64,000 nt of DNA from Candidatus Zhuqueibacterota bacterium (GTDB taxonomy: Bacteria; Zhuqueibacterota; Zhuqueibacteria; Residuimicrobiales; Krinioviventaceae): assembly GCA_034505495.1 (NCBI GenBank), contig JAPDQV010000009.1, positions 39,496-103,495 on the forward strand, read 5' to 3'. Shown here piece after piece: positions 1 through 64,000 of this stretch; the stretch's first letter is position 1; every line of letters begins with the position of its first letter. Below the pieces are notes generated by a model. That model saw nothing but the letters and a program-made list of their open reading frames with translations, made no database searches and had not been told where the DNA came from. The translations under genes and the position numbers were made by a program.

Positions 1-1563
1 ATCATACAGATCAACGGTTCCCGCGAGATTTTGCAAAACCACGGTTTTCGGTGCATCGAGGTTCAACGTAAAATAGAGCGCCTCAGAGTCCGCCGAATTA
101 ACCCGCGGGTAACGCAGCTCGAACCAATCAACAAGCACCCAATCGAGAAAAGAGTCTGTGTCGCCCGGCCCGACAATTTTCAGCGTATTTCCGCTTGCCT
201 TGAGCAGTTGGGTTGAAAAAACGGTCGAGTCGAACAGCGTCACGCGTCCGTCCCAAAATTTATCATAGACAATTTGATCGTTGATCAAGATTTGGGTATG
301 ATGATCGGGGAAAACGCTCTGACTTTGGGCATAAGCCTGGATTCTAAATTTTAAAAAGGCTGCACCGCTTGGATCGATCGAGTTGATCGGCAGCGGATAG
401 GTGAGCGTTTTGGGGGCGCGCAAATCGTCCATAAACCACCGCTCGTTGTCGGTATGACCGGGAAAGTCGGCGCGCCGGATGCGGTCTATTTCCAGGCGAT
501 AGGTCGCGATGCCGCGGTTGATTAAATCATCGCCTTTGGGATATGCATCCTGTTCCTGCATGCGCAAGCCGTCGCTGCCGCCGTCCGGCGTCAGCCAGTA
601 GACGTTTTCGCTGTTATAGTAATCTTTGTAGGCAACTGCAAAGAACTCAACAGCATCGCCGTCGCTCCACCGGTCGAGGGAAGCGCATTGCATTCGCACA
701 GCGACTTCTTTACCGTCGCAAAAGAGAGCCAAACGCCGAGGTGGACTTTCCAAACGCATTCCCGCCTGCCGAAGATCCGAAGCCGTCAGTCGGTAGAGGC
801 CGGTTTGCGGGATAGTCAGCTTGTACCATTCTGTGCCGCGGTCAAGAAAATAGTCTTCAAGGGGGACAGCTTGGGCTTTCTGCAAAATTTTGGGCACGGA
901 TTGATGGTTAATCGTCAAGGCGGACAGCAAAGGATCGGGAGTCGTGTCCGTAAGACGGATTTCGCGGTCTCTTCCAGGCACTGCGTCAAAATAGACGGCT
1001 GCTTTCAAGGATCGGCAAAACTGCGCCTCGCCGGTCATCGGATTGACGCGCAGGGGAAAGAAGCGGTAACTGATCATGCGTTGGCCGCGGAACAGGCCTT
1101 CCTTGCCAAGTACAATATGGGCGGATGGGAAAAACGTCGATCGTTTATAGACTTCGCCTTCATCGTAGATGAGGGTTCTGTCCTCTGAGAATGCGGATGT
1201 TTCCAGCCGCGGAGCGGGCAGAATCCGCGGCAGCCGTCTCGTCTCGATCTCCTGGTCGATGATTTCCAATCGTGCGAGCGTGTTCGGGGGTAGGGTCAAC
1301 CAAAGCCCCGTCTGCGGCAAAGCAGGTTCTCCGGGGACGCTGTTCTGAGAACAACCGGCAATAGAGGGCAAACAATAATCCATTCCTCCGATTCCCTCAG
1401 CGGGAGAAACCAAAACCGACGGGGTAACAAAAGAAAAGACAACGTGCCGCTCGTCCTGCTCCAGCACAACCGGTGCACAAGACTCTTTTGCCAGGATCGA
1501 AGCAAAGGTTATGTATATAACAGTGGTTGCAATCCCAAGAATCTCAATCGGCTTTTTGCCCAC
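1..1563 (-). CDS. Secreted/anchored protein, N-terminal ~520 aa only; the 3' end lies beyond the window start. Function unknown.
   Basis: Uninterrupted minus-strand reading frame from GTG at 1563 to position 1. It is absent from the ORF track only because its stop codon is outside the window. GGGAGG Shine-Dalgarno 8 nt upstream. N-terminus MGKKPIEILGIATTVIYITFASILA is a signal peptide or membrane anchor. No catalytic motif recognised. Confidence 0.5.
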   Translation of the reverse strand, partial: MGKKPIEILGIATTVIYITFASILAKESCAPVVLEQDERHVVFSFVTPSVLVSPAEGIGGMDYCLPSIAGCSQNSVPGEPALPQTGLWLTLPPNTLARLEIIDQEIETRRLPRILPAPRLETSAFSEDRTLIYDEGEVYKRSTFFPSAHIVLGKEGLFRGQRMISYRFFPLRVNPMTGEAQFCRSLKAAVYFDAVPGRDREIRLTDTTPDPLLSALTINHQSVPKILQKAQAVPLEDYFLDRGTEWYKLTIPQTGLYRLTASDLRQAGMRLESPPRRLALFCDGKEVAVRMQCASLDRWSDGDAVEFFAVAYKDYYNSENVYWLTPDGGSDGLRMQEQDAYPKGDDLINRGIATYRLEIDRIRRADFPGHTDNERWFMDDLRAPKTLTYPLPINSIDPSGAAFLKFRIQAYAQSQSVFPDHHTQILINDQIVYDKFWDGRVTLFDSTVFSTQLLKASGNTLKIVGPGDTDSFLDWVLVDWFELRYPRVNSADSEALYFTLNLDAPKTVVLQNLAGTVDLYD

Positions 1564-1777
1564 TAGTCAAGCCTCCCTTGTTGATATTTTTGAAAAATAA
1601 AACTCTTTTTGGAAAGAAAAAGTAATTTGCTGTCATTCGAGCGACTGAATCATTATTTGCTTTAGGTAATTATTGAGCATTTATCAAGCAAAGGATCGCG
1701 TTTAGAAAAAGTTTAAATCATCTTGACTATCATGTTAAAGTTGGCTATTTTGTTTTAAAAATAGGAGTTTGTCGCCC

Positions 1778-3319
1778 ATGTCCTCTTCCAATAAATTTTC
1801 CACCGCCCAGCAGACGGTTTTGGTCATCTTGCGCATGCTGATCGGCTGGCACTTTATGTACGAAGGAGCCGTCAAGCTCTTTAATCCGGGCTGGTCTTCG
1901 GCTGTTTTTCTTGCCCGGTCGAAATGGCTCTTTGCAGATTATTTTCATCGCATTGCCGACTCGCCTGCGCTGCTTTCGGTTGTCGACCAATTGAACATTT
2001 GGGGGTTGCTCCTCATCGGGTTGGGGTTGTTTTTGGGCGTATTTACGCGGCTTGCAGCCGGTGCGGGATTTCTGCTCTTGGCGCTTTACTATGTCGCCAA
2101 TCCGCCCATACCCGGATACGGCGTCGGTATGCCGGCCGAAGGCAGCTATCTGCTGGTGGATAAGAATCTCATCGAAATGTTCGCTCTCCTGCTGTTTGTG
2201 CTCATTCCAACCGGTCGTCTTTTCGGTTTGGAGGGGCTCTTGAGCGTTATGCGAACCATTCGACAATCCAAAAAGAAAGCTCTTCAAGCGGATGTTAAGG
2301 TTAAATCTGCCGCAGATCTGAAGCGTCGCGAAATTCTCAAGAGTCTGGCGTTGATGCCGTTGTTCGGCGGATTCGTTTATGCGTTTGTACGCAAACAGGG
2401 ATGGGAAAGCTACGAAGAGAAGCACCTGCTTGCGGAAAAAATTCGCGGCCAAACCGACGGGACGACCGGCGCGACCCTCAAAACCTTTCAGTTTACCGAA
2501 CTGCGGGATTTGAAAGGTGAACTTCCGAAAGGCAAAATTGGAAATCTTGAAATCAGCCGCCTGTTTCTGGGCGGCAATCTGATTGGCGGCTGGGCGCATG
2601 CGCGCGATCTAATTTACGTGAGCAAACTGGTCAAAGCTTATCACACCGACCGTAAGATTTTCGATACGTTTTGGCTGGCGGAAAAGGCAGGCATCAATAC
2701 GATATTGACCAATCCGCAGCTCTGCCGCGTCATCAATGAATATTGGCGCAAGGAAAAAGGGACGATTCAGTTCATCTCCGATTGCGGGTGGAACAATCCC
2801 ATTGACGGGTTGGAGATCTCGATCGACGGCGGCGCTTGTGCGGCCTATGTTCAGGGCGGCATTGCCGATGCGCTGGTGGAACAAGGAGATTTGGACACGT
2901 TCGAAAAATTCTTGGTCAAGGCGAGAGCGAACGGTTTGCCTGCAGGAATCGGCGCACATAAGCTCGAAACGGTCAAGGCCGTGGTCGAGCGCGGCATTCT
3001 GCCGGATTTTTGGGTAAAAACCCTGCATCATACTCATTACTGGTCGGCCAATATCGCCAACCAAAACGACAACATTTGGTGCGAGAATCCGGAAGAGACC
3101 ATCGCCTATATGGAAACGCTCGAACAACCGTGGATCGCGTTTAAAACGTTGGCCGCGGGCGCCATCGAGCCGAAGGATGGATTTTCTTACGCATTCCGCA
3201 ACGGCGCCGATTTCATCTGTGCCGGCATGTATGATTTTCAGATCGTCGAAGACGTCAACATTGTTTTAGAAATTCTTTCGGGTGATCTGTCTGCTCGTAA
3301 ACGACCTTGGAGAGCGTGA
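1778..3319 (+). CDS. DoxX-family membrane domain (4 TM helices) fused to a ~330-aa uncharacterised soluble domain
   Basis: N-terminal 170 aa (ILRMLIGWHFMYEGAVKLFNPGW and further hydrophobic helices) match DoxX topology. A fifth TM helix (SLALMPLFGGFVYAFV) follows, then a soluble domain (LFLGGNLIGGWAHARD, GIGAHKLETVKAV) I cannot assign. ATG at 1778 with TAGGAG Shine-Dalgarno; the ORF track begins at TTG 1769. Confidence 0.55.
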   Translation: MSSSNKFSTAQQTVLVILRMLIGWHFMYEGAVKLFNPGWSSAVFLARSKWLFADYFHRIADSPALLSVVDQLNIWGLLLIGLGLFLGVFTRLAAGAGFLLLALYYVANPPIPGYGVGMPAEGSYLLVDKNLIEMFALLLFVLIPTGRLFGLEGLLSVMRTIRQSKKKALQADVKVKSAADLKRREILKSLALMPLFGGFVYAFVRKQGWESYEEKHLLAEKIRGQTDGTTGATLKTFQFTELRDLKGELPKGKIGNLEISRLFLGGNLIGGWAHARDLIYVSKLVKAYHTDRKIFDTFWLAEKAGINTILTNPQLCRVINEYWRKEKGTIQFISDCGWNNPIDGLEISIDGGACAAYVQGGIADALVEQGDLDTFEKFLVKARANGLPAGIGAHKLETVKAVVERGILPDFWVKTLHHTHYWSANIANQNDNIWCENPEETIAYMETLEQPWIAFKTLAAGAIEPKDGFSYAFRNGADFICAGMYDFQIVEDVNIVLEILSGDLSARKRPWRA

Positions 3320-3332
3320 GAGGCGTGCGGAA

Positions 3333-4373
3333 ATGTGCCCTTTGAATAAGGTTTATTGCCTGCCCTTGTTTTTCCTTCTGCTTGTATCATGCGCCAAGAA
3401 TCCGTCTGCAGTCGATGACGGCTATGCCCCATACACTCCTATTGTCTCGACCGTTTTCGCAGAGCGGCAAGTTTTCATTCCTACCCCTGCTTCTTTAAGC
3501 GGCATCCCTCCTGCATCTTTACATTGGGCGGCAGAAGTGGGCCGCATTGAGGTGACCGATTCGGGAATCGTATTTTTTGCACCTTCTGAGGGGGGATTGG
3601 CGCGCATTTTGGTGACAGCGGAGACAAACGAGCCGTCCGCCCTTACAGTCGAGCTGAACATTTATGTGCATCGGCAAATCATCATTTTCAAAGCCGACGA
3701 CCTGATTTGGGACCGCAAGACGGTTCTGCCTGCGGGATGGTTTCGATTCATCGAATTGATTCGTTCTAAAAAAGCAAGAGCCGCTTTGGGTATTATCGGT
3801 AGTTATTTGGAAAAAGCGGATACGCAGTTTTGCAGAATGGTGAAGGATTTGATGGCCGACGGCACTTTTGAGATTTTTAATCACGGCTTTACGCACCAAA
3901 TCAGCGGATCTGCGGGGTCGAATCCCGACAAGCCCTCTGAATTCTATCGCACCTCGGAAGCCGATCAGTTAACCAGTTTGCGCAAAACCCAACGACTGGC
4001 CCGAGAAAAACTTGGACTGACCCTAAGAGCCTTCGGTGCGCCCGGTAACGCGTTTGACAAGACCACCACACGCATTATAAATAAAGACCCTGATATTCTG
4101 ATTTGGTTTTTCGGCGATCCTGCCTGCTCCAAATTGGTTCTGAAACGAGCGGGAGAAATCGAATATCCAACGCCTAATCCCAGTTTTGCAGAGTTCGCCA
4201 AGCGCTATGATCCGATGCGCGAAATGTACGTCTTTCAGATTCATCCGCATCAATGGAAAGAGGCGCAGTTCCAAGAATTCCAAAAAATTCTCGATTTTCT
4301 TGTCGAAAAAAAGGTTACCTTTCTCACGCCGACCCAGTATTACCGCATTTTTGTGCAGAATAGAATCCCCTAA
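3333..4373 (+). CDS. Lipoprotein with an Ig-like (BIG2-like) domain and a polysaccharide-deacetylase-like (CE4/DUF2334-like) domain
   Basis: Lipobox LLLVSC after the internal ATG at 3333. Motifs FKADDL and FNHGFTH resemble the CE4 Asp-Asp and His-x3-His metal motifs. Family assignment is tentative. Confidence 0.45.
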   Translation: MCPLNKVYCLPLFFLLLVSCAKNPSAVDDGYAPYTPIVSTVFAERQVFIPTPASLSGIPPASLHWAAEVGRIEVTDSGIVFFAPSEGGLARILVTAETNEPSALTVELNIYVHRQIIIFKADDLIWDRKTVLPAGWFRFIELIRSKKARAALGIIGSYLEKADTQFCRMVKDLMADGTFEIFNHGFTHQISGSAGSNPDKPSEFYRTSEADQLTSLRKTQRLAREKLGLTLRAFGAPGNAFDKTTTRIINKDPDILIWFFGDPACSKLVLKRAGEIEYPTPNPSFAEFAKRYDPMREMYVFQIHPHQWKEAQFQEFQKILDFLVEKKVTFLTPTQYYRIFVQNRIP

Positions 4374-4396
4374 ACTTGCGCCGATAGCGATTCTGT

Positions 4397-5299
4397 CTAT
4401 TTTCCCATCCCCATTAACCGCATAAAAAGCTGCTTTTGGAGCCGCATGGCTTCCAGGCGATCCTGCGGTTCGCTGCGCGCCTCCAACAAGACCCAGCCGC
4501 AATAGTCGGTAGCCTTGAGAAGATCGAACAGCTGCCGATAGGGATAATCCGCATCGTCGAGTTCGCGTACGTGGAGCGTTGAGCCGAACCATGGGCGAAG
4601 CAAATTAAAGTTATACTCAAAGCCAGGCTCAACAAGATCCTCGGGGTTGCAGTTCCAACAAATGCGGACGTTATTTTCCGTAACTTGATCAAAAATTGCC
4701 TTCATGGTTTGCGGCAGCTGCGTCAGCCGACCGTGCACCTCGACGCGAATTTCCTGGCCGTAATCGTGTGCAAAGCGGCCGATCTCATTGAGGGATGCTG
4801 CGATTTGGGCTATGGTCTTTTCCGCGGGCACGCCGTCAGGCAAATCGTTCGGCTTTACCTTGACGCCGGAGGCGCCGATGTCATGGCATAATTTGATCAG
4901 CTCAAAGGTGCCTTCAATTTGCCTGCGCAGCTCCTGCGGATCCGGCGAATGGTATTCTTGGTTGGAGCCGTAGCCGACGCAGACGATGCCGCTTTCGCGA
5001 AAAAGTCGCTTTACCGCAGACCGCTGCTCGCGCGTCAGCGACGGTTCGACTCCGTGGGCGTGTCGTGTTCTTAACTCAACGCCTTCGTATCCGGTTGCCG
5101 CGCAGCTTTTCAGCAAGGTCGGCAGATCCCAATCTCTCCCCCATTGATAGGTGACCAGCCCGAATCGCATTTTCTTGGACAAATCTTCTTTTCCCGCAGA
5201 GCCGGAAATTGCCCGTCCAGACATGATTGAAAAACCGAGGCTGCAAAGCCCCATTTTCAAAAATGACCGGCGGTCTATACTAAAGGCATTTCCATCCAC
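4397..5299 (-). CDS. Tat-signal sugar phosphate isomerase/epimerase-like protein (xylose-isomerase-like TIM barrel)
   Basis: GTG start. Twin-arginine motif RRSFLK near the N-terminus. Remainder (RFGLVTYQW, EGVEL, EVHG) is typical of AP-endonuclease-2/xylose-isomerase-like TIM barrels. Confidence 0.7.
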   Translation of the reverse strand: MDGNAFSIDRRSFLKMGLCSLGFSIMSGRAISGSAGKEDLSKKMRFGLVTYQWGRDWDLPTLLKSCAATGYEGVELRTRHAHGVEPSLTREQRSAVKRLFRESGIVCVGYGSNQEYHSPDPQELRRQIEGTFELIKLCHDIGASGVKVKPNDLPDGVPAEKTIAQIAASLNEIGRFAHDYGQEIRVEVHGRLTQLPQTMKAIFDQVTENNVRICWNCNPEDLVEPGFEYNFNLLRPWFGSTLHVRELDDADYPYRQLFDLLKATDYCGWVLLEARSEPQDRLEAMRLQKQLFMRLMGMGK

Positions 5300-5320
5300 T
5301 GATCCTCACCCTTTCTTTGA

Positions 5321-6688
5321 CTAATTTTCCATATCAGACGGCAGGTCGAGGCCGTAACGCCGAATTTTTTCGTAAAGCGTCTTGCGGTCGATGCCCAATT
5401 GTCTGGCTGCCCGGCTGATGTTGTATCCCGCTGCCGCAAGCGTTTTGCGAATGTGCTCGCGCTCTACATCAGCCAAAGACAAAACTTCCGTTGCTTTAGT
5501 TTCGACTTGACGACGGATGTGCGGCGGCAAACTCGCAGGACGGATCAAATTGGATTCCTCGACAACCAAGGCCCGCTCGACGGCGTTCTGCAGTTCGCGG
5601 ATATTTCCGGGCCAAGGATAGTCGAGAAAAAGCTCGATCGCTTCATCGGAAAAACCTTCGACCGGCGTGTTACGACGCTTTATTTTGAATTGCTTGAGGA
5701 AATAATTTGCCAATAGAGGAATGTCCTCGCGACGTTCACGCAGCGGCGGAAGCTCGATGGGTATAACGTTAAGACGATAGTAAAGGTCTTCCCGGAATCG
5801 TCCCTCCTCCACCGCCTTTTTAAGATCGATATTGGCGGCGGCGATGACACGGACATCGACATGAATGGTCTGTGTGCTGCCGATGCGGCGAATTTCCTTT
5901 TCCTGCAGCGTGCGCAGAATTTTGGCTTGAATGCTTAGCGGGATATTGCCGACTTCATCAAAGAAAAAGGTGCCGCTGTGGGCAATCTCAAAGGCGCCGT
6001 GTTTGGTTTCCGTTGCGCCGGTAAAAGAGCCTTTGACGTGGCCGAAAAGTTCGCTTTCGAACAGAGTCTCGACCAGCGTACTACAGTCCATGACCACAAA
6101 CGGTTTGTCGCGTCGGGGTCCTGCGGCATGCACGGCTTTGGCGAAAAGCTCCTTGCCGGTCCCGCTCTCGCCGAGGATGAGCACCGTGCTGTCGGTCGGC
6201 GCCGCCTTAAGGATGAGATCATAGACCCTGCGGATGCGCTCACTCTTGCCTATGATGGTCAGAGGAGCGCCGTTGAAGGTTAAATGAAGCCCTGATTCAG
6301 GATCGATGTTGTACAACGACCGCTCTTCTTCGATCTTTTTAACCAATCGGACGAGTTTATCCGAGGAACTCGGTTTATCGAGATAATGAAAGGCTCCCAA
6401 TTTGATTGCTTCTACCGCCGTTTCGATGCTGGAAAAGGCGGTTACTAGAACAAACTCGGCACGCGGCGCCAACTCCTTGCCACTCTGGAGAAACTGGAGC
6501 CCGTCCATATCCGGCATCCGATAATCGACGAAAACAATTGCATAATCTCTTTTTTGCAGCTGTTCGAGTCCATCGGCGCCGTCTGCAGCGGTCGTCACGT
6601 CATAGCCGTGCTCGGTGAGGATGAGCGCGTAGGTGTGACGGATCATTTCGTCATCGTCGACGATCAGGATGTTGAGCGGCTCGTTCAT
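5321..6688 (-). CDS. Sigma-54-dependent response regulator (NtrC family): receiver, AAA+ sigma-54 activator domain, Fis-type helix-turn-helix
   Basis: ILIVDDDEMIRHTY and DYRMPDMDG (receiver). GESGTGKE Walker A, GAFE..GTFFFDEVG and RLNV (sigma-54 interaction). C-terminal LSRAARQLGIDRKTLYEKIRRYGL (Fis helix-turn-helix). GGAGAA Shine-Dalgarno. No histidine kinase adjacent. Confidence 0.9.
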   Translation of the reverse strand: MNEPLNILIVDDDEMIRHTYALILTEHGYDVTTAADGADGLEQLQKRDYAIVFVDYRMPDMDGLQFLQSGKELAPRAEFVLVTAFSSIETAVEAIKLGAFHYLDKPSSSDKLVRLVKKIEEERSLYNIDPESGLHLTFNGAPLTIIGKSERIRRVYDLILKAAPTDSTVLILGESGTGKELFAKAVHAAGPRRDKPFVVMDCSTLVETLFESELFGHVKGSFTGATETKHGAFEIAHSGTFFFDEVGNIPLSIQAKILRTLQEKEIRRIGSTQTIHVDVRVIAAANIDLKKAVEEGRFREDLYYRLNVIPIELPPLRERREDIPLLANYFLKQFKIKRRNTPVEGFSDEAIELFLDYPWPGNIRELQNAVERALVVEESNLIRPASLPPHIRRQVETKATEVLSLADVEREHIRKTLAAAGYNISRAARQLGIDRKTLYEKIRRYGLDLPSDMEN

Positions 6689-6828
6689 AAGTATTCTCCG
6701 CTTTAAATTTAAACAACCAAGCGAAATTTTCCGATTTTTTTCATTTGGGATCCACGCTTGACATTGACATGAGGAATCGCTAAAATTGCCGGTACAAAAT
6801 CGTAAAGCCCAACAGGAGAACGGTGAAA

Positions 6829-7659
6829 ATGATAAAACGAAGAGAGTTTTTTACACGAATGGGCGCGGCATTGGGGGCGGCTTCCCTACTTTCTCATTCC
6901 GTCAAGCGGGCAGAGGCTGCCGTCGGCATGGAACCGCTGACGCTGGGAATCGCCTCCTACTCTTTTCGCGCGTTCGATCTCGAAACGTGCCTCGAGATGA
7001 CGAAACGGTTAGACGTTCGGCACATTTGCCTAAAGAGCTTTCATTTGCCGTTGGAAGCTTCACCGGAAGAGATTAAAAAAGCTGCGGAAAAGGTACGCGC
7101 AGCCGGAATCGAGCTGTACGGCGGCGGCGTGATCTATATGAACACGGAAGCTGAGGTCAGGCAGGCATTCGAGTATTGTCGAGCTGCCGGCATGCAGATG
7201 ATGATCGGCGTACCGAAGCACGAACTTTTGGATATGGTCGAACAGCTGGCCGTGCAGCACGATTTGATCGTGGCCATTCACAACCATGGGCCGGGAGATC
7301 TGCTTTATCCTACGCCGCAAAGCATTTATGATCGAATCGTGAATCGCAACCGCCGCCTGGGGATCTGCCTGGATATCGGCCATGCCCAGCGATTGGGATT
7401 GGATCCGACGGCGCAATTTCGCGCTTACCATGACCGCATCTATGATATTCATATAAAGGATGTCAGCGCTCCGGCTCCCGAAGGCACGACGGTGGAAATC
7501 GGACGCGGCGTCATCGATATCCCAAAATTTCTTAAAACTGTCGCGGAAATGCATTACAAAGGACGTCTTTCACTCGAATATGAAAAGGACGAAAAAGATC
7601 CCCTGCCCGGCGCCGCCGAGTCGATCGGATATTTGCGCGGTGTTATGGCGACCTGGTGA
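6829..7659 (+). CDS. Tat-signal xylose-isomerase-like TIM-barrel protein (sugar phosphate isomerase/epimerase family)
   Basis: ATG at 6829 with AGGAGA 9 nt upstream; the ORF track begins at GTG 6823. RREFFTRMGAALGAASLL is a Tat signal. HNHGPGD, DIGHAQ and SLEYE motifs fit the family. Confidence 0.7.
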   Translation: MIKRREFFTRMGAALGAASLLSHSVKRAEAAVGMEPLTLGIASYSFRAFDLETCLEMTKRLDVRHICLKSFHLPLEASPEEIKKAAEKVRAAGIELYGGGVIYMNTEAEVRQAFEYCRAAGMQMMIGVPKHELLDMVEQLAVQHDLIVAIHNHGPGDLLYPTPQSIYDRIVNRNRRLGICLDIGHAQRLGLDPTAQFRAYHDRIYDIHIKDVSAPAPEGTTVEIGRGVIDIPKFLKTVAEMHYKGRLSLEYEKDEKDPLPGAAESIGYLRGVMATW

Positions 7660-7681
7660 GCCAACGACGAAAGGATCCTCT

Positions 7682-9055
7682 ATGTACGGCAAACGATTAC
7701 TTTTTCTGACATGCATCGGCAGTCTGTTCATCGTCTGCAAGAATTCCCGGCAAACCGAGGCGATGTTTACTCTTATGACGCTCGATCCCGGCCACTTTCA
7801 CGCGGCACTGGTGCAGAAAACCATGTATCCGCAGGTTTCCCCTCAAGTCTATGTCTATGCGCCGGACGGCGACGAACTATACGAGCATCTACGCCGCATC
7901 GAATCTTATAACTCGCGGCCGGAGAATCCCACGCGTTGGCAGGAAATCGTCTATCGAGGCGATGACTATTTGCAGAAACTTTTGCAGGAAAAGCCGGGGA
8001 ACGTGCTGGTGACTGCCGGCAACAACCGCCGAAAAGCGGAATACATTAAAGCCGCCGTCGACGCCGGAATTCACGTTTTGGCGGACAAACCGTTGTGCAT
8101 CGACGCCCAAGGGTTCGAGCTGATCAAAGAGGCGTTCGCATCTGCAGAAAAAAAAGGCGTGCTGCTTTACGACATCATGACTGAACGCTACGAAATTACG
8201 ACCATTCTGCAAAAGCGCTTGTCCGGCATACCGGATGTTTTTGGCGAACTGCTGACAGGAACGCCGGACGAACCCGCTATAACCAAAGAAAGCGTGCACC
8301 ACTTTTTCAAGTATGTTTCCGGCGCGCCGCTCAAACGGCCGGCCTGGTTCTTTGACACCACCCAGCAGGGCGAAGGCCTCGTCGACGTAACGACGCATCT
8401 GATCGATCTGATTCAGTGGGAATGCTTTCCGGAACAGATTTTGGACTATCGAAACGATGTCGAGATCTTACGCGCGCGCCGTTGGCCGACCATCTTGACT
8501 CCTGCTCAGTTCAAGCAGGTCACTCATCTGGACGATTATCCTGACTACCTAAAGCCTTATGTCAGCGACGGAAATCTGGTTGTATTCAGCAACGGCGAGA
8601 TCGTTTATCGCCTAAAAAACATCCATGCCAAAGTGTCGGTACTTTGGAATTTTCAGGCTCCCGAAGGCGGAGGCGACACCCATTTTTCCATCATGCGCGG
8701 CAGTAAAGCGGATTTAATCATTCGTCAAGGCAAAGCGGAAAATTATCGCCCCGAATTGTATGTGCGTCCCAATTCAAAAGCTTTAACGGCAGAATTCGAA
8801 AAGGCCCTGCAGGCGGCGATCGAAAAGCTGGCCAACGAATATCCTGGCCTTGGTCTCGAACGCGGTAATGACGAGTGGCGGGTCCTTGTGCCCGACAAAT
8901 ATCGCGTCGGCCATGAAGCCCATTTCGCGCAGGTGATGGAAAAGTTCCTCAGTTATCTTCAGGCGGGAAAATTGCCGGACTGGGAAGTCCCGAACATGAT
9001 CGCCAAGTATTACACAACAACGGCGGCGCTGCAGAAAGCTCTTATGGAAAACTAA
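7682..9055 (+). CDS. Gfo/Idh/MocA-like NAD(P)-dependent oxidoreductase, lipoprotein
   Basis: Internal ATG at 7682 gives [19 protein letters not shown], a lipoprotein signal. Rossmann-type LDPGHFHA and VLADKPL motifs. Most of the 531-aa track ORF upstream of 7682 overlaps the previous gene. Confidence 0.6.
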
Positions 9056-9080
9056 AAAGGGCTTTTTACAAAGCCCTTTT
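9055..9080. terminator. Bidirectional rho-independent terminator between convergent genes
   Basis: Perfect 11-bp stem AAAAGGGCTTT / AAAGCCCTTTT with a 4-nt loop, flanked by an A-run on one side and a T-run on the other. It lies between the stop of the + gene (9053-9055) and the stop of the - gene (9111). Confidence 0.7.
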
Positions 9081-9110
9081 TAGCCTTACCGACTCATTTT
9101 ACGGCGGCTT

Positions 9111-10196
9111 TTATCCGTTTGTAATCGATTCGTCTTTGAGAATCATTTTGACGATCCTGCCGGACTGAACCACATAGGTGATGCCCGGATAGATCCACGC
9201 ATCTCCGTTCTTTTGCAGCGGCTGGCCGTATTTCTGCACAAGTTCGCCGGATGCGCTTCCGATGCCGATCATTTCGGGCGTAAGGCCGTCATACGGCGCA
9301 TAGACTTCGATATAGTTCACTTTGCCGCTGCCGTAGAGAATCATCGAATTGGTGGTCACGCTAAAGTGAACGCCTAGATCGTCATAGGTAAAATGGTGGA
9401 TGAACACCGTTTTCTCCGGCCTTTCATACCAATTGCGGTCGGGTTTTCCCAGTTTGTTCTGCACCATCGTATAGGTGTCTCCCAAATCGACGTTGGCCGC
9501 GCCGACACCCGGATAGACCTCGACCTCTCGCTCATAAGTTAAAAAAACTTTGAGCAGGTGTTCGCCGCCGTTTGAAACGAATTTGACCTCGTCTTGATAC
9601 TGCCCGTATTTCAACATGCGCAGGCGGGCTCGAAACGGAACCTTTTCCGGCCGATCAAAGACACTTCCCGACGTAACCTCGAACTTGAGCCACTCCGGCG
9701 CGCGATCGATTCTCCACACCAACTCGCCGCCGCCCGCATTGCGGATTTCCAGCTGGGTGTAAGTGAAACGGCGATCCATGTTGACGATCGGCACATCGAT
9801 GCCCAACACGGGCGCTCTGTAGACCAGCCTCAATTGAATCTCGGCATTGCCGCCGTTGGAATCGATGCGAAGGACGCCGGTATGGGTGCCGTATTCCAAG
9901 ACTGCAAAGTTGGTCTGCAGCTTGAGCACAAAAGTGTCCTGCGTAACCCAGCCGACCATATTGCTGACATTCAGCCAACTCGGCTTTTCGGCTATCGACC
10001 ACTTGAGCTGGCCGCCGCCGGCATTGACAATTAGAATTTGGTCGTAACGTGAGCTGCCGCTGAGATTCATTTCCGTTTTGTCCACGGAAAGTTGCGGCGG
10101 CCGGTTGTCGATGGTGCTGCTCGGCGATTTATTGCAGGAAGCGAGCTGAAGCACGATCATAAAAACAAGGGTAAAGATCAACAAACTTCTCTTCAT
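9111..10196 (-). CDS. Lipoprotein with two BACON-like (Ig-like) domains and an uncharacterised C-terminal domain
   Basis: Start at ATG 10196 (MKRSLLIFTLVFMIVLQLASC lipobox). Two repeats of the BACON pattern: ILIVNAGGGQLKWSIAEKPSWLNVS and LEIRNAGGGELVWRIDRAPEWLKFEVTSGS. Confidence 0.5.
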   Translation of the reverse strand: MKRSLLIFTLVFMIVLQLASCNKSPSSTIDNRPPQLSVDKTEMNLSGSSRYDQILIVNAGGGQLKWSIAEKPSWLNVSNMVGWVTQDTFVLKLQTNFAVLEYGTHTGVLRIDSNGGNAEIQLRLVYRAPVLGIDVPIVNMDRRFTYTQLEIRNAGGGELVWRIDRAPEWLKFEVTSGSVFDRPEKVPFRARLRMLKYGQYQDEVKFVSNGGEHLLKVFLTYEREVEVYPGVGAANVDLGDTYTMVQNKLGKPDRNWYERPEKTVFIHHFTYDDLGVHFSVTTNSMILYGSGKVNYIEVYAPYDGLTPEMIGIGSASGELVQKYGQPLQKNGDAWIYPGITYVVQSGRIVKMILKDESITNG

Positions 10197-10274
10197 ACAT
10201 TCCTCAAAATGATTTACTCTCCCTATGCGTTTAAAAATATAAAACTCTAAACTGTTCGCCAAGAAAAGGTTCAG

Positions 10275-12206
10275 TTAAGGCAGAGAGCGTAACAGTTCTT
10301 CCAATTCGTTTTGGGTTGCGCCCCATTGCGCATACAATTCATCGATTTTTACTTTAATAAGATTCAATTCACGAGCCAAAGATGCAACCCGAGCGCCGTC
10401 TTTATAGGTCTGCGGATCGGCCAAAAGTCGCTCCACCTCTTCTCGACGTGCTTCTTGCTGCATGATTTCAGTTTCAAATTGGTTGATCAACGTCGTTAGT
10501 TCATTACGCCGCTTTGATACAGCCTGCCGGGCTTCAGCTTCCCGACGCTTTTCTTCCTTGGATTTATATCCGGGGGATGATGTTTTTTCATTACGCTCGG
10601 GGGGTGGCGATTCGGGAAGCGGCCGGCGGAGCCGCAAATAGTCGCTATAGTTGCCTTCGTATTGATGCAGCTCGCCATCGCGAAGCTCGAACACACGATT
10701 GACGATTTTGTCGAGGAAATAGCGGTCGTGAGAGATGAGCAACAGCGTACCGTCGTAAGAGGACAAGGCTTCTTCCAAAGCCTCGCGGGAAGCCATATCC
10801 AGGTGATTGGTCGGCTCGTCCATAATAAGAAAATTGGCCGGCGAGAGAAGGAAGCGACAAAGCGAGACGCGCGCCTTTTCCCCTCCGGAAAGAACGGCGA
10901 TCGGTTTAAAAACGTCGTCGCCGTGAAATCCGAACAAGCCGAGCAGGTTGCGAACGTGTTGAATCTGTTCTTCGGCGCAAAAGCCGAGCACCTGATCGAT
11001 GACCGTCAATGAAAGATCGAGAGCCTCGGTCTGATGCTGGGCATAGTAACCGACGGTCACTCTCCTGCCGAGCTGTACGTAACCCTGCTGCGGCGATAAA
11101 AATCCGGCCATCAGCTTGGCCAGCGTCGTCTTGCCGACGCCGTTTTCCCCCACCAGCGCCGCCTTTTGTCCGCGATAGAGGTCGAGTGAGATATTTCTCA
11201 ACACCCAATCGCGATCGTAGCGAAACCAAACATTCCGCAAATGAATAATGTCGTGATAACTTTCCTCGGCGGCCTGCAGTCTGATCCGATAGCTCTTGGG
11301 AGCTGTTTCCAGCTCGACATCCTGTAGTTTTTCCAACGCCTTGATGCGGCTTTGAACTTGACGCGCCTTGGTTGCTTTATAGCGGAAACGGTCGATAAAC
11401 TCCTGCTGCTTTTTTCGCTCTTTTACGACCAAGAGCGATTGCTTAAGGGCGGTCTCCCGTTCGAAGGCCTTTTGCCGTTCATAAGCATGATAGTTGCCCG
11501 TGTAGCCCTTTAGTCGTCCGTTATAAAGCTCGTAGATTTTTTGTGCGATGCGGTCGATAAAAAAGCGATCGTGCGAGATGACGACCACGCTGCCGCGAAA
11601 ATCTGAGAGATACTCTTCCAGCCACTCCAAAGAAGCGATATCCAAATGATTCGTCGGCTCGTCGAGAAGCAGGAGATCGGGATTCATCAGCAGCAGCCTG
11701 GCCAAATAGACGCGCATTCGCTTGCCGCCGCTGAACTCGTGTAAAGAACGATTGAAATCGTCCGGTTTGAAGCCGAGGCCGCTGAGTACGGCCTTGGCCT
11801 GCGTTTCGATCTTGTAGCCGTCGAGTGCCTGGAATCGGTGCTCGATCTCTCCCAACTGCGCAATCAGCTCCTCACTGGGATTCGCCTGTAATTGTCGGCG
11901 AAGCTCCTCCATCCTTTCGGCAAGCTTTAGCGCTTCCTCTTTGCCTGCTATGACGCAGTCGAGAATGGGTTGGTCGCGTTGATCGATCTCTTCTTGCGGC
12001 AAATAGCCGATACGATAGTCTTTCGGTTTGAGGATGTTCCCCCGATCGGGTCGGATTTCACCCGTCAGAATCCGGCAGAGCGTGGTTTTACCTGCGCCGT
12101 TCGGCCCGACAAGCGCGGCTCGACTTCCTTGGGGAATAGCCCAATCAATGCCGCGCAAAAGTTGTCGCACGCCGATTTCGTAGTAAATACCCTGGAGGCT
12201 GACCAT
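10275..12206 (-). CDS. ABC-F family ATPase (Uup/YheS/EttA-like), two ABC domains and a C-terminal coiled coil
   Basis: Two Walker A motifs (GPNGAGKTT, GENGVGKTT) and two signature motifs (FSGGKRMRV, LSGGEKARV). No transmembrane domain. Lys/Glu-rich coiled-coil tail. Confidence 0.9.
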   Translation of the reverse strand: MVSLQGIYYEIGVRQLLRGIDWAIPQGSRAALVGPNGAGKTTLCRILTGEIRPDRGNILKPKDYRIGYLPQEEIDQRDQPILDCVIAGKEEALKLAERMEELRRQLQANPSEELIAQLGEIEHRFQALDGYKIETQAKAVLSGLGFKPDDFNRSLHEFSGGKRMRVYLARLLLMNPDLLLLDEPTNHLDIASLEWLEEYLSDFRGSVVVISHDRFFIDRIAQKIYELYNGRLKGYTGNYHAYERQKAFERETALKQSLLVVKERKKQQEFIDRFRYKATKARQVQSRIKALEKLQDVELETAPKSYRIRLQAAEESYHDIIHLRNVWFRYDRDWVLRNISLDLYRGQKAALVGENGVGKTTLAKLMAGFLSPQQGYVQLGRRVTVGYYAQHQTEALDLSLTVIDQVLGFCAEEQIQHVRNLLGLFGFHGDDVFKPIAVLSGGEKARVSLCRFLLSPANFLIMDEPTNHLDMASREALEEALSSYDGTLLLISHDRYFLDKIVNRVFELRDGELHQYEGNYSDYLRLRRPLPESPPPERNEKTSSPGYKSKEEKRREAEARQAVSKRRNELTTLINQFETEIMQQEARREEVERLLADPQTYKDGARVASLARELNLIKVKIDELYAQWGATQNELEELLRSLP

Positions 12207-12278
12207 ATATCAGAGTTGTAAGTCTCTCGGGCGAACTTTTAAATGAGTGGAAGGTCTCATCAAGACAAAAAGCTTACG

Positions 12279-13040
12279 CTATTCTTTTTCAAGCTCGGCA
12301 ATGACGTGATAGATCTCCTTGTTGCCGAATTTCGTCTGATCAAGATAGATGGTTTTGGTGCGATATCCCGGCGAGGAAACCTGCAGCACATGGCCGGATG
12401 CTCGGCTCACCGGCGTCCGCAACGGAGACTGACCGACCACTTTGTCGTCTATGATGATTTGAGCGTGCTCCGGTACAGTATTGATCTGCAGCAGGACCTG
12501 GCCGGAACCTTCATCCGGCGGAAAATCGCTTTCGGTTGCGCCGGTTGGGACGTATTCCATCTCCAGCGACTCCATGCGGGCGGTGAAATACATGGTGCGA
12601 TTGACCGGCTCGCCGTTCGGCTTTTTGACGATCTCGGCAGTCACTACGGTCCGTTTGTCATGCTGCACCCGAATGAGGTCTTCGCTCAAAATCGGATATT
12701 CTTCCTCCCCCCAGCCGATGTTGGCAATATAGACCGCGCGCAGCTTGTAATATCCGGGTCGGAGGCGGAACTTGTAGACAAAGGTATTTTGAATGTTGGA
12801 AACCAGCCAATCGGGATCGATCGGTCGATCGTTCAAATAGAGCTCGACGCGGTTTTTATAGCTGCTTCTGGGATCCGCTACGTTTTTAATTTCGACTACA
12901 AGGTTTTCAGCGATCTGGGAAGGCAATTCCAATTGCTTGACCGGGCGAATGGCGTTGTAAGCCTCATCAACCGTTACTCGGCCTTTACAGCTCAACAAAA
13001 TCACGAAAAAAAGAAAAGTGAACAAGAGAACTTTTTTCAT
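12279..13040 (-). CDS. Lipoprotein with a C-terminal PEGA domain
   Basis: Signal plus lipobox FFVILLSC. TAGGAGA Shine-Dalgarno. C-terminus LLQINTVPEHAQIIIDDKVVGQSPLRTPVSRASGHVLQVSSPGYRT matches the PEGA pattern. Confidence 0.5.
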   Translation of the reverse strand: MKKVLLFTFLFFVILLSCKGRVTVDEAYNAIRPVKQLELPSQIAENLVVEIKNVADPRSSYKNRVELYLNDRPIDPDWLVSNIQNTFVYKFRLRPGYYKLRAVYIANIGWGEEEYPILSEDLIRVQHDKRTVVTAEIVKKPNGEPVNRTMYFTARMESLEMEYVPTGATESDFPPDEGSGQVLLQINTVPEHAQIIIDDKVVGQSPLRTPVSRASGHVLQVSSPGYRTKTIYLDQTKFGNKEIYHVIAELEKE

Positions 13041-13052
13041 CGCTCGCTTCTC

Positions 13053-13742
13053 CTATTTTGGGTCGTTCTTAAGACGCCTTTCAGCCCCCGATCGTTTACG
13101 GCTTGGATGGCTGAGGCCTGCGGCTATGCGATGGGCAACGGCGCGGTATTCGCCCCAATGACGCCAACGCTCGATGGTAAAGCTCTCCAATTGTTCGATT
13201 ACTTTTGCCAAATAGGGTCTCGGCACCCATTCATAACCGCTGATATTCTCGCTCGAATCAAGCGGCCGCGGCTGAGTGCCTTCCGTAACAACCTCGAACA
13301 GATAGGAGCATAGTCCCATTTTTCGTCGTGCGCAAACTATCGAGGAAAGTACAAGGCCGCGAAAGTGGATAAAGAGAGGCGAGAAAGAAGTCTCTTCGGC
13401 GAGTTCACGATGCAGAGCCTGCAGGACGGTTTCGTTCGGTTTGATTCCTCCGGTCGGTAAACGAAAGGTGTTCGGCGGATAGAACGGCTTGGTATGGAGC
13501 AGTATGCGGTTCTGGCTGCTACGGATGATTAGGACAACCTCGCCCCTTCTGTCCCTTTTTTCATAATAAATTTGCTGTAAGCCGTAAAAATATTGCCTGC
13601 CCACCTGCAGCTTGGCGCGATAAAAATCGGTTGGCCCGTATTTTTCGCACAACTCGATCACTTCATTGGCATGCAGCCATGGGGCATGAAGCTCTGAGTG
13701 CAGCACGTCCTTCCAGTCGGCCGGCCTAATCCGCGTCGTCAT
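13053..13742 (-). CDS. NUDIX hydrolase
   Basis: NUDIX box GGIKPNETVLQALHRELAEETSF (G-x5-E-x7-R-E-x2-E-E). The start overlaps the 3' end of the topoisomerase gene by 17 nt. Confidence 0.75.
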   Translation of the reverse strand: MTTRIRPADWKDVLHSELHAPWLHANEVIELCEKYGPTDFYRAKLQVGRQYFYGLQQIYYEKRDRRGEVVLIIRSSQNRILLHTKPFYPPNTFRLPTGGIKPNETVLQALHRELAEETSFSPLFIHFRGLVLSSIVCARRKMGLCSYLFEVVTEGTQPRPLDSSENISGYEWVPRPYLAKVIEQLESFTIERWRHWGEYRAVAHRIAAGLSHPSRKRSGAERRLKNDPK

Positions 13743-15513
13743 CCTCTTCCTTTTCGGCGTCCTCGTTGTATTCTTGCTCTTTTACCCATTGAAACTTGGT
13801 GCGCAGAGTGCGGGAGTAATACTTTTCCAGCACGTCATAGTTAACCTGCAGACCCCAATTGTAGTAGACCCTCGGATCAATATAAGACTTTTGGCTGGTC
13901 GTCAAATTCCATTCGCGGTTCTCCATGGCGATGGTCATTTGCGCCCGCAGCTTTCCCAAGGCAAAGTTCGCTTTTTCTTCGCGATCTTGAAGCGTTTCGA
14001 TCTTTTTCTGCAGGGTCTCGATCTTTTTTCGATAGCGCTCGACAAGTTTTTCTTTGTTCTTGCCGGCTTCTTTTTTCTTTTGCGACGCCTCTTTTTTCAG
14101 CTGTTTCAACGCCTCGTTTGCGGCTTTTAGCTGTTCCTGGATCTGCTTCAATCGTGCGGAAAGGGCTTTTTCCCGTTCTTTAAAGCGCTTGCGGCGTTCA
14201 GCCCAGTTCTTCGGCGCCTGGCGGGTGTGATTGCAGAGGATCGCCGCTTCGGTGTTGGCCTTTGTTGCCGCAGCCCATTTTACATATTCCGGATCATCGG
14301 CATCGACATCGGAAGCGGCCAGTGAACGACTGACGACCTGAGTGGCGTGATGTGTACGGAACACCTTGGCGGTCAATCCCGGCATGGCCTTTGACAGAAA
14401 GGCGTTGACATTGCGGCTGCTGACATCCGGGAAAATCTGCGGCTTGTTGTAGGCAGGATGCTTTTTATTGTTTTTTGCCGAAGCCGAAGGCCTCGCCTGG
14501 GCTACCAATTCCTTTAGATTTTCGACGACCTGCGGCGGTAATGGAATGCGCTTATGCCAAAGAACCGAGTCTTTGCCTAAAAATTTAAACTCTACGGTGC
14601 CGTCATCATGAAACTTTAGGTGTTCAGGACGCAGTGTGGTGGCGCCGACCGTATCCGCTTCATCCGGGTCCTTTTCGTCGCCGACGCGCAGGCAAAGATG
14701 ATCGATCAACGCGCAGGCGGTGGCAATTTTGCGAATTTTCGGGTCAGGATCCGTAAGTCCTTTGGCTATATGCTCCCGCACCGCCTCGATTTTTCCCGCC
14801 AGCTCGATGGCCTTGTCGAATTTTTGCGCCTCGCGTCTTTGCTTGATCGGCGTGTTGTCGTGCAGCCAAATGTATTTGAGCTTTCCTGAAAGCTTGTCTT
14901 CCCAGCGCGCTACCCACAGGCTATCGGGCTGCCAAACGATTTCTTTCCATTCCGACGGATCGATTTCGGCGTCCGGACTCAAGTTGAGGGTAACGTCTTT
15001 TTTCTGTGCGCCCTCTTTCCAGCGGCCGCGCAAGGGATGTTTGCCTCGTCCCATAAAAATGCCGGACGGCTCAGTCATGTAGGTCGCCAGTTCAATCCGT
15101 TCGCCGTCGGCAATGGCATAGCCGTATTGTTCTTTGAGCTGTTCGCGCAAAGCCTTTCGCTGCGCCGCCAAAGCTTTGCGCTCCTCTTTGCTCATAGCTT
15201 CGCGTTTGGCTTTTTCGGCGGCAACAAACTCGATGACCTCGCTGAAATCGATCTGATCGATCTGCAGCGGCTTTTCGAATCCCAAGGCGCGGCTGAAATC
15301 GGCCATAAAGTTTTTGACGAAAACCAAATCCTGCACATACGGCGTGCCGAGCTTTTTCACCCACGCTAATGCCATTTCTTCCTGCTTGGGTGTCAATTTG
15401 TGCGGTTTGCCGTCGATTTTAATCGTCAGACCCTGATAAGGAGGCGGTTCCGGTACAAGAACGCCCCTATGAATAAGCTGCTTGAGCATAGGCTCCCTAT
15501 TTTTGCATAACAT
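13726..15513 (-). CDS. Eukaryotic-type DNA topoisomerase IB (core subdomains, coiled-coil linker and C-terminal catalytic domain)
   Basis: Collinear similarity to human TOP1 (core, linker and C-terminal domains) as recalled from memory, not a database search: EPSGIFMGRGKHPLRG vs EPPGLFRGRGNHPKMG, FLGKDS, GLTAKVFRTHHAT vs GLTAKVFRTYNAS, AILCNHTRQAP vs AILCNHQRAPP, SQKSYIDPR vs SKLNYLDPR. All five catalytic residues are present in context (R in LRPEH, K in FLGKDS, R in KVFRT, H in CNHTR, Y in KSYIDPR). A Lys/Glu-rich coiled-coil linker is present (KEREKALSARLKQIQEQLKAANEALKQLKKE). An alternative ATG at 15489 has an AGGGAG Shine-Dalgarno. Confidence 0.85.
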   Translation of the reverse strand: MLCKNREPMLKQLIHRGVLVPEPPPYQGLTIKIDGKPHKLTPKQEEMALAWVKKLGTPYVQDLVFVKNFMADFSRALGFEKPLQIDQIDFSEVIEFVAAEKAKREAMSKEERKALAAQRKALREQLKEQYGYAIADGERIELATYMTEPSGIFMGRGKHPLRGRWKEGAQKKDVTLNLSPDAEIDPSEWKEIVWQPDSLWVARWEDKLSGKLKYIWLHDNTPIKQRREAQKFDKAIELAGKIEAVREHIAKGLTDPDPKIRKIATACALIDHLCLRVGDEKDPDEADTVGATTLRPEHLKFHDDGTVEFKFLGKDSVLWHKRIPLPPQVVENLKELVAQARPSASAKNNKKHPAYNKPQIFPDVSSRNVNAFLSKAMPGLTAKVFRTHHATQVVSRSLAASDVDADDPEYVKWAAATKANTEAAILCNHTRQAPKNWAERRKRFKEREKALSARLKQIQEQLKAANEALKQLKKEASQKKKEAGKNKEKLVERYRKKIETLQKKIETLQDREEKANFALGKLRAQMTIAMENREWNLTTSQKSYIDPRVYYNWGLQVNYDVLEKYYSRTLRTKFQWVKEQEYNEDAEKEEDDDAD

Positions 15514-15544
15514 GAAGATTTTAAATTAACAAACTTTATATAAT

Positions 15545-15568
15545 TTTTGCAAGCCAATAATTGCAAAA
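15545..15568. promoter_or_regulatory. Perfect inverted repeat TTTTGCAA-N8-TTGCAAAA in the divergent promoter region between the topoisomerase IB and porX-like genes; candidate operator
   Basis: Read directly from the sequence. A third copy of the half-site, TTTTGCA, lies at 15501-15507. Surrounding DNA is AT-rich. Confidence 0.35.
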
Positions 15569-15637
15569 GAGTTGTCTATTAAAAGAATTGACTCACGCCG
15601 GAAAAATTCTTACCTTAAAATCTATAATAGAGACTCT

Positions 15638-17200
15638 ATGAGCAACGAAAAGAAAATACTTTGGGTTGACGACGAGATCGAGCTGCTGCGGCCGCACGTT
15701 CTCTATTTGGAAAGTAAAGGCTACTCGGTCACCACATTGACGAACGCCGAGGACGCAGTCGAGCGCGTGAAGGTTGAAGATTTCGATATTGTGCTCCTCG
15801 ACGAGATGCTGAACGGCATGGACGGCCTCTCCGCCTTGTCCGAAATCAAAGAAATACGCCCCGGCCTGCCGATCATTATGGTGACCAAGAGCGAAGAAGA
15901 GTCGCTGATGGAAGAAGCCATCGGCTCTAAAATTGACGATTATTTGACCAAGCCCGTCAATCCGAGCCAAATTTTGCTCGTCTGCAAAAAGCTTTTGGAA
16001 AAACGCAAGATCGCCGGCCATATCCTAAGTCGCGATTACGCGGAAGAATTCAACAAGCTTTCCCTCAGGCTTATGGAGCCGCTCGACTGGAAGGACTGGA
16101 TTGAAATCCACGTCGAGTTGTCCGAGTGGGAATTGGAGCTGGATGCTCATCCCGAGTTGGGACTTAAGCAGCTGCTTTCAGATCAGCGCCGCGCCTGCAA
16201 TACTGCATTCGGCAAATTCATCGAAAATCACTATAAAAACTGGCTCTACGCTTCCAGCCGGCCGCCGCTTTCGGTCGACATCATCGGGAACTATGTCCTG
16301 CCCCACCTGAAGAACGGCAAGAGGACCATCTTTTTGGTCATCGATGCCCTTCGCCTCGATCAATGGCTCGTTTTAGAGCCGTTGCTGCGGAATTGGTTCA
16401 GGATTACGCGCGATTACTATTACTCGATTTTGCCGACTGCTACCCCCTATTCGCGAAACGCAATTTTCAGCGGTCTTTTTCCGGCAGACATTGAACGCAT
16501 GTATCCGCAGATTTGGGAAGAGGCAGCCGAAGAGGAAGATGATCAAAGCCTCAATCGATATGAGCATATGCTGCTCGAAGAATTGTTAAAGCGGCTCTCC
16601 CCTGCCCATCAGTGGGGGATCAAATACGCTAAAATTTTGGATGTCAAGGAAGCGACGGACGTGGCGCGGCGTATCAATGAGTACGCTTCGGCGCCGCTCG
16701 GTGCGATTGTATTGAATTTTGTCGATATTTTGGCTCACTCGCGCAGTTCGATCGATCTTTTGAAAGAAATGATTCCCGATGAAGCCGCCTTTCGGTCCAT
16801 GACTCGCGCCTGGTTCGAGCATTCGGCCATTTTTCAGGCGCTGCAGCATTTGGCGGAGCACGAAAACACTGTGGTCATCACCTCGGATCACGGCAGCATC
16901 CGCGGCCTGCGCGGCGCCAAAGTGATCGGCGACCGCCGAACGTCGACCAGTCTGCGCTACAAGTACGGCAAAAACATCAAGGCCGATCCGAAGCAGGCAT
17001 TGATTATCCCGAATCCGGCAGAGTACCGCCTGCCATCGCGCGGCATCAATTCTAATTACATTATTGCCAAAGAGGATTTCTATTTTGTCTATCCGACGAA
17101 TTACCATTACTATCTCAACTATTACGCCGACAGCTTTCAGCACGGCGGCATCTCTCTAGAAGAAATGATTCTTCCGGTGGTCACTTTGGAGCCGAAATGA
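15638..17200 (+). CDS. porX: PorX-like orphan response regulator: CheY receiver plus PglZ/alkaline-phosphatase-like domain (T9SS regulator family)
   Basis: Receiver domain KILWVDDEIELLRPH..DIVLLDEMLNGMDGL..IIMVTK..KIDDYLTKPV. It is followed by a ~390-aa PglZ-like domain. At 520 aa from ATG 15638 it matches PorX length. The track ORF extends further upstream to TTG 15572. Confidence 0.7.
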   Translation: MSNEKKILWVDDEIELLRPHVLYLESKGYSVTTLTNAEDAVERVKVEDFDIVLLDEMLNGMDGLSALSEIKEIRPGLPIIMVTKSEEESLMEEAIGSKIDDYLTKPVNPSQILLVCKKLLEKRKIAGHILSRDYAEEFNKLSLRLMEPLDWKDWIEIHVELSEWELELDAHPELGLKQLLSDQRRACNTAFGKFIENHYKNWLYASSRPPLSVDIIGNYVLPHLKNGKRTIFLVIDALRLDQWLVLEPLLRNWFRITRDYYYSILPTATPYSRNAIFSGLFPADIERMYPQIWEEAAEEEDDQSLNRYEHMLLEELLKRLSPAHQWGIKYAKILDVKEATDVARRINEYASAPLGAIVLNFVDILAHSRSSIDLLKEMIPDEAAFRSMTRAWFEHSAIFQALQHLAEHENTVVITSDHGSIRGLRGAKVIGDRRTSTSLRYKYGKNIKADPKQALIIPNPAEYRLPSRGINSNYIIAKEDFYFVYPTNYHYYLNYYADSFQHGGISLEEMILPVVTLEPK

Positions 17201-17661
17201 ATCATGATGTGTTTATAAAGACTGGGACTCTGCTTTTCGAACATTTAACACGCTCAGAGGAAGAAACGCGTCAAATCGCTACTGATTTCGCCGGACGGCT
17301 GCAGCGCGGCGATGTGGTCTGCGTTTCGGGCGAATTGGGTGCCGGCAAGACGACGTTTATTCAAGGAATTTGCCGTGCTTTGGGCGTAAAGGACGCCGTG
17401 ACCAGCCCGACTTTCACGCTTATCAACGAATACTGTGGGCGGTTACCGATCTATCATTTCGATTTCTATCGCATTGATTCCGAAAAAGAAGCCTTGGATT
17501 TGGGCATCGAGGATTATTTTTACAGGGACGGCGTATGCCTTCTGGAGTGGCCGGAGCGCATTCTCGGCCTCCTACCCGAAAAGTTTTACATGGTACAGCT
17601 GGAATGGAACCCCGAGCTGGAGGCAAGAAGCCGTCTAATAAAAATATTTTGGCAGGAATGA
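17197..17661 (+). CDS. tsaE: tRNA threonylcarbamoyladenosine (t6A) biosynthesis ATPase TsaE
   Basis: P-loop GELGAGKTTFIQG and the conserved SPTFTL..Y.......HFDFYR motifs. Its start overlaps the porX-like stop (ATGA). Confidence 0.85.
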   Translation: MNHDVFIKTGTLLFEHLTRSEEETRQIATDFAGRLQRGDVVCVSGELGAGKTTFIQGICRALGVKDAVTSPTFTLINEYCGRLPIYHFDFYRIDSEKEALDLGIEDYFYRDGVCLLEWPERILGLLPEKFYMVQLEWNPELEARSRLIKIFWQE

Positions 17662-18344
17662 ACCTATTAGCCATCGAAACTTCAGCGCAAATCTGCGCGG
17701 CGGCGCTTTTTCTTGAAGGACATTTGGCTGCCGAGTGCCGAACCAATCTCAAAAACGCTCATGCATCCGTTCTCTTTCATCAGATCGAAACGGTACTGCA
17801 TATGGCTAAAACGACTGCTTCTGAGCTTTCCGCCGTGGCTGTAAGCATCGGGCCGGGCTCTTTTACCGGGCTTAGAATCGGCCTGGCGGCTGCAAAGGGG
17901 CTGGCGTTAGCCCGCGAAATTCCGTTGATCGGGGTTCCTTCGCTTGAGGCGATGGTCTGGCGGCTTCCTCCGGTTGATCAAACGATTTATGTCCTCCGAA
18001 AATCTCGCGCAGACGAATACTATCTTGCCGACTACCGATTTATAGGAGGAAAGCCGCAATCGATAGGAAAAATTCAACTGCTTCGCGGAGCGGATCTTGC
18101 TGCAGAGTTTACCGGCCCGTGCCTCATCATCCTCGATGCAGATGGCGAGGCTGTAAAACTGCCGGAAAACTGTCGAGTAATTCCAAATTTTTTGCCTTCG
18201 GCTGAAGCGGTCGGTTTGGCGGCGCTTCCCCGTTTTGCCGCAGGCGACTTTATGGACCTCGATGCAAGTGAACCGTTCTATCTGCAGGACTTTATTGCCG
18301 GCAAACCCAGGCCGCTGGAAGCGACTGCGAATGCTCACACTTAA
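17658..18344 (+). CDS. tsaB: tRNA t6A biosynthesis protein TsaB (YeaZ)
   Basis: Internal ATG at 17658 gives MNLLAIETSAQICAAAL, a typical TsaB N-terminus. ATGA overlap with the tsaE stop. Confidence 0.8.
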   Translation: MNLLAIETSAQICAAALFLEGHLAAECRTNLKNAHASVLFHQIETVLHMAKTTASELSAVAVSIGPGSFTGLRIGLAAAKGLALAREIPLIGVPSLEAMVWRLPPVDQTIYVLRKSRADEYYLADYRFIGGKPQSIGKIQLLRGADLAAEFTGPCLIILDADGEAVKLPENCRVIPNFLPSAEAVGLAALPRFAAGDFMDLDASEPFYLQDFIAGKPRPLEATANAHT

Positions 18345-18819
18345 GCCGATAGAACAAACTTTTATTTTTAACGGTTGCCAAGCCCGCATTCGTCCTATGG
18401 TCGAAGCAGACCTGGATGCGGTTGTGGCAATGGAAGAAGAGTCTTTTACCGACCCTTGGAGCAGAGAGGCGTTTCAATACGAGTTGTCCGAAGGAAAATC
18501 GACTGCCTATGTTGTTGTGCTCGAAAATGGAACCGTTGTCGCTTATATTGTCTATCGCATTCTTTTTGACGAGATGCACATTTTGAACCTCGCCGTGGCG
18601 CAGGCGTATCGTCGTCGAGGTATTGCATATAATTTGTTGAATTTTTTTATTGAGCGGGCAAAGGAAGAAGGATTGACTTTTCTTTACCTGGAAGTTCGTG
18701 AATCGAATGCCTCGGCGATCAACCTATACAAAAAGATCGGCTTTCAAGTCATCGGCAGACGAAAGTTTTACTACTTTCATCCGCAGGAAGATGCCTTGGT
18801 GATGGCGAAAAAGCTTTAA
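18331..18819 (+). CDS. rimI: Ribosomal-protein-alanine N-acetyltransferase RimI (GNAT family)
   Basis: GNAT core LAVAQAYRRRGIAYNLL. Conserved position after tsaB. Internal ATG 18331 overlaps the tsaB end. Confidence 0.75.
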   Translation: MLTLKPIEQTFIFNGCQARIRPMVEADLDAVVAMEEESFTDPWSREAFQYELSEGKSTAYVVVLENGTVVAYIVYRILFDEMHILNLAVAQAYRRRGIAYNLLNFFIERAKEEGLTFLYLEVRESNASAINLYKKIGFQVIGRRKFYYFHPQEDALVMAKKL

Positions 18820-18839
18820 ATATTTAACGGAGTAAGCAC

Positions 18840-19700
18840 ATGAGTTGGTTTAAAAGAGAAAAAGCCGGCATAACGGTAACGGACAAAAAGGCATTGCCGG
18901 ACGGACTATGGATCAAATGCGAAAACTGCGGCGAGGTGCTCTACAAGAAAGAGCTGGAGCGTCAGTATTCCGTCTGCAGCAAGTGCGGATTTCATTTCCG
19001 CATAACCTGCAACGAGTATATTGCGTTGATCTGCGATGAGGGCAGTTTTGTTGAAACGTTTGCCAACATTCGTTCGGCAGATCCCTTAAAGTTCAAGGAT
19101 TCGGAGCGCTATATCGACCGCATTAAAAAAGCCATGCAAAAGACAGGCATGACCGAGGCCGTCAAGACCGGAACGGCTGCCATTAACGGTATTCCCGTGG
19201 TTTTGGGCGTGATGGACTTTCGTTTTGTCGGCGGCAGCATGGGCTCCGTGGTTGGGGAAAAAATTGCCCGCGCAACGATGTTGGCGCTCGAAAAGCGCCT
19301 GCCGCTGATTATCGTCTCTGCTTCCGGCGGCGCGCGGATGCAGGAATCAGCTTATTCGCTGATGCAGATGGCCAAAACCTCGGCGCGACTGGCCATGCTG
19401 GCCGAGGCGCGCTTACCTTACATCTCGATTCTTACCCACCCGACCACCGGCGGCGTCACGGCAAGCTTTTCTATGCTGGGCGATGTGATTTTGGCAGAGC
19501 CCGGCGCTCTAATCGGTTTTGCCGGCCCGCGGGTCATCAAACAGACCATCGGTCAGGACCTTCCGGAAGGATTTCAGCGCGCCGAATTTTTGTTGGAGCA
19601 CGGCTTTATCGATGCGGTGATCCATCGCAAAGAACTCAAACAGACTCTTTACTCCCTCCTGACTTTTTTCCTGGATGAAGCGGCGTATCATCAAAATTAA
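18840..19700 (+). CDS. accD: Acetyl-CoA carboxylase carboxyltransferase subunit beta
   Basis: N-terminal Cys4 zinc ribbon CENCGEVLYKKELERQYSVCSKCGFH. Carboxyltransferase motifs GGSMG and GGARMQE. Confidence 0.9.
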   Translation: MSWFKREKAGITVTDKKALPDGLWIKCENCGEVLYKKELERQYSVCSKCGFHFRITCNEYIALICDEGSFVETFANIRSADPLKFKDSERYIDRIKKAMQKTGMTEAVKTGTAAINGIPVVLGVMDFRFVGGSMGSVVGEKIARATMLALEKRLPLIIVSASGGARMQESAYSLMQMAKTSARLAMLAEARLPYISILTHPTTGGVTASFSMLGDVILAEPGALIGFAGPRVIKQTIGQDLPEGFQRAEFLLEHGFIDAVIHRKELKQTLYSLLTFFLDEAAYHQN

Positions 19701-19709
19701 GGACTTTTC

Positions 19710-20489
19710 ATGGCACTGCGAGTTCTATTGACGAATGATGACGGCATCAATGCTCCGGGTTTGGCGGCGCTTGCCGAAGCCGTCGGCAAAGTCGCGCAGA
19801 TTATGATCGTCGCACCCGCCACCGAGATGAGTGCGGTCGGTCATGCCATTACTCTAACCGATCCCCTGCGCGTTGCCGAGGTAAAGAAAAACGGCCGTTT
19901 TTACGGCTATGCCGTTACCGGAACCCCGGCCGATTGCGTTAAAATCGCTTATTGGGCGCTATTGGCGAAAAAGCCCAAGCCCGACGTGCTCATTTCCGGC
20001 ATCAATCAGGGCGCCAATACGGGCATCAACACAATCTATTCCGGCACGGTCTCAGCAGCAACCGAAGGCGCCATCTTGGGCATACCTTCATTTGCCATTT
20101 CGCTGACGACCTATGTCAACCCGGACTTTACCTTTGCCGCCGAGTTCGCAGCACGCTTTTTGCAGGTCTTTAAAAGCCTTCCCCTTCCCCCCGATGTTTT
20201 TTTGAACATCAACGTGCCGGCGGTGCCGCGGCAAGAGATCAAGGGCATCCGCATAACCGAACAGGGAATGGCAAAATATATGGAAAAATATCACGTTCGC
20301 AGGGATCCCTATAACCGTAAATACTACTGGTTGACCGGTTACAAAGTCGATGTTGAAACTGATCCGGGCATCGATGATGCGGCAACGCAGGCGAACTATA
20401 TTTCCATTACGCCGGTTCATTATAACCTGACCTATTATCCGATGATCGAACGGCTCAAATCTTTAAATTTGGAATCGATGACATGGTAA
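19710..20489 (+). CDS. surE: 5'/3'-nucleotidase SurE
   Basis: [19 protein letters not shown]-terminus. [11 protein letters not shown] motif. Confidence 0.9.
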
Positions 20490-22027
20490 GTGAACATTCC
20501 GAGATATTGTTGGTTTTAGATTTCGGTTCGCAATATACCCAATTGATAGCTCGACGTATTCGTGAGTTGGGGGTTTATTCGGAAATAAAACCCTACTTTA
20601 CTTCGGCAGAAGAGATCAAAAAAATCAATCCGCGGGGAATCGTCCTCTCGGGCGGACCGGCTTCGGTTTATGCCGCCGACGCGCCCTTGCCGGAACCGGA
20701 GCTTTTTTCACTCGGCATCCCGATCTTGGGCATTTGCTATGGCCTGCAGGTGACGGCGCATTTGTTGGGCGGAGAAGTATCCAGGGCGTCGCGCCGAGAG
20801 TACGGCCGAGCGGTCATCGAGGTACTGGAAGACGACGAGCTGTTTCATGGTCTTCCGCCGCGTCTCGACGTCTGGATGAGTCACGGTGATCATCTGACGC
20901 GAATGCCGAACGGTTTTTGCGCCATTGCCAAAACCGCCAATTCGCCGATTGCCGCCATGAAGCATGAGCGTTTGCCGATCTTTGGCCTGCAGTTTCATCC
21001 GGAGGTAGTGCATACACCTAACGGCAAGGAAATTTTAGCGAATTTTGTCTTTCGCATTTGCGGCTGTCGCGGCGGCTGGAACGCCGGCGCTTTTATCGAG
21101 TCGACGGTGGAGAGCATTCGCGCGCAGGTCGGCGAGGGTCGTGTCATATGTGCGCTGAGCGGCGGCGTAGATTCCACTGTTGCCGCCTATTTGGTGGCAA
21201 AGGCCGTCGGCAGGCGGCTGGTCTGCATTTTTGTCGATACCGGGCTTTTGCGCTATAAAGAAGCGGAAGAAGTCGCCGCCTTTTTCCGCAATGCGGATTT
21301 CGAGTTTCGTCTGGTGAATGCCGCGGATCGCTTTTTGAGACGGCTTAAGACCATAACAGATCCGGAAGTAAAGCGAAAGATCATCGGCGAGGAATTTATT
21401 CGTGTATTTGAGGAAGAAGCGAGCAAGGTCGGACGAGTGGATTATTTGGTTCAGGGCACCCTTTACCCGGACGTCATAGAGAGCACGTCGGTACGAGGGC
21501 CCTCCGTCAAGATCAAATCGCATCACAACGTCGGCGGTCTGCCGGAAGTCATGGGATTGTCTTTGATCGAACCTCTGCGCGAGCTGTTTAAGGACGAGGT
21601 GCGACGCGTCGGCGCCGAACTTGGCGTGCCGAAAGAAATACTAGGCCGGCATCCCTTCCCGGGACCAGGACTTGCCGTACGAATTTTGGGCGAGGTGACG
21701 CCGGAGCGTATTGCCGTGCTTCAACAAGCGGATCACATTTTCATTCAGGAGCTGCGGCGAAGCGGCTACTACGATCAAGTCTGGCAGGCGTTTGCCGTGT
21801 TGCTGCCGGTGCAGTCCGTCGGCGTCATGGGCGATGAGCGAACTTATGAAAATGTTGCGGCGCTGAGAGCCGTCACCAGCACCGACGGCATGACGGCCGA
21901 TTGGGCACCTCTGCCGCACGAGCTCCTCGCTTTGGTTTCCAATCGCATTATCAACGAGGTCAAAGGAGTCAATCGGGTGGTGTACGACATCAGTTCCAAA
22001 CCGCCCAGCACCATCGAATGGGAATAG
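20483..22027 (+). CDS. guaA: GMP synthase (glutamine-hydrolysing)
   Basis: Class-I glutamine amidotransferase domain (GICYG) plus PP-loop SGGVDSTV and the GMP synthase C-terminal domain. Overlaps the surE stop by 7 nt. Confidence 0.95.
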
Positions 22028-22036
22028 GAGGGTTAT

Positions 22037-23869
22037 ATGTGCGGAATCGTAGGTTATATTGGCACCAAAAACGCTTTGCCGATCCTGCTCAACGGCTTGA
22101 AAAGGCTGGAATATCGGGGATATGATTCGTCCGGCATTGCCCTGCAGGGCAACGGCAATTTGTTTATCGAAAAACAGGTTGGCAAAATCAGTGCGTTGGA
22201 GAATTTGCTCAACGGCAGGTCTTTCGAATCTACCCTCGGCATTGGCCATACACGTTGGGCGACACACGGTGCGCCCTCGCAAATAAACGCGCATCCGCAT
22301 TTGGACTGCAGCGGCAAAATCGCCGTAGTGCATAACGGCATAATTGAAAACTATGCGCAATTGCGGCGGGAACTGATTAATCGCGGCTGCCGTTTCGCCT
22401 CGGAAACCGACACCGAAACGCTGCCGCATCTGTTTGCCGAGGCAATGGAGCAGGGCTGCAGCTTTTTCGAGGCTGTACTGCAAAGCCTGCGCCGGGTGGA
22501 AGGAACTTACGGCATCATTGTCATGCACGCCGACTATCCCGATCAGCTCATTGCGGCGCGCAAGGGAAGTCCGTTGGTCATCGGTCACGGCAACGGTGAA
22601 TATTTCATTGCCTCCGATGCCGCACCCCTCGTCGGTTATACGACGGACGTCACCTTTCTGGAGGACGGCGAGGTGGCGCTTGTTCAGCGGGATGGGATTA
22701 CCATCCGCACCATCGACAACCGATCCGTCGTGCCGCACGTTGAGTGCATCGACACGGATGTGTCGACCTTGGAAAAAGGCGGCTATCCCCACTTTATGCT
22801 CAAGGAAATCATGGAGCAGCCGAAAACGCTGCAGGATTCCATGCGCGGCAGGCTGCTTCTTGAAGAGGGAACTGCCAAATTGGGCGGCATTCAATACGAG
22901 GTTCAATCGCTGCTCAACGCCAATCGCGTCGTCATAACGGCCTGCGGCACCTCCTGGCATGCCGGACTGATTGCCGAGTATATGATCGAGGAATTCGTCG
23001 GCATACCGGTTGAAGTCGAGTACGCCTCCGAGTTCCGTTACCGTAACCCCATTCTCGGTCCCTCTTCGGTCGTCATCTGCATCAGCCAGTCCGGCGAGAC
23101 GGCGGACACGCTGGCGGCGCTGCGCGAAGCCAAGAGAAAAGGCAGTAAAGTGCTGGGCGTCTGCAATGTCGTCGGGTCGACGATCGCCAGGGAAAGCGAT
23201 GCAGGCATTTACCTGCACGCGGGTCCGGAAATCGGTGTCGCTTCGACCAAAGCCTTTACCTCGCAGGTGGTGGTCATGGCGCTGATGACCCTGCTTCTGG
23301 CGCGCATGCGCAACATGTCGCATGCCAAAGGACGCGAATTTGCCCAGGCGCTGTACGAACTGCCGCAAAAAGTCGAGCGCGTTTTGGCGCAAAATGAAAA
23401 GATATATGCCATTGCCAGAAAATACTACCGCGCCAAGAACTTTCTCTACTTGGGAAGAGGATACAATTTTCCTGTGGCGCTGGAAGGCGCGTTGAAAATG
23501 AAGGAAATTTCCTACATTCACGCGGAAGGCTATCCGGCAGCAGAAATGAAGCACGGCCCGATCGCCCTCATCGACAAAAAAATGCCGGTTGTAGTCATCG
23601 CCACGCGCGACTCAATCTATGACAAAGTAATCAGCAACATTATGGAAGTCAAAGCCCGCGGAGGACGCGTCCTTGCGATTGCCACGGAAGGCGACGAAGA
23701 AATCAAGCGGCATGTGGATCATGTCATTTACGTGCCGAAGACTTTTGAGCCTCTCAATCCTTTGGTGACCATTATCCCGCTGCAACTGCTGGCTTATCAT
23801 GTGGCGGTGCTGCGCGGTTGCGATGTGGATCAGCCCCGTAATTTAGCGAAAAGCGTAACTGTTGAATAA
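22037..23869 (+). CDS. glmS: Glutamine--fructose-6-phosphate aminotransferase
   Basis: MCGIVGYIG N-terminal nucleophile Cys. Two SIS domains. C-terminal ...VTVE. GGAGG Shine-Dalgarno. Confidence 0.95.
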   Translation: MCGIVGYIGTKNALPILLNGLKRLEYRGYDSSGIALQGNGNLFIEKQVGKISALENLLNGRSFESTLGIGHTRWATHGAPSQINAHPHLDCSGKIAVVHNGIIENYAQLRRELINRGCRFASETDTETLPHLFAEAMEQGCSFFEAVLQSLRRVEGTYGIIVMHADYPDQLIAARKGSPLVIGHGNGEYFIASDAAPLVGYTTDVTFLEDGEVALVQRDGITIRTIDNRSVVPHVECIDTDVSTLEKGGYPHFMLKEIMEQPKTLQDSMRGRLLLEEGTAKLGGIQYEVQSLLNANRVVITACGTSWHAGLIAEYMIEEFVGIPVEVEYASEFRYRNPILGPSSVVICISQSGETADTLAALREAKRKGSKVLGVCNVVGSTIARESDAGIYLHAGPEIGVASTKAFTSQVVVMALMTLLLARMRNMSHAKGREFAQALYELPQKVERVLAQNEKIYAIARKYYRAKNFLYLGRGYNFPVALEGALKMKEISYIHAEGYPAAEMKHGPIALIDKKMPVVVIATRDSIYDKVISNIMEVKARGGRVLAIATEGDEEIKRHVDHVIYVPKTFEPLNPLVTIIPLQLLAYHVAVLRGCDVDQPRNLAKSVTVE

Positions 23870-23885
23870 AGATCGGAGAATCATT

Positions 23886-25733
23886 TTGAAGCGCATTTTG
23901 GGTCTTTTGACCGTCCTGTTCCTTCTCGGCGCAGTCGGGATCAAAGCTCAGCCTTCGTTCGGTGAAAGCAGTTTTCAATCCGCCCTCATTCTGTTCCGAA
24001 ACGGCGATTATGAAAAAGCCGAGGCACAATTGCTGAGTATGATCGAAAAACTGCCCGAAAATCCCAAGCGGTCGAGCATGCTGCTGCTGTTGAGCAAGAT
24101 TTACTTGGACCGGCAGGAACCGGATAAAGCTCTTCGATATGCCGATCTGCTCCTGCAGGACTATCCCTCAAGTCGCTATCTTCCGTTTGCGCATTTTTAT
24201 AAAGCGCAGGCTTTGAATCAAAAAAATGATCGGGTAGGAGCATTGGTAGAAACTGCCTATGCCGTCGAATTTGCCGAGGCAGAGATGCGATACCGCTTCG
24301 AAGCGGCTGCAGCGGAGCTTGTTCGGTCAATCGGTGCGGCGAGGCAAATCGAAGAGATTTCACGACAGCCGGAATGGAACAAGGCACGTCCCATTCTCCT
24401 GATTCTTGCGGCGCAGGCGAATATGGAAGCCGGAGATGCCGAGCGGGCGCGCGCCTTAATCGATCAGCTCTTGGCTGAAAAAACAGAATCGCGCTATCGA
24501 ACCGTCGCCTTGAAGCTCAAAGAAAAGCTCGCACAACCCATGCAAAAACCTTTCCGCGTCGGTTTGCTTATGCCCCTGAGCGGTTATTTCAGCGAAGAAG
24601 CGGAAGAGTTCCTTGCCGGTGCGGCTTTGGCTGTGAAGCTTCGTCGGAATATGTCTCCCCCTGTCGAGCTTTACTTGGGAGATACTGCCGGTTCGGTTGC
24701 GGATGCGCGCAGACTGACGCAGGAACTAGTCAGCGGGGGTATTGACGCGATCATTGGGGAGCTGGAAGCGGACAAGTCTTCGGCCATCGCCGAGTTGATA
24801 GCCAACACTGAAGTTCCGCTGCTCATGCCGACGGCGACCGAAACGATTTTGACGGCGGGCGGAAACAATCTTTTTCAACTCAACAGCCCCATCGATATCC
24901 GCGGCAGAGCTTTGGCGGCTTTTGCGGTTCGCTCATTGGGTGCGAAAACCTTTGCCATGCTGACACCGGAGGATGAAATCGGCAGGCGCTGGGCCGAGGC
25001 TTTTGCCGCAGAGGTGGCAAGATTGGGCGGTGTGATGGTCTGCCGCCAAACCTACCACCCGGATTCGACCAACTTTTCCTCGCAGCTGGAAGCAATCCGC
25101 GAGGCAGGGTTCCGCTATTCGGTACGCCAATCTCTGACTGTCGGCGGACGTTCGGCCGACCCGGCTGAGGTAGACCGTGTTTATGAACAAATGAACCAAT
25201 CGGCCAAACGCAAATCGGAAAATCGCGCGGAACTTCCAAAACAAACCCGCATCCCCATGCAGGCTGTGGATGCGGTGTTCATTCCCATGAATGAAGCAGA
25301 GTTACCGTTTATTGCCTCGCAGTACGCACTCTATAATATCAAAGCGCAGCTATTAGCTGGTGATCAGGTCTACAATCTCGAAAAGTTACGCGAGCAGCAG
25401 TCCTATCTCAACAAAATGATTTTCGTTTCCGGCTATTATTTTTCCGAAGCGGATTTGCTCTACAAAGAATTCGTTGAAAATTGCCTTGCCGAGATCGGAC
25501 ACGAGCCCACGCCCATGACTGCATACGGCTATAATGCCTTGCAGCTTATTCTCGATGGCCTTGATGAGGGCAATCGTTCGGGCGCGGCGATGAAGGCTTT
25601 TCTTGCCGGAGTCAAGGACTTTGAGGGTGTCGGCACGTTCATACGCCTGAACAATCCGCAGCGCGTCAATCAATTTGTCAACATCCTCCAGTTCGTCGAC
25701 GGCAACGTGTTCCGCTTGAACACATTGGATTAA
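23886..25733 (+). CDS. Periplasmic TPR-domain protein fused to a type-I periplasmic binding protein domain (LivK/Peripla_BP_6-like); LpoA-like architecture
   Basis: TTG at 23886 with GGAG 7 nt upstream gives signal peptide MKRILGLLTVLFLLGAVGIKAQ; the ORF track starts at TTG 23862, overlapping glmS. TPR-like N-terminal half. C-terminal FRVGLLMPLSGYFSEEAEEFLAGAALAV is typical of Leu/Ile/Val-binding-protein folds. Confidence 0.55.
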   Translation: MKRILGLLTVLFLLGAVGIKAQPSFGESSFQSALILFRNGDYEKAEAQLLSMIEKLPENPKRSSMLLLLSKIYLDRQEPDKALRYADLLLQDYPSSRYLPFAHFYKAQALNQKNDRVGALVETAYAVEFAEAEMRYRFEAAAAELVRSIGAARQIEEISRQPEWNKARPILLILAAQANMEAGDAERARALIDQLLAEKTESRYRTVALKLKEKLAQPMQKPFRVGLLMPLSGYFSEEAEEFLAGAALAVKLRRNMSPPVELYLGDTAGSVADARRLTQELVSGGIDAIIGELEADKSSAIAELIANTEVPLLMPTATETILTAGGNNLFQLNSPIDIRGRALAAFAVRSLGAKTFAMLTPEDEIGRRWAEAFAAEVARLGGVMVCRQTYHPDSTNFSSQLEAIREAGFRYSVRQSLTVGGRSADPAEVDRVYEQMNQSAKRKSENRAELPKQTRIPMQAVDAVFIPMNEAELPFIASQYALYNIKAQLLAGDQVYNLEKLREQQSYLNKMIFVSGYYFSEADLLYKEFVENCLAEIGHEPTPMTAYGYNALQLILDGLDEGNRSGAAMKAFLAGVKDFEGVGTFIRLNNPQRVNQFVNILQFVDGNVFRLNTLD

Positions 25734-25817
25734 ATTTGCGTTCGCACTTGAAACGGCAAAACGAATTTTAGCACCGCCGGAAATGAAACGGATGAGCGAT
25801 CAAAAAGGAAAACACAG

Positions 25818-26636
25818 ATGAATTTTTTAAAAGCGGCCGTTCTCGGTATTGTTCAAGGCTTGACGGAATTTCTGCCGGTCAGCAGTTCGGGACATTTGGT
25901 CTTGGCCGAGCATTTTCTCCATTTCGAGGGCATCGGGCTGGAGTTTGAGGTTTTTTTGCATTTTGGAACGCTTCTCGCCATCTTGACTGTGTTCTATCAA
26001 GATATCCTGCGTCTGTTTGCGGCCTTTTTTGCTTTGTTCGGTCGGCAGACGCGGCAGAACGGTTTGGCGGTTTTTTATCGCCAGAACCAAGATGTGCGCA
26101 CTCTGCTTTACTTGATCATCGCCTCGATTCCGGCCGGCGTCATCGGCGTTTTATACGAAGATCAGATCGAACAAGTATTCGGCAGCCCACGCCTGACCTC
26201 CATCATGCTGCTGATCACGGCCGGATTTTTAGCTGCGACGTTCTTTGTAAAGGTGGGACAAAACCGCCTGGCATTGCTCAATACATTCATAATCGGTTTG
26301 GCTCAGGCGGCGGCCATTTTACCCGGCATCTCCCGTTCGGGCGCAACCATCAGCGCCGGCCTCTTGCAAAAGGTCGACAGCGATCAGGCCGCGCGGTTTT
26401 CATTCCTGTTGGCCGTTCCGGCTATTTTAGGGGCGACGCTTTTGAAAACCGTCGACGTTATTCAAGCAGGTTTGGATGGCGACACGCTTCTTGTTCTGAC
26501 TGTCGGGATGGTCTGCGCCTATATTTCAGGACTGGCCGCCATCCGTTCTTTGTTGGCCATTGTTCGCCGCGGCAAACTCTATTACTTTGCCCCCTATTGT
26601 CTGTTGCTCGGCCTTTTAGGACTGCTGCTCATCTGA
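25818..26636 (+). CDS. uppP: Undecaprenyl-diphosphatase
   Basis: MNFLKAAVLGIVQGLTEFLPVSSSGHL is the signature UppP/BacA N-terminus. Polytopic membrane protein. Confidence 0.9.
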   Translation: MNFLKAAVLGIVQGLTEFLPVSSSGHLVLAEHFLHFEGIGLEFEVFLHFGTLLAILTVFYQDILRLFAAFFALFGRQTRQNGLAVFYRQNQDVRTLLYLIIASIPAGVIGVLYEDQIEQVFGSPRLTSIMLLITAGFLAATFFVKVGQNRLALLNTFIIGLAQAAAILPGISRSGATISAGLLQKVDSDQAARFSFLLAVPAILGATLLKTVDVIQAGLDGDTLLVLTVGMVCAYISGLAAIRSLLAIVRRGKLYYFAPYCLLLGLLGLLLI

Positions 26637-26651
26637 TCGGAGGGAATCGGT

Positions 26652-27671
26652 TTGCCCAAGCCGAAAAACACCGAAACCGATTTTTATCAAAAATTGGAAA
26701 AAAAGGATTTTTCGCCGGTTTACTTTTTTTTCGGTGCGGAAGAATTCTTGATTCAGCAGTATACGGACGATCTCCTTCGTGCAGCGCTGACGGATCAGGA
26801 TCGCGATTTCAATTTAGACATTTTTTATGCGAACGAATGCGATGCAGCGACGGTTGTCAACGCCGCCTCCTCGTTCCCGATGATGGCGGAGCGGCGCGTC
26901 GTGCTCGTGCGCGACCTTCACCTGATGCCGGATGCAGGCTTGAAACTCTTGCTTTCTTATGCAGCTAACCCTTCGCCTACCACCTGTCTCGTCATGAGCA
27001 GCGCGAAAATGGACGCTGCAAGCGGTTTTGTCAAAAAGTTGCCGGATTCCGTCTATGTTTTGGAATGTCGGCCTCTGTACGAGAATCAAATTCCGCAATG
27101 GTTGACACTATATGTAAAAAAGCGCGGGTACAGCATTACACCGGAAGCGGTCTCTCTGCTGCAGGCTGAAATCGGTGCTTCGCTGCTGCGTTTGGCATCC
27201 GAAATCGAAAAGATCGAGCTTTTACTGGAAGGCCGCAAAGTGATCGAGGCGGCGGATGTGGAAAAGGTGGTCGGCAGTTCACGGCAATTTACGGTGTTCG
27301 AGTTACGTGACGCACTCGGTGAACGCAATGCGGTCAAAGCGGTTCGCACCCTCAACCGGCTGCTGGAGGTCGGCGAAAAGCCGGTCGGCATCGTCGCCTC
27401 TCTGTTTACGCACTTTGCTTCATTAGCGAAAGCCAAAGAGCTTGATCGGCAAAGTCCAAAAGAGATGCTTGCTGCGGCGTTAAAGGTCAATCCCTATTTT
27501 GTCGAAAAAATCTTTTATCAAGCGAATCGCTACAGCACGGAACAGCTCGACCAGGTCTTTTCTTTGCTTTTGGAAGCCGATCAACAGCTTAAATCGAGTG
27601 CGCAAAAGCCGGAATTAATTTTGCAGCTTTTGGTGATGGAAATCGTGACCCTCGGGCGTAAAAACGAATAA
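26652..27671 (+). CDS. holA: DNA polymerase III subunit delta
   Basis: YFFFGAEEFLIQQY and the overall delta-subunit layout. TTG start with GGAGGG Shine-Dalgarno. Confidence 0.8.
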   Translation: MPKPKNTETDFYQKLEKKDFSPVYFFFGAEEFLIQQYTDDLLRAALTDQDRDFNLDIFYANECDAATVVNAASSFPMMAERRVVLVRDLHLMPDAGLKLLLSYAANPSPTTCLVMSSAKMDAASGFVKKLPDSVYVLECRPLYENQIPQWLTLYVKKRGYSITPEAVSLLQAEIGASLLRLASEIEKIELLLEGRKVIEAADVEKVVGSSRQFTVFELRDALGERNAVKAVRTLNRLLEVGEKPVGIVASLFTHFASLAKAKELDRQSPKEMLAAALKVNPYFVEKIFYQANRYSTEQLDQVFSLLLEADQQLKSSAQKPELILQLLVMEIVTLGRKNE

Positions 27672-27684
27672 GACGGTTGATTCG

Positions 27685-28302
27685 ATGGCTAAGGGAAAAG
27701 ACAGCGTTTATTCCGATTATTTCGATTTCGATGCTTTGCCCGATGAGGAGCTGATCCGGCTTTTTCAAAACGACGAATTGGCCGCCTATGATACGTTGGT
27801 CCGCCGATACCGCGACCAGCTCTACCTGTTTGCCTATCGATTTTTGGGCAACCAGCAGGAAGCGGAAGACGTGGTTCAGGAGACTTTTCTACGGCTTTTC
27901 CGCAAGCGCCACGCCTATCGACAGATTGCTAAATTTTCCACATGGATTTACACCATAGCCGGAAATCTTGCCAAAACCGAATTGCGAAGGCGCAAACGCC
28001 GCCGCCTCGTCTCCATCAATGATATGGGGTTCGACGAAAAAGAATTCGAAATCGAAGACGAGGGAATGGATACGGAACGCGAAGCGGACTCGTCCATGAC
28101 CGACAAGCTGATTCAACAGGCCATTTCCGAACTTTCTCCGCGCTTCCGCGAAGTGATCATTTTACGAGATATTCAGGAACTTTCGTATGAAGAGATAGGT
28201 TCTATACTGCGAATTCCGCTCGGCACGGTCAAATCACGGGTGAATCGGGCAAGGTTGAAACTGCAGGCCAAGCTGAAAGCGATCAAACCGGAAAACAAGT
28301 AA
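27685..28302 (+). CDS. ECF-subfamily RNA polymerase sigma factor (sigma-24-like)
   Basis: Sigma region 2 (ETFLRLFRKRHAYRQIAKFSTWIYTIAGN) and region 4 (LSYEEIGSILRIPLGTVKSRVNRAR). Confidence 0.85.
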   Translation: MAKGKDSVYSDYFDFDALPDEELIRLFQNDELAAYDTLVRRYRDQLYLFAYRFLGNQQEAEDVVQETFLRLFRKRHAYRQIAKFSTWIYTIAGNLAKTELRRRKRRRLVSINDMGFDEKEFEIEDEGMDTEREADSSMTDKLIQQAISELSPRFREVIILRDIQELSYEEIGSILRIPLGTVKSRVNRARLKLQAKLKAIKPENK

Positions 28303-28313
28303 TGGAGGTGTGC

Positions 28314-28973
28314 ATGTCCCTTTGCAACAGAGTGCAAAAGTTGTTTTCGGCATATCATGAGGGCGAATTGGCAGAGGATCAAAGGATTGCATTCGAGCAG
28401 CATTTGGAGGAGTGCTCCAGATGTCGGGAAAATTTTTCTGCTTTCCAGGTTGTCTGCCGCCGCCTGAAAGAACTGCCGAAACCTAAGCCCACCCCCTATT
28501 TTGACGCTGCCTTGTATTATCGCGTACGTCGTGAACAGAGTCATGCATCCCGCTATACCGTTTTCCCAGTGCCTTCGTGGAGGACCGTTCCAGTCTTTGC
28601 AGCTGCGGCGGTTCTGCTCGTTTTTCTCGGCGCTCAGCTGCAGAAAGCGGCTATGGACAAACAAATACGCGAGCTGGCGGCGCTCAACGATTTGCTGCGA
28701 CAAAATGCCGAGGCTTCCGCACATTTCGTCGTTACGCAAATTGATACCACGGCTAATCGCATCAAGGTCATCAAATACGTCAACACCCGACCTGCAGGCG
28801 TTGAATGGGTTAATTATCCTGCTCAAGCGAGCCGCAGAACGCTCATTGATCGTGACGCCGACGGCTATCCTGACCTGCGGCGGGCACCCAGACCTGCGAC
28901 CGGCCTTTTCTCTCCCCCGTCCTCTGAGTTGAACGGAGCGCGCGTTATTCAGGCAAGCCAGTATCAGTTCTAA
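28314..28973 (+). CDS. Putative anti-sigma factor (zf-HC2-type N-terminus, single TM helix, periplasmic C-terminal domain)
   Basis: H-x3-C-x2-C motif in HLEECSRCRENF. TM segment VPVFAAAAVLLVFLGA. Lies immediately downstream of the ECF sigma gene. ATG 28314 has a GGAGG Shine-Dalgarno; the ORF track starts at ATG 28302, overlapping the sigma stop. Confidence 0.6.
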   Translation: MSLCNRVQKLFSAYHEGELAEDQRIAFEQHLEECSRCRENFSAFQVVCRRLKELPKPKPTPYFDAALYYRVRREQSHASRYTVFPVPSWRTVPVFAAAAVLLVFLGAQLQKAAMDKQIRELAALNDLLRQNAEASAHFVVTQIDTTANRIKVIKYVNTRPAGVEWVNYPAQASRRTLIDRDADGYPDLRRAPRPATGLFSPPSSELNGARVIQASQYQF

Positions 28974-28985
28974 TTCGACGCGAAT

Positions 28986-30080
28986 ATGAGACGTAGATCT
29001 TTATTGGTTTTCATTCTTTTCCTATCACCCTCACCGCTGCTTTTCGGCTTTGGCAAGTCTTCGGCAGACGAAACCGTAAAGCGGCACATCAACCGTTTAA
29101 TTCGGATTGTGCAAAATGCCGTAGTTCCGATCTATGTCGAGTTGGAAGCGGGGCAAAACGATCAAGTGGAATTTGCCAATTTCGGCTACGGCGTCAAGTT
29201 GGAGAACAATGTTATACTTGCACCGCTGACTCTATTCAGCGGCAGCAAAACTATTTTTGTACAAGACGGCACGAGCAAGAGGATCTCAGCTAAACTAATC
29301 GGCTGGGATAGCAGCAAGAGCATTGCAATATTGGCCTGCGATTCTTTGTCTTTCAATGCTGCGCTGACCATGCGTGACGCGCAAGATACTGTCGAGCCTC
29401 AGGAGCCCCTCCTTATCCTCATTCCCTTTCCAGGTCAAAATCCTTCAGTAGCCATCGGCACCCTGCACCAAGCGGAAGGCGAACGCCTGATCGTCTCGGG
29501 TTTTCCTTCTTTGGGAATCGAAAGCGGCGCTCTCGTCGATTTCAACGGCAAATTTGTCGGGTGGATTTTTACACGCCAAGTTCTCTCTTTCGAAGGTTCT
29601 GAAGAAGAAGCATTTGTTGCTTATTCGGCTCAGTCCCTGCGGCCGACCATTGACCAGGCGATTCGTCACGCTTCCAGACCCAAAGGATATCTCGGTGTTG
29701 TGGTAGTGGATTGGCCGAGTCAATTGGGCGGCGCGCACATTCGTCAGGTCAGTCTCGGCAGCCCGGCAGCGCTTTCGGGACTGCAGGTTGGCGACATCAT
29801 TCTCAGCATCAACAATCGTAAAGTTGCCAACGCTTATGATTTGTACCGCGAAATGCAAATGTACGCCGCCGGCGACACCATCGATCTGCGTATTTTGCGT
29901 GCTTATGATATCGTTTCGTTTTCCGTCATTTTGGATTCCCTCAAAGGTACGGCTTTAAACGCAACTTACCTGCCGGTCAGCAGCTTCAGAGAGTTTTCCG
30001 GCCGCAATCCGCAATTGATTCAAGAACGCATCCGTCAACTCGAAAACGAAATCTCACGTCTCCGTCGCTTCCTCAGATAA
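28986..30080 (+). CDS. Secreted HtrA/DegP-like protein with a C-terminal PDZ domain; trypsin-like domain possibly catalytically degenerate
   Basis: Signal peptide MRRRSLLVFILFLSPSPLLFG. PDZ region GYLGVVVVDW..SPAALSGLQVGDIILSINNRKV. The position equivalent to the GNSGG serine motif reads GIESGA, and no clear catalytic His/Asp context was seen. Confidence 0.5.
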   Translation: MRRRSLLVFILFLSPSPLLFGFGKSSADETVKRHINRLIRIVQNAVVPIYVELEAGQNDQVEFANFGYGVKLENNVILAPLTLFSGSKTIFVQDGTSKRISAKLIGWDSSKSIAILACDSLSFNAALTMRDAQDTVEPQEPLLILIPFPGQNPSVAIGTLHQAEGERLIVSGFPSLGIESGALVDFNGKFVGWIFTRQVLSFEGSEEEAFVAYSAQSLRPTIDQAIRHASRPKGYLGVVVVDWPSQLGGAHIRQVSLGSPAALSGLQVGDIILSINNRKVANAYDLYREMQMYAAGDTIDLRILRAYDIVSFSVILDSLKGTALNATYLPVSSFREFSGRNPQLIQERIRQLENEISRLRRFLR

Positions 30081-30163
30081 CCTCACCGCCGGAAAATCCG
30101 TTTGACTTTTTTCTAATTTTTCATTAGTTTAAAAAGCTTTTGAACCAATACATGAGGGTTACA

Positions 30164-30361
30164 ATGGGCAAGGACAAATCTTTCAGCGCTAAATTGGCCA
30201 AAGCGGCCGGAACCAATATTCCACATTGCAAAGTCTGCGGCGAAGCTTTTCGCTTTACGAAAATCATCGAAACCAAAAAGGACCCCGACAGCGGACACTT
30301 TGGTTTTCGTGAAACGATTGTTTCAGTCTGCAAGTGCAACGCCCAGGAAGTGAATGCTTGA
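30164..30361 (+). CDS. Small (65-aa) zinc-ribbon-like protein of unknown function
   Basis: ATG 30164 with GAGGG Shine-Dalgarno 5 nt upstream; the ORF track extends to TTG 30140. Cys pattern CKVCGE...CKCN (C-x2-C ... C-x-C). Stop TGA overlaps the next gene. Confidence 0.4.
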   Translation: MGKDKSFSAKLAKAAGTNIPHCKVCGEAFRFTKIIETKKDPDSGHFGFRETIVSVCKCNAQEVNA

Positions 30362-30963
30362 GCGGCCTGCCTAAGCAAATTATTTTGGCCACTCGCAACC
30401 GCGACAAAGTTTTAGAGATTAAAGCGCTTTTGCGCGATTTACCGATCGAAATTCGTTCTTTGGCAGACCTTTCCGAGCTGGAAATAGAAGAGGATCAGGA
30501 CACCATCCAGGGCAATGCGGAAAAAAAAGCCCGCAGGCTCTTCGAATCCTTTCATATTCCCTCGCTGGCCGACGATACCGGCTTGGAAGTAGATGCTTTG
30601 GGAGGCGCGCCGGGGGTCTATTCAGCAAGATATGCCGGTGATAAAGCCTCTTATGAAGAAAATGTCGACAAACTTCTTAAAGAATTATCGGGCGTGCCCC
30701 TCGAACAGCGAACCGCTCGTTTCCGCACGGTGATGGCGTTTGCTTACGAGGGCGGCATTCTGTTCAGTGAAGGTGTCTGCGAAGGATTGATCCTCTTTGA
30801 ACGGCGCGGCAACGGCGGTTTTGGGTATGATCCAGTTTTTTATTATCCGCCGCTCCAGAAAACTTTTGCCGAGCTGACGCTGGAAGAGAAAAACAGCGTC
30901 AGCCACCGCAGCATTGCCCTCCAAAATATGAAAATGCTGTTGAATCGTCTGTACGGGGCGTAG
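30334..30963 (+). CDS. rdgB: Non-canonical purine NTP pyrophosphatase (dITP/XTP pyrophosphatase, Ham1/RdgB)
   Basis: IILATRNRDKVLEIK N-terminus. GGAPGVYSARYAG and FGYDPVF motifs. The true start may be TTG 30358, which overlaps the upstream stop as TTGA. Confidence 0.85.
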   Translation: MQRPGSECLSGLPKQIILATRNRDKVLEIKALLRDLPIEIRSLADLSELEIEEDQDTIQGNAEKKARRLFESFHIPSLADDTGLEVDALGGAPGVYSARYAGDKASYEENVDKLLKELSGVPLEQRTARFRTVMAFAYEGGILFSEGVCEGLILFERRGNGGFGYDPVFYYPPLQKTFAELTLEEKNSVSHRSIALQNMKMLLNRLYGA

Positions 30964-31028
30964 CGCAGTCCGGTTAGCGCGTCTGCTTTGGGAGCAGAAA
31001 GTCGAGAGTTCAAATCTCTCCGCCCCGA
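30954..31028 (+). tRNA. tRNA-Pro (anticodon UGG)
   Basis: Hand-folded cloverleaf: acceptor CGGGGCG/CGCCCCG, D-arm GCGC..GCGC, anticodon stem TCTGC/GCAGA with loop TTTGGGA (G37 present), T-arm GAGAG-TTCAAAT-CTCTC, discriminator A, no encoded CCA. The 5' end overlaps the last 10 nt of rdgB. Confidence 0.8.
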
Positions 31029-31035
31029 CTTTTCC

Positions 31036-32574
31036 TCAATTGGGCGCCGGATGATAGGCGCCTTCGCTTTTTTTACCCTGCTTATCCCTCAGCTGCGGAT
31101 CCAGCTGCGCATCGAGCTTACGACGATTGTCGTACGCGGTTTTTGCCAGCTTTTGTGATGAAAGGCGAATCGGCCCGCAAGCCCAAGTCGGTCGGTTGAA
31201 TGTTTGTGTAAAGGTATCGTAGAATCTGGGTGACTTTTGCGGCAGGATAAAGGGCTTGTGCACCTTGCCGGCGGCAAAATAGCTTAAATAGACGTGCGAA
31301 TAAACGTTGTCGCGACGTTTGCTGCTGAAAAGAATCCATCGACCATTGCTCGACCAGGAAGGATAGGTGTCTGCAAAATCACTGCTGCTAAAGGCAGCTT
31401 TTTCATGCCTTCCCGTCTGTAAATCCAAAAGATATATATCGCTGCTCGGCTTGTAGATCGGGAAATGGCCGTCGCTCGCCAGACAAAAGAGCAGATAGCG
31501 GCCGTCCGGGGAAACGGCCGGTTCCGTAATGCTTCCTCCTAATTCATTGCCCGCTAAAATCAGCTCTGCTTCTCCCCAACCGGTTTCGGAATTATAGAGG
31601 ATTTTCATTAGGTCATAACGAACCCGCTCATAATGCAGTCCGCCCTGATCCACAAAGGTTTCGAACGACGGGCATCTGCAAAAGTAGAGCGTTTTTCCAT
31701 CCGGCGACCAGGCGGGAAAAGTCTCCATCCAATGCGGATCGCTTAACGCTGCCGGTGCACTGATCAGGTTTTTTTCCACATCATAGAGAACGATGTCGGA
31801 CCCGCGGTCAAGGACGTCGCGCGGCTCTCCTGAGGCATGGAAGAACATTTCGAGTTGATTGACGGAAAACGCGATCTGTCGGCCGTCCGGCGACCAGGCG
31901 GGATAGGCGCCCGCCCGATTAAAGCTCGTTGCCGTATTGACTTTTTTCACCTTTTCCCCTACGGCGATGAGCGTCCCTCCAACACGATTGCCGCGGATAT
32001 GCAGCATGAATCGGGACGGATCATAGCCGCAAAAATGATGGCAATTGAGGCATTGCCCGCCGATCAGGCGATTGTGCAGGACCCTGTTTTCTGAAAAGTC
32101 GGAAATGCGGCGCTGATAGATGCCCATCTCCCTCCACAACAAATGCGCCGGGTGGATGAGACGGTAGACGATATAATCATCGGCCGTCTCTTGGGCGACG
32201 ATTATATTGAACGGTTCAAACTTTTGCCACTGCGTTTTGACCCGGCCGTACAAGGTGACCTTTAGGGTCTCCCCTTGCGATTGCCGCAACAGGTGCCGCC
32301 ACTTTTTTAAATCAAAGAAGACTTTACGGTTGCCGGCGCGGCAATCCAGTGAATTGCCGGACGTGGAGCGGATTTGCACCCAAAAATCGTCGCCGGTCTC
32401 GAGTATGCAGAAATTGAGCGGCGCAATGTTGGGCGGAACGATTACATCAGTGTAATCAGGGTCAATCACAGGATGTCGACCGAGTGAGGAATCAGCCTTT
32501 GGCGGATGCATCGGGCCGCAAGCCGATAGCAGGATTAACATGGAAAAAAGAGCAAGTGCTGCGAGCTTTTTCAC
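31036..32574 (-). CDS. Lipoprotein with PD40/WD40-like beta-propeller repeats (TolB-like)
   Basis: Lipobox LLSAC. Repeated SPDG(R/K)x(I/L)xF motifs: SPDGRQIAFS, SPDGKTLYF, SPDGRYLLF, SSNGRWILFSS. Confidence 0.6.
   Translation of the reverse strand: MKKLAALALFSMLILLSACGPMHPPKADSSLGRHPVIDPDYTDVIVPPNIAPLNFCILETGDDFWVQIRSTSGNSLDCRAGNRKVFFDLKKWRHLLRQSQGETLKVTLYGRVKTQWQKFEPFNIIVAQETADDYIVYRLIHPAHLLWREMGIYQRRISDFSENRVLHNRLIGGQCLNCHHFCGYDPSRFMLHIRGNRVGGTLIAVGEKVKKVNTATSFNRAGAYPAWSPDGRQIAFSVNQLEMFFHASGEPRDVLDRGSDIVLYDVEKNLISAPAALSDPHWMETFPAWSPDGKTLYFCRCPSFETFVDQGGLHYERVRYDLMKILYNSETGWGEAELILAGNELGGSITEPAVSPDGRYLLFCLASDGHFPIYKPSSDIYLLDLQTGRHEKAAFSSSDFADTYPSWSSNGRWILFSSKRRDNVYSHVYLSYFAAGKVHKPFILPQKSPRFYDTFTQTFNRPTWACGPIRLSSQKLAKTAYDNRRKLDAQLDPQLRDKQGKKSEGAYHPAPN
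31043..31074 (+). terminator. Rho-independent terminator hairpin for the rdgB/tRNA-Pro transcript
   Basis: GGCGCC-GGATGATA-GGCGCC stem-loop, then TTCGC and a run of seven Ts. It lies inside the last codons of the convergent minus-strand gene. Confidence 0.5.
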
Positions 32575-34340
32575 TTTTCGGCTCCTTTATCCAGATACAG
32601 AAAATAGAACCAAAATGTCCTGCCGTACTTGCCCAACTCTTTGTAAGCGCTCCGCTTGTCATTGCCATGGAGCTGCAGAATGCGGATAAAATCCGCAAAA
32701 GCCTCAAGTGTACTCCGCCGAACGGCGATCTCACGCTGCTCGGCGGTGGTCGGCAAACCGCTGTTCAGGTAAAGGATGACCGCTTCTTCGAAATTGCGCG
32801 GTAATTCGGCGTTCAACTGCAAATAGGCAGGCAGATCGGTCATAAAAGCATCCAAGCGCCCGGCCAACAGCTCGTAGGCAAGCAGGTACTCGAGCGCTGC
32901 GCGATTGGGCTGCGTGCGGGCAATCTCTTTTAATTCAGCCGATGCAAATCCCGGCCGCATGAGAAAATCGGCTTTTTCTGCGAACAAGGAAAGACGAAGG
33001 AGTTCCGCATCTTTTTGGAGCGAGCGCTGTTGACATATTTCCTGATATCGCTTTAACCAGGGCCTCATTTTTCCGGTTTTTTCAAGACGCGAAAGATACT
33101 TTCCTGCCGCCGAGAACTCTTTTTTGGCCAGGTGCAGGAATGCAAGTCGCCGGAGCACGCGAGGCGTCTCTCCTTCCACTGCCCACGCTTCGTAAGCCTT
33201 GTGAAGAGCACCATTGACATGGCCCAGATCAATGAGCAGATCGCAATAGTCTAGCGGATACTCTAAAGCCGTTCGATCGGAGCGATAGAGGCCGTCGGGT
33301 CCTTCAAGCGGTCGTTCGAACAAACGTTCCCCCAGCTGCCCAGTAAAATAAAGGCCGCGGTAGCGATGCAAAATAACGAGTCGATGATTGACATCCGGGC
33401 GTCTGTCCGTCAGTTGAATCAGAGGCGCCCACTGACGGTTCTCAGCAAATAATTCAACTTGGAGAACGGTCTTTACTTTGGAATCAAAAAGATAAAACCA
33501 ACTTGCGAGGGCGATCAAAAGCCCCAGCAAAGGCAGAACCGGCGGCGACAAACGGAATCGCTCGGCATGGCATTTCGAGACGGCGAGTGGAACGATAAAA
33601 AGAATGATGCAGGCAATCAAAAATACTTTTTGCTTTTCAGTGACTGGTTCAGGTACAAGTCCGAAAAAGAGCGATTGCGGATTTTGGGGAATCATTCGAC
33701 TGATGAGAAAAGGCGTAACGGCTGCGGCCGCAAAAAAGGCGACAAGAGTCGGCAATCTTTTCGTGCGCAGGTTTTCACGATCCGCAAGCTGCAGAAACGG
33801 CAACAGCAACGCAATCGCTTGGACAAGGTAGTAGAGAAAAGCAACCAAAACTAAAAAAAAGAGTGCCCGCTGATATTCTTTCCAGGAACGGCTGATATGG
33901 CTGAAGACGACAGCCGTGCATAGAACAAGCAAAAGCGCCAGGACGTATCGTATAGGAAAGAAATATTCTCCAGTTAGAACCGCAAGAGGCGCCGCGACGA
34001 GCCATTCGCCGTTCCAATGAACCTGCCGGCTGAACATGCCGTAAAGTCTACGAACGATAAAAGCAAAGGCGACAATGACGCATGTCAGAAGCAAAGCTCC
34101 GAATACGGCAGAGGTGAAAAACTGCCCGATAAATTTTGCCAACCAATCGACAAGCCCGCCCGGGCGATCAAGATGCGAGGCGAAAAAGTCCCAATCGTAG
34201 AAAAAGACCGGCTGTTGGGCGACGTAAATTAAACGAGGGTCGACAATCAGTAAAAAATAAAAAAACAATACGGTGGCTATGCCGCTATACAGCAGGTAAG
34301 CGTACGCTGCATTTTTACTTTCAAGCATCGCACGGTTCAT
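32571..34340 (-). CDS. Polytopic membrane protein (about 10 TM helices) with a C-terminal TPR-like domain
   Basis: Hydrophobic helices throughout the N-terminal 330 aa. C-terminal region has TPR-like repeats (RRLAFLHLAKKEFSAAGKYL...). Its end overlaps the neighbouring gene's start by 4 nt. Confidence 0.5.
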   Translation of the reverse strand: MNRAMLESKNAAYAYLLYSGIATVLFFYFLLIVDPRLIYVAQQPVFFYDWDFFASHLDRPGGLVDWLAKFIGQFFTSAVFGALLLTCVIVAFAFIVRRLYGMFSRQVHWNGEWLVAAPLAVLTGEYFFPIRYVLALLLVLCTAVVFSHISRSWKEYQRALFFLVLVAFLYYLVQAIALLLPFLQLADRENLRTKRLPTLVAFFAAAAVTPFLISRMIPQNPQSLFFGLVPEPVTEKQKVFLIACIILFIVPLAVSKCHAERFRLSPPVLPLLGLLIALASWFYLFDSKVKTVLQVELFAENRQWAPLIQLTDRRPDVNHRLVILHRYRGLYFTGQLGERLFERPLEGPDGLYRSDRTALEYPLDYCDLLIDLGHVNGALHKAYEAWAVEGETPRVLRRLAFLHLAKKEFSAAGKYLSRLEKTGKMRPWLKRYQEICQQRSLQKDAELLRLSLFAEKADFLMRPGFASAELKEIARTQPNRAALEYLLAYELLAGRLDAFMTDLPAYLQLNAELPRNFEEAVILYLNSGLPTTAEQREIAVRRSTLEAFADFIRILQLHGNDKRSAYKELGKYGRTFWFYFLYLDKGAEK

Positions 34341-34349
34341 AGATTGCCT

Positions 34350-37300
34350 TTAACGAACCAGAGTAAATTTGCGAATTTCAATATAATCATCGGCTTGCAG
34401 CCGATAAAAGTAGACACCGGACGAAAAGCTGTCTCCGCGCCAGAGAATCGAATGGCGGCCGGTATCCAGGAATTCATCGAGCAATGAACTAATCAGCTGT
34501 CCGCGTAGATTATACACCTGCAGTTTCACCCGTGAAGGGCACGGCAAATCGAAAGGAATCGTCGTCTGGGCATTAAAGGGATTGGGATAATTTTGGTAAA
34601 GCCGATATTCGCGGACGGCCATTTCTTGAGCTTCCACGCTCGCGGCGATAAAGTCATCGCGGTTTGGTGTGCCGTGGAGGACGCTCGAGGCAATCCAGTT
34701 GCGTCCGTCGTTGCTGTCCTGCCAAGGTTCTAAATCGCGAGACGTCAGGCTATAGCCGCCGCCGTCCGCCGAGCGCGGCCAAGGCCAACGATCATCATAT
34801 CGCACAGTAAAAAGCGTGTCTTCGCCGGCGGTAAAGACCAAAGTTTCGCCGCCGTTATCCAGTCTGCCGACAAAAACGCCGTGAGGATAAAAGCCGTAGC
34901 GGGAAAAGAAAGCGGCGGAATCGGCTGCTAAAACGACAAAGCTCTTGCCAGGCAGGCGGAATCCTTCCTGAAAGCGATACACAATGCCGCGCGCAAACCC
35001 GCAACCGCTTAGATTCAATTCTTCTTCGCCAATATTTTTGAGCTCAATAAATTCGTACAAATCATCATCGTTCGCTTCGGCCCTAGAAGGGAGCGGGTGA
35101 TAATGAATTTCTGTGACCTTGAGGTTTTCGAGTCCCTTTAGCACCGCAAAGACTGTTTCCGTCAGCGGACTCCATTGGCCGCTATACGCCCGCACTTTGA
35201 GATGCGTGGTGTGTTCAATAACCAGAGGGCGTTCATAGCGCACGGCGGTCGGAGACAAAGCTTCGCGGCTGACGGCGCGGCCGATGAGGAGTTCGGCTGA
35301 AAAGAGAAAATCCGAGCTGTTTGCTGACGCATTCAAAGCGTGCACGGCGAGGAAATTGTCGCCGTCGGTCAGCCGATTCAATGAGTTCGATATGTCAAAC
35401 ATCTCCCACCCGGTGCTCTCGTGCAGACCGGCAGCCTGAGCGTCCCAAGTTATCGTTTCCGGGGCCAAAGCGTCGGCGCAGCGCCAACCGTTCAAATAGG
35501 CTGCAAAACCGTCGTCGTACATTACTTTGAGTTGGAGAATGTTAAAGTCTTGTAGCTCTGCCTTGTTCACGCGGAATGGAATGCGTATGTAGCAGGAAGT
35601 CTGCCTATTGTACATTCGGCTGCCGACGTCGATATGGATATAAGGCTCATAACCGGTGTCGCGTTCATAGCCGACCCCTCCCCTGCCGTGCAGCCAGCTC
35701 GAAAAATCCATGGTGACCGGCCTGCGCCAATTAAAGTCCATCTTTTGTTCCGGCACCAAGACATATTTTTCCGCGTTCTCATTAAAAAGCGTCCTCAATT
35801 CCCCGTGCAAAAGTCCTATTTGATAGGGGTCGCTGCCGTCAGTTGTGTAATAAATCTCTCCCGGCGAAGAAATTTGTACTGTGAACCCTTTGGGAACGAT
35901 GCCGCTTTTGGCGTTCAGCCGTGGTGCAGAAAGGTCATTTATCCATCCTTTGGTCTTAAATTGATTGAGCACGACGGCGGTGCGATTCGGAAAGAATTCG
36001 TTCAAAATTCGATTGACTGCCGGCAGCCAGGCATTGTCCTTTGTAAAAGGAACGTTGCGTTTCGAGTCGCCCCAGCGGGCTGACTCGGCAATGATCGCCT
36101 TGTCGATTTGCGCCTTTCGCTGCAAAAGGCGTTCGGCGCAACGATGGGGCGTCAGGGCACCGTCGCCGGTAAAGTGCAGGGCAACGCGATCGGCAAAGCG
36201 TGCGCGATAAGCCGGATGCTCCATCAGGCGTTGGTGTAGATAGTGCGGATTTGATTTATCAAAGCTGCTGCCGGCCGGATAGGGTCCCGTGCGGTTTTCG
36301 TTTACATTCAGCAGCGTATGCTCGGCGTCATGCTGAAAAAAGACGAACCCGCGGCGATCGACGCGGCTGCGTACGGCAAAAAAGTTGTTGGGGCTGGTGT
36401 TGTTCAAAAAATTGCTGACCGGCGCATCCAGATTGCCGGTGTAAAAAGTGATCAGCATATAGTCGATCAGGTTATCGATATCCAACAACACCGGTAAAGC
36501 CTGATTGGGTGTGCCGTCCGGATTTTTGCCTTGAATCAAATAATAGGCCGAATCAGATCGAAAGCCGTTGCGTGCGATTTCCCACAGCGTTCGCCAGGCG
36601 TCGAGGGTCCCGTCGGTGGCTTCGATGATATACCCTTGATCAGCCGCCACCTTGATGACATCATAGTCTTCCGGCGCGCCGCCCAAATAGCCCGCGGCAA
36701 ACGACGCCTCGGAGCGCTCCTGAGTTTGATACAGCCCCCAGTAGGTGCCGTTGATGTACAGATGGTAATATCGGCTGCGTGTATAAGGGTGGCCCATGTC
36801 GCGCTGGCAATCGCGCGAAAAAACATCACGAAGCAGGGTGTTTTGATCCGAACCGTCAAACGCCCAGGAATAGTTTTGGCTGGTGCGCAGATCGACCGCA
36901 TCGAATTCGTCTACTCCCTCATCGCCGAACAACGGATACTTTAACTTGCCTTGGCCGTATTCTCGGCGGAAGAAAAAGCGAAAGGCGTGCTTCGGGTTTT
37001 GATTGCTGCGACTGTACCCGCCGCGGATGCGCACGCCGGCATCAATTTGAAATCCGGGTTCGCCGTTCGGTAAAATAAGCTCCAACGAGCACGGTCTTTC
37101 CCAATCCGGTCCGTGATTGCCGGCATTTACATAAATCCCGCGCTTCGCGTCAAAAAGATCGCGCAGGTCCATGACCATGGAAATCGACGGGATGTCCAAA
37201 AATGCCGGAACAATTTGATCGCGATAGAGGCGGTGATTATAAACATCCGGATCGAGGCCGTAATGGATGAACTGTTGATCGCCGCTGAAGCGTTGCGGCG

Positions 37301-37718
37301 GCCAACCGGGGCCTGGACGCCTGCCGTCGGGAGAAAGTTCGACGATACGGTGGACAAACAGGAAAGTGTGGGTTTCGATTCGACTGACGGGCTTGCCGTT
37401 CTGCAGCGCCACCGCCCTTACGCAGACTCCCGGAGCCAAATCATGCAGCAGCGTATCGGCAGGGTCGATTGCGATCTCTGCGGGCGAAGCAGCCGATTGG
37501 GCCGAAGGCGAATTAATCGGATTAGTTCCATCGAAGCAATATCGGATCAGGGCAGTGGGAACATCCGCAACGATCGTCAAGGTAAAATTGTCGCGATAGA
37601 TACCCCGTGTATGCGAAAAATGCAGAGCAACCGGGTATTCGTTCGTCTGACCTTGAGCCCGGTCATGAAACAAAAGAAGGGGAATAAGAAAGATGGTCAA
37701 ATTTGCATGACGGCGCAT
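34350..37718 (-). CDS. Large secreted CotH-like protein with chitobiase/hexosaminidase-C-like domains, a lamin-tail domain (LTD) and a T9SS C-terminal sorting domain
   Basis: Signal peptide MRRHANLTIFLIPLLLF. Two CHB_HEX_C-like segments (FSHTRGIYRDNFTLTIVADVPTALIRYCFDGTNP; GFTVQISSPGEIYYTTDGSDP). LTD motif LKVTEIHYHP...YEFIELKNIGEEELNLSGCGF. C-terminus YPNPFNAQTTIPFDL...GVYFYRLQADDYIEIRKFTLVR is the T9SS sorting-domain pattern. CotH assignment rests on domain architecture only. Confidence 0.5.
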   Translation of the reverse strand: MRRHANLTIFLIPLLLFHDRAQGQTNEYPVALHFSHTRGIYRDNFTLTIVADVPTALIRYCFDGTNPINSPSAQSAASPAEIAIDPADTLLHDLAPGVCVRAVALQNGKPVSRIETHTFLFVHRIVELSPDGRRPGPGWPPQRFSGDQQFIHYGLDPDVYNHRLYRDQIVPAFLDIPSISMVMDLRDLFDAKRGIYVNAGNHGPDWERPCSLELILPNGEPGFQIDAGVRIRGGYSRSNQNPKHAFRFFFRREYGQGKLKYPLFGDEGVDEFDAVDLRTSQNYSWAFDGSDQNTLLRDVFSRDCQRDMGHPYTRSRYYHLYINGTYWGLYQTQERSEASFAAGYLGGAPEDYDVIKVAADQGYIIEATDGTLDAWRTLWEIARNGFRSDSAYYLIQGKNPDGTPNQALPVLLDIDNLIDYMLITFYTGNLDAPVSNFLNNTSPNNFFAVRSRVDRRGFVFFQHDAEHTLLNVNENRTGPYPAGSSFDKSNPHYLHQRLMEHPAYRARFADRVALHFTGDGALTPHRCAERLLQRKAQIDKAIIAESARWGDSKRNVPFTKDNAWLPAVNRILNEFFPNRTAVVLNQFKTKGWINDLSAPRLNAKSGIVPKGFTVQISSPGEIYYTTDGSDPYQIGLLHGELRTLFNENAEKYVLVPEQKMDFNWRRPVTMDFSSWLHGRGGVGYERDTGYEPYIHIDVGSRMYNRQTSCYIRIPFRVNKAELQDFNILQLKVMYDDGFAAYLNGWRCADALAPETITWDAQAAGLHESTGWEMFDISNSLNRLTDGDNFLAVHALNASANSSDFLFSAELLIGRAVSREALSPTAVRYERPLVIEHTTHLKVRAYSGQWSPLTETVFAVLKGLENLKVTEIHYHPLPSRAEANDDDLYEFIELKNIGEEELNLSGCGFARGIVYRFQEGFRLPGKSFVVLAADSAAFFSRYGFYPHGVFVGRLDNGGETLVFTAGEDTLFTVRYDDRWPWPRSADGGGYSLTSRDLEPWQDSNDGRNWIASSVLHGTPNRDDFIAASVEAQEMAVREYRLYQNYPNPFNAQTTIPFDLPCPSRVKLQVYNLRGQLISSLLDEFLDTGRHSILWRGDSFSSGVYFYRLQADDYIEIRKFTLVR

Positions 37719-37738
37719 TTATTACCGGCTCCTTTTGC

Positions 37739-39652
37739 TCAGTCTTCCTCCCCCGTTTTTGATTCGTTATTCCCTGTAGTCATTGATAGGCGTAACTGTT
37801 GGAGATCTTTGAATTCCTTGCTTGCCGGAATCAGCCGGCTCAGCTCTTTGAGCCATCGATCGCCGGAAGGGATGTCGCCGAGATTGTAATAGCCGCGGCA
37901 GGCGTTATAGATCGCTTGTGCATCATGCGGATTACGTTTGAGAGATTCTTCCAGAAAATTGAGTCCCCGCCGCGTTTCGCCCGTAACCAACAGAATTTGT
38001 CCAATCCATTTATAAACGTAGGCCGAGTCCTGATAATGCAAGGCGTCGAACAAGACGGCAAGAGCCAACGAATAAGCTTTTTGTTGGACAAGCAGATCGA
38101 TCATCGGCTCATAAAAAAGATCAAGGTAAGGAACGATAAAAGTCAAGGCGCGATATTCGCGGAAGGCTTTGTCGTATTGACCGGCGTCTTGGAACTCTTT
38201 GGCGAGAATCAGATGCGCCTGCTCGAGCGTAAGATCGTTCCCCTGGAGAACTCGAACGATCAGCTCTTCTTCTCTTGTCTTGGGCTTGAATTCGGCAAAA
38301 AAGCGGTTCGGCTGCTCGATCGGCCGAAACGGCCAGCCGCTTTTTAGATGAGCGATCGTCAGCGCGGCATAGACGCTGTCCAGCGGCGTGCAGCCCCAAT
38401 TTTTCCGGTACCAGGCCGGCGAGTGCAGCGGCTTCGAAGGAGTATCGAGCAGTTGTCGGCGAAAAATTTCCTGCAAAAACGCCTCGGCCATTAAAAAATA
38501 GCCGTCAATATTGGGGTGGAGGTGTTCCGTGATCAGCGTCGCCCCGATTAATCCGTGCGGCGAATGCGCGGCAAAGATTTTTTTCATCGGCACGATCGGC
38601 ACGCGATGCCGATCAGCCAGCCGGTGGAGGATGGCATTGAACTCTTCCGGCGCACGAAAACGCAGGGCATCCAAGTCTTTGGCGCGCTCGTAAAGGGAAG
38701 CCGCTTGAGCGTATTCACCGCGCTGCTCCGCCTCCTGCGCCTGAAGATAGACCTCGGCGGCGCATTCTTCGCTCCCGGAAACCGATAAAAAAGGCGGCTG
38801 GTCGCGAAGATTGCTCACCAATTCGCTGAGAATAACGGGAACGCCGGATTTTTCGGCCTTGCGTAGGATTGCCTCCATATTGCGCTCGAATTGAACGCAG
38901 CCTGCAAGGTAGCGCCGACTGCCCAACGGAATTTCCGGCTCTTTTACGATGCGCGACATGACGGTTTCGAAGGAGGCCTCTGAATTGTTTGCAACTGCCG
39001 TCCTTCGCAGACGATGGATACCTTTGCGGATCAGTCGATAAAGACGCAATCGCCTTAGTTTAAGAGAGGCTGTCTTGAGCACGCGGCTGTCGCCGAAAGA
39101 TTCGACGGAAGCCGCGCCGAGAGCGCCGTAATACTCATTATGGCCTGCGTAGATCAGGAGCAAATCCGGTTTTTGGCGCAGGATTTCTTCCATAAAGTCA
39201 AGCAGCGCATAGCTGTTGATCGCCGTCATGGCGGTATTGACGACTTCGATCTTTCGTTCCGGATAGGCATCCTGCAGTCGACGATGGAGAATGCGGGGAA
39301 AGGTAATGTTGTTGCCGTACGGAAAGCCGGCAGTGGTGGAACCTCCGAGCACGAAAATACGAAAAGCGCCCGCCGGCTTTTTTTTGAGAAACAAATCTTT
39401 TCGCGGCGTCGGTAAAAAGTCGAGGCGGCTAAAATACCTTTGCCCGATTTGCGGGTTGATGCCGTAATAGGGCGACGACTTGTACGGAAGTGTGATGAAA
39501 AGATTATCGTCAAGCTGAGGGATGAAAAAGAGAAGGCCTTCGAGCAGAGCGATCAGCAGTGCGGGTAAGGCAAAAATTGCGGCTGTAAATAAGTAGCGTT
39601 TAAAATTGGTGTTACCGAGGGATATTTTCTTTGTCGACAATTTTAACTGCAA
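37739..39652 (-). CDS. Membrane-anchored SGNH/GDSL-like hydrolase domain protein with C-terminal TPR repeats
   Basis: N-terminal TM helix. FVLGGSTTAGFPYGNN (block I-like), YAGHNEY (block III G-x-N-D-like), EHLHPNIDGY (block V-like). TPR-like C-terminus. TTG start. Confidence 0.5.
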   Translation of the reverse strand: MQLKLSTKKISLGNTNFKRYLFTAAIFALPALLIALLEGLLFFIPQLDDNLFITLPYKSSPYYGINPQIGQRYFSRLDFLPTPRKDLFLKKKPAGAFRIFVLGGSTTAGFPYGNNITFPRILHRRLQDAYPERKIEVVNTAMTAINSYALLDFMEEILRQKPDLLLIYAGHNEYYGALGAASVESFGDSRVLKTASLKLRRLRLYRLIRKGIHRLRRTAVANNSEASFETVMSRIVKEPEIPLGSRRYLAGCVQFERNMEAILRKAEKSGVPVILSELVSNLRDQPPFLSVSGSEECAAEVYLQAQEAEQRGEYAQAASLYERAKDLDALRFRAPEEFNAILHRLADRHRVPIVPMKKIFAAHSPHGLIGATLITEHLHPNIDGYFLMAEAFLQEIFRRQLLDTPSKPLHSPAWYRKNWGCTPLDSVYAALTIAHLKSGWPFRPIEQPNRFFAEFKPKTREEELIVRVLQGNDLTLEQAHLILAKEFQDAGQYDKAFREYRALTFIVPYLDLFYEPMIDLLVQQKAYSLALAVLFDALHYQDSAYVYKWIGQILLVTGETRRGLNFLEESLKRNPHDAQAIYNACRGYYNLGDIPSGDRWLKELSRLIPASKEFKDLQQLRLSMTTGNNESKTGEED

Positions 39653-39949
39653 GAGTAGCCGCTCTCTCTATGCTGTATTATTAACATCTTTTACGCTAAA
39701 GTCGCGATGATTTGTTTAACGGTGTTAGGTTTTCGTCAAGATTTACCTTTGGGGTTTTTAACGAAAAACTCAATCTTTCGTATCGTTAACCTTTTTGAAA
39801 TATTTATATGCGTTTAATTTATTCATTAAAATAGCTGATGGGGGCGGAAAAATCAATTACTTTTTAAGAACGAGAATTGGGATTTTTCGCTTTGAGAATT
39901 AACTTGTTACAGTTAGCAGGTTTTTGGGCGAGTGTCAACAAGATTTCGA

Positions 39950-39988
39950 ATAAAAAAATAAAGCCGGCCGAGGAGGGACTCGACCGGC
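39950..39988 (-). terminator. Rho-independent terminator downstream of the CBM9-like T9SS cargo gene
   Basis: Minus-strand hairpin GCCGGTCGAG-TCCCTC-CTCGGCCGGC (9 of 10 bp paired) followed by TTTATTTTTTTATT. Confidence 0.55.
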
Positions 39989-39998
39989 TTGTAGAGGT

Positions 39999-41105
39999 TT
40001 ACTTGATCAGCATCATCTTCTTGGTCAAGATCTGGGAACCGTTGTTGATACGGTAGAGATAAATGCCGTTGGGCAGCTCGCCGGCATTAAAGACAACCGA
40101 ATAGCTCCCCGGAGCCTTCATCTCATTGACGAGCGTGGCCACTTCGGTTCCGCGCAGATCATAGACCTTTACCGTCACCCACGCCTGCTGCGGCAACGAG
40201 TACTCGATAGTGGTCGAGGGATTGAACGGGTTGGGATAGTTCTGTTTAAGCTCGTACTTGACCGGTTTGAGCAGTTCCGCAACTTTGGTCCCGGTGGGAC
40301 GATAGTCAATGCTGTTGGTATCGATGCCGGTGATGCTGTTCATGGTCGACATGTTGAACTTGTGATCTTCCAAGAACGTCATCGTACCGTGATAATTTAC
40401 ATTATTCCAAACAGCATCCCGCATATGCGAAGCCCATTCGATCGAGCCGTAGCGGCCGCCGGTGCCGTCGTTTTCATGGTTCATGATTGCCATGCCGAAG
40501 ATATTGCCGACACCCGGCTGAACGGGACCGCGATTGTCCTGCGAGTAATAGATATGCTCCCAAGGTAGGCGGCCTTCGACGTTGTAGCCCAATGGAGTCT
40601 CCTTACGGGCATAATCTTCACCGGGCACATATCGAAAGCCGGCGATGTTCGAATTGCCTTCGGGATACATATTGTCGACACCCGAAAGCGGTCCGGTCGC
40701 CTCGGTGCTGTCGAAAGCCGTCAAGCGGATTGCAAAGACGCCGCTGCCGGATTTCGGCGGGCCCATCAAGGGATCCGGATCGAATTTGATCTCCAAGCAG
40801 TCGTTCGCCCAGTTCGTACCGTTGTCGCAAACGACATAATCGTCCCATACTTCTTCGTAGAAATAAAAGTAGGTGTCATCCCAAGCGCACCAAAAATTAG
40901 CGGACAGGTCGTATTCATCGTCGTGCTGCCCCCAGCCGCTGTTGTCGTTGTTTGCCGTATACGGAATATGGATCCAGCCGTTCTCCGGTCCCGTAAGAGT
41001 ATTGTACCATTCATCCCGCTCCGCATCGATCTTGATGCTGAAATCAACGGCATACAGTCCGCTGCCGATAATCAAAAGCAGACTAAGTAGTAGAATTTTT
41101 TTCAT
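39999..41105 (-). CDS. Secreted protein with a CBM9/DOMON-like carbohydrate-binding domain and a T9SS C-terminal sorting domain
   Basis: ATG 41105 with GGAGA Shine-Dalgarno; the ORF track starts at TTG 41126. Signal peptide MKKILLLSLLLIIGSGLYA. IDAERDEWYNTL...YDLSANFWCAWDDTYFYFYEEVWDDYVV resembles CBM9. C-terminal KQNYPNPFNPSTTIEYSLP...GIYLYRINNGSQILTKKMMLIK matches the T9SS sorting domain. Confidence 0.55.
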   Translation of the reverse strand: MKKILLLSLLLIIGSGLYAVDFSIKIDAERDEWYNTLTGPENGWIHIPYTANNDNSGWGQHDDEYDLSANFWCAWDDTYFYFYEEVWDDYVVCDNGTNWANDCLEIKFDPDPLMGPPKSGSGVFAIRLTAFDSTEATGPLSGVDNMYPEGNSNIAGFRYVPGEDYARKETPLGYNVEGRLPWEHIYYSQDNRGPVQPGVGNIFGMAIMNHENDGTGGRYGSIEWASHMRDAVWNNVNYHGTMTFLEDHKFNMSTMNSITGIDTNSIDYRPTGTKVAELLKPVKYELKQNYPNPFNPSTTIEYSLPQQAWVTVKVYDLRGTEVATLVNEMKAPGSYSVVFNAGELPNGIYLYRINNGSQILTKKMMLIK

Positions 41106-41654
41106 GTTACATCTCCTCTGCGCCAATTCCCAAATGCTCCAGTGATCAAAATTTTTTCTGTCGCTCTCGAAATTGCCGGAGCTTTTTCTAAGGAAATTTT
41201 CGCGGCATGTTCATCGCCTCTTCCTCCTCTCTTTTGTTGTTTTATCCCCCCTATTCCCTAAACCGACCGAAGCAAAATTAACAATTATATAGTAAAAATC
41301 AACCTCTTTTTTACATCATGTTATATTCCTCTGACATTGCCTAATCTTTAACGGGTTGCCTGCGGTTTCGCCTATTTCGCATATTGAGGAAGCATTATGT
41401 TGACATTCGCACTTTTCTGCGAAAGGCTTTTCAATACAAGGAAATCAATCCATACAGTCAGGGGCACGCTTCCTGTATACAACTTGGGGAAATTGATTTT
41501 CAGGTGTGTCATGTTGAAAGCAAAGCCTGCGCGGGGCGGCGCCTTGAGCATTTAAATTGCGGAACTGCCGCCCCACCTCGCGGGCGAGTGCAAATTCTTC
41601 GGAAATTCTTCAGCTTATCTAATTTTCTATTGAGAGAAAAGATAAATGAAGCAA

Positions 41655-41711
41655 AGCGGCAGGGTTCTCACTTGCCTGGTTTATATACCTGCCTTCGACC
41701 TGCCGCTTTTT
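41655..41711 (+). terminator. Terminator-like GC-rich hairpin with a T-run inside the long intergenic region (possible end of a plus-strand non-coding transcript)
   Basis: AGCGGCAGG-(35 nt)-CCTGCCGCT followed by TTTTT. The 35-nt loop carries secondary palindromes (GGTTTATATACC). Confidence 0.3.
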
Positions 41712-41888
41712 GGATATTGTGGAGCGATAATCCCCAGAACCCCTCGCTAATAGGGTGCTTTATATTAAAACTACTATAGCGATCATGCAATGACAGCGGG
41801 CTATCTCAAACTGTGCGTTTTTAGAGCATAAGCAACAGCGGCGTTTAACGCATTATTTACCGGCTGGTTGTCTTGGGAAGTAGTTTGA

Positions 41889-42914
41889 TTATTTCCCAGC
41901 CTTTATCTCGTCCCAAACGCGCGTATATTTCTGATTTTCAATGCCGAGATCGCGGATAACTTCGAAACGTGAAACGATTTCTGCAGGCGGAAAGAGAATC
42001 GGATCACTGCGGAGTTCTTCCGGCAAAAGCTCATAGGCAGGCTTATTCGGGAACAGATAAGAGGTAAAGCGAATATTCGCTGCGGCAACTTCCGGGCGCA
42101 GCATAAAATTGATGAATTTGTGCGCCAGATCGGGATTCGGAGCGCTCTTGGGGATGACCATCTCGTCCATGGAGACCGAACCGCCTTCTTTCGGCAGCAT
42201 GAAAACAATATTTTCATTCTCTTGGGAAACCTGCAGGATATCTCCGCTGTAGCCGTGTACAAGATAAAACTCTTCGGAAACAAGGCCGGTTTTATATTGC
42301 TCATTTTCGAATTTGGCAATATTCTTTTTCCACTGCAGCACCAAATCTTTTGCCTGCGCAAGCTGGCGTTCGTCCGTCGTGTTTAGGCTGTACCCCAAGG
42401 CCTTGAGTGCAGCGCCGATGGTCTCCCGCATATCGTTCAGCAGCGTCATACGACCGGCTAAATCGCTGCGCTCAAATACGCGCCAGCTCGGCTCCTTTAT
42501 TTCGACTTTATCTTTCAAATAGGCAATGCCGGTAAAGGTCACCGCCCACGGCACGCTGTAGGTCATCGCCGGATCGAGCATGATATCGACATAAGACGAA
42601 TCGACGTTCTTTAGGTTGGAAATTTTGTTGTGATCGAGCGGCATCAGCATGTCCTGCTGAATCATAATGTTGACCATATAACTGGACGGAACGATCACGT
42701 CATAACCGACTGCGCCCGCCTTGAGCTTGGCGTACATCGACTCGTTCGAGTCAAAGGTGTCTTCGATGACCCGGCAGTCATATTCTTCTTCGAATTGGGC
42801 GATCATTTCCGGATCCACATAATCAGCCCAATTGTAGAAATGCAGCACCGGTTTCTTTTCGGCACAACTCAGAACCAATGCGGCTAGTATTATAAGAGAA
42901 ATCAACTGTTTCAT
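41889..42914 (-). CDS. potD: Spermidine/putrescine ABC transporter periplasmic substrate-binding protein
   Basis: Signal peptide; NWADYVDPEMIAQFEEEYDCRV is a typical PotD/PotF N-terminus. GGAGGAG Shine-Dalgarno. Confidence 0.85.
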   Translation of the reverse strand: MKQLISLIILAALVLSCAEKKPVLHFYNWADYVDPEMIAQFEEEYDCRVIEDTFDSNESMYAKLKAGAVGYDVIVPSSYMVNIMIQQDMLMPLDHNKISNLKNVDSSYVDIMLDPAMTYSVPWAVTFTGIAYLKDKVEIKEPSWRVFERSDLAGRMTLLNDMRETIGAALKALGYSLNTTDERQLAQAKDLVLQWKKNIAKFENEQYKTGLVSEEFYLVHGYSGDILQVSQENENIVFMLPKEGGSVSMDEMVIPKSAPNPDLAHKFINFMLRPEVAAANIRFTSYLFPNKPAYELLPEELRSDPILFPPAEIVSRFEVIRDLGIENQKYTRVWDEIKAGK

Positions 42915-43684
42915 GATTTTTTCTCCTCCAATAGTCGTTGCGAAATCAAAATGAGAGAAAAGGTAAAGATCAGCATCAGTGTCGACAAGGCGTTGATGAT
43001 GGCCGGTGAGCCGTGCTTGATCATGCTGTAAATGCGGATCGGCAGGGTTGTGGAGCCGGCACCGGCGACGAAAAAGGAAATGACAAAATCATCGATGGAG
43101 AGCGTAAAAGCCAGCAATCCGCCGGCGGCGATGCCGGGGGCGAGCAGCGGCAGCATGACGCGACGGGCAGCCTGCCAGGCATCGGCGCCCAAATCCTGCG
43201 CCGCTTCGATCATCTGATAGTCGAAATCCTGCAGCCGCGAAAGTACAACCATCGCGACATAGCTGATGCAGAACGTTACATGTGCCAAAAAAATGGTCAC
43301 GAGCCCCAATTTTACCCCCAACGCGATAAAAAACAGCAGCAGACTCATGCCCATCAGGATGTCGGGAAAGACCAAAGGCGTATAGATTAGGGTTAGGTGT
43401 AGCCGCTGCAGTCGCGTATGATAGCGGTGCAGAGCCAGAGCGGCAAGCGTGCCCAAAACCATGGAAACGAGCGTGGCCGAAACGGCGACGATGAGCGTAT
43501 TCTGCAGCGCCCGCCAGATTTCATCATGATGAAAGAGCTGCACGTACCATTTAAAGGTAAAGCCCTTCCAATTGCCGCCGAAACGGGCAGCGTTAAAAGA
43601 GTTCAAAACCAAAATCAAGATCGGCAGGTAAAAAAAGACCAGGACGCCGATGGTGACCACGAGCGGAAAGCGGCTGCGCCTCAT
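42911..43684 (-). CDS. potC: Spermidine/putrescine ABC transporter permease
   Basis: Six-TM permease with an EAA-like loop (IEAAQDLGADAWQAARRVMLP). 4-nt overlaps with its neighbours. Confidence 0.85.
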   Translation of the reverse strand: MRRSRFPLVVTIGVLVFFYLPILILVLNSFNAARFGGNWKGFTFKWYVQLFHHDEIWRALQNTLIVAVSATLVSMVLGTLAALALHRYHTRLQRLHLTLIYTPLVFPDILMGMSLLLFFIALGVKLGLVTIFLAHVTFCISYVAMVVLSRLQDFDYQMIEAAQDLGADAWQAARRVMLPLLAPGIAAGGLLAFTLSIDDFVISFFVAGAGSTTLPIRIYSMIKHGSPAIINALSTLMLIFTFSLILISQRLLEEKKS

Positions 43685-44556
43685 ACACCCTCCGTAAAGA
43701 TCGAGACACGCCGTTTCTGACGTTGCTGTTGTATGAGTACCCCGATCATGGGTGCGAGGACCGCGAGGGTCAAGAGTGCGGACAGCCAGGCGGCATGCGG
43801 CAGGTTGCGGTCCACAAACGTTCGCTGGGCGATTTTATTGCCGATCATTTCACTGTTCGGGCCGCCGACGAGGTCAGGAATGACGTATGCGCCCAAGGCC
43901 GGGATAAACACCATCAGCACGGCGGTAAGGATGCCCTGACGAATTCCAGGGATAAAGATCGCGAAAAAGGCCTGCAGCGAACGAGCGCCGAGGTCGCGCG
44001 CGGCTTCCAGCAGACGAAAATCGAATTTTTCTGCAGCCGCATAGATCGGCAATATGGCAAAAGGCAGCGACGTGTAAACCATGACCAGCAGAACGGCGGA
44101 AGGGCGATAGAGCAAAGAAGCGTCCCTTTCTAAAAGATGTAAGGCGACGAGCACCCGCTTCAGCAACCCTTCGGGGTGAAAAAGCACCTTCCAGGCAAAG
44201 ATGCGAATGAGAAAGTTGGTCCAAAACGGAACGATGACAAGCAGGAGAAGCACCTGTCTGAGGCGATCATGCGCTCTGGCGATCGTGTAACCCGTCGGAA
44301 CGGCGAGGAAGATGCAAATAATGGTGGTCACGACGCTGATCCAGATCGTGCGCCAGATGACGCCGGGGTAATTCAGAGCGTGCCAGTTGCGTACCGTTTC
44401 GAGCGTCCAACCGGAGCCGACGCCGCCAGCCGGGTCCGCGGGCTTGAAGGCAATGGCAAAAACGATCAGCGTCGGGATGAAGAAGAGGACGCTCAGCCAA
44501 AGCAACGAGGGCAGCGTCAGCAGCCACTCCATGCGTCGTGAACGCATCGACGTCAT
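43681..44556 (-). CDS. potB: Spermidine/putrescine ABC transporter permease
   Basis: Permease with EAA loop (LEAARDLGARSLQAFFAIFIP). Operon position between potA and potC. Confidence 0.85.
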   Translation of the reverse strand: MTSMRSRRMEWLLTLPSLLWLSVLFFIPTLIVFAIAFKPADPAGGVGSGWTLETVRNWHALNYPGVIWRTIWISVVTTIICIFLAVPTGYTIARAHDRLRQVLLLLVIVPFWTNFLIRIFAWKVLFHPEGLLKRVLVALHLLERDASLLYRPSAVLLVMVYTSLPFAILPIYAAAEKFDFRLLEAARDLGARSLQAFFAIFIPGIRQGILTAVLMVFIPALGAYVIPDLVGGPNSEMIGNKIAQRTFVDRNLPHAAWLSALLTLAVLAPMIGVLIQQQRQKRRVSIFTEGV

Positions 44557-45752
44557 TCTTTGGCTCCCTTTTCAGAAGAATCATCTTCTTCCGGCAAAGA
44601 ATCGATGTCTTCGCCGACCTCTTCCGGCGGCAGCAGCATCAGATCCTCGTCCTCCTCGCGATACCGCTCGAGCATATAGCCGTCATCCGCCGACCAGGAA
44701 ATCCAGACCTCTTCCTTCCAACGGATCGGCTTTTCATCCAATAAAAAGCGGCTGTGCTGCTGAAAAATTTCCAGTCGATAGTCGCCGACGCGCACCCAAT
44801 AGCGCGTATGCGCACCGAGGTAGATAATGTCGTCGACCACGGCTTTCAGACGGTTGAGGTGGTTGCCGCTGTTGGGCGCCTCGCGGGAGATGCGGAATTT
44901 TTCCGGGCGCACGCTGAGGTACACGAGATCGCCGGGCTTCATCTTTTTATCGTTAAAGCAAACCACATCGCCCAAGCCGTCGATCGACAACAGACTGTAA
45001 TCGGGCTCCAAAACCTCCTTTACGCTGCCTTCAAAGAAATTGGTATCGCCGATAAAAGCGGCGACAAAACTGCTGCGCGGCGCCTCATAGATTTCAGCGG
45101 GCGTGCCGATCTGCTCGATGCAGCCCTCATTCATGACCGCAATGCGGTCACTAAGGCTCATGGCCTCGGATTGATCGTGCGTGACATAGAGAAACGTAAT
45201 GCCGACCTCATCGTGAATGAGATCGAGTTCCATCAGCATATGCTGGCGCAGCTTGAGGTCGAGAGCGGCCAGCGGTTCATCGAGAAGCAGCACCTGCGGC
45301 TTGTTGATGAGCGCGCGGGCAATGGCAACGCGCTGCTTCTGGCCGCCGCTGATTTGGCTCGGCTTCTTATACGCCTGATCTTCCATTTGGATCAGTGCCA
45401 AGAGCTTCTCGACTTCCTGTTCGATCTGCTTTTTCGGCAGGCGCTTGATCTTGAGGCCGAACGCAATGTTCTCCCACACCGTCAGATGCGGAAAGAGAGC
45501 ATAGTTTTGAAAAATGGTATTGACTTGACGTTTGTTGGGCGGGAGATCGGTAATGTCTTTGCCGTCGAGGTAAATGCGGCCTTTGTCGGGTCGTTCAAAG
45601 CCTGCCAACAATCGCAGGAGCGTCGTTTTGCCGCATCCGCTCGGCCCCAACAAGGCGTAAAATTCGCCCTTTTTGATGTCGAGAGTTACATTGTTGACCG
45701 CCACCAAAGAACCGAACCGCTTCGTCACCCCCTCGATCTGCAGAAACTCCAA
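44553..45752 (-). CDS. potA: Spermidine/putrescine ABC transporter ATP-binding protein with an acidic C-terminal tail
   Basis: Walker A GPSGCGKTT, signature ISGGQKQRVAIARAL, Walker B LLLDEP, TOBE-like C-terminal domain, then a ~35-aa Glu/Asp-rich tail. TTG start with GGAGG Shine-Dalgarno. Confidence 0.85.
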   Translation of the reverse strand: MEFLQIEGVTKRFGSLVAVNNVTLDIKKGEFYALLGPSGCGKTTLLRLLAGFERPDKGRIYLDGKDITDLPPNKRQVNTIFQNYALFPHLTVWENIAFGLKIKRLPKKQIEQEVEKLLALIQMEDQAYKKPSQISGGQKQRVAIARALINKPQVLLLDEPLAALDLKLRQHMLMELDLIHDEVGITFLYVTHDQSEAMSLSDRIAVMNEGCIEQIGTPAEIYEAPRSSFVAAFIGDTNFFEGSVKEVLEPDYSLLSIDGLGDVVCFNDKKMKPGDLVYLSVRPEKFRISREAPNSGNHLNRLKAVVDDIIYLGAHTRYWVRVGDYRLEIFQQHSRFLLDEKPIRWKEEVWISWSADDGYMLERYREEDEDLMLLPPEEVGEDIDSLPEEDDSSEKGAKE

Positions 45753-45948
45753 TGACGTTTCCCTCCTATCGGTTTAAAGAGGAAATGAAAAGCGCCGTCG
45801 GCCAAACAGAAATGCCCTGCAGCATTCTTGGGGCGTTCAATGCCGCAGAGCATCTCCAACAAAGCCATGCTTATCCGACAGAATTTCGCATGGCTAAATA
45901 TACAAATTTCCAATCAGCTTGGCAATAAGCAGTCCAGAAGGTGTGCTT

Positions 45949-47313
45949 CTATTTTTTTCCTGGACGCGCAAAATTTCGCGCCGCATCGTCGAGCAGCAGG
46001 ACCCAATCGTTGCCGCGTTTTTCATCAGAAGGCGGGTCAAAGGTCATTCGAGAATTTTTTTCAAATTTTCCGATGTAAATGCTTTTTCCAATGGCCGGGC
46101 TATACCACCAGCCCACAACTTGAGAGCCTTTCATCGGCTCGAGATCGAGCGTAAAGGTGCTGCCGTACGGCGTATAGACGACGAGAAAGCTGCCGTCCCT
46201 GGCCAACGCGGCGCGGCAAATCTTTTCAGGCTCGCTCGGCGCGTCGAGCAGCAGGTGCGAGGCAGGCTGCAAAAGCTGCCATGGCCGCGATTCAAAAAAG
46301 GCGCGCATGTAACCTGCTTGAAAGGCACCGGGATAGTCCAGCGCCTGGGTCCAGGGTGTGCGCGCCTGCGAGATAGGGCTGCGGCCGGGCAGCCACATCT
46401 GCCAGATGTTGTGATTGCCGTAGGTATGTCCGCAGGCGCCTTCAAGCATCGACCAGTAGCCGGCGCGGCGGCTGTCGAACTCGTCGAACCAGCCGTTATC
46501 TTTGTTCCAACCGACTGGATGATCTTCATAGTTGGGTTCGCCGTCCAAAACCGGTTTCGTCGGTTCGAGCCGATAGTCGTGAGCGGTCTTTAAATAATTG
46601 GGATTGTTCCACTCGCCGTGGCCGGACTGGAACATGTTGAAATCGAGCCATTCTTCGCTATGAAACCATTCTGAAGATGAATAGCCGCCCATGGGATGCA
46701 GGGTGATGAGTTGTGTGCCGGCGCAGCCTTCCTTAATGCCGCGGGCCATGGCACGTATGATCTCTTTGTGCGTTTCGTTGTCCGGTCTGCGGTCGCCGCC
46801 TAAAATCCAGATGATGTTTTTGCCTTTATAGCGGCGTCCGAGAAATTTGCCGTATGCAAAGGCATTTTCCGGCGTGAAAATTTCCGGACCTTGCCCCCAT
46901 TGTTTGTTCCATTTGTCGCCCCACGTCGGCAGCATGCCGATGAACAGTCCGAGCTTTTGCGCCTTGTCGACGATGTAATCGACATGCTGAAAATAGCGCG
47001 GATTGGGCTTGAGCGGGTCATCGTCGATCAAAGGCAGGTGCCCGTAGGCGTTGGGCGTGTGCAGTCCGTCCAGTTCGGCTAAAACGACGGCTTGAATAAC
47101 GGTAAATCCCTTGGCGGCGCGATTTTGCAGGTAAAGATCGGCTTCTTCACGCATTGTCCGATGGAATAGTTCCCATGCCGTATCGCCTAGATAGAAAAAA
47201 GGTTTGCCGTCGGCATAGACGATATGCCGGCGATCGGCGCTGATTTTGAGCGTCTTGGCCTGGAGCGAGCCCAGCCCCAAAAGCAAACAAAGCGCAAGGA
47301 TGTAATTTTTCAT
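45949..47313 (-). CDS. Secreted glycoside hydrolase, GH140-like (DUF4038 family)
   Basis: Signal peptide. VYADGKPFFYLGDTAWELFHR and a GHTYGNHNIWQMW region recall DUF4038/GH140 apiosidase-type enzymes. Family call from memory, moderate confidence. Confidence 0.5.
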   Translation of the reverse strand: MKNYILALCLLLGLGSLQAKTLKISADRRHIVYADGKPFFYLGDTAWELFHRTMREEADLYLQNRAAKGFTVIQAVVLAELDGLHTPNAYGHLPLIDDDPLKPNPRYFQHVDYIVDKAQKLGLFIGMLPTWGDKWNKQWGQGPEIFTPENAFAYGKFLGRRYKGKNIIWILGGDRRPDNETHKEIIRAMARGIKEGCAGTQLITLHPMGGYSSSEWFHSEEWLDFNMFQSGHGEWNNPNYLKTAHDYRLEPTKPVLDGEPNYEDHPVGWNKDNGWFDEFDSRRAGYWSMLEGACGHTYGNHNIWQMWLPGRSPISQARTPWTQALDYPGAFQAGYMRAFFESRPWQLLQPASHLLLDAPSEPEKICRAALARDGSFLVVYTPYGSTFTLDLEPMKGSQVVGWWYSPAIGKSIYIGKFEKNSRMTFDPPSDEKRGNDWVLLLDDAARNFARPGKK

Positions 47314-47343
47314 CAGGCCTCCTGGGATAAAAAGCTGAATTGT

Positions 47344-48690
47344 TTATACCTCAAGCTGATCGATTCGTCTGCATGCCGTCTCCCCATCCAGCCGCCCGTT
47401 CATCCACTCGTCCTGTATGCGGCGAAGATCGAGAATAAGTGAAGGTTCAGCGAGCTGAACATCATCATAACTGATCGGCTGATCTTTGGCGACTGGACGG
47501 ACAAGCCGTGCCCCCTTTGCCAGTCCGACGGGCAACAGACCTTCTTGGGCGGCGATTTCGTAACGATCGATGGAGCTGTAGAACGTGCCGCCTCCGATGC
47601 CGTCGAGGAGGGTTCCGGCAGGCAAATCTTGTTTGGCAACGGCAAAAACTTCGGACACCATGCGATTCAACGGCTGCATATTCGACTTTTTTTCAATGAC
47701 CAACAAGGCGCAGGTCAATGGTACTTCTATGCTGCAAAGGTGATAGGGACGGAAAAGCGTATAATAGGGCCCATTCCCCATATCGCGATAGACCAAGGCC
47801 TGACGCAGCCGCGGATGATCGGTTGTGAAGATCAAAAACACTCCCGGATGAACGCCGCCGATGCCATAGTCGACGACTCCTGCCTGATTGAGAATGCCTC
47901 CATCCTTTTTCAGTGCGAACGTTTTGTTGAGAATCTCGCGATGCGTTATAGGGCCGTGCATACCGCGCACGTCCGGTATCAAGCCGGTGGCGTTCGACAC
48001 AGCCGCCATTTCGATCATGGTTTTTGAGCCGTCGACAAATTCAATGAGCATATGGGGACTCAAGCCGCGCCGCTCCGCCTCCTTGGCCCATTTCTCATCG
48101 CTCGGCTTGGCGTAGCGATCCAGCGGATTGTTTTTTCCCTTTCCCGCAGCAATAACGGTAAATCCGCAGGCAACAGCGAAATCATAAAGCTCTTTACATG
48201 CGGCCGGTTCGTCGCCTGCGGCCAATGCATACAATACTCCTTTTTGGCGGGCATAAAAGTTCAGCAACGGACCGACGGTGATGTCGGTTTCGACGTTCAT
48301 CATGGCGAGCTGTTGACCGTTACGTGCCGAGCGAACCGCGGCGCGAGCGCCAACCTCCGGCACGCCGGTGGCTTCCAACATGACGTCAACCGTCTTCATA
48401 TCCGTAATCACACGGTAATCGGTGGTATAGACGCATTTCCCGGCTTCAACGGCCGCATCAGCCTCTTCAGCCTTCGAAGCATAGACGATCGGCGCGTCCA
48501 GTAGTGCAATCCGGTACGAGGAGCGGGCGCGCTGTTCGTCGATGTCGGCAACCGCAACGACTTTTATCCCCTTCATTTGCCGTGCGGTCGCCATAACGTC
48601 GACGCCCATTTGACCGCAACCAATCAAACCAATGCGGACCGGTCGTCCCTGTCGTTCTCTATCCAATAATTCTGCATATAATCCGATCAT
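47344..48690 (-). CDS. NAD(P)-binding oxidoreductase with a C-terminal SAF domain (COG4091-like predicted homoserine-dehydrogenase-like family)
   Basis: Internal ATG 48690 gives MIGLYAEL...RIGLIGCGQMG, a Rossmann motif. The C-terminus has an SAF-like beta-clip (LPAGTLLDGIGGGTFYSSIDRYE...ARLVRPVAKDQPISYDDV). The track ORF is N-terminally extended. Confidence 0.5.
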   Translation of the reverse strand: MIGLYAELLDRERQGRPVRIGLIGCGQMGVDVMATARQMKGIKVVAVADIDEQRARSSYRIALLDAPIVYASKAEEADAAVEAGKCVYTTDYRVITDMKTVDVMLEATGVPEVGARAAVRSARNGQQLAMMNVETDITVGPLLNFYARQKGVLYALAAGDEPAACKELYDFAVACGFTVIAAGKGKNNPLDRYAKPSDEKWAKEAERRGLSPHMLIEFVDGSKTMIEMAAVSNATGLIPDVRGMHGPITHREILNKTFALKKDGGILNQAGVVDYGIGGVHPGVFLIFTTDHPRLRQALVYRDMGNGPYYTLFRPYHLCSIEVPLTCALLVIEKKSNMQPLNRMVSEVFAVAKQDLPAGTLLDGIGGGTFYSSIDRYEIAAQEGLLPVGLAKGARLVRPVAKDQPISYDDVQLAEPSLILDLRRIQDEWMNGRLDGETACRRIDQLEV

Positions 48691-48706
48691 AAAACCCTTT
48701 CGAATA

Positions 48707-49744
48707 TTATGGCTTGATGACAATTTTGAGAGCATCACCCTGCGCTGCGGTTTCGAAGGCTCGGTTGATTTGGCCCAAAGGAAACTCGTTCGTAATAATT
48801 TTTTCTGCCGAAATGATGTCGCGCCGCAAGAAATCCAAAGCTGCGGCATGATGCTTGGGATGATAGGAAAATGAGCCGATCAGCCGTATTTGGCCGTAAT
48901 GTATGCGATTGGCATCGACAGACGTCATCGGTGATGATTTGGGCAGCCCGCCGAAGAGAACGACTGTTCCGCCTTTGCGGACAAGCTCTACTGCCTGCCG
49001 CTGGGTTTCAGCAATCGGATTGGCGCAAATGACCTTATCCGCACCGAAACGGGTTTTCGACTTTACAACCTCGATCAAGTCTTCATTAAGCGGATCGACG
49101 ATCACTTCGGGCGCAAAGATTTCGGCGATTCGTCGACGGCTGGGATTGGGTTCGGAAAGAATAACCCTGGCTCCCCGCGCTTTAGCCAAAACGGTGTGGA
49201 TACAGCCGATCGGTCCGGCACCCATGACGACAACCCAGTCGCCCAGCGTCGTACCGACAGCTTCGTGACAGGAGATGACCGAGGCGCAGGGTTCCGCTAA
49301 TGCCGCCGCTTCATCGCTCAGATCTTTGGGAATTCGATGCCAAACGCCGTGCGCCAGCAGCTCGCCCGGCAACGCCATTTGTTCTGCAAATCCGCCGTGA
49401 TGACCTGGCGTAATGCCGTAGAGCACCAAATAATCGCACAAATTATACATGCCTTGTTCGCAATACCAGCAGGCGCCGCAATGCACATCCGGGCCCAGTG
49501 CAAGTCGATCGCCGACTTTGACGGCATGACAATTATTACCCACGCGAATCACCGTACCGGCTATCTCATGCCCTGGAATAACCGGTTCAGATTTTGAGAT
49601 TGGGCCTTCGCGCCAACGGCGCAGATCAGAACCGCAGATTGCCGCGGCTTTGACGGCAATAATGCATCCGTCGACAGGCAGCTGAGGATTTTCAATGTCG
49701 GCCAACTCGATGGTTTTCGGACCGGTAAAGAACGCCGCCTTCAT
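48707..49744 (-). CDS. Zn-dependent medium-chain alcohol/polyol dehydrogenase (sorbitol/threonine dehydrogenase-like)
   Basis: Catalytic zinc ligands (CGSD, GHE), structural zinc CGACWYCEQGMYNLC, NAD-binding GAGPIGC. Internal ATG 49744. Confidence 0.8.
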   Translation of the reverse strand: MKAAFFTGPKTIELADIENPQLPVDGCIIAVKAAAICGSDLRRWREGPISKSEPVIPGHEIAGTVIRVGNNCHAVKVGDRLALGPDVHCGACWYCEQGMYNLCDYLVLYGITPGHHGGFAEQMALPGELLAHGVWHRIPKDLSDEAAALAEPCASVISCHEAVGTTLGDWVVVMGAGPIGCIHTVLAKARGARVILSEPNPSRRRIAEIFAPEVIVDPLNEDLIEVVKSKTRFGADKVICANPIAETQRQAVELVRKGGTVVLFGGLPKSSPMTSVDANRIHYGQIRLIGSFSYHPKHHAAALDFLRRDIISAEKIITNEFPLGQINRAFETAAQGDALKIVIKP

Positions 49745-50358
49745 TTTGCTTCTCCGGCTCGTTCTTCGGAAGCCAGCCTCAACCCGACGGCTCCTTCCGG
49801 ATGCGTTTCGCCGAACTGTTCTTTTGAATAGCCTCGACGTTCGAGTAAAAGAACACACAGGATATCACATGCCAACGAATTGAACAGAGAACTGCCGGTG
49901 GCAATCATACCGTAAGGATCGACGTCGGGTGATTTGACGTGATAGACGCAGTCGCTCATTTTTCCCAAAGTGGAAATCGGATTCTCGGTTTGCGCAATTA
50001 TACGCGCGCCTCGTCGTTTGGCAATTTCAGCAAACCGGTTGATTTCGCGACTTTCTCCGCCCTTTGAGATAATATAGACCACGTCTTCACTGCGGACCGC
50101 TCCTGCCCCGCCATGCAGCGCATCGGCGGCGTTGATCGGCAGCGCCGGCGTCCCGCAGCAGGAGAGCAGGTGGGCGAATCGCTGAGCGACAGCCCGCGAA
50201 GTTCCTGCACCGGCGACCAGAATATGGCCGGAGCAGGCCGACATCATTTCGATAATCGAATGCAGCGTTTCTTCGTTCAGCTGATCGGCAAGGCTTTTCA
50301 GCGCTTCGATTTCCATGTGAATGATTTTTTTCGCCCGCTGCAAAAGAGCGTTATTCAT
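49741..50358 (-). CDS. SIS-domain sugar-phosphate isomerase (HxlB/KdsD-N-terminal-like)
   Basis: VAGAGTSRAVAQRFAHLL and the second SIS motif YIISKGGESREI. Confidence 0.65.
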   Translation of the reverse strand: MNNALLQRAKKIIHMEIEALKSLADQLNEETLHSIIEMMSACSGHILVAGAGTSRAVAQRFAHLLSCCGTPALPINAADALHGGAGAVRSEDVVYIISKGGESREINRFAEIAKRRGARIIAQTENPISTLGKMSDCVYHVKSPDVDPYGMIATGSSLFNSLACDILCVLLLERRGYSKEQFGETHPEGAVGLRLASEERAGEAK

Positions 50359-51377
50359 GTCTGCTTATCCTTTCTAAGGCTAATAATTTTTCTTCTCTGC
50401 CTGGCGATGATCATATTTCTACGTGTATCCAGCATGACTGCTAAAAACAGAATCACTGCAAAGATCATCGGCTGGAAGTAGAGATTGATCTTTGCCGAGA
50501 CGAGTCCGCTCCAAATCATACGGATCATTAACGCGCCGATGACGGTGCCGGGAAAAGCAGAACCGACACCTCCGGATAGAGCTGCTCCTCCCAATACTGC
50601 GGCGGCAATTGCGTCGAACTCATCCCCTTTGCCAAAGCCGGCGTTGACAATCCCCAATTGCGTCACTGCAACTAAGCCTCCGAGGGAGGCACAGATACCG
50701 CAAAGAACATAGGCCGAGGCGATGATGCGGTCCACCGGCAGACCGGCACGGCGGGCATTTTCCGCATTAAAGCCGACGGCGTAATAATGCCTGCCTAAGG
50801 GAATGCGACTTAGAAAGAGCTGGATTGCCGTTGCGCTCAAGGCAAAGAGTAAAATCGGCAACGGCAAAAACCCGAAAAGTTTAAAGCCGCCTACTTTTAA
50901 TATCACAGCCGGAAATTCCAAGGCGCGCGATTTTGTCAAGAGTAGTCCCAAACCGCGACCGGCAATCATGGTCGCCAGGGTTACAACGAAGGGCAAAATT
51001 TTGAATCGAGTAATAAAAAAAGCGTTAAAACCGCCGATGCCGGCGCCCGCCAGCAAACAGACAAACGAAGCGGCCACCGGAGACATGCCGTAATCGCGCA
51101 TCAGCAGTCCGGCAACGATGGTTGAAAGATACACCGTGGAACCCAGCGACAGATCGACGCCGCCGGTGATCAATACCAATGTCATGCCCAAGGCGGCGAT
51201 GCCGATGTATGAAGCCTGCTTGGCTATATTGAGCAGAGATTCCGGCTGCAGAAACCGCGGAGAGGTCAGGCCGAAGAGCAGAAATACAATGATAAATATC
51301 GACGTCGGCATACAGCGCGTAAAAAGGGCGGTAACATCAATCCGAAAGCCCTTAAAGATTTCAAGCCTTCTGCTCAT
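50355..51377 (-). CDS. Sugar ABC transporter permease (RbsC/branched monosaccharide type)
   Basis: Ten-TM permease of the ribose/xylose/galactose transporter family. 4-nt overlap with the ATPase gene. Confidence 0.8.
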   Translation of the reverse strand: MSRRLEIFKGFRIDVTALFTRCMPTSIFIIVFLLFGLTSPRFLQPESLLNIAKQASYIGIAALGMTLVLITGGVDLSLGSTVYLSTIVAGLLMRDYGMSPVAASFVCLLAGAGIGGFNAFFITRFKILPFVVTLATMIAGRGLGLLLTKSRALEFPAVILKVGGFKLFGFLPLPILLFALSATAIQLFLSRIPLGRHYYAVGFNAENARRAGLPVDRIIASAYVLCGICASLGGLVAVTQLGIVNAGFGKGDEFDAIAAAVLGGAALSGGVGSAFPGTVIGALMIRMIWSGLVSAKINLYFQPMIFAVILFLAVMLDTRRNMIIARQRRKIISLRKDKQT

Positions 51378-52861
51378 AGGTGAAAAGCCGCCTCAAGAAT
51401 TTTTTCGGCATCGAATTGGTCTTTTGTGAAGCTTTTAATGATTTCGCCGCGGTGAATAACCAGCAGCCTGTCGCACAGAGCGGTCAACTCTTCAAGCTCC
51501 GAAGAAATCATTAAAATGCCGGCACCTTCGTCGGCCAAATGATTGATCAGAGAATAGACCTCATATTTTGCGCCGACGTCGATGCCGCGCGTAGGTTCAT
51601 CTAATATGAACAGCAGAGGCCGTGCGAGCAGCCATTTGCCGAGCACGACTTTTTGCTGATTGCCGCCGCTGAGGCTTTTTACGATTTGTTTAAGGCTTGT
51701 GCAGCGGAGATTCAATTGTCGAACCTGCGCTTCTGATTCAGACGCCATTTTTTCATCGTCGAGAAACCTTGCAAAATCAACAAATCGGTCTAGAGTAGCC
51801 AGAACAAGATTATCCTGAACCGTGCCGTCAATTAACAGCCCTTCTTCGCGGCGATTTTCTGTAACGAAGGCCATGCCCAGTTCAATGCACCTGCGCGGAG
51901 AAGGCTGCTCGAGAATCCGGCCGTTGAAAACAATCCGGCCGCTGTCGAACGGTTCCAGGCCAAAAAGAAGCCGCGCCAGCTCGGTTCGACCGGATCCCAT
52001 CAATCCGAAAAGCCCCAAGATTTCACCTTTTCGGATCTCGAAAGAGACGTCCTCCACCAATCCTTCGGCTGAAAGGTGCCTTACCTCCAAAAGAACCTGT
52101 GCCTGCGGCGTTCGTTGACGAATTGGAAAGAGATATTCCAATTCACAGCCGCACATGGAAGCGATCATCCGCTGTAATGTAAACTCGGAGGCGGTGCCGA
52201 AATCAACCATGCGGCCGTCGCGCAAAACCACAATGTCGTCGCACAGTCGCATGACTTCATCCAGATCGTGCGAAATATAAATAATGGTTTTGCCTCTTTG
52301 CTTCAAGCCGTCGATCACGTGAAATAAGCGTTCCTTTTCGGCAGCAGTGAGCGAGGTGGTCGGCTCATCGAAAATCACCAGCTCGGCATCGGCATGCAAC
52401 GCTTTGCAGATCTCGACCATTTGTCTCTCCCCCGGCCGCAGCTTTTCGACCGGCCAATTCGGCGGCAAATCGAGACCAACCTGTCGCAGCAGCTGCTCGG
52501 CCTTAGCCGACATGGCGCGCCTCTCAATCCAAAAGCCTTTTCTTGGATAACGCCGCAAAAACAGATTATCGGCAATACTGAGGTTATTGAAAAGATTCAG
52601 TTCCTGATGAATAATTGCAATACCGGCTTCGGCTGCTTCGGCGGGACATGCGGGACGATAAGGTTTGCCGAGAAAATAGAGTTCTCCTGAATCGGCTTGA
52701 AGATCGCCGCTGAGGATGTTCATTAAGGTCGATTTCCCTGCTCCATTTTCACCAATCAATCCCAAAATGCGGTTAGGCATGATATCGAATGTAACTTGGC
52801 GCAATGAAGGGACGCCGAAAAAGGATTTGTTGATGTTGCGGATCGAAATAAGCGGAGTCAT
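51374..52861 (-). CDS. Sugar ABC transporter ATP-binding protein with duplicated ABC domains (RbsA/MglA-like)
   Basis: Walker A GENGAGKST plus a second nucleotide-binding domain (LSGGNQQKVVLGKWL, LFILDEPTRGIDVGAK). Confidence 0.85.
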   Translation of the reverse strand: MTPLISIRNINKSFFGVPSLRQVTFDIMPNRILGLIGENGAGKSTLMNILSGDLQADSGELYFLGKPYRPACPAEAAEAGIAIIHQELNLFNNLSIADNLFLRRYPRKGFWIERRAMSAKAEQLLRQVGLDLPPNWPVEKLRPGERQMVEICKALHADAELVIFDEPTTSLTAAEKERLFHVIDGLKQRGKTIIYISHDLDEVMRLCDDIVVLRDGRMVDFGTASEFTLQRMIASMCGCELEYLFPIRQRTPQAQVLLEVRHLSAEGLVEDVSFEIRKGEILGLFGLMGSGRTELARLLFGLEPFDSGRIVFNGRILEQPSPRRCIELGMAFVTENRREEGLLIDGTVQDNLVLATLDRFVDFARFLDDEKMASESEAQVRQLNLRCTSLKQIVKSLSGGNQQKVVLGKWLLARPLLFILDEPTRGIDVGAKYEVYSLINHLADEGAGILMISSELEELTALCDRLLVIHRGEIIKSFTKDQFDAEKILEAAFHL

Positions 52862-53919
52862 CGCTTACTCATGCCTCCTGACTTCCCAACCCGCCACGCA
52901 TCCGCCGCGGCAGCGAGAAGGATGACTCCGCCTTTGACAATGTTAACGATGAAGAACGATAGATTCATCAAATTAAGTGAATTGGCAAGAAGAGTGAAAA
53001 ACAACGCGCCTGCAAAGGCGTCCCGAACCCCTCCGCGACCGCCGAACAGGCTGATGCCCCCGATAACGGCAGCACCGATAACGTCGAGCAGAAGGTCTTG
53101 GCCGAGAGTCGGTCGACCGCCTTCCAAACGCGCCGAATAAATAACGGAACCAAGCGCAGCGAAAAAGCCGCTCAATGTAAAAGCCGTGAGGGTGACCATC
53201 GGCACATTGATGCCTGAAATCAAAGCCGCTTTGGCGTTGAGGCCCACGGCATACAGTTTTTTTCCAAAAGCGGTGTGCTGAAGAATAATATGCACGACGA
53301 TTGCTGAAGCAGCCACAATCCAGACCGGTATGGGCAACAACACTCTTTTTTGGGCTAAAGCAGTAAAGGATGTCGGAAGATGGGTAATATTTTCCGATGC
53401 CGTCAAATAGATTGCCGCGCCGCTGAAAAACATCATACTGACCAAAGTAACGATGAACGGCGGCATTTTCAAATAGGCAACGGCAAAGCCGTTGAAAAAG
53501 CCGACAAGAATTCCTACGGTCAACATAACCGCAACCGCCGCGGGAACCGCGAAAACGGAACCGGCAAAAATGCCTCCTTGTTCCGAAAAGATGATGTTCC
53601 ACAGCGGCGCCTTGGCAAAAACGACGGGATCGGCTGATTGACACATCAAAGAAGCGCCGCAGACGCTCGCCAGCGCCATAATGGAAGACTGCGACAGATC
53701 AATGCCGCCCACGATCATGACCAACAGCTGCCCGATCACCAGAGACAACAGAGGCCAAAAGTTAGAGCTTAGATTGGCCAGATTTCGTGAGCTTGCAAAT
53801 GCGGGCAATAGAGCCGACATGACTATGAAATATCCGACAGTCAAAGTCAATACAAAATTGCGCCGGAGCAGTTGTTGAATTCCGTGCATCAGAGATGTTG
53901 TCGCAGACAAATCGTTCAT
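52858..53919 (-). CDS. Sugar ABC transporter permease (second RbsC-like subunit)
   Basis: Internal ATG 53919 (MNDLSATTSL...) forms an ATGA overlap with the stop of the binding-protein gene. Polytopic. Confidence 0.75.
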   Translation of the reverse strand: MNDLSATTSLMHGIQQLLRRNFVLTLTVGYFIVMSALLPAFASSRNLANLSSNFWPLLSLVIGQLLVMIVGGIDLSQSSIMALASVCGASLMCQSADPVVFAKAPLWNIIFSEQGGIFAGSVFAVPAAVAVMLTVGILVGFFNGFAVAYLKMPPFIVTLVSMMFFSGAAIYLTASENITHLPTSFTALAQKRVLLPIPVWIVAASAIVVHIILQHTAFGKKLYAVGLNAKAALISGINVPMVTLTAFTLSGFFAALGSVIYSARLEGGRPTLGQDLLLDVIGAAVIGGISLFGGRGGVRDAFAGALFFTLLANSLNLMNLSFFIVNIVKGGVILLAAAADAWRVGKSGGMSKR

Positions 53920-54923
53920 TGTGATATCAATCCCCGATGCAGCAGAACGCAGCCCCACATATCTACGGCACGTTCCGCATAATTGTCCAATGTTAAGGCA
54001 AACCCGGGATCGACGATCCATTTTTTAGGCTGTTTTTCGCCGTTATCGATGGCGCGCAGCAATTCATCCATCAACGAGCGGGCTTCAAAAAATAGATCCT
54101 GCACGCCGGTCGCATCGATGATCCGTTCACGCATCATGCGGCAGGCAAACGAGTCTCCGTCAATCCCACCTAAAATAACATGGCGCGGATCTGCATCCGA
54201 AGTCCATTTGCCGAGCGGTTCGAGAACGGAGCGCAGCTGCGGATATAAAAAGTCGGATGAGGTAAAGACAAAATCGATATCCGGATTGGCCTGCATGGCG
54301 GCTTCAAAGTTGGCCAGAGTTGTGCCGGCATCCCATTTTGACGGCACTTCAACGACCGGTTTAAACAATTGCGGACGCTTGGCCAGCGCGGCATAGAAAC
54401 CGTCTCGCCGTGCGATCGAGTTGGGATCGCCGAGATCGCCGACAATGATGCATGGCCTATAGCGACGGCCTGAAGCTGCCGCCTTTTCCACCATATAATC
54501 AACGGCTTTTTCCGCAATCAGCTTGTTGTCGGCGAGCACAACTATGGCGTTGCGGCTGCTGTCGGCAGGAGGACGATTAAAGACGGCGATCGGAATGCCC
54601 GCCCGATTGGCTTCGCCGATGATCGTGTTGGCGCTTTGACCGTCCTGGGGAATAATGATGAGGCCGTCGACCTGTTGCGCTATGGCGTCGCGAACCTGCT
54701 CCAGTTGGCGATTGGCGTCCTGAGAGGAATTGCGTTCGATCACCCGTATACCGCGCATCATCAGCTCTTCCGTTATGGCTTTGTGAGCCCCGACCCAAAA
54801 CTCGGTTTCAAGGTCTTGAAAAGAGAAGCAAATGGTTATTTGCTTTTCCTTTTTTCCGCAGCCGATGCCGCTGATCAGGAGCAATCCGACGACAACAAAG
54901 TTCATTCGCATACACAGCTTCAT
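53916..54923 (-). CDS. Periplasmic sugar-binding lipoprotein of an ABC transporter (RbsB-like, Peripla_BP_4)
   Basis: Lipobox LLISGIGCG. TAGGAG Shine-Dalgarno. KQITICFSFQDLETEFW and DGLIIIPQD motifs. Confidence 0.8.
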   Translation of the reverse strand: MKLCMRMNFVVVGLLLISGIGCGKKEKQITICFSFQDLETEFWVGAHKAITEELMMRGIRVIERNSSQDANRQLEQVRDAIAQQVDGLIIIPQDGQSANTIIGEANRAGIPIAVFNRPPADSSRNAIVVLADNKLIAEKAVDYMVEKAAASGRRYRPCIIVGDLGDPNSIARRDGFYAALAKRPQLFKPVVEVPSKWDAGTTLANFEAAMQANPDIDFVFTSSDFLYPQLRSVLEPLGKWTSDADPRHVILGGIDGDSFACRMMRERIIDATGVQDLFFEARSLMDELLRAIDNGEKQPKKWIVDPGFALTLDNYAERAVDMWGCVLLHRGLISQ

Positions 54924-54998
54924 ACTGCAACTCCTAAAAAAGCAATTTCGTGCCTGCGCGAGATGTTCGAACGCTTGGGTTATAGAAACGGCAAAACT

Positions 54999-55961
54999 TT
55001 AAGCAACATCGATAAGAAACGCCGCCGTATTTTGATCCGTGATCAGAACCTTCGGAATTCCGGTCTTTAGGCCGGCGCGAATGACTTGTCGCTTTTCATC
55101 CCCGCCGGCAACGGCAATGACGCATGGGATTCGGCGCAGTTCTTCGAAACTAAGGCCGATGATCCGCTCGTCAAGCGGGGTCTCTACTTTTCCGCCTTGT
55201 TCGTCGATAAAGCGGAGAGCAATATCGCCGACGGCGCCGCTGTTTGTCATCAAGGATACTTCTTGAGGACTCAATCGAAGCGTATCAGGAATAGGTAAAC
55301 GTCCAGGTGCGAATCGACCGATGCTCAGCACGGCAATATCCGCATGTGCGGCCAGCGACAAGGCGGAAGCAATCGTAGGATCCTTCTTGAAAACTCTGGC
55401 CGATTCGACATCGGCGGCAAGGCCCGGAGCATTCAAAAGATACAACTCTGCTGAAAGCTTGGCCGCCATCTGCCGTGCCAATTCAGCGGATTGTTCCATG
55501 GTCATGACCTGCCCAAGATTGCCGTTCATCTGCACGATTTTTAATCTCGGCATTTTGATAAACGGCAGGGCTTGAACGACGGAAATCATGGTCTTTCCCA
55601 TGGCAATGCCGATGACTTCATTACCGGTCAGGCGGCGCAAGAGGCATTCAACTGCGGCAGGTGCCAAGGTCGCCTGGACCGAGGCAGACGATGCGGTGTC
55701 CTCGCAGGGCACAACCACAACCTCGTGCAGACCATAACGCCTTTCAATTTCAGCCTCGACTTCCATTTGCGTACGCATGCCGGGCTGAGCATTCAAGGTA
55801 ATGGTCACGATGTTTTCCTCTCTAGCCTGCTTGAGAAGACGTGAAATTTTTATGCGCGACAAACCTAACCGTTCGGAAATCTGCTGTTGGGTCAGATCAT
55901 TTAAATAGTATTCGGCAGCAACTTTATAAAGAAGCCGAAGTTTTTCGAGGGTCTGCGCCAT
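54999..55961 (-). CDS. SorC/DeoR-family sugar-binding transcriptional regulator
   Basis: N-terminal helix-turn-helix (LTQQQISERLGLSRIKISRLLKQAREENIV) and a C-terminal DeoR-type sugar-phosphate-binding domain. Confidence 0.75.
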   Translation of the reverse strand: MAQTLEKLRLLYKVAAEYYLNDLTQQQISERLGLSRIKISRLLKQAREENIVTITLNAQPGMRTQMEVEAEIERRYGLHEVVVVPCEDTASSASVQATLAPAAVECLLRRLTGNEVIGIAMGKTMISVVQALPFIKMPRLKIVQMNGNLGQVMTMEQSAELARQMAAKLSAELYLLNAPGLAADVESARVFKKDPTIASALSLAAHADIAVLSIGRFAPGRLPIPDTLRLSPQEVSLMTNSGAVGDIALRFIDEQGGKVETPLDERIIGLSFEELRRIPCVIAVAGGDEKRQVIRAGLKTGIPKVLITDQNTAAFLIDVA

Positions 55962-56114
55962 ACTTGTTCATTTGTTCATTATTAAACATTTGAACATTAC
56001 TAAACCGCAAACATTTTTGCAAGTCTTTTTTTAAGCCGGTAAAACTGCGTTAAACAAAAACGCCGACGAATCGATTGAAACGACCGTCGGCGCTGATAAA
56101 AATCAGTCTAAAGA

Positions 56115-57614
56115 TCAGTTCATCTGGTTAAAAAAATCTTTCAGGAGCGGATAGATCTGCCTGTAAAGCTGTATTCTCCGGCGGTATTGTTGGGCTCGAA
56201 CGGAATCGGGCTCGAACCGGCGGCAGATCGCTACATGCAGACGAATGCCTTCATCTTCCGAGCTGTAAATTCCGCATCCGATACCGGCAGCAAGCGCTGC
56301 TCCGAGGCAAGCGGCATCCGTAACCTTCAATTGGTGAACCTTGACGCAGCAGATATCCGCTTTCAGCTGCAGCCACAAATCGCTTTTGGCGCCGCCGCCG
56401 ACGGCGCGCAGCTCGCGAATTTCAATGCCGGCTTGGCGCAGCAGCGCCAGATTCTGTTCAAGCTCGAACGTCAGGCCTTCCAAAAGTGCTTTGGCAATAT
56501 CGGCTTTCCGCGTTCGAAAAGTCAGGCCGAGAATGGCGGCGCGGGAATGCACATCAAGCGTCGGCGTACCGCTGCCGCTGAAATGCGGCAGGACAAATAA
56601 ATCGCTTGGACCGACGGGCGCCTTTTCCAGCAAAAGGTCATAGGCATCGCGATTGGTTCTTGCTGCCTCTGCTTTTTCCGCATCGCCCAATACATCTCGG
56701 AACCAGCGCAGCGATAGACCGCCCGAGTGATTGAGCGTCATGGCGACGAAACGGTTGGGAACGACATGCCGGTAGACGGAAATGCCGCCGATACGCAAAG
56801 AATCATCCAAATTAGGGGTATTCATTACGACTTCAACGACTTCGGCCGTACCGGTTGAAACCATGGCTTGGCCAGGGTATACGACACCCGCACCTAAAGC
56901 TGCGCAGGCCTGATCGTGGCCTCCGGCAAAAACCTTGACATCTTTTAATCCTATTTTTTGCCAGACCGGCAACGTCGTTAGAAATTCCTTTTCACCCGCT
57001 ACAGGAGAAAGAAGCTGCGGATCGATTCCACAGTCGTCCAGAATCTTTTCAGACCAATTGCCGGTGCGAATGTCGAACAGTTGTGTCCGCGAGGCAAGGC
57101 AGGCGCTGATCATCGGTCGCCCGCAAAGTCGATTGATGATGAAATCTTCATACAAGCAAAAGCGGGCTGCTTTTCGCCAAATATCCGGCTCATTTTTCTT
57201 GAGCCAGAGCAGTTTCGGCAGGGTATTGATCGTGTGCACCGGCATGCCGGTCATTCGAAACAGCTGCTCGGAGCCGAACTGTTCCTCTAGTTCCTGATTT
57301 TCCTGCACCGTGCGCGTGTCCATGCCGAGAATAAAAGGCCGCAGCAGTTTTCCTGTGTGATCTACCGGCGCTACGGCTTCTCCTTGACACGATAAAGCGA
57401 GCGTTTCCACAGGATCGGAATGAGCCTGTCGTACCGCATCTGCAATACATTGGCAGGCTAATTGAAAAACCGCCTCACCATCCTGCTCCGCCCAACCGGG
57501 ATGAGGCGTTGTTATGTCATATTCTCGGTAAGCATGGCCGAGCATTCCGCCTTCACGGCCAAAGACCATGGCTTTGCAGCCGGTTGTCCCAATATCCAAT
57601 CCCAAAAGCGACAT
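56115..57614 (-). CDS. FGGY-family carbohydrate kinase (xylulokinase/ribulokinase-like)
   Basis: MSLLGLDIGTTGCKAMVF N-terminal ATPase motif and the FGGY C-terminal domain (GGGAKSDLWLQLKADI). Confidence 0.85.
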   Translation of the reverse strand: MSLLGLDIGTTGCKAMVFGREGGMLGHAYREYDITTPHPGWAEQDGEAVFQLACQCIADAVRQAHSDPVETLALSCQGEAVAPVDHTGKLLRPFILGMDTRTVQENQELEEQFGSEQLFRMTGMPVHTINTLPKLLWLKKNEPDIWRKAARFCLYEDFIINRLCGRPMISACLASRTQLFDIRTGNWSEKILDDCGIDPQLLSPVAGEKEFLTTLPVWQKIGLKDVKVFAGGHDQACAALGAGVVYPGQAMVSTGTAEVVEVVMNTPNLDDSLRIGGISVYRHVVPNRFVAMTLNHSGGLSLRWFRDVLGDAEKAEAARTNRDAYDLLLEKAPVGPSDLFVLPHFSGSGTPTLDVHSRAAILGLTFRTRKADIAKALLEGLTFELEQNLALLRQAGIEIRELRAVGGGAKSDLWLQLKADICCVKVHQLKVTDAACLGAALAAGIGCGIYSSEDEGIRLHVAICRRFEPDSVRAQQYRRRIQLYRQIYPLLKDFFNQMN

Positions 57615-57680
57615 CTTCCTCCCTCCGGCTTTAAAGTTTTATATCAAGGCCGGTTTAACCGGACCGGCCTTGATTTAGTT

Positions 57681-59084
57681 TTATTGATGACGATAAACAT
57701 CCCACTGCATGTAGGTCGAAAAAGCCTCTTCGATGATATCGGCAACAAATGAAGGCGTCATGGCGGCATGATGTTCAAAGCCGTTTTGGCAGATATAATG
57801 CATCAACGCCTGCAGATTGGGTACTTGGATGACCGCACGCGCGCCGAAAGTCTCCAAAGGATCATTCGTAAAATTGCCCTCGCCGACATAGGCGCGGATT
57901 TCCCCATAAACATCATCGGTGGTGATGCGGGCGAAAGTGACAGGGCCTGCCGGAGTTCGTCCTGCCACTGCGCCGTAAGTCTTTTCCTCTCCAATAATGG
58001 TCCCCAAAATTTCGGCGCTCTTGATTTGAATATCCGGTAAAAACTCTTTGGCCCAGTTGCCGCAATGGAAAAACACACATTTGTTTTCGTCGTTGCCGTA
58101 ATTGTTGTTCCAGTCTACCAGCGCACTGGGCTTGCCGGAGGCAAGCTGCAGGGCGTACATGGCCGCAACGCCGGTAATATCGACCTCGCAGGCGCTCGGC
58201 TTGAGGTTTTGGCTCATCAAACTCATCAGGGCGCAGACATTGATGCCATAGTTCTTTTGGATCGATGTCCAGCACTGCAGCGCGGTGGCGACGATGTCAT
58301 TCTCGGCCATCCACTCATCGATGACTACGGCCAGTTTGGCCATCAGCAGCAGCGCCTGCGCAGGCACTGAAGAGGTTTCTGCATAAGCGGAAATCTGTTT
58401 AATTTTTTCCTGGACGCGAGGTTCATTATCTGCAAGCGCCTGTGCATTACCGATGACTTCGGAAAAGTCGATGGTAATGACCGACATTCCGGCATCCTGC
58501 AGCAGCTTTTCGCTGTATCGAACGGTATTGAAAGCGCCAGGACGCGCACCGATTGCGCCGAACCGAGCTTTGCGCATTCCGTTCACCACCCGACAAACGC
58601 CGAGAAATTTCTTCAGATCTTTTTTAAAGGATTCGTCGAGCAAAGGTACCGTATGAAGCTCGGTTAGGCTGAAAGGATAACCGTACTGCCTGAGGTTGTT
58701 GCAGACCGAAATCTTGCCGCAGAACGCATCGCGGCGGTGGGCAACGTCAAGCCGCTTCAGGTCATCCGGATAAGCCTGCACCAGAATCGGCACCTGCAGA
58801 CCGGAAAGCTTGACGGCATCGGCGACGCCGCGCTCATCGCCGAAATTCGGCAGCACGACGAGAATACCCTCGATTTCGTGCCGATGTGCGTCAAATAGAG
58901 CCGCGCACTTTTTGGCATCTTCCCAGGTTTCCACAGATCCCAGTTTGGTGTCCTTTTCCGTCAAGACGACGGAATTGAGATTCATTTCTTTAAACAGATT
59001 TTCAAGATCGCGCCGCGCCTCGCTGATCAGAACATCGGGGAAAAACTCGCGGTTGCCGAAAATGACGCCTAGAGTCTGCTGCAT
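57681..59084 (-). CDS. L-fucose/L-arabinose isomerase-family sugar isomerase (COG2407-like)
   Basis: Start at ATG 59084 (MQQTLGVIFGNREFF) with AAGGAG Shine-Dalgarno; the ORF track starts at 59153. FucI-like organisation as recalled; substrate unknown. Confidence 0.55.
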   Translation of the reverse strand: MQQTLGVIFGNREFFPDVLISEARRDLENLFKEMNLNSVVLTEKDTKLGSVETWEDAKKCAALFDAHRHEIEGILVVLPNFGDERGVADAVKLSGLQVPILVQAYPDDLKRLDVAHRRDAFCGKISVCNNLRQYGYPFSLTELHTVPLLDESFKKDLKKFLGVCRVVNGMRKARFGAIGARPGAFNTVRYSEKLLQDAGMSVITIDFSEVIGNAQALADNEPRVQEKIKQISAYAETSSVPAQALLLMAKLAVVIDEWMAENDIVATALQCWTSIQKNYGINVCALMSLMSQNLKPSACEVDITGVAAMYALQLASGKPSALVDWNNNYGNDENKCVFFHCGNWAKEFLPDIQIKSAEILGTIIGEEKTYGAVAGRTPAGPVTFARITTDDVYGEIRAYVGEGNFTNDPLETFGARAVIQVPNLQALMHYICQNGFEHHAAMTPSFVADIIEEAFSTYMQWDVYRHQ

Positions 59085-59118
59085 GGTTTTACTCCTTTTA
59101 TTGGTTAGGCATTCAAGA

Positions 59119-59922
59119 TTAGTTTTGCCATTCGAAAAAGATGTTGGTTCCACGGTCTTCCGGCTGGAACTCTAATCGAAATCGGTCACCGCAACGAAAA
59201 GTCCAAACGCTCGACCAATTGTCGCATAGTCCGGCCCGACAAATTTCTTGGCCCTGATGGTGAATGGTGAGAAAAAAGCAAAGCAGGTCGCCGTTTTCTT
59301 CAAGCTGCCATTCCACAGAGCGGGGGAAATTGTCCGGAGTCCAGCGAAGAATTGTTTTCGAAGGTACTGTGATCGGTGCATCGAATAAACCGGCGATTAA
59401 TGCACCTGCAGTTTTTTCCAATACTCGGCGAGTGACCACTTTATCGACCCATTCATCCGCTGAAAGCAGTGCGAGCTGCAGACGCGCTTCGTCCGGCAGC
59501 CACAGTTTGGGCACGAACCGGAGATGCGAAAGCGCATAAAGATCTTCGTCGAACAATAGCTGCCCGAAAAGTTCGTGCACCAGCACATCGACCGGTTCCG
59601 TCGGCACAAAGCGGCGAATATCTTGTCGGATTACGGTCACGTTGGGATAGGCACGCAGTCGTTCTTCCGCAAGCGCAGCCAAATGAGGGTTGACCTCGAC
59701 GGCATAGACCCGCTCGGCGCCCAGCCGCGCCATATGTTCCGAGAAAATGCCGAAACCGCATCCGGCTTCAACACAAACCGCACCTTTGATTCGGTTGCGG
59801 TAACGGTTCAGCAAACGAATAAATGCCTGTGTCCGCTTTCGGTCGTCGTAAATACTGACAAAAGCGAGGAGATCATCGATCTCTTCCCATTGCTTTTGCG
59901 GTAGTTCGTTTAGGATATCCAT
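59119..59922 (-). CDS. Class I SAM-dependent methyltransferase with a protein-arginine-methyltransferase (PRMT)-like motif set
   Basis: Motif I VCVEAGCGFGIFSEHMARLGAERVYAVE (PRMT1: [27 protein letters not shown]). Double-E-loop-like VDVLVHELFGQLLFDEDL (PRMT1: VDIIISEWMGYCLFYESML). An N-terminal DDRKRTQAF segment resembles PRMT DEVRTLTY. Confidence 0.55.
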   Translation of the reverse strand: MDILNELPQKQWEEIDDLLAFVSIYDDRKRTQAFIRLLNRYRNRIKGAVCVEAGCGFGIFSEHMARLGAERVYAVEVNPHLAALAEERLRAYPNVTVIRQDIRRFVPTEPVDVLVHELFGQLLFDEDLYALSHLRFVPKLWLPDEARLQLALLSADEWVDKVVTRRVLEKTAGALIAGLFDAPITVPSKTILRWTPDNFPRSVEWQLEENGDLLCFFLTIHHQGQEICRAGLCDNWSSVWTFRCGDRFRLEFQPEDRGTNIFFEWQN

Positions 59923-60044
59923 CGTCTTGCGGCTTGCTTGTTAATTCGGCAACGGCTTGCGTATCATTGCCTTATAGGAGTCCGCCTACTATTCATGCAT
60001 TTTCCGAACAGCCGGTCCAAAATCAATCTCTTTTTGTGTTCTTT

Positions 60045-61121
60045 TCATTTCAACAATACAATCCGACGAATGATACGGCTTTCCGATGATTCCAAACGGA
60101 CAAAGTAAAGACCAGAAGGATTATGGTCGGCTCCCCAGACCCATTGATGTGTACCCGCCTTGAGAAATCCGTTAAACAGCTTGTCAAGGCATCTTCCGTG
60201 TATGTCGAACACAGCCAAGGTTAACTCTTGCGGGTGAGCGAGGTCGATTCGAATGACGGTCTGTTGATTGCAGGGATTTGGATATACTTCAAAAGCTCCA
60301 GGATCTTCTTGGCCTCCTTTTTCGACTGCGGATGGGATTTGGTACACGCGGACATAATCGATGACAAGCTGCTGCGGAAATTGCGTCGAGGCGTCCGGGG
60401 CGCCGGGCCAATTGCCGCCGACGGCCAAATTGATGAGAATGTGGAATGGAACATCGAACGGCGCCGGATAAGGACCGTTGGTCGAATACCACTCGTTCGT
60501 GCGTCGAAATACTCGACCGTCTACAAACCAGCTTATACGCTTTGGCTCCCATTCCAAGGTAAACGTATGAAAATCATCGGCAAACGTGCCGCTCGGCAAC
60601 GTGTATGAGCCGCCTTTGTGGACATTCTGCGGCCAAGGGCCGCCGTAGTGCAGGGTGCCGTGAACCGTATTCGGCTCATGACCGATGTATTCCATAATAT
60701 CGATCTCGCCGCTTGCCGCCCATCCCCCATATTTCGTACTGGACGGCAACATCCAGAAGGCAGGCCAAAGACCACGCCCGATCGGCATTTTAGCGCGCAT
60801 CTCAAAACGACCATACAGCCAATCGCCCTTGCCTTTGGTGCGGATTCGACCGGATGTATAGCTTTTACCGCCGTAGGATTCTTTCTTTGCGGTGATGATC
60901 AGATATCCGTTCTTGACTTCTATGTTTTCGCGACGATAGAATTGCAGCTCGTTGTTTCCCCACCCCGACGGCAGGCCGTAGCTTTGCCCGTCGCCCAACA
61001 TGACCTCCCACTTGGAGGTATCGAGTTTATCGCCGTCGAATTCATCCGACCAAACCAATTCATATGATTGGCAAAAGGCAAAATAAGGAGATAACAGAAT
61101 AAAAACCAGGAAATACCGCAT
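60045..61121 (-). CDS. GH16 endo-beta-glucanase (laminarinase-like) with a T9SS C-terminal sorting domain
   Basis: Signal peptide. ELVWSDEFDG start of the GH16 fold. Catalytic GEIDIMEYIG (E-x-D-x-x-E). C-terminal YPNPCNQQTVIRIDL...GLYFVRLESSESRIIRRIVLLK tail. Confidence 0.85.
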   Translation of the reverse strand: MRYFLVFILLSPYFAFCQSYELVWSDEFDGDKLDTSKWEVMLGDGQSYGLPSGWGNNELQFYRRENIEVKNGYLIITAKKESYGGKSYTSGRIRTKGKGDWLYGRFEMRAKMPIGRGLWPAFWMLPSSTKYGGWAASGEIDIMEYIGHEPNTVHGTLHYGGPWPQNVHKGGSYTLPSGTFADDFHTFTLEWEPKRISWFVDGRVFRRTNEWYSTNGPYPAPFDVPFHILINLAVGGNWPGAPDASTQFPQQLVIDYVRVYQIPSAVEKGGQEDPGAFEVYPNPCNQQTVIRIDLAHPQELTLAVFDIHGRCLDKLFNGFLKAGTHQWVWGADHNPSGLYFVRLESSESRIIRRIVLLK

Positions 61122-61191
61122 AGCTCTTTCTTTCAGTTAAATTCTCTTTGCCTCGGACCGATTTATCAGTAATAACATGGTAAAAGGCAAA

Positions 61192-63594
61192 TTAAAACGT
61201 TTTCAGGCTGATTTTTCCGCTCTGCAAACCGTCAGAGTCGGCCTGCAGCAGAATCCTGCCTTTCTTTCCGGTTGACTGGACGACGACCAAACACTTGCCG
61301 TGAAAGGCACGGCGATAATCGGCTTTGAACGGCTCATGACTGATTTGATGACCGTTGTCGACGCCGACGATTTTGCCGGGACCTTTTATCCTAAACTTGA
61401 CCAAATTATCGGCAAACGGTACGAGAGCGCCTTTATTATCGAGAATATCCACGGTGATAAAGGCAAGGTCTTTACCGTCGGCGCGAATCACGGCGCGGTC
61501 GGGAGTCAGGCGAACGGCTGCGGGTGCGCCGGCTGTGACGATCTCGCGCGTCAGCACACGATTCCCCCGTTTGCCCACGGCGCGAACCGTGCCCGGAATA
61601 AAGCTCGTCCGCCAGCAAAGATAGAAATCGTCCGCGCCTTTGGTCTTTTCGCCCAAAGAGACGTTATTCAAAAACAGCTCGACGCTTTCGCAGTTCGTAT
61701 AGACCCACAGATCGACGATCTGGTCTTCCTGCCAATTCCAATGCGGAAAAAGGTGCAGAACCGGCTCATCCGTCCATTCCGCCTGGTAAAAATAGTAGGC
61801 GTCTTTGGGAAATCCTGCCAAATCGACGATGCCGAAATAGGAGCTGCGCGCCGGCCAATCGTATGGAGTGGGTTCGCCGAGATAATCAAAGCCGGTCCAA
61901 TAGAACATGCCGGAAAGAAAGTCGTGATTCTTGATCAGCTTCCAGGTATCGCGGTGCGTAGAGCCCCAGCCGACGCGGCAGTTGTCATAAGAGGAGCAGG
62001 TATAATCCGGATTATAGGTCTCGGGTTGATCCCAGCGGCGCGGCCAAACGCGTACGCTGTCCGAAGGCATATCGTAGGAGCCTCGGGTGGCGATCGCCGA
62101 GCCGGTTTCCGAGGCGATGAACTTTTGGCCGGGAAAAATCTTGGGCAGATCGAGAAATGTTTCGTGGTGATAGTTGATACCGATGATGTCGAGGGCGCCG
62201 GAGCGAATGAGGTAATTGCCGGGCACCGGATCGTTGCAGGCGGAGGTGATTGGCCGCGTCGGGTCCTCGCTGCGCACGATCTCGGCCAGGCGACGAGCCA
62301 GCTCGACGCCGGACTCGTGCCACTGTTCCATGATCTCATTGCCGATCGACCACATGATGATGCAGGGGTGATTGCGGTCGCGACGAACAAAATCGCGCAG
62401 ATCACGTTCGTGCCAGGCGTCGAAATCGAGAGAATAGTCGTAGGCGGTTTTTTTGATGCGCCACATGTCAAAAGCTTCGTCCATGACCAGAAAGCCCATA
62501 CGGTCGCAGAGATCGAGCAGCTCCGGTGCCGGCGGATTGTGCGAGGTACGTACGGCGTTGCAGCCCATTCCGCGCAAAATCTCAAGCTGTCTCTCCATCG
62601 CACGCACGTTGATGGCAGCACCCAAGCATCCCAGGTCATGATGCATGCACATACCGCGGATCTTTGTCGGCACGCCGTTCAACATAAAGCCCTTTTCGGC
62701 GTCGAAAGCGACGGTACGGATGCCGAAGGATGTAGAGACCTCGTCCATCATCCTGCCGCCTTCATACACACGGGTAATCGAACGATAAAGATATGGCCGC
62801 TTATCGGACCACAACTCGGGCTTGTTGATTTGCAGCGTGGCGCTGACGGCAGCCGTCTCGCCTGCCGGTGCTTTGACCATTTCATTGGCCTCGGCGACTA
62901 CCTTGCCCACTGCATCGAGCAGAGTAATTTTGATGAGCAGCTCGCTCTCCATTGCCGAACTGTTTCGCACCGTGGTTGCCTGCAATACTGTCGCCTGATT
63001 TTCACTCACATCCGGCGTGGTGATAAAGACACCACCGTAATCGATAAAAACCGGCGAAGTTAAGGTGAGGCGAACGTTGCGGTAGATTCCCGATCCGGAA
63101 TACCAGCGCGAATTGGGCTGCAGCGAGTTGTCGACGCGCACGGCAATGACGTTCTCTTCCCTGCCGTAGCGAAGATGCGGCGTGAGATCGTATTGAAACG
63201 AGATATATCCGTACGGCCGCTTGCCCAAATAGGCCCCGTTGATCCACACTTCGCTGTTGCGATAGATGCCGTCGAACTCGATGAATGCTTTTCTGCCGCG
63301 TTCATTTTGGGATAAGGTAAAGCGCTTTCGATACCAGCCGATGCCGGCCGGCAGGGCGCCGCCGCCGGCTCCGGCCGGATGATCGGCACTGAACTCGCCT
63401 TCAATTGACCAGTCATGCGGCAGATCCAGCTTTCGCCAAGCGGAATCGTTATAGCGCGGTTCTTTTGCTTCGGCAATGTCGCCGAGATGAAACCGCCAAT
63501 TTTTGTTGAAATCGAGCGTCTTACGAGATACTGCTCCGTAAAGACAGGCAACGCTCCAAATGGAAAGGGCCAAACAGAGAGCTGTTCTTGTCAT
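61192..63594 (-). CDS. GH2-family glycoside hydrolase (beta-galactosidase/beta-mannosidase-like)
   Basis: Signal peptide. Sugar-binding N-domain (DLPHDWSIEGEF). TIM barrel with NHPCIIMWSIGNE (acid/base Glu). 800 aa. Confidence 0.85.
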   Translation of the reverse strand: MTRTALCLALSIWSVACLYGAVSRKTLDFNKNWRFHLGDIAEAKEPRYNDSAWRKLDLPHDWSIEGEFSADHPAGAGGGALPAGIGWYRKRFTLSQNERGRKAFIEFDGIYRNSEVWINGAYLGKRPYGYISFQYDLTPHLRYGREENVIAVRVDNSLQPNSRWYSGSGIYRNVRLTLTSPVFIDYGGVFITTPDVSENQATVLQATTVRNSSAMESELLIKITLLDAVGKVVAEANEMVKAPAGETAAVSATLQINKPELWSDKRPYLYRSITRVYEGGRMMDEVSTSFGIRTVAFDAEKGFMLNGVPTKIRGMCMHHDLGCLGAAINVRAMERQLEILRGMGCNAVRTSHNPPAPELLDLCDRMGFLVMDEAFDMWRIKKTAYDYSLDFDAWHERDLRDFVRRDRNHPCIIMWSIGNEIMEQWHESGVELARRLAEIVRSEDPTRPITSACNDPVPGNYLIRSGALDIIGINYHHETFLDLPKIFPGQKFIASETGSAIATRGSYDMPSDSVRVWPRRWDQPETYNPDYTCSSYDNCRVGWGSTHRDTWKLIKNHDFLSGMFYWTGFDYLGEPTPYDWPARSSYFGIVDLAGFPKDAYYFYQAEWTDEPVLHLFPHWNWQEDQIVDLWVYTNCESVELFLNNVSLGEKTKGADDFYLCWRTSFIPGTVRAVGKRGNRVLTREIVTAGAPAAVRLTPDRAVIRADGKDLAFITVDILDNKGALVPFADNLVKFRIKGPGKIVGVDNGHQISHEPFKADYRRAFHGKCLVVVQSTGKKGRILLQADSDGLQSGKISLKTF

Positions 63595-63618
63595 AAAACA
63601 CCTTTTCGCGAAAAGTTC

Positions 63619-64000
63619 TCATCGGCTGAGTGAGGTCGGTAATTTGACCTTTACACTCTTGCCGACATACGACACCGTCTGATCCGGCGCGATGTTGAAA
63701 TCGATGCCTCGGCCGCGCGTCGGCGTGCTCCAGACGATCTCGAAGGTTCGGCGCTGCAGCATGCCGTCGAAGCGGCCTTTGCGGCTGCCGATGGTCAGGA
63801 TTCTGCTTTTTTCATTCCAAGAAAGCGGAATCTCGGCAAACTCGCCCTTTTCATAATCATAGTTCACGTTTTCGTCTTCGTATAGACTAAAGCTGCCGTC
63901 CGCGCCCGTGAAAACAAAAAGTCGAATCGGGTCGGCGGGTTTCTGGTCGGTGTACTGGATATCCGGGCCGGTGGGCAGAATGGAACCGGCTTTGACATAA
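63619..64000 (-). CDS. C-terminal ~127 aa of a glycoside hydrolase, probably GH31 (alpha-xylosidase/alpha-glucosidase-like); the 5' end lies beyond the window
   Basis: The reading frame is open from 64000 down to the stop at 63619. LYEDENVNYDYEKGEFAEIPLSWNEKSRILTIGSRKGRF resembles the distal beta-sandwich of GH31 enzymes. Confidence 0.4.
   Translation of the reverse strand, partial: YVKAGSILPTGPDIQYTDQKPADPIRLFVFTGADGSFSLYEDENVNYDYEKGEFAEIPLSWNEKSRILTIGSRKGRFDGMLQRRTFEIVWSTPTRGRGIDFNIAPDQTVSYVGKSVKVKLPTSLSR

Follow-up and report, generated by a model that had tools for sequence, protein, structure and literature searches.

Described type IB topoisomerases

Short poxvirus-like type IB topoisomerases (TopIB) have about 310-350 aa, and Krogh and Shuman are said to have described one of them from Deinococcus radiodurans in 2002. 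The long form has been stated to occur, among prokaryotes, in archaea only (PMC4824112), and bacteria are depicted with only the short one (PMC8748870). For the archaeal long form, a thaumarchaeal TopIB was reported by Dahmane et al. (2016, PMC4824112) and structures of CsTOP1, the enzyme of Caldiarchaeum subterraneum (6z01 and 6z03), by Takahashi et al. (2022, PMC8748870). CsTOP1 relaxes both supercoil signs independently of ATP and Mg, by way of a 3'-phosphotyrosyl intermediate, as shown biochemically (PMC4824112, PMC8748870). TOP1 with a long linker is known in Asgard archaea (PMC8748870), and Asgard TOP1 is listed as the ESP "eukaryotic-type topoisomerase IB" (bioRxiv 10.1101/858530). Among the papers that could be searched on KSB1, Chloroflexi or bacterial PF02919, none reports a bacterial long TopIB, which does not prove that no such report exists.

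A long-form TopIB gene in a KSB1 bacterium

In the window (the whole 64,000-nt stretch of DNA that was analysed), an ATG-to-TAG ORF of 595 codons was found at positions 13726-15513 of the reverse strand. The original prediction of a 595-aa product is right about the ORF, which mechanically runs to the ATG at 15513, but translation probably begins at the second ATG (15489). This start would give a protein of 587 aa (gene at 13726-15489, reverse strand; stop codon TAG at 13726-13728) and is favored because the homolog N-termini, with the consensus MLxQLIHNGV, begin there and the alignment to 6z01 opens at residue 11 of the 595-aa ORF. As had been pointed out, it is preceded by a Shine-Dalgarno-like AGGGAG, read off the sequence 3 nt upstream (15493-15498, reverse strand). 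Residues are given below in the 595-aa numbering.

Profile searches revealed three Pfam domains, all on the reverse strand and each far over the gathering cut-off: the CAP module with core subdomains I-II (Topoisom_I_N, PF02919; residues 11-217, 14863-15483; E = 2.4e-50), covering profile positions 4-213 of 213; the catalytic core (Topoisom_I, PF01028; residues 223-461, 14131-14847; E = 3.4e-62); and the C-terminal domain (Topo_C_assoc, PF14370; residues 520-581, 13771-13956; E = 3.5e-14). With HMMER, residues 12-580 are collinear with residues 219-758 of human TOP1 in a single stretch (245-247 bits), and 35% of the 524 aligned positions are identical. Long TopIB is not represented among the NCBIfam models, whose sole match to the protein was a spurious coiled-coil.

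The AlphaFold2 model (pLDDT 89.3, pTM 0.78) is a confident closed clamp, with pLDDT >90 in the CAP module, and Foldseek superposes it on the human TOP1-DNA complexes 1rrj and 1k4t over about 585 columns (TMq 0.70, TMt 0.72), while the yeast N-terminal fragment 1ois matches at TMt 0.79. The secondary structure of the model contains an extended antiparallel coiled-coil linker (13918-14205, reverse strand), made of two 46-residue helices mostly with pLDDT >90 (residues 437-482 and 487-532, or 429-474 and 479-524 in the 587-aa numbering). This linker has about 101 aa and aligns with the 77-aa linker of human TOP1. The last 15 residues form an acidic tail predicted to be disordered (…NEDAEKEEDDDAD; 13729-13773, reverse strand; pLDDT <50), whose final 17 nt overlap the start of a NUDIX gene. 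The ORF product is confirmed as a full-length long-form (eukaryote/archaeal-type) TopIB, and both the Pfam search and the structure prediction, proposed beforehand as checks, agree with the collinear, full-length match to human TOP1 that had been claimed.

The human residues R488, K532, R590, H632 and Y723 align with R276 (codon at 14686-14688), K314 (14572-14574), R386 (14356-14358), H429 (14227-14229) and Y544 (13882-13884), the first four lying in the catalytic core and the active-site tyrosine in the C-terminal domain. All five catalytic residues are present, as predicted, and the contexts given for four of them are correct: FLGKDS for K314, KVFRT for R386, CNHTR for H429, and KSYIDPR for Y544, within SQKSYIDPR, which was assigned to the SKxxY motif. 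The fifth, LRPEH, is wrong: the arginine of TLRPEH aligns with human R508, not R488, and the catalytic one sits in CLRVGDEK (LALRAGNEK in human TOP1).

Comparison with known enzymes

The short poxvirus-like enzyme of Deinococcus radiodurans (2f4q/3m4a) shares the fold and the chemistry of its C-terminal catalytic domain with the window TopIB, but it has a different, small N-terminal domain and neither linker nor Topoisom_I_N. The 2f4q sequence scores 24.6 bits, over residues 208-407 only, against 245 for human TOP1 and 459 for CsTOP1, and Foldseek aligned about 240 columns to the variola and Deinococcus enzymes against about 585 to the human one. These values, together with the length of 587 aa, rule out a short poxvirus-like identity, in line with what had been proposed.

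Human TOP1 (1a36, 1k4t) has in common with the window TopIB the catalytic pentad and many of the residues that contact DNA or form the drug site (F361, G363, R364, D533, T718). On the other hand, it has a charged N-terminal domain of about 200 aa, whereas the window protein begins at core subdomain I, with a linker about 24 aa longer. We rejected an identity as eukaryotic nuclear TOP1 proper, given the lack of the charged domain and the position of the protein outside the eukaryotic TOP1 clade, which is separate with 99-100% bootstrap. The position of human N722 is occupied by Ser, and in human TOP1 the N722S mutation, to which PDB 1rrj is devoted, confers camptothecin resistance. Sensitivity to camptothecin-type drugs is doubtful because of this Ser.

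CsTOP1 is the best match among solved structures (459 bits, E = 2e-136; Foldseek E = 3e-46) and, like the window TopIB, does not have the eukaryote-type N-terminal charged domain. It differs in its linker (about 57 aa against about 101 aa), in the Asn instead of Ser before the catalytic Tyr, and in falling outside the clade of Asgard and bacterial sequences. Being a proven relaxase of both supercoil signs, it is the best functional proxy for the window enzyme.

Asgard TOP1 (Heimdall-, Thor-, Loki-, Sif- and Gerdarchaeota) has the same three domains, the pentad, an extended linker and the Ser before Tyr. In most of these proteins the linker is longer, with a His-to-Tyr spacing of 164-210 against about 116 in the window TopIB (115-116, compared to 91 in human TOP1 and 67 in CsTOP1), the P0123-type lineage being the closest (123-140). 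Its grouping, its extended linker and the Ser before Tyr place the window protein in the Asgard-type long-linker TOP1 subgroup, with the difference that the host is a bacterium and the bacterial sequences form a monophyletic clade of their own.

Phylogeny and origin of the bacterial clade

Long TopIB had been thought to occur in rare bacteria, which does not hold: over 200 clusters at 90% identity, labelled KSB1, Anaerolineae or Chloroflexota, belong to one bacterial TopIB clade. These taxon names derive from the binning of MAGs, and a few of them conflict ("Cytophagia", "Calditrichota", "Zixibacteria", "Bathyarchaeia"). GTDB MAGs also carry members of this clade, as found in a scan with a single protein and six exact peptide patterns that returned only 10 loci and is not a prevalence census.

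Neighbour-joining trees with Kimura-corrected distances were built, and 107 sequences were checked for residues and spacing. In the phylogeny, which had been suggested as a check, the bacterial sequences form a single clade with 100% bootstrap, whether linker columns are kept or removed, and group with Asgard TOP1 at 99% with the linker and in 200/200 replicates without it. Bacteria and Asgard also share two derived characters, the extended linker and the Ser preceding the catalytic Tyr. Outside the linker, identity is about 57% with Asgard TOP1, about 52% with TACK archaeal TOP1 and 34% with eukaryotic TOP1. As a correction to the original prediction, the nearest relatives are Asgard and TACK archaeal TOP1, not the eukaryotic ones. 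The sister relation between bacteria and the P0123-type lineage has moderate support (129/200 without and 66/200 with the linker). In this nearest archaeal lineage (P0123/P0340), the TOP1 gene adjoins a two-domain gelsolin gene and MJ-family genes, the gene context on which its Asgard assignment rests. A protein labelled "Zixibacteria" (P0283) nests in the Heimdall clade, and its gene context is ambiguous.

As judged from these trees, the bacterial clade and Asgard TOP1 descend from an ancestor not shared with TACK archaeal or eukaryotic TOP1, and therefore an ancient transfer from archaea to bacteria, followed by transfer between the two bacterial phyla, is most likely. We infer the direction, since the rooting relies on eukaryotes as outgroup and the support for P0123 as sister is moderate. 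The reverse, in which the long-linker TOP1 arose in KSB1 or Chloroflexota and passed to Asgard archaea, is unlikely. The monophyly of Asgard relative to bacteria is weakly supported or rejected (74/200 with the linker, 8-9/200 without), so that topology alone does not polarise the event. However, in the eukaryote-rooted tree Asgard and bacteria are nested among TACK-type, CsTOP1-like archaeal lineages, at least three deep Asgard sublineages carry the long-linker form (Heimdall-type, Thor/Loki/Sif-type and P0123-type), and the labelled bacterial sequences with it come from just two phyla and form a single shallow clade (60-79% identity). A viral vector was also considered and rejected: the 71 loci of an IMG/VR scan all show 27-39% identity, mostly from giant-virus MAGs, with the bacterial clade absent.

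Genomic neighbourhood

The TopIB gene sits between a block formed by PorX-TsaE-TsaB-RimI-AccD-SurE-GuaA and another formed by NUDIX-PEGA-ABC-F. On the reverse strand, as TopIB, are the genes of a 229-aa NUDIX hydrolase (13053-13742; Pfam NUDIX E = 3.3e-14), a 253-aa PEGA-domain protein (12279-13040), 12 nt downstream of NUDIX and syntenic in the KSB1 assemblies L001, L007, L008, L011 and L013, and a 643-aa ABC-F family ATPase (10275-12206; NF000355, 452 bits, cut-off 380), 72 nt downstream of PEGA, which ends this co-directional cluster. For the NUDIX protein, NCBIfam gave no equivalog at cut-off, only sub-threshold matches to RppH, NudE and MutT models. Divergently, on the forward strand, lies the gene of PorX, a T9SS response regulator with receiver and PglZ domains (15572-17200; NF052313 T9SS_RR_PorX, 696 bits, cut-off 300). 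The flanking genes are bacterial, as stated in the original prediction. The NF052313 match begins at residue 28, and the true start of PorX is probably Met23, at 15638, so that the AT-rich spacer between the two divergent genes would measure about 150 bp (GC 0.44 at 15250-15999).

The predicted 17-nt overlap between TopIB and NUDIX is real, with the NUDIX start at ATG 13742, where five orthologs align from Met1, and the TopIB stop at 13726-13728. From the gene spacing (-17, +12 and +72 nt), co-transcription of TopIB, NUDIX, PEGA and ABC-F is plausible and does not imply shared function. Between 10 and 16 kb, scans predicted sigma-70 promoters and intrinsic terminators no more often than expected from shuffled sequence, and they are uninformative about an operon. 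The overlap could be taken as the sign of a translationally coupled functional module, for example a nucleotide- or ADP-ribose-linked control of the topoisomerase, since it measures 17 nt in the window and L001 and 26 nt in L011 (79% identity), with no terminator between the two genes in the scan. We consider such a module quite improbable. The recurrence of the pair, proposed as a check, was found only in part: among the KSB1 loci compared, the direct overlap is confined to the sub-lineage of the window (window, L001 and L011), while an NtrC-type sigma-54 regulator stands between the two genes in L007 and L013, and a regulator plus sucC/sucD in L008. TopIB loci of Chloroflexota have unrelated housekeeping neighbours and no NUDIX nearby, and NUDIX keeps company with PEGA and ABC-F rather than with TopIB. 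Because the overlap is limited to this sub-lineage, a functional TopIB-NUDIX pair is not supported, and the overlap appears to have arisen secondarily, through loss of the regulator in between.

Conservation and residence in the bacterial chromosome

The TopIB gene is under purifying selection: against a 96.5%-identical sister genome, it has 35 synonymous and 5 nonsynonymous differences (dN/dS 0.037). Bacteria normally handle supercoiling without TopIB, so the protein might be a relic that is decaying or has lost catalysis, for instance one that binds DNA without being a topoisomerase any longer. This is very unlikely in view of the low dN/dS, an R-K-R-H-Y pentad invariant in all clade members (68/68, and in 107/107 tree sequences), an ORF that is full-length in dozens of genomes, and the confident closed clamp of the model.

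The TopIB gene resides in the chromosome of the KSB1 bacterium and is inherited vertically. The same locus is found in six independent KSB1 assemblies (L001, L002, L007, L008, L011 and L013), with 68-99% protein identity and the same bacterial neighbours, and T9SS cargo and other bacterial genes occur across the window, in which the 10 largest ORFs were annotated. TopIB matches the codon usage of the window more closely than an average gene does (z = +1.5), its composition is typical (GC 0.518, GC3 0.614), as had been said of its codon style, and GC is continuous across the gene borders, where a break would have pointed to a chimera. The data are MAG-derived, and published members of the family otherwise come from archaea or eukaryotes (PMC4824112, PMC8748870), which would fit an assembly or binning artefact, with a foreign gene of that origin joined to a bacterial contig. 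Given the shared locus, the codon fit, the continuous GC, and a reading frame that overlaps a NUDIX gene whose own synteny holds in KSB1, such an artefact is extremely improbable; contamination, already thought unlikely, is excluded because codon usage, GC and synteny in independent assemblies agree.

A mobile element or a BREX-like anti-phage island, to which the PglZ domain of the divergent neighbour and its weak BREX-3 PglZ match (107 bits, under the cut-off of 250) might point, is ruled out with near certainty because that neighbour is PorX and the housekeeping flanks (TsaE to GuaA) are conserved in synteny. Neither the immediate neighbourhood nor the 10 largest ORFs showed an integrase or transposase, and no member of the bacterial clade lies on the viral contigs of IMG/VR.

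Proposed function and significance

Taken jointly, it is highly probable that this is a functional TopIB, resident in KSB1, belonging to an Asgard-related bacterial clade and of ancient archaeal origin, its activity being deduced from the sequence. By homology, it would act as a TOP1-type "swivelase", with CAP and catalytic lobes clamping around duplex DNA. Tyr544, aided by R276, K314, R386 and H429, would cut one strand to form a 3'-phosphotyrosyl intermediate, and the free 5'-OH end would turn around the intact strand, so that positive and negative supercoils would be relaxed without ATP or Mg2+ before the nick is resealed. Its unusually long coiled-coil linker probably has a part in tuning rotation and religation. 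The putative role is to relax supercoils of both signs without ATP, in addition to the topoisomerases that bacteria usually have. The window's 10 largest ORFs include no other topoisomerase gene.

We tentatively suggest, as a possibility with the odds against it, that in two phyla this eukaryote-signature TOP1 goes back to an early acquisition from an Asgard-related archaeon and has since stayed a core chromosomal enzyme, in a clade so far undescribed. If so, it may be the main ATP-independent relaxase of positive supercoils in both phyla and might make up for a canonical bacterial topoisomerase that is absent or altered, and TOP1 would be weaker as an archaeal/eukaryotic signature protein. 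A large bacterial clade that is under purifying selection and tied to Asgard sequences qualifies the use of long TopIB as a domain marker and documents that a core enzyme of DNA topology has passed between domains. It reveals no new enzyme class or mechanism. Bacterial long TOP1 of intermediate linker length offers material for mechanistic studies of the linker and of drug sensitivity. Bacterial long TopIB proteins are already annotated as "DNA topoisomerase I" in public databases.

Identity and active site of the enzyme

The minus-strand ORF at 13726-15513 (595 codons, ATG to TAG) is present as claimed in the original prediction, but the second ATG, at 15489, is the likely start of TopIB and would yield 587 aa instead of 595, since 67 clade members open with the consensus N-terminus MLxQLIHNGV (MLKQLIHRGV in the window) and AGGGAG lies 3 nt upstream of this codon. 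Both expected Pfam families, Topoisom_I_N (residues 11-217, E 2.4e-50) and Topoisom_I (223-461, E 3.4e-62), were matched, together with Topo_C_assoc (520-581, E 3.5e-14), the trio by which long type IB topoisomerases are defined. Among all PDB sequences, the top match was the Caldiarchaeum subterraneum enzyme (CsTOP1, 6z01; 459 bits, E 2e-136), followed by human TOP1 (~245 bits), with residues 12-580 paired with human 219-758 in one unbroken alignment. The short TopIB of Deinococcus reached only 24.6 bits, with a match confined to the catalytic domain. The protein is thus collinear with human TOP1 and not a short poxvirus-like form, as had been proposed.

Structural prediction, suggested earlier as a check, agreed. 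The AlphaFold2 model, from an input alignment of 68 sequences, is confident (mean pLDDT 89.3, pTM 0.78), with the linker hairpin predicted as two 46-residue helices and the acidic tail as disordered; in the alignment, the 77-residue human linker pairs with ~101 TopIB residues. With Foldseek, ~585 columns of the model could be superposed on human TOP1-DNA complexes in the closed state (TMq 0.70, TMt 0.72), against only ~240 columns for the variola and Deinococcus short enzymes. The best E-values were obtained with CsTOP1, at a lower TM because this enzyme was crystallised in an open form.

Catalytic residues were mapped by parsing the HMMER alignment to the human chain (chain index + 200 gives human numbering), where human K532, R590, H632 and Y723 each fell on their known motifs. 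All five residues named in the original prediction are present, but the arginine of LRPEH had been misassigned, being the counterpart of human R508. Human R488 (within LALRAGNEK) aligns with R276 (within CLRVGDEK), and therefore the pentad R276-K314-R386-H429-Y544 (595-aa numbering) is intact. These residues are unvarying in 68/68 aligned clade members and in 107/107 tree sequences. Compared with the sister genome, we counted 35 synonymous and 5 nonsynonymous differences (dN/dS 0.037), and the gene is functional-looking.

By analogy with human TOP1 and CsTOP1, TopIB would clamp duplex DNA, Tyr544 would cut one strand to form a 3'-phosphotyrosyl link, and after controlled rotation the nick would be resealed, so that supercoils of both signs would be relaxed without ATP or Mg2+. 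Positive supercoils are beyond the reach of bacterial type IA topoisomerase I, and in a bacterium the predicted activity would offer an extra ATP-independent way to remove them. For CsTOP1, DNA relaxation has been proven biochemically (PMC4824112, PMC8748870). TopIB carries Ser at the position of human N722, which suggests low camptothecin sensitivity. In human TOP1, N722S, the subject of PDB 1rrj, is a camptothecin-resistance change. The prediction is weak, because CsTOP1 is resistant too despite having Asn at this position (PMC8748870).

Genomic context

Contamination, previously considered unlikely, or chimerism is effectively excluded. GC is flat, with no step at the TopIB borders, where a break had been proposed as a test, and the codon style does fit the window, the synonymous-codon fit being above that of the average gene (z=+1.5; GC 0.518, GC3 0.614). 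A partial NCBI protein of 'candidate division KSB1 bacterium' matches TopIB at 100% identity, and a KSB1 MAG contig (JAPDPN010000022) has 96.5% identity to the window across 7.8 kb. The order GuaA-SurE-AccD-RimI-TsaB-TsaE-PorX, then divergent TopIB, then NUDIX-PEGA-ABC-F is conserved in independent assemblies (loci L001, L002, L007, L008, L011 and L013), with TopIB identities of 68-99%. The flanks are bacterial, as first described: the divergent neighbour is PorX, a T9SS response regulator whose equivalog cut-off (300 bits) it clears at 696 bits, and the ATPase downstream belongs to the ABC-F family. Elsewhere, the window codes for T9SS cargo, glycoside hydrolases, sugar kinases and comparable bacterial functions.

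The 17-nt overlap of TopIB with the NUDIX gene is real, the NUDIX start being backed by ortholog alignment. Recurrence of the pair in relatives was found only in part. The genes overlap again in L011 (26 nt; TopIB 79% identical), but an NtrC-type sigma-54 response regulator separates them in L007 and L013, and this regulator plus sucC/sucD in L008, while Chloroflexota TopIB neighbours are unrelated housekeeping genes (e.g. tRNA methyltransferase, homoserine dehydrogenase, alcohol dehydrogenase). For these reasons we reject a conserved functional TopIB-NUDIX pair and consider the direct overlap to be derived in the sub-lineage to which the window belongs, probably once the regulator gene had been lost. 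Given their spacing (-17, +12 and +72 nt), TopIB, NUDIX, PEGA and ABC-F may plausibly be co-transcribed; scans of 10-16 kb for consensus sigma-70 promoters and intrinsic terminators gave no more matches than expected from shuffled sequence.

The PorX ORF as listed (15572-17200) opens at TTG, 22 codons (15572-15637, +) upstream of the Met from which the match to the PorX model in effect starts (residue 28 pairs with model position 2). The true start is probably ATG 15638, which would widen the divergent region shared with TopIB to ~150 bp (GC 0.44). The CotH-kinase-domain protein at 34350-37718 (-), 1122 aa long, carries both a lamin-tail domain and a T9SS C-terminal sorting signal; together with PorX, it shows that a type IX secretion system is encoded in the KSB1 genome. 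On the strand opposite the PEGA and NUDIX genes, a 356-codon ORF (12243-13313, +) ranks third from worst in codon fit within the window (z=-1.9); it is almost certainly no gene but a shadow ORF.

Distribution and comparison with known enzymes

Relatives were sought with the window protein and a Chloroflexota representative, each query returning at least 120 relatives of full length with identities of 58% and above, which together amount to more than 200 distinct 90%-identity clusters. Taxon labels among the matches listed were KSB1, Anaerolineae/Chloroflexota and 'bacterium', with one exception (Calditrichota). The exact-peptide scan of GTDB species, which is not a prevalence census, returned KSB1, five Chloroflexota MAGs, one Thorarchaeota archaeon and one 'Cytophagia'-labelled MAG with KSB1-type synteny. 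An exhaustive HMMER search over 1.84 billion 50%-identity representatives gave 589 representatives at E<=1e-30. No bacterial-clade member was found on viral contigs, the 71 IMG/VR matches all having 27-39% identity and coming mostly from giant-virus MAGs. These long-form TopIB contigs (L014-L084, mostly GVMAG) include some of >1 Mb; the closest (L014, IMGVR_UViG_3300009503_000396, match 8001-9515; 39%) is 58 kb long.

A Chloroflexota-type subset (P0121, P0432, P0456 and others, Anaerolineae-type) of ~740-785 aa has a C-terminal extension of ~170 aa without Pfam match, and P0426 (972 aa) carries a class-V aminotransferase domain, fused or mis-called. In the Chloroflexia MAG MFD00709.bin.2.156 (L010, 6001-7701), the TopIB frame is in three pieces (breaks at 6219/6240 and 6632/6625), possibly owing to frameshifts in the assembly or to pseudogenisation.

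All testable hallmarks of the long TopIB family and, within it, of the Asgard-type long-linker subgroup are present in TopIB. It differs from eukaryotic TOP1 proper, having no N-terminal domain and falling outside the eukaryotic clade, and does not belong to the short poxvirus-like bacterial enzymes. Among prokaryotes, the long version was assigned to Thaumarchaeota only (Dahmane et al. 2016, PMC4824112); Takahashi et al. 2022 extended it to BAT archaea and Asgard, with bacteria drawn with the short form only (PMC8748870), and surveys of Asgard archaea count it among the eukaryotic signature proteins (bioRxiv 10.1101/858530). Our literature searches for a bacterial long TopIB found no paper, and this sizeable clade is apparently undiscussed, although many of its proteins are already named 'DNA topoisomerase I' in public databases. 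TopIB is no new kind of system; it is a genuine addition to a known family in an unexpected domain of life, with a bearing on topoisomerase evolution and on the reliability of 'eukaryotic signature' markers.

Phylogeny and origin

Neighbour-joining trees (Kimura distances, 100-200 bootstraps; 130, then 107 sequences), a check proposed earlier, recovered eukaryotes as one clade (99-100%), several lineages of archaea, the CsTOP1 group among them, and a bacterial clade (100%) with KSB1 (88-100%) and Chloroflexota-type (73-95%) subclades. Bacteria group with Asgard (99-100%), separate from eukaryotes. Repeating the tree without the low-complexity linker columns (200 replicates) strengthened the result: bacteria, and bacteria plus Asgard, were each monophyletic in 200/200, against 8-9/200 for Asgard minus bacteria. 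The best sister to bacteria was the archaeal P0123/P0340 lineage (129/200), most likely Asgard, since its TOP1 adjoins a two-domain gelsolin gene, MJ-family genes and a type III-B CRISPR locus.

Two tree-independent characters agree with the tree. The distance from His to Tyr is 115-133 residues in bacteria and 123-140 in P0123-type sequences, rising to 164-167 in Heimdall-type and 210 in Thor/Loki-type enzymes, versus 67 in CsTOP1 and 91 in human; and the residue before the catalytic Tyr is Ser in all bacterial and Asgard sequences, Asn in most others. An Asgard origin of the bacterial clade is likely. With the root placed on eukaryotes, Asgard plus bacteria form a clade inside a wider set of archaeal lineages, which makes transfer from an Asgard-related archaeon to bacteria the most parsimonious direction; KSB1/Chloroflexota exchange would have followed.

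In the archaeal lineage nearest to the bacterial clade, the gelsolin gene directly follows TOP1 on the opposite strand in 2/2 contigs examined (L012 9017-9616; L086 12084-12683). P0283 (L085 8001-9839, GCA_035528535.1), labelled Zixibacteria and neighboured by NrdD, radical SAM, peptidase C11 and a weak S_layer_C, and P0306, labelled Bathyarchaeia, both fall firmly inside the Heimdallarchaeota TOP1 clade, as a result of either mis-binning or further transfers.
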